NCBI GenBank assembly: GCA_039810425.1
Contig: JBDHWW010000077.1
Coordinates: forward strand, 1 to 10,739
Origin: Pseudobdellovibrionaceae bacterium
Lineage (GTDB): Bacteria > Bdellovibrionota > Bdellovibrionia > Bdellovibrionales > Bdellovibrionaceae
Direction: 5' to 3'
Length of the DNA: 10,739 nt
The translations under genes and the position numbers were made by a program. How positions within the stretch are numbered: the first letter of the stretch is position 1; each line of letters begins with the position of its first letter. The notes below the pieces were generated by a model, which saw only the letters and a program-made list of their open reading frames with translations, did no database searches and had not been told where the DNA came from. Positions 1 to 10,739 of this stretch are shown here, piece by piece.

Positions 1-98
1 TTTGGAAACTTAGGAATGATCAAAAACTCAGTGTGGAATCAGGTCCTTTGTCTAGCAAACTTGTGGGTAATAGTAAGGGCGAGGGCGGGGGCGCCGGT

Positions 99-572
99 CT
101 ACCTTGTCAGTAGCTGAGAAAGGGTTTCTGAGTTGTCAAAAGTGCGGCCCGCCAGGTCTTCGAGTGATTTGCGGACAAGCAGATTGTCCATAACATAAGC
201 CTTGGTGCGGAAAAAGAAACCGCCAATCGAAGAATATCCCCGAAGCCATGAAGCAGGAAAGCAGCCGAGGTTTTCTGAAGCCTCGGCGATGAATTGCCCA
301 GCTGTCATACGGCTAAGATCCCGGTAGACAATTTGATTTGCTTTGCCCGTGGTGTTTGTCACAAATATGCTTTCGATTTCGCTCATTTGCTCGTCGCTGA
401 GTTGTGAGCAGTAAGTACGGCTGCCCTCCAAGGCGCGTTCGATATTGGTGGTCTCAAGGCGGTCATTCACCTTTTGCAAATAGCGCGAGATGAATTCCGG
501 CGCCGATATCGTGGTCGCCGCTTGAGCTTGAAACGCCAAAATTAAGAAAAACCCCACTAAGAACGTCTTCAT
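99..572 (-). CDS. Hypothetical secreted protein (157 aa)
   Basis: ORF with an N-terminal Sec-type signal peptide (MKTFLVGFFLILAFQAQA/A). SD-like GGAGAGG lies just upstream of the ATG. No family recognised. Confidence 0.75.
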   Translation of the reverse strand: MKTFLVGFFLILAFQAQAATTISAPEFISRYLQKVNDRLETTNIERALEGSRTYCSQLSDEQMSEIESIFVTNTTGKANQIVYRDLSRMTAGQFIAEASENLGCFPASWLRGYSSIGGFFFRTKAYVMDNLLVRKSLEDLAGRTFDNSETLSQLLTR

Positions 573-680
573 GACCTCTCCCGTAGCCAGAACACCTACA
601 AAGTTCGCGCCAAGGATTTTAGCGAATAGGAAAGGGCTCTTGAAAGGTCCGTGGGAAAAATTACAAAAAAGTGTCGAGAA

Positions 681-1865
681 TCAGAACAACGGGCTTATTT
701 TATAAATGCCCGAACCCCATTCCTGGTTGCCAACAGCCGAATGTAAAATAGTGTAGAACACGATCTCGTTGCGTTCATTGATGCGAACGTTTCCGCCAAA
801 GCCAGGAAAGGTTGGATTTGCAAGTATGCACCCCAGACCCCGATCCGTTGGGATCTGATCGCCCTCGCCAATCACGCGACGAACTTGCTGGCCATCAGCC
901 AGGTAAATGCCCCGTAAACCTTTTGAGTTTATCGCGCGAAAAACCGCAACACCTTGGCTATTTACCTGAGGAGCAAAGAGCTCGATAACAGAAATGCCGT
1001 CCTGACCCTCGGTGGCATAGCTCGTCTGAACACCATTGCCGTCAATCACTAAAGTTTTTGCGCCCCCCTTAAGAACACCGATGAAAGCGACAAGACCATT
1101 CTCTGAGAGGGAAACGGAATTCGTAAATCCGGTGTATAGGGACTGAGGATCGCTTTTTTGATCACGGGCAACGATGCGGTGGGTGCCATCGGCGTTCAGC
1201 AAAAGAATCTGATCCGGGAAGGCGTCGCTCCAATCCATCTTATTGCCGACGCGGATTTTGCTCGCCATTTGTCGGCGGCTATTGACCATCGGACCAAAAA
1301 GGTAAGACGCTTTAAAACCCAGCGTCTCACTTCCTTCAGAGAAAATCTGATGGAGAATTTTTTCGAAGCGGTAAAAACCGTGATCCCGGCCCGTATGCGT
1401 GCCGCGGAAAAAGATTTCGCCGCTGTTAAGAACTTGCAGGTACCCGTGAGCTATCAAATCCGTCCCCTGGCCTGGCAAAACATTGGAGATGGAATCAGAG
1501 TTCTTGTCATAGATGAAAATTCCTTCACTAGAAGCTTCGTCAAAAACCGAAACAGCGACCTGGCCATTGTCGTTCATCGCAGGCTCCGTCATGACTTTAC
1601 CTTCCGGGGTACGGAACACTATTTTACCATTAACCCAAAGCGCCTGGGTGTTTTCGCCTTCGACCGCCATCAGCTTAAAGCTGACATCCCCTTTGTTGTT
1701 AATGTTCGGGGAAGTGCTATTGAGAAAAGACATCGTGGGCAAGTTGTAAGAGTCAGGACCATTTGCGCGTGCCATGATTTCTGGGGCTTTGTAACTAGGA
1801 ATCGCGGCAAAAGATAAAGAAGAAATCGCGAAAGAGGAAAATCCGAGTAGAAGATATTTTGTCAT
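681..1865 (-). CDS. Secreted tandem NxxGxxAF-repeat (beta-propeller-like) protein, 394 aa
   Basis: Signal peptide (MTKYLLLGFSSFAISSLSFA). Seven periodic motifs: INNKGDVSF, MNDNGQVAV, VLNSGEIFF, VNSRRQMAS, LSENGLVAF, VNSQGVAVF, INERNEIVF. SD AAGGA upstream. Confidence 0.75.
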   Translation of the reverse strand: MTKYLLLGFSSFAISSLSFAAIPSYKAPEIMARANGPDSYNLPTMSFLNSTSPNINNKGDVSFKLMAVEGENTQALWVNGKIVFRTPEGKVMTEPAMNDNGQVAVSVFDEASSEGIFIYDKNSDSISNVLPGQGTDLIAHGYLQVLNSGEIFFRGTHTGRDHGFYRFEKILHQIFSEGSETLGFKASYLFGPMVNSRRQMASKIRVGNKMDWSDAFPDQILLLNADGTHRIVARDQKSDPQSLYTGFTNSVSLSENGLVAFIGVLKGGAKTLVIDGNGVQTSYATEGQDGISVIELFAPQVNSQGVAVFRAINSKGLRGIYLADGQQVRRVIGEGDQIPTDRGLGCILANPTFPGFGGNVRINERNEIVFYTILHSAVGNQEWGSGIYKISPLF

Positions 1866-2030
1866 TCGATGGTTCCTTTTTATGTAACACTACAATGGCG
1901 TGCTGATTTTTAAATTTCAACATCCCTTGCTTTTATTCTCAATGTGTTTTCGTTTTCAATGAGCTTTTCTTCACTTTACTCAGGGGCAAACCGGACCTTA
2001 GGATTTTTCAACAGTCCAGGGGAGGCGGCC

Positions 2031-3671
2031 ATGGCAGACAGAAAGTGCTATTTGGTAGGTGGAGGAATCGCAGCGCTTGCAAGCGCTGCCTATCTAATCC
2101 GAGAAGGGAATCTTTCGGGCGAAAGTATTTTTATTATCGAAGAAGGCGCGATGGCCGGCGGCAGCCTGGATGCCAGCGGTGACGCTGAGAAAGGTTATGT
2201 CATGCGGGGAGGCCGCATGCTGAATTTTTCTTACCTCTGCACTTATGATCTTCTTTCATTTATTCCCTCCGTTGGTGACAAAGACAAAACGGTGATGGAT
2301 GAAATCCGCGAATTTAATCAGAGGATCCAAACAAACTCCCACTGCCGCCTCGTCCATCATGGTGAAAAAATCGACTCAACGAGCATGGGTTTTAATTATA
2401 AAGACCGCTTTGATATTCTTGAAGTCATGATGAAATCAGAAGAAAGCCTAGGCGGCCGGAGTATCGAGGATTGCTTTCGCAGCGCCTTCTTTGAAACCAA
2501 CTTCTGGCATATGTGGGCGACGATGTTCGCTTTTCAACCCTGGCATAGTGCGGTGGAATTTAAGCGATACCTCCATCGGTTTATCCATGAATTTTCTCGC
2601 ATCAATACGCTGGAAGGCGTTGATCGCACTCCGTACAATCAGTACGACTCGATCGTTCTGCCGTTGCTCACGTGGCTGAAACACAAAGGTGTTCGCTTTA
2701 TGATGGAAACCGAGGTCACCGATCTTGAATTTGCCGACATAGGGCCTGTGAACCCTGAACTTGGCAATTCTGGCGCGACGAAGGCCGTTTCAAAAATTTT
2801 CTACCGTCGCAACGAAGATCAAAACTACATTCCAATAGCCCCGGAAGACTTGGTTTTTGTCACGATGGGCTCCATGACGGCGTCTTCGAGTCTGGGCTCG
2901 ATGAAGACGGCTCCGTTATTAAAATCCAAGCGGGAGGGAGGCGCTTGGGCCCTTTGGGAAAGAGTGGCCTTGAGCCGTCCCGAGTTTGGCAGGCCGGCGG
3001 TTTTCTCAAGCCGCGTGGATGAATCTAAATGGGTCTCATTCACGGTGACTTCGAAAGGGCATAAGTTTTTTGATTTGATGGAAGAGTTCACGGGAAATGA
3101 GGCTGGAACCGGCGGGCTCGTCACTTTTACGGACTCAAATTGGCTTATGTCTGTGGTGTTGGCCCATCAGCCGCATTTCTTAAATCAATCGAAAGATGTT
3201 ACCGTCTTCTGGAGCTATGGCCTTTACGTCGATCGTCCGGGCAATTTTGTGCAAAAGAAAATGTCGGAATGCAACGGTGAAGAAATTCTGACGGAACTTT
3301 GTTCACATTTGAACTTCACAGAAGAAATGCCTGAGATCATCGCCCACGCCAACTGCATCCCTTGTATGATGCCGTTTATTACAAGCCAGTTTTTAACTCG
3401 AAATAAAGGAGACCGCCCGGAGGTTATCCCAAAAGAATATTTGAATCTCGCCCTTATTGGGCAGTACTGTGAAATTCCCGAAGATGTGGTGTTTACCGTG
3501 GAGTACTCGGTGCGGTCAGCGCAGACGGCGGTTTTTAGCTTGCTTCAGTTGGAGCGTGAGCCTGTGTCGGTTTACGGGGGAGTCCGGGACTTCCAAGTCT
3601 TGTTTGAATCTCTGAAGACGATGTTTAAAGAGACTGCCGAGCGAACGCGAGAAGAACACCCGCCGCTTTAG
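2031..3671 (+). CDS. ohyA: Oleate hydratase (myosin-cross-reactive antigen family, FAD-dependent), 546 aa
   Basis: FAD-binding motif YLVGGGIAAL, then GGSLD...GYVMRGGRM, TNFWHMWATMFAFQPWHSAVEFKRY, RTPYNQYDS, MMPFITSQF and DVVFTVEYSVRSA. ATG 2031 is chosen over the track's 1944 start because GGAGG sits at 2021-2025. Confidence 0.93.
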   Translation: MADRKCYLVGGGIAALASAAYLIREGNLSGESIFIIEEGAMAGGSLDASGDAEKGYVMRGGRMLNFSYLCTYDLLSFIPSVGDKDKTVMDEIREFNQRIQTNSHCRLVHHGEKIDSTSMGFNYKDRFDILEVMMKSEESLGGRSIEDCFRSAFFETNFWHMWATMFAFQPWHSAVEFKRYLHRFIHEFSRINTLEGVDRTPYNQYDSIVLPLLTWLKHKGVRFMMETEVTDLEFADIGPVNPELGNSGATKAVSKIFYRRNEDQNYIPIAPEDLVFVTMGSMTASSSLGSMKTAPLLKSKREGGAWALWERVALSRPEFGRPAVFSSRVDESKWVSFTVTSKGHKFFDLMEEFTGNEAGTGGLVTFTDSNWLMSVVLAHQPHFLNQSKDVTVFWSYGLYVDRPGNFVQKKMSECNGEEILTELCSHLNFTEEMPEIIAHANCIPCMMPFITSQFLTRNKGDRPEVIPKEYLNLALIGQYCEIPEDVVFTVEYSVRSAQTAVFSLLQLEREPVSVYGGVRDFQVLFESLKTMFKETAERTREEHPPL

Positions 3672-3720
3672 AGGCCAGCCCCAGCCCTTAAAACACCACA
3701 GAGAAGAATAAGGGCCAGTT

Positions 3721-4590
3721 TTATTTCTTTCGCGGTGTTGGGGGAGCTTTTTTGCCAGGGCCGGCACGCAGGCCATCCTCATCGATGCTGATGAGACGTT
3801 GCTTGTAGAGGCCACCAAGAGCAATTTTGTACTTCTTTTTACTGACGCCAAAGAGTTCATAGATTTTCCCGGGGGGCGTCTTTTCGGTGAGCGCTAAGAA
3901 GCCACTATTCTTTGCAAGGAGTTCAAGGATTTTTGGTCCGACATCCTCGGCGCCCTGATGCCCGGTTTTTTGTAAGCCGAGGTCGATCTTGCCGTCTTCC
4001 GAGCGAATATTGCGAATATAGCCACGGATTTTTTGGCCAATTTTTAAAGGCTGGAAAACTTCGTTGTGATAGAGCATGCCCTGGTGAATGCCGTTGATGA
4101 TCGCCTTATAGCCAAGATCCGTGCGATGATAAATCATCAAATCGACGCTCTGGCCGGCTTCAAGGTGCGCAGGTTCTTTCGATAAATAGCGTTCTATGCG
4201 CATCGAAGAGGCGATACGGTCGGTGTTATCAAGATAAACATAAACGACGACTTGATCGCCCGGGCGAATGTTGTGGGTTTGTTCTGAAAATGGCAAGAAG
4301 AGGTCTTTATCAAGACCCCATGCAAGGAAGGCGCCGATTTTCGTAGCAGCCACCACGGTCAGGTAGGCAAATTCACCCACTTGCGCTTGCGGAGTTTCGG
4401 TGGTGGCCATCAAGCGGTCCTCGGAATCAAAGCAGACAAAAACTTCGAGCACGTCACCAATTTGAGTGCTCTCAGGCACGAGCTTTTTCGGCAAAAGAAT
4501 TTCGCCGTCTTCGCCGCCGTCCAAATAGACGCCGAAATCAACGAGTTTAGTGACTGTAAGTTTATTGAATCTTCCGATATCGACTAGCAT
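3721..4590 (-). CDS. cvfB: CvfB/YitL family S1 RNA-binding protein
   Basis: Tandem S1 domains (FGVYLDGGEDGEILLP, DSEDRLMATT, GAFLAWGLDKDLFLPFSEQ, TDLGYKAIIN, DGKIDL) and a C-terminal winged helix (IYELFGVSKKKYKIALGGLYKQRLI). Confidence 0.93.
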   Translation of the reverse strand: MLVDIGRFNKLTVTKLVDFGVYLDGGEDGEILLPKKLVPESTQIGDVLEVFVCFDSEDRLMATTETPQAQVGEFAYLTVVAATKIGAFLAWGLDKDLFLPFSEQTHNIRPGDQVVVYVYLDNTDRIASSMRIERYLSKEPAHLEAGQSVDLMIYHRTDLGYKAIINGIHQGMLYHNEVFQPLKIGQKIRGYIRNIRSEDGKIDLGLQKTGHQGAEDVGPKILELLAKNSGFLALTEKTPPGKIYELFGVSKKKYKIALGGLYKQRLISIDEDGLRAGPGKKAPPTPRKK

Positions 4591-4598
4591 GGCGACGA

Positions 4599-4627
4599 AC
4601 CTTAACAGGGCCCCTCGGTAGGGTCAA
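4599..4627 (-). promoter_or_regulatory. Putative sigma70 promoter of cvfB
   Basis: Minus strand reads TTGACC (4627-4622), N17, TAAGGT (4604-4599) with an extended TGn. Only 8 nt separate it from the ATG and there is no SD. Confidence 0.55.
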
Positions 4628-4658
4628 TAGAGGCTGACTCTAAATGGATTCATAGATT

Positions 4659-4935
4659 TTATTTTATACCGTGCTTTGGTTGATGGGTGGTTATTGTGGG
4701 GTGCTTTGCGCGAAGTTCGCGCAGGGCCGCCATAAAAGGCTCCATTCCAGGAAATGGTGAGATTTTTCCAAGTTTGCGACCTTGTGTGAAAAAGAAAAAG
4801 GCAGTCATGTCCCCAGAAAAACACACAGATAAGCTCTTCTGCGTGTTTTTCCAGCGCCTGATCAAATGTGTCGGGCCGAAGCTGTTCGCACTCAAGTGCA
4901 GCGAAAAACGGAGAGGGCATTGATGCTTTGAGCAT
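4659..4935 (-). pseudogene. Thioredoxin-fold protein with internal deletion and frameshift
   Basis: GGAGG SD and ATG at 4935. The first frame reads ...TFDQALEKHAEELICVFFWGHDC, stopping short of a complete CxxC. A second frame continues AFFFFTQGRKLGKISPFPGMEPFMAALRELR, which resembles a thioredoxin C-terminus. The junction is at about 4800-4804. Confidence 0.75.
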
Positions 4936-4961
4936 AGGGCCTCCGATTGATAATAATGTCT

Positions 4962-5006
4962 AAAATAGGATGTATTATTGACCCGGGCAAGGATTATGCG
5001 CATGAT
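4962..5006. promoter_or_regulatory. Overlapping divergent sigma70-like promoters
   Basis: Plus strand: TTGACC (4978-4983), N17, CATGAT (5001-5006). Minus strand: TTGCCC (4990-4985), N17, TATTTT (4967-4962). Confidence 0.5.
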
Positions 5007-5036
5007 AGACGCCTGAATCATTCAGAGAGGATATCT

Positions 5037-5483
5037 ATGAAATCAATCACAGAATTTGCAGTTTTCACATTGAATAAAGGCCTGGCAGCGAAAGCGGCAT
5101 TGGCAAGCCAAGGAAAAAGCCCTGAAGAAATCCAAACAAGCCTCGGTGAAGCCTTCAAATTCGAAGGTGATAAGTTAAAGTATTTTATTAACGCACTCGA
5201 CGTAGCTGGCCAAAATCAGCAGGATTTGAAGCGTGTGTTTGTTATTTCTCTCGCGGACGGGGAGTCTGCTCCTGCGAAAGCGGTTCAGTTTGAAGAGCAT
5301 CATTATGTTCCAGAGTTCTTAAACACGGCTAAACCACAGGCAACAGCAACAGATGCTAAAGGTGGCCGGGGCGGAGGTAAAGGGGGACGCGGAGGCGGCC
5401 GGGGCGAGAAAAAAGGCGGATCTCCCTGGGGTATGACTCCAGAAGAGAAAGCGGCGAAAGGGAAGGCCGCACCCAAGGCTTAG
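5037..5483 (+). CDS. Hypothetical protein with Gly/Arg/Lys-rich (RGG) C-terminal tail, 148 aa
   Basis: SD GAGAGGA at 5025-5031 before ATG 5037. Globular N-terminus (MKSITEFAVFTL...KRVFVISLADGE...HHYVPEF), then KGGRGGGKGGRGGGRGEKKGGSPWG. Followed by a terminator. Confidence 0.8.
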   Translation: MKSITEFAVFTLNKGLAAKAALASQGKSPEEIQTSLGEAFKFEGDKLKYFINALDVAGQNQQDLKRVFVISLADGESAPAKAVQFEEHHYVPEFLNTAKPQATATDAKGGRGGGKGGRGGGRGEKKGGSPWGMTPEEKAAKGKAAPKA

Positions 5484-5492
5484 TTTGAAGGT

Positions 5493-5520
5493 AGGGTCCG
5501 TCGAAAGAGGGGCCCTTTTT
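5493..5520 (+). terminator. Rho-independent terminator
   Basis: AGGGTCCGTC-GAAA-GAGGGGCCCT hairpin (one mismatch, one G-U pair, GNRA loop) followed by a T run, 10 nt after the stop codon. Confidence 0.7.
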
Positions 5521-5827
5521 AGATCTCCGCAGGGGCTCTCGCCGGGAGTATCGGTTTCCAGAGAGCCTCTATTGAAATTTCCGCCGGTACCAACTTTTTG
5601 AAAAGCACGTTCAGATCGGTTTCAGAAAGAGTTTCTTTTTCTAGCAGCTGTTGGGCGCCATCCTCGAGCACTGGCCGATTTTGTTGCAGAATCCTTTCCG
5701 TGATTTTTTTTGCGATATCGATGACGTTTTTGATTTCAAGGTCAATCAAGTGAGCCGTGTCTTCGCTGTAGTGACGGATCTCATGGCTCTGCAGAGGGCT
5801 TTCGAGGAATGGATGGGGTTGTGTATA
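5519..5827 (-). pseudogene. ftsH: 3' fragment of ATP-dependent metalloprotease FtsH (peptidase M41 C-terminal helices only)
   Basis: Extending the 5519-5749 ORF upstream in frame gives ...PHPFLESPLQSHEIRHYSEDTAHLIDLEIKNVIDIAKKITERILQQNRPVLEDGAQQLLEKETLSETDL, matching the FtsH pattern YSEETA..IDxEV...LLEKETL. An in-frame TAG lies at 5854-5852. No AAA domain or HExxH is present. Confidence 0.8.
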
Positions 5828-5871
5828 TCTATCTAAACTATTGAAATAGTTCTACATAGCAGCGAACGAAA

Positions 5872-6903
5872 TTACAAGTCACTACAAATCGAGAACTCGA
5901 TGTCGGTGGTATGAGACGCAGTTATTTGAACTTGTGATAGTTGAGTGATCGAAATCATGGGAACCGTATGACTGCAATCGAAGTTTGAAATAATGGGGTA
6001 GGGGCGAGGTCCAATAATCTCTTTGAATAATTCATCGTAGGTAAACGGAGCACCCTCTTGATTATAAAACTCAGGTTTTCCAATAAGGAGACCTTTTATC
6101 TTCTCAAATACGCCGATGAATTTGAGCTGCTGAAGATGGCGCTCGGTTCGACTCAGAGGAGCTTCCATGTCTTCAAGAAGTAGGATTTTATCATGAAGAT
6201 CAGGCCAATAAGGTGTTCCCGCTGCAGACATCAGGGTGTTTAGATTCAAAGCTAAAATTTCTCCGCTGGCAACACCGGGATGAAGAGCTTTCCAGCCCTC
6301 ATTGTTCTGCCAATGGCGAGGCAGGTTTTTCCATTCGCCGTTAGACCAATCTCTCTTGTGATTGCTCCATCGAAGTGGAGGTGAGATTTTGCGAAATCCT
6401 TTGTTTGGCATAGTCACAGCATCCAGAAACCATTGTGTGCTTTCCTGAATTCCATTGGGCCATTCTCCAAACCAGCACATGACGCTGGGGCCGTATATTG
6501 TGCGTAAGCCAGAGAACTTCAAAATGGCAAGATGCAAAGATGTGATATCGCTGAATCCACAAATGAGTTTTCTTTGCTCACGTATTTTTTTAAAATCTAA
6601 AAATGGAATCAGACTCGAAGAGTTGTTACCACCAATAGTCGATATGAGCCCACTCACTTCGGGGTCTTCGATTAAAGACATAAACTCTTGCGCGCGCTCT
6701 TCTGGCGTACCAGAGCGATAACCTTGAGATTTACGAGCCTGCGTGAGGTCACCCAATTTAACTTTAAAACCAAGCTGCTCAAGATTTTTTACACCATTAA
6801 CAAAGAGTCCTTCATTCCAAGAATAGCCGGGGCTTGAGGGGGTGAATACACCGATGGTGTCGCCTCTTTTTAAGTGTTTGGGTGAGAGGATTGATATTGC
6901 CAC
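5872..6903 (-). CDS. mccF: S66 family peptidase, MccF-like (microcin C self-immunity type / LD-carboxypeptidase family)
   Basis: Ser-Glu-His triad motifs GFSDIT, LLLEDM and FDCSHTVP. YRSGTPEERAQEF, STIGGNNSSSLIPFLD, FGEWP and WSNHKRDW closely parallel the E. coli MccF sequence as recalled. GTG start, no signal peptide. Confidence 0.88.
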   Translation of the reverse strand: MAISILSPKHLKRGDTIGVFTPSSPGYSWNEGLFVNGVKNLEQLGFKVKLGDLTQARKSQGYRSGTPEERAQEFMSLIEDPEVSGLISTIGGNNSSSLIPFLDFKKIREQRKLICGFSDITSLHLAILKFSGLRTIYGPSVMCWFGEWPNGIQESTQWFLDAVTMPNKGFRKISPPLRWSNHKRDWSNGEWKNLPRHWQNNEGWKALHPGVASGEILALNLNTLMSAAGTPYWPDLHDKILLLEDMEAPLSRTERHLQQLKFIGVFEKIKGLLIGKPEFYNQEGAPFTYDELFKEIIGPRPYPIISNFDCSHTVPMISITQLSQVQITASHTTDIEFSICSDL

Positions 6904-6978
6904 AATTTAGGATGTCATAGGCCAAGGATTCATACAAGAACCCAAATAGGGAATCCTTAGAGATGCTTTCAAACCGGA

Positions 6979-7001
6979 GTTTTCTGCCGGCGGCAGAAAA
7001 C
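6979..7001. repeat. Perfect 11-bp inverted repeat
   Basis: GTTTTCTGCCG-G-CGGCAGAAAAC, read directly. Confidence 0.8.
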
Positions 7002-7045
7002 GACAACCCCCAAAATGTCGAAAAAAGCGGGAAACTTCAGAACCT

Positions 7046-7064
7046 ACTCCGACGCAGTCGGAGT
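7046..7064. repeat. Perfect 8-bp inverted repeat
   Basis: ACTCCGAC-GCA-GTCGGAGT, read directly. Confidence 0.7.
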
Positions 7065-7075
7065 GCAGACAGCAC

Positions 7076-7108
7076 AAATAAAAAAACCGCCAGAAGGGCG
7101 GTTGTTTT
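7076..7108 (-). terminator. Rho-independent terminator (possibly bidirectional) downstream of the SIR2 gene
   Basis: The minus strand reads AACCGCC-CTTCT-GGCGGTT followed by TTTTTATTT. A T-rich tail is also present on the plus strand. Confidence 0.75.
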
Positions 7109-7230
7109 ATTTGGATGGGATTGTGGCTTGGGGTGTAAGTATATGAATTAACTTGTGAAAATTATTTAATAGCTACAAAGCCTACAGGTATACTGTGTGA
7201 TCATGGAATGTTGGCTGGAAATCATTACAA

Positions 7231-8088
7231 TTAAACTGGGTCGGTACCGAGGCTACGTTCTTCTTGTACCAGCTCAAAAAGCTCCTGTAGTGCAGGTTCA
7301 AGTGCGTCATAGCTATCGCCATATTCTAATACGTTAAAACCATATGCTTTTTTAAACATCTCTTTTTCTATAAAATTGTAAGAACCGTTTGTGCTCAGAA
7401 CATAGTGAGGAACCGTATTTTTTGAAATATTCTTAACTTCCTCTAGTATAAGAAGCACGTCAGGGTCATCCATTTTGCAACCTAAAAAAACAATGGTGTT
7501 GGTGAGGAACAGCGCTTTTAGAACTTCATAAAAATTCGGGTGATCACGCTTAGCCTCGTGGTATCCCGACATCGTAAAGATCATTTTATTCACTTCGTCT
7601 ATTGAACCGTGCGCTTTTAGTATGAGTCGGTTGTCAGATCTTATCTCCGTGACTAGATCTCCTGAATAATAGGTAATCACCTTATAGCCAGGATTATTGC
7701 CATGAGCACAGTATCGTTCGTAGATCTTGTCGAAATTAGTGGTAATCACTATTCTGGAATCAAGCTTAAGTATGGTTTCATGAATTTTGCTTGGGATATA
7801 TGCTTGCGTAAGATATTCTTCATCCAAGAAGCTTTTATACTCAGTCTCATCAGCATTCTTTTTAATCAGTTCCAATGCCAAAAGTAACTTATTTTCGTTG
7901 ACGTATTTAGCAACAAGATTTCTATCTTCGTTCGAAGCGAGAAGTTGTTTAGCTTCGAGGATAAATGACTTCCAGGTCTTTGGGGTTCTGCCTTCTGTGG
8001 TTTTAGATGTAGCTGAAACCCCGGATCCAAGAAAGAAAATTACACGTCGTGTGGAAATTTGTCTGATTAGACTCTTTGGCCAATCCAC
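7231..8088 (-). CDS. SIR2-like domain protein (SIR2_2 type, putative NADase defence effector), 285 aa
   Basis: Sirtuin motifs IFFLGSGVS, IVITTNFD, ILKAHGS and IVFLGCKMDDPD. Lacks the Zn-finger Cys pairs of CobB deacylases. The GTG start is 1 nt after the upstream stop (TAA-C-GTG). Confidence 0.9.
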   Translation of the reverse strand: MDWPKSLIRQISTRRVIFFLGSGVSATSKTTEGRTPKTWKSFILEAKQLLASNEDRNLVAKYVNENKLLLALELIKKNADETEYKSFLDEEYLTQAYIPSKIHETILKLDSRIVITTNFDKIYERYCAHGNNPGYKVITYYSGDLVTEIRSDNRLILKAHGSIDEVNKMIFTMSGYHEAKRDHPNFYEVLKALFLTNTIVFLGCKMDDPDVLLILEEVKNISKNTVPHYVLSTNGSYNFIEKEMFKKAYGFNVLEYGDSYDALEPALQELFELVQEERSLGTDPV

Positions 8089-8089
8089 G

Positions 8090-9118
8090 TTATTTACCTA
8101 AATTGGTTAGCAATTTGAGAGTTAATTCCTTCAGTAAGTCATCATACTCGTCAATTTGACGATTCATGCTGCCAACGACTCCTTCCGTGCCCTTGAGCTT
8201 GTGAATTGGACAGTTATTCGATTGCGCTCTTGGGATTAGACTATAAACATAAGGGATATGGCCCAATTCTAAATCATCCGTATTTATATTTGGAGATATG
8301 AAATCCTTCATATATGCATTAACTGTTTGAGGAATCTCTTGCATGATTTCTTCATAAGCCTTAACGGGTCGCTTTCCTGCTTTGAATTTTCTAGTTACAT
8401 ACTGCTGAATAGAATAGCCAACGATTCTAAACTTTTTATTTGTATCCAGAACAATTTCGCCAGCATATTTGGAGAAGATAGAGGAATTTTCAGACTCCGC
8501 GTTTGCTTTGCGCTGCTGATAAAGCTTCTGCCATCGCAATATCCATTCGGAGATATTTTTAATCCCCAAAATACTGAATATATCACAACCCAATGGCGAA
8601 ACGATATTATCACTGCCTAGTAAAATAGTTCTATTTAGGGCTCCCAGGGAAGGGCCAACATCAAGGAAAATATAGTCGTACTGTGATCCATATAAGGTTA
8701 ATACTTGCGAGAGCCAGTTGGTTTGGCGGAACCCACCGATTCCAGCTCTTGAGAGATCTGCCCAGGCTTGACTGAGAACATCTTCAATTAGGGAGAGCTT
8801 TGGGTGTCCAGGTATTAGATCAATTTCAAAATTATTTTCGGTAGCTTTCACTGGGACAATAGTTTTGGATATAGTTGATTCTCCGACTAGGAAAGGATCA
8901 AAAATATCTAGCAAAGTCTGAAACTTTGGTGTTTTAGAAAAGTAAAGATCTTGAACTATGTCATCTGGTAAAATTGATTGAGTTGCATTACATTGTGGAT
9001 CTGCATCAATCAATAGAACTTTTTTTTTATGTGTTGTTGAAAGATAGGATGCAATGTTGCAACAAAGAGTGGTCTTTCCAACACCTCCCTTGTTATTAAA
9101 AAACACTATCGATTTCAT
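8090..9118 (-). CDS. ParA/Soj-like (AAA_31/CbiA family) ATPase, 342 aa
   Basis: Deviant Walker A FFNNKGGVGKTT, A' motif LLIDADPQCNAT, and Walker B region YIFLDVGPSLGALNR. SD AGGGGGA. No parB nearby. Confidence 0.9.
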   Translation of the reverse strand: MKSIVFFNNKGGVGKTTLCCNIASYLSTTHKKKVLLIDADPQCNATQSILPDDIVQDLYFSKTPKFQTLLDIFDPFLVGESTISKTIVPVKATENNFEIDLIPGHPKLSLIEDVLSQAWADLSRAGIGGFRQTNWLSQVLTLYGSQYDYIFLDVGPSLGALNRTILLGSDNIVSPLGCDIFSILGIKNISEWILRWQKLYQQRKANAESENSSIFSKYAGEIVLDTNKKFRIVGYSIQQYVTRKFKAGKRPVKAYEEIMQEIPQTVNAYMKDFISPNINTDDLELGHIPYVYSLIPRAQSNNCPIHKLKGTEGVVGSMNRQIDEYDDLLKELTLKLLTNLGK

Positions 9119-9228
9119 TCAAGTTCCCCCTAGGAACAGCTCCACCGGTAAGAAATATATTCGGTTTAGTTTACAAGTGTTCACGGAGTTTCTCATTTAA
9201 GCAAGTTCCCACTGGAAGGAGAACCTGC

Positions 9229-10374
9229 TTATAGATCAAGGTCGGGAAGACGTTTTGCTTTTGAATTTAGCACTCTTTCAATCTGTGCTTTCTCAATGCG
9301 ATAGTTATCAACAGGTAATCCACTCTTGATACGCAGTTCGATCGCGCGATCAGTGAAAAGCGTATTGATGTTCTTGCGATATTTGGCAAGCAGCTCGCGT
9401 TCCATTTCAATCTCTTGGAAGCGGTTGAAGATTGGAGCGCACTCGCCAAGCTCAGTACCAACCCAACGACGCCCCTTCATTTCGGCCACAATGTAAGTTG
9501 TCCCAGAGCCGCCAAATGGATCGAAGACTAGGTCGCCCTCCCGGGTCGCAATATCCAAAACCCGGTCCAGTAAACGAATGCTGAGCTCATTAGCATCTCT
9601 ATTTTTGTACTTGGAGTGACGAACTGGTGGGATATCAGTCCAAACGTCGCGCAGGTTAAGACCTTCGGGATTCATTTTACTTTTATATCCACCATAGTCA
9701 TTCTGTTCCTGCCCGCATCGTACACACGTTTTTATGGGTGTTCTCGGCGGTGCAAAGTGATTAGGTCTGTCACCCTTTATGAAGTACAAAAGGCTGTAGT
9801 GTGAAGGGTATAGCTTGTTGGGAATTGGCATAGATGCAGTAATATCTACGGCAATCCAATTCTTAAACGTTAGCTGGCTATTTAGATAGTCAGCGATGTA
9901 GATCGACCACTTCGGAATGTTGTAAACAAAGATTGACCCACCGGGCTTTAATTTTTTAATGCACAGATCAAGCCACTGACGAGTCCATTCGATATAGTAC
10001 TCGTCTGGAACGTCATCAGACTTTGACCCCTCATAAGTTTTACGTAGATTGAATGGAGGATCCGCGAAGATGCAATCAAAAGTATCATCAGGGGTTGACT
10101 TCAAATAGGCCACGCAGTCACCTTGATAGAGCTTACCAAGCTTAGTCTCGAACTTTAGTAGTGGCTTTTTGTCGTTTGAGTGAATCTCATTGCGTAGAGC
10201 TTGGATATTGGCAATCTCTTTAACAAGATCCTCAGATGGAGATAGAAGCTGATTCAGAACTTCATCAGGAAGCTTTGAAAGATAGGATCTTAATCCTACG
10301 GACTTACCTGTTTTTTTAGGGGTGCGGCCAGTGCGGCTTTCCCAATTTTTTGCTTTTCCAGCCTTTATAGACAT
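9229..10374 (-). CDS. Site-specific DNA methyltransferase, beta class N4C/N6A, M.BamHI-like
   Basis: Motif IV DPPF precedes motif I FDPFGGSGTT (beta order). The segments YNIPKW, LYPSHYSLLY, CxxC..DYGGYKSKMNP and PVRHSKYKNR..NELS are characteristic of M.BamHI-like enzymes as recalled. SD GAGG. Confidence 0.9.
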   Translation of the reverse strand: MSIKAGKAKNWESRTGRTPKKTGKSVGLRSYLSKLPDEVLNQLLSPSEDLVKEIANIQALRNEIHSNDKKPLLKFETKLGKLYQGDCVAYLKSTPDDTFDCIFADPPFNLRKTYEGSKSDDVPDEYYIEWTRQWLDLCIKKLKPGGSIFVYNIPKWSIYIADYLNSQLTFKNWIAVDITASMPIPNKLYPSHYSLLYFIKGDRPNHFAPPRTPIKTCVRCGQEQNDYGGYKSKMNPEGLNLRDVWTDIPPVRHSKYKNRDANELSIRLLDRVLDIATREGDLVFDPFGGSGTTYIVAEMKGRRWVGTELGECAPIFNRFQEIEMERELLAKYRKNINTLFTDRAIELRIKSGLPVDNYRIEKAQIERVLNSKAKRLPDLDL

Positions 10375-10467
10375 GGGACCTCGACTTTCTGATTGATTAA
10401 CATTTAGGTTCGGATGAAGTCATCTATTTATGTTGCTAAAGTACGTGCAAATTCTGATCCTTTTAAT

Positions 10468-10680
10468 ATGAAAATAGTAAGTAAATACTGGGTATTAGGT
10501 ACAGAATCCGGCCACTATAAAAACGCTTTGTCCGAGATTGACAACGCTATCGAAAAGACACGCATCGTCATTCAGCCTACAAAAAAGGCAAATGGGGTAA
10601 AGCCAATTAAGGTCGGCGTCATCGAACAGCTCAAAAAATCTGGGTGGTCCGACGAACATCCTATTGAACTGTTTTTTTAG
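10468..10680 (+). pseudogene. Truncated BamHI-family type II restriction endonuclease (N-terminal 70 aa)
   Basis: IQPTKKANGVKPIK...GWSDEHPIE parallels BamHI INNTEKNCNGVVPIK...NWYREKPLD. It is divergent from the MTase, as in the BamHI locus. It stops before the catalytic region, and all three frames close by 10726. Confidence 0.75.
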
Positions 10681-10739
10681 GAGTGAGACGAATCTGATTT
10701 TTTTGGTTCGTCAGTTTGATTGTTAAACTTTTATACAGT

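Follow-up and report, generated by a model that had tools for sequence, protein, structure and literature searches.

A conserved ParA-SIR2 gene pair, predicted to act in immunity, is linked to DNA methylase genes in two of its clades

Introduction

A SIR2_2-type catalytic domain with an Asn/His pair is shared by DSR2, ThsA of type I Thoeris, Avs5, KomC of Kongming, and human FAM118B. Several of these proteins are reported to be activated through oligomerisation or filament formation. The catalytic domain is fused to a sensor or signal domain in DSR2 (a C-terminal domain), ThsA (SLOG), and Avs5 (STAND), whereas KomC has a separate partner, KomB. In SIR2-HerA (Nezha), an operon of two genes encodes a P-loop ATPase together with a small SIR2 NADase effector, and the effector becomes active inside the ATPase-SIR2 assembly. 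HerA is described as a hexameric ATPase of the FtsK-HerA/RecA-like class.

ParA plus sirtuin is one of the 'ParA-effector systems' predicted in a computational study by Li, Burroughs and Aravind (bioRxiv 10.64898/2026.10.19.760177, 22 Oct 2026). In these systems, a ParA is operon-coupled to a variable enzymatic effector, the sirtuin being one flavour. According to the preprint's proposal, interception of invader DNA by ParA would be followed by release of the effector. A preliminary description of the locus studied here had regarded the combination as possibly uncatalogued, a suggestion overtaken by this listing. Literature searches found no experimental work on ParA-SIR2, and the passages searched in a preprint on modular defence components (10.1101/2025.09.30.679545) do not mention ParA.

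Here we analyse a ParA-SIR2 pair on a 10,739-nt stretch of DNA from a Pseudobdellovibrionaceae bacterium (the window; contig JBDHWW010000077.1 of assembly GCA_039810425.1). The core pair is predicted to be a widespread candidate immune module, in which an ATPase from a class known to transport DNA and protein cargo is the proposed controller of an NAD+-destroying enzyme. The new element is a near-obligate link to DNA methylases in two clades.

Organization of the gene pair

Both genes are on the minus strand. The ParA-like ATPase gene (8090-9118) starts with ATG and encodes 342 residues, and the SIR2 gene (7231-8088) starts with GTG and encodes 285 residues; both translations are free of stops. 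The ParA stop codon TAA (8092-8090) is separated from the SIR2 GTG (8088-8086) by a single spacer base, 8089, in agreement with the preliminary description. The GTG start is also consistent with homologues, whose N-termini align to it (M-I-x-W-P versus V-D-W-P).

The pair is AT-rich as described earlier, with a GC content of 0.38-0.39 over positions 7000-9250 versus 0.43-0.53 over positions 1-6000. Synteny within the genus is too weak to set the borders of the island, the best relative being 88% identical and restricted to part of 4600-5813. The terminator assigned to the pair corresponds to a minus-strand hairpin at 7103-7085, about 130 nt 3' of the SIR2 stop, with a 7 bp stem containing five GC pairs and a following T-run. 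However, such sites are no commoner in the region than chance (2 found versus 3.2 expected from shuffled sequence), and the hairpin is weakly significant. The 110-nt spacer upstream of the ParA gene (9119-9228, minus strand) contains one weak promoter-like site at 9183-9154. Promoter-like sites occur at chance frequency (9 found versus 8.9 expected).

The lack of a parB partner in the window is borne out by Pfam, which detects no ParB domain in any of the 11 main ORFs. The only ParB_N match of the genome is on contig C7, away from the contig of the pair. The locus is thus not a ParABS system, as no ParB_N partner lies beside ParA.

Catalytic and ATPase motifs

The SIR2 protein matches the Pfam family SIR2_2 with an E value of 2.2e-23 and is not CobB-like. 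It contains a GxG Rossmann motif (G21 and G23), a TTNFD motif (N118 and D120), and H160. The catalytic Asn and His are invariant across 18 of 18 aligned homologues. N118 and H160 line up with N133 and H171 of DSR2 in an alignment that spans SIR2 residues 38-239 only. Foldseek returns DSR2, SeThsA, FAM118B, Avs5, and KomBC as the best matches. Sequence and fold together give, as the best matches, the anti-phage NADases SeThsA, DSR2, Avs5, and KomC, plus the filament-forming FAM118B. These features point to a SIR2 of the defence NADase type with an intact catalytic Asn and His, as the preliminary description had held, and NADase activity is predicted from the sequence. SIR2 domains are also capable of ADP-ribosylating or deacylating proteins, which weighs against this prediction.

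Unlike DSR2, ThsA, Avs5, and KomC, the window SIR2 is a bare SIR2 domain of 285 residues, without a fused sensor domain and with ParA as its sole constant partner. PADLOC matches it at the domain level only, to ThsA, Dsr2, and Avs5. Type I Thoeris, composed of a SIR2-SLOG ThsA and a TIR ThsB, does not fit: the ThsA matches are limited to SIR2 residues 69-235 and a TIR domain is absent from the 11 window ORFs. DSR1 and DSR2 are single large proteins (~1000 residues in solved DSR2 chains) in which an N-terminal SIR2 precedes a long C-terminal sensor region, far from the size of the window protein. SPARSA, which has an adjacent short Argonaute, is discounted because the 11 main ORFs contain no PADLOC pAgo or Pfam Piwi/MID match.

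The ParA protein belongs to the SIMIBI class with a deviant Walker A motif and matches AAA_31 (E 1.1e-34) and CbiA in Pfam. It has intact Walker A, DxD, and Walker B motifs (NNKGGVGKTT, DADPQ, and DVGPSLGALNR). The window ParA holds every invariant column of a 20-sequence family alignment, in which N9-K10-G-G-V13-G-K15-T and D38-A-D40-P-Q42 are invariant in all 20 members, the window protein included. Li et al. mark the PriB1/ConB1 ParA proteins by an Asn at the N-terminal-most Walker A position, a conserved Val in the same motif, and a Gln placed two residues beyond DxD (10.64898/2026.10.19.760177). The window ParA carries these marks as the preprint words them. The branch to which these marks would assign it is attributed to immunity there.

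The AlphaFold model of ParA has a pLDDT of 88.3. The closest solved structure is 3PG5, both by sequence profile (E 4.7e-81) and by Foldseek, where it ranks first and is followed by DNA-binding ParA and Soj proteins. 3PG5 is a structural-genomics entry for DIP2308 of Corynebacterium diphtheriae, of unknown function. The ParA family profile matches it from end to end, and it is the best fold match, with 31-32% identity. It shares with the window ParA a C-terminal part that is absent from ordinary ParA and Soj proteins. With an identity of about 31%, it falls outside the SIR2-coupled clade. A solved structure of a relative is thus at hand.

SIR2-HerA resembles the locus in pairing a P-loop ATPase with a small SIR2 protein in a two-gene operon. 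However, the window ATPase is of the ParA/SIMIBI dimer type without a HerA domain, and the two ATPases are not homologous. Membership in SIR2-HerA was rejected on the Pfam assignment of the partner (AAA_31/CbiA/ParA) and its best solved relatives, 3PG5, Soj, and ParA. PADLOC-DB v2.0.0 contains no system or model with this ParA, as the check proposed in the preliminary description showed. Its sole match to ParA is PDC-M28B (E 3.6e-05), confined to the P-loop at residues 2-40. NCBIfam gives only sub-threshold matches for the pair, to ParA, PrgP, BcsQ, and Dsr2/Avs5.

AhCobQ, an AAA_31 protein of 264 residues reported as a lysine deacetylase (PMC11856932), offered a possible lead to an enzymatic function of ParA but was set aside. 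Nothing ties it to this ParA family, and the C-terminal stretch to which its activity was mapped is described as particular to relatives of AhCobQ (eLife, PMC11856932).

Distribution and proposed function

In 27 of 30 genome loci, the gene immediately upstream of SIR2, in the same orientation, encodes ParA; these loci span cyanobacteria, alpha-, beta-, and gammaproteobacteria, Bacillota, Myxococcota, Bdellovibrionota, and Desulfobacterota. When ParA was the query instead, SIR2 was the next gene downstream in 54 of the 60 metagenome loci with a close ParA. The distance between the genes is -20 to +13 nt in 82 of 84 pairs, 43 of them with 4-nt overlaps, and this tight spacing is kept well beyond chance. 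In addition, the pairwise identities of ParA and SIR2 co-vary with a Spearman rho of 0.90. ParA and SIR2 are a real conserved, horizontally mobile two-gene unit, in line with the pairing expected from the window.

More distant ParA relatives are coupled to other proteins. In 11 of 17 sister-group loci examined, a gene for an SLFN_AlbA_2 (Schlafen/AlbA_2) and HATPase_c_4 histidine-kinase-type protein lies directly upstream of the ParA-like gene. These partners represent effector swapping of the kind described by Li et al., whose effector list also includes a Schlafen plus histidine-kinase-type protein (10.64898/2026.10.19.760177).

We consider the locus to be a member of a predicted ParA-sirtuin immune module, in which ParA would control SIR2 and NAD+ depletion would lead to abortive infection (probability about 0.55). 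ParA and SIR2 would be produced from one translationally coupled transcript. ParA would form an ATP-dependent dimer that binds DNA non-specifically, like classical ParA, and would contact SIR2, either keeping it inactive or serving as a scaffold for its oligomerisation. Invading phage or plasmid DNA would be sensed by engaging ParA, which would switch SIR2 on. The active SIR2 would hydrolyse NAD+, and the infected cell would halt growth or die before the phage cycle is completed, giving phage protection.

This immune reading is supported by the conservation of the pair, a SIR2 of the anti-phage NADase type, the intact ParA motifs, and effector swapping among the ParA relatives. It is also consistent with a sporadic presence, as the only one of 151 genomes in the family with this SIR2 is that of the window, where it sits in a low-GC island. 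Defence genes lie beside the pair at other loci, including RM systems, Septu, BrxHI, AbiJ, type IV restriction enzymes, and PADLOC candidate systems. Evidence for the defence-island enrichment that the preliminary description proposed to check does not extend to the whole family: in methylase-free clades, a PADLOC match adjoins the pair in just 3 of the ~30 loci whose neighbours were scanned (L039, L093, and L104), although many of those ~30 loci are on short contigs. Also against an immune role, the pair is rare on viral contigs, with two loci in IMG/VR, and the phage collection contains no SIR2 homologue at E <= 1e-10. Finally, an autonomous two-gene model leaves the near-obligate methylase of two clades unexplained.

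Linkage to DNA methylases

The preliminary description of the pair missed two neighbouring genes. An N4/N6 DNA methyltransferase gene, MT1 (9229-10374, minus strand), lies 110 nt upstream of ParA and encodes 381 residues (Pfam N6_N4_Mtase, 1.7e-36; PADLOC MTase_II, 3.5e-125). The methylase is intact, scoring 521 bits against the MT1 profile. Divergent from it is an apparent 88-residue N-terminal remnant of a BamHI-family restriction endonuclease (10414-10680, plus strand; Pfam BamHI, 1.9e-08), which covers positions 29-78 of the 157 in the BamHI profile. The restriction gene runs into, and appears to be cut by, a multi-copy repeat at the contig end (10665-10739), and its stop codon lies inside this repeat. 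Two other contigs in the assembly, C27 and C99, end with a sequence that is 100% identical to the final 75 nt of this contig. The missing C-terminal half of the gene was found nowhere else in the assembly at E <= 0.01. In the assembly, the restriction gene is truncated at the contig-end repeat, and the methylase, ParA, and SIR2 are intact. In this lineage, the immune module shares a small mobile cassette with an RM system, type II and of the BamHI family, and probably acts as a second line behind it.

The linkage suggests a more tentative reading, to which we give clearly less weight than to the immune reading above. The methylase would be integral in clade A, which includes the window, and independently in clade B, and the locus would be an RM-like cassette with a restriction arm made up, wholly or in part, of an NAD+-depleting suicide effector. 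The methylase would mark host DNA, and unmethylated incoming DNA or DNA cut by a BamHI-type enzyme would be bound by ParA, turning SIR2 on.

MT1 flanks the pair in 29 of 84 loci. It adjoins the pair in 23 of the 29 tree leaves of clade A, and in 17 of the 18 clade A loci whose flanks extend for 2 kb or more in each direction. The 18th locus, L003, has another methylase gene, PglX/HmaB-like, two genes upstream. A BamHI-family restriction gene is often near the pair in this clade. The linkage survives in at least five distinct gene orders and orientations, suggesting selection on the linkage itself and arguing against a frozen cassette. In 8 of the 9 leaves of clade B, the gene for a distinct methylase, MT2, overlaps the SIR2 stop or begins within a few nucleotides of it; the contig of the ninth leaf stops 145 nt past SIR2. 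The clade B flanks contain no recurring restriction gene. The Salmonella locus L037 and one viral contig, L128, have overlapping genes in the order MT2-ParA-SIR2, and six metagenome loci (L052 and L054-L058) contain an MT1-ParA-SIR2 operon without a BamHI enzyme. MT1 and ParA are both broken in L014 and L026, a count of n=2 only. The window itself has apparently lost its restriction gene and kept the other three, a survival that a functional methylase link would explain.

Several observations speak against an integral methylase. Other clades lack it altogether (0 of 31 leaves and 0 of 8 loci with full flanks), indicating that the pair is able to persist alone. The identities of ParA and MT1 correlate weakly, with a rho of 0.37 compared with 0.90 for ParA and SIR2, suggesting that methylases have been exchanged over time. 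Loss of a restriction gene commonly leaves an orphan methylase behind. Non-specific DNA binding is established for ParA proteins, and reading of methylation by the proteins of this locus is conjecture.

A precedent for a suicide-type effector genetically linked to RM is PrrC, an anticodon nuclease inside the type I RM operon EcoprrI that is proposed to fire upon restriction failure. The locus described here differs in that the effector, a predicted NADase, is accompanied by a dedicated ATPase and adjoins a type II BamHI-family RM system or a lone methylase. The concept of effectors embedded in RM loci is cited by Li et al. (10.64898/2026.10.19.760177). The main text of that preprint has no match to methyl, MTase, or BamHI, whereas two clades here have a near-obligate methylase.

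If the methylase link is functional, the locus would be a simple case of a methylation mark governing a suicide effector in place of a nuclease, and epigenetic self/non-self discrimination would be coupled directly to abortive infection. If the genes only travel together, they would still make up a clean example of a layered cassette, in which abortive infection backs up restriction.

Alternative functions

A role in stabilising mobile elements is improbable. ParA would then act in partition or positioning and SIR2 would be a toxin that kills cells losing the element, which is addiction and not phage defence. RM systems are themselves established to behave as addiction modules. Resolvases, integrases, and IS elements often adjoin the pair, and eight PLSDB records are plasmid copies, including V. 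ponticus pVPon1, where the pair is near ParAB, replication initiator, and toxin-antitoxin genes. However, most copies are chromosomal, and pVPon1 carries its own separate ParA-ParB. The pair has no ParB or centromere partner, and no recurring ParB occurs in the flanks of the 84 loci. The sequence marks of ParA also fit the immunity branch of the Li et al. preprint (10.64898/2026.10.19.760177).

NUDIX and macro-domain enzymes process ADP-ribose derivatives; a NUDIX gene is directly upstream of ParA in two loci (L019 and L053), with a macro-domain gene nearby in L053. A housekeeping SIR2 that deacylates or ADP-ribosylates a cellular target, possibly the restriction enzyme or methylase, under regulation by the ParA-like ATPase is permitted by sirtuin chemistry, but it is very unlikely given the sporadic distribution, the foreign composition of the island, and a SIR2_2 type whose nearest solved relatives are all immune NADases or FAM118B.

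The ParA-SIR2 pair and its proteins

The window is the entire 10,739-nt contig C77, part of a draft genome of 3.54 Mb. A ParA-like ATPase of 342 aa (8090-9118, minus strand; Pfam AAA_31, 1.1e-34, and CbiA) is followed by a 285-aa SIR2 protein with a GTG start (7231-8088, minus strand; Pfam SIR2_2, 2.2e-23). A single base separates the ParA stop codon TAA (8092-8090) from the SIR2 GTG (8088-8086). The GC content drops to 0.38-0.39 over 7000-9250, and the minus strand carries a hairpin and T-run at 7103-7085. The ORFs, gap, Pfam matches, low GC and hairpin confirm the pair as given in the preliminary description. The lack of a parB partner is also borne out: no ParB is encoded on the contig, and the sole ParB_N match of the genome lies on contig C7. 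The rest of the window (681-6903) looks ordinary. It encodes a DUF7453/MXAN_5453-family repeat protein (681-1865), an MCRA-family oleate hydratase (1944-3671), a CvfB-type S1-domain protein (3721-4590), two ORFs matching no family (4659-5021 and 4947-5483), and an LD-carboxypeptidase (5872-6903).

The ParA family is highly conserved, with a mean column identity of 68%. Invariant stretches are the motifs NNKGGVGKTT, DADPQCNAT and DVGPSLGALNR and a basic loop, FKxGxRPV. The ParA model has a pLDDT of 88.3, with the basic loop (residues 244-249) as the exception. The closest solved protein, and top Foldseek match, is 3PG5 (E 4.7e-81, full length), a structural-genomics entry of unknown function from Corynebacterium diphtheriae. 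The next structural matches are Soj, ParA, the delta protein of pSM19035, and McdA. The crystal structure 3PG5, from an uncharacterised relative of the ParA family, has been public since 2010, and the gene neighbourhood of this relative might reveal yet another effector.

In SIR2, G21, G23, T116-T117-N118-F119-D120, and H160 are invariant in all 18 aligned members. In DSR2, the residues aligned with N118 and H160 are N133 and H171, and PDB entries for DSR2 name the mutant H171A. The AlphaFold model (pLDDT 88.4) best matches DSR2, SeThsA, human FAM118B, EfAvs5, and KomBC, all NAD+-processing immune sirtuins or vertebrate relatives of these. Several are activated through oligomerisation or filament formation, according to the titles and abstracts of the reports. 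In two loci of clade A, the window's own clade, the gene directly upstream of ParA encodes a NUDIX hydrolase (L019:4465-4863 and L053:4606-5001), and in the second a 437-aa macro-domain protein follows the methylase (L053:8401-9714). Both enzyme types act on ADP-ribose derivatives, and these neighbours therefore hint at ADP-ribose chemistry around SIR2.

Conservation and spread of the pair

Searches from either gene recover a conserved ParA-SIR2 pair. Among 1131 candidates scored, 175 SIR2 homologues were found at E <= 0.001, nearly all of 280-290 aa. Sampling one genome per species gave 30 loci, 27 of which carry a same-strand ParA homologue (41-54% identity) ending immediately ahead of SIR2. 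The other three consist of a SIR2 fragment (L023), a SIR2 gene at the extreme contig start (L029), and a spurious 35-aa match (L030). In the reverse direction, a search of metagenome contigs with a ParA alignment recovered 80 loci. A close ParA (profile score of 239 or more) is present in 60, and SIR2 directly follows it in 54; elsewhere ParA reaches the contig end (four loci) or is a truncated fragment (two). One locus beyond the 60, L108, combines a frameshifted ParA gene with SIR2. The other 19 loci have ParA-like genes that are more distant (~30% identity), and SIR2 is absent from all of them.

Gene spacing is -20 to +13 nt in 82 of 84 two-gene loci, with a 4-nt overlap in 43 of these. ParA and SIR2 pairwise identities correlate with a rho of 0.90, in a set of non-independent pairs that included L031, a duplicate of the window. 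Hosts belong to at least eight phyla, and SIR2 occurs in only one of 151 genomes searched of the window's own taxonomic family, that of the window itself; the distribution is therefore the pattern of a horizontally moving module.

Methylase and restriction neighbours

The gene directly upstream of ParA, also on the minus strand, encodes an N4/N6 DNA methylase (9229-10374; Pfam 1.7e-36; PADLOC MTase_II 3.5e-125). Divergent from it is an 88-aa ORF matching positions 29-78 of the 157-position BamHI endonuclease profile. These neighbours were missed by the preliminary description. Annotation of related loci, and profiles built from them, show that their presence is not fortuitous. When 448 flanking ORFs from 84 loci were clustered all against all, few recurrent families emerged: the window's methylase family MT1 (29 loci), BamHI-family enzymes (17), a different methylase family, MT2 (13), small HTH controller-like proteins (6), an Eco47II restriction-modification pair (6-7), and a resolvase (4). 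The Eco47II pair is confined to one metagenome group (L052, L054-L058), whose six loci have an MT1-ParA-SIR2 operon without the BamHI enzyme.

A midpoint-rooted FastTree tree of concatenated ParA and SIR2 from 72 loci, read without support values, places the window in clade A. MT1 is present in 23 of its 29 leaves. Eighteen loci have flanks of 2 kb or more on each side; 17 of them carry MT1, and the other, L003, instead has a PglX/HmaB-like methylase gene upstream. Clade A has its restriction and methylase genes on either side of the pair, in five or more different orders and orientations. In eight of nine clade B leaves, MT2 directly follows SIR2, its start overlapping the SIR2 stop or lying within a few nucleotides; the ninth contig stops 145 nt past SIR2. 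No restriction gene recurs in clade B flanks. A group of three comprises L037 from Salmonella, arranged MT2-ParA-SIR2, and L064 and L069, whose contigs are too short to judge. The other 31 leaves show no methylase linkage (0 of 8 with full flanks). A methylase is present in both viral-contig loci.

The pair is most likely an abortive-infection module in which ParA controls the SIR2 NADase, and which in this lineage rides with a type II restriction-modification system as a layered cassette (probability roughly 0.55). ParA would bind DNA and SIR2 would then deplete NAD+, steps drawn from family knowledge, through a putative ParA-SIR2 contact. The main rival, a tentative alternative to the layered cassette, holds that the methylase belongs functionally to the system. 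It gains from MT2 being operonic in clade B and MT1 near-obligate in clade A; the methylase-free clades and the weak co-divergence (rho of only 0.37 for ParA-MT1 identities) count against it. Stabilisation of a mobile element is unlikely, and a housekeeping sirtuin more improbable still.

In L003 and L048, clade A loci without MT1, a PglX/HmaB/DUF1156-type methylase-matching protein of ~730 aa precedes the pair (L003:1713-4941, L048:1808-4988), as does a 384-419 aa ORF matching no family. In L003, an Mrr-type nuclease directly follows SIR2. The L037 operon (Salmonella enterica NZ_CP148876.1, 94998-98012), annotated as DNA methyltransferase, ParA family protein and SIR2 family protein, adjoins integrase fragments and recurs in two more Salmonella records (H5, H6).

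Relation to predicted ParA-effector systems

The preliminary description considered the system possibly uncatalogued. PADLOC-DB v2.0.0 indeed holds no system model for the window's ParA, and literature searches found no experimental study of ParA-SIR2. A preprint already predicts such a system, however (Li, Burroughs, Aravind, bioRxiv 10.64898/2026.10.19.760177, 22 Oct 2026). In its main text, ParA is proposed to intercept invading DNA via its C-terminal extensions, the effector being released if the block fails. The window's ParA bears the sequence marks given there for the PriB1/ConB1 branch. In a sister ParA group, a SLFN_AlbA_2 and HATPase_c_4 protein is encoded directly upstream in 11 of 17 loci examined (metagenome loci L103, L105, L106, L107, L111, L112, L114, L116, L118, L119, and L098), which makes a second two-gene module built around this kind of ATPase. 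It matches the preprint's 'Histidine Kinase-Schlafen' flavour. The data thus fit the main-text description of ParA-effector systems, and the ParA-SIR2 pair has already been catalogued there as a system predicted computationally. The finding is real and makes biological sense; its core is a member of a kind already predicted in print. The methylase-linked architecture is a variant absent from the preprint's main text.

The SLFN_AlbA_2/HATPase_c_4 gene often overlaps its ParA-like gene, whose product is ~30% identical to the window's ParA. In L118, an 875-aa ResIII helicase follows the ParA-like gene. In L115, a ParA-like gene from the same distant group begins 10 nt after a Hachiman pair (HamA, then a DEAD-box helicase; L115:1519-5993). 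In L039, a Spirosoma plasmid, a PDC-S28 helicase directly precedes ParA-SIR2, and a Septu pair adjoins.

State of the cassettes

The methylase, ParA and SIR2 genes of the window are intact. The 75 nt that close the window (10665-10739) recur without a mismatch at the ends of contigs C27 and C99. The stop codon of the restriction gene falls within this shared repeat, and the second half of a BamHI-family gene was not found in the assembly; the gene therefore appears to be interrupted, although a draft assembly cannot prove the break. The interruption probably came from a multi-copy mobile element, at which the assembly broke too; the 75-nt repeat is probably one end of this element.

MT1 is fragmented in two loci (L014 and L026), and ParA is broken in both as well. 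L026:2095-8381 is a decaying copy of the whole cassette. Its ParA is split by an IS21-type element (IstB and transposase), its methylase is frameshifted into two ORFs, its BamHI-family gene is reduced to the C-terminal part, and its SIR2 is still open.
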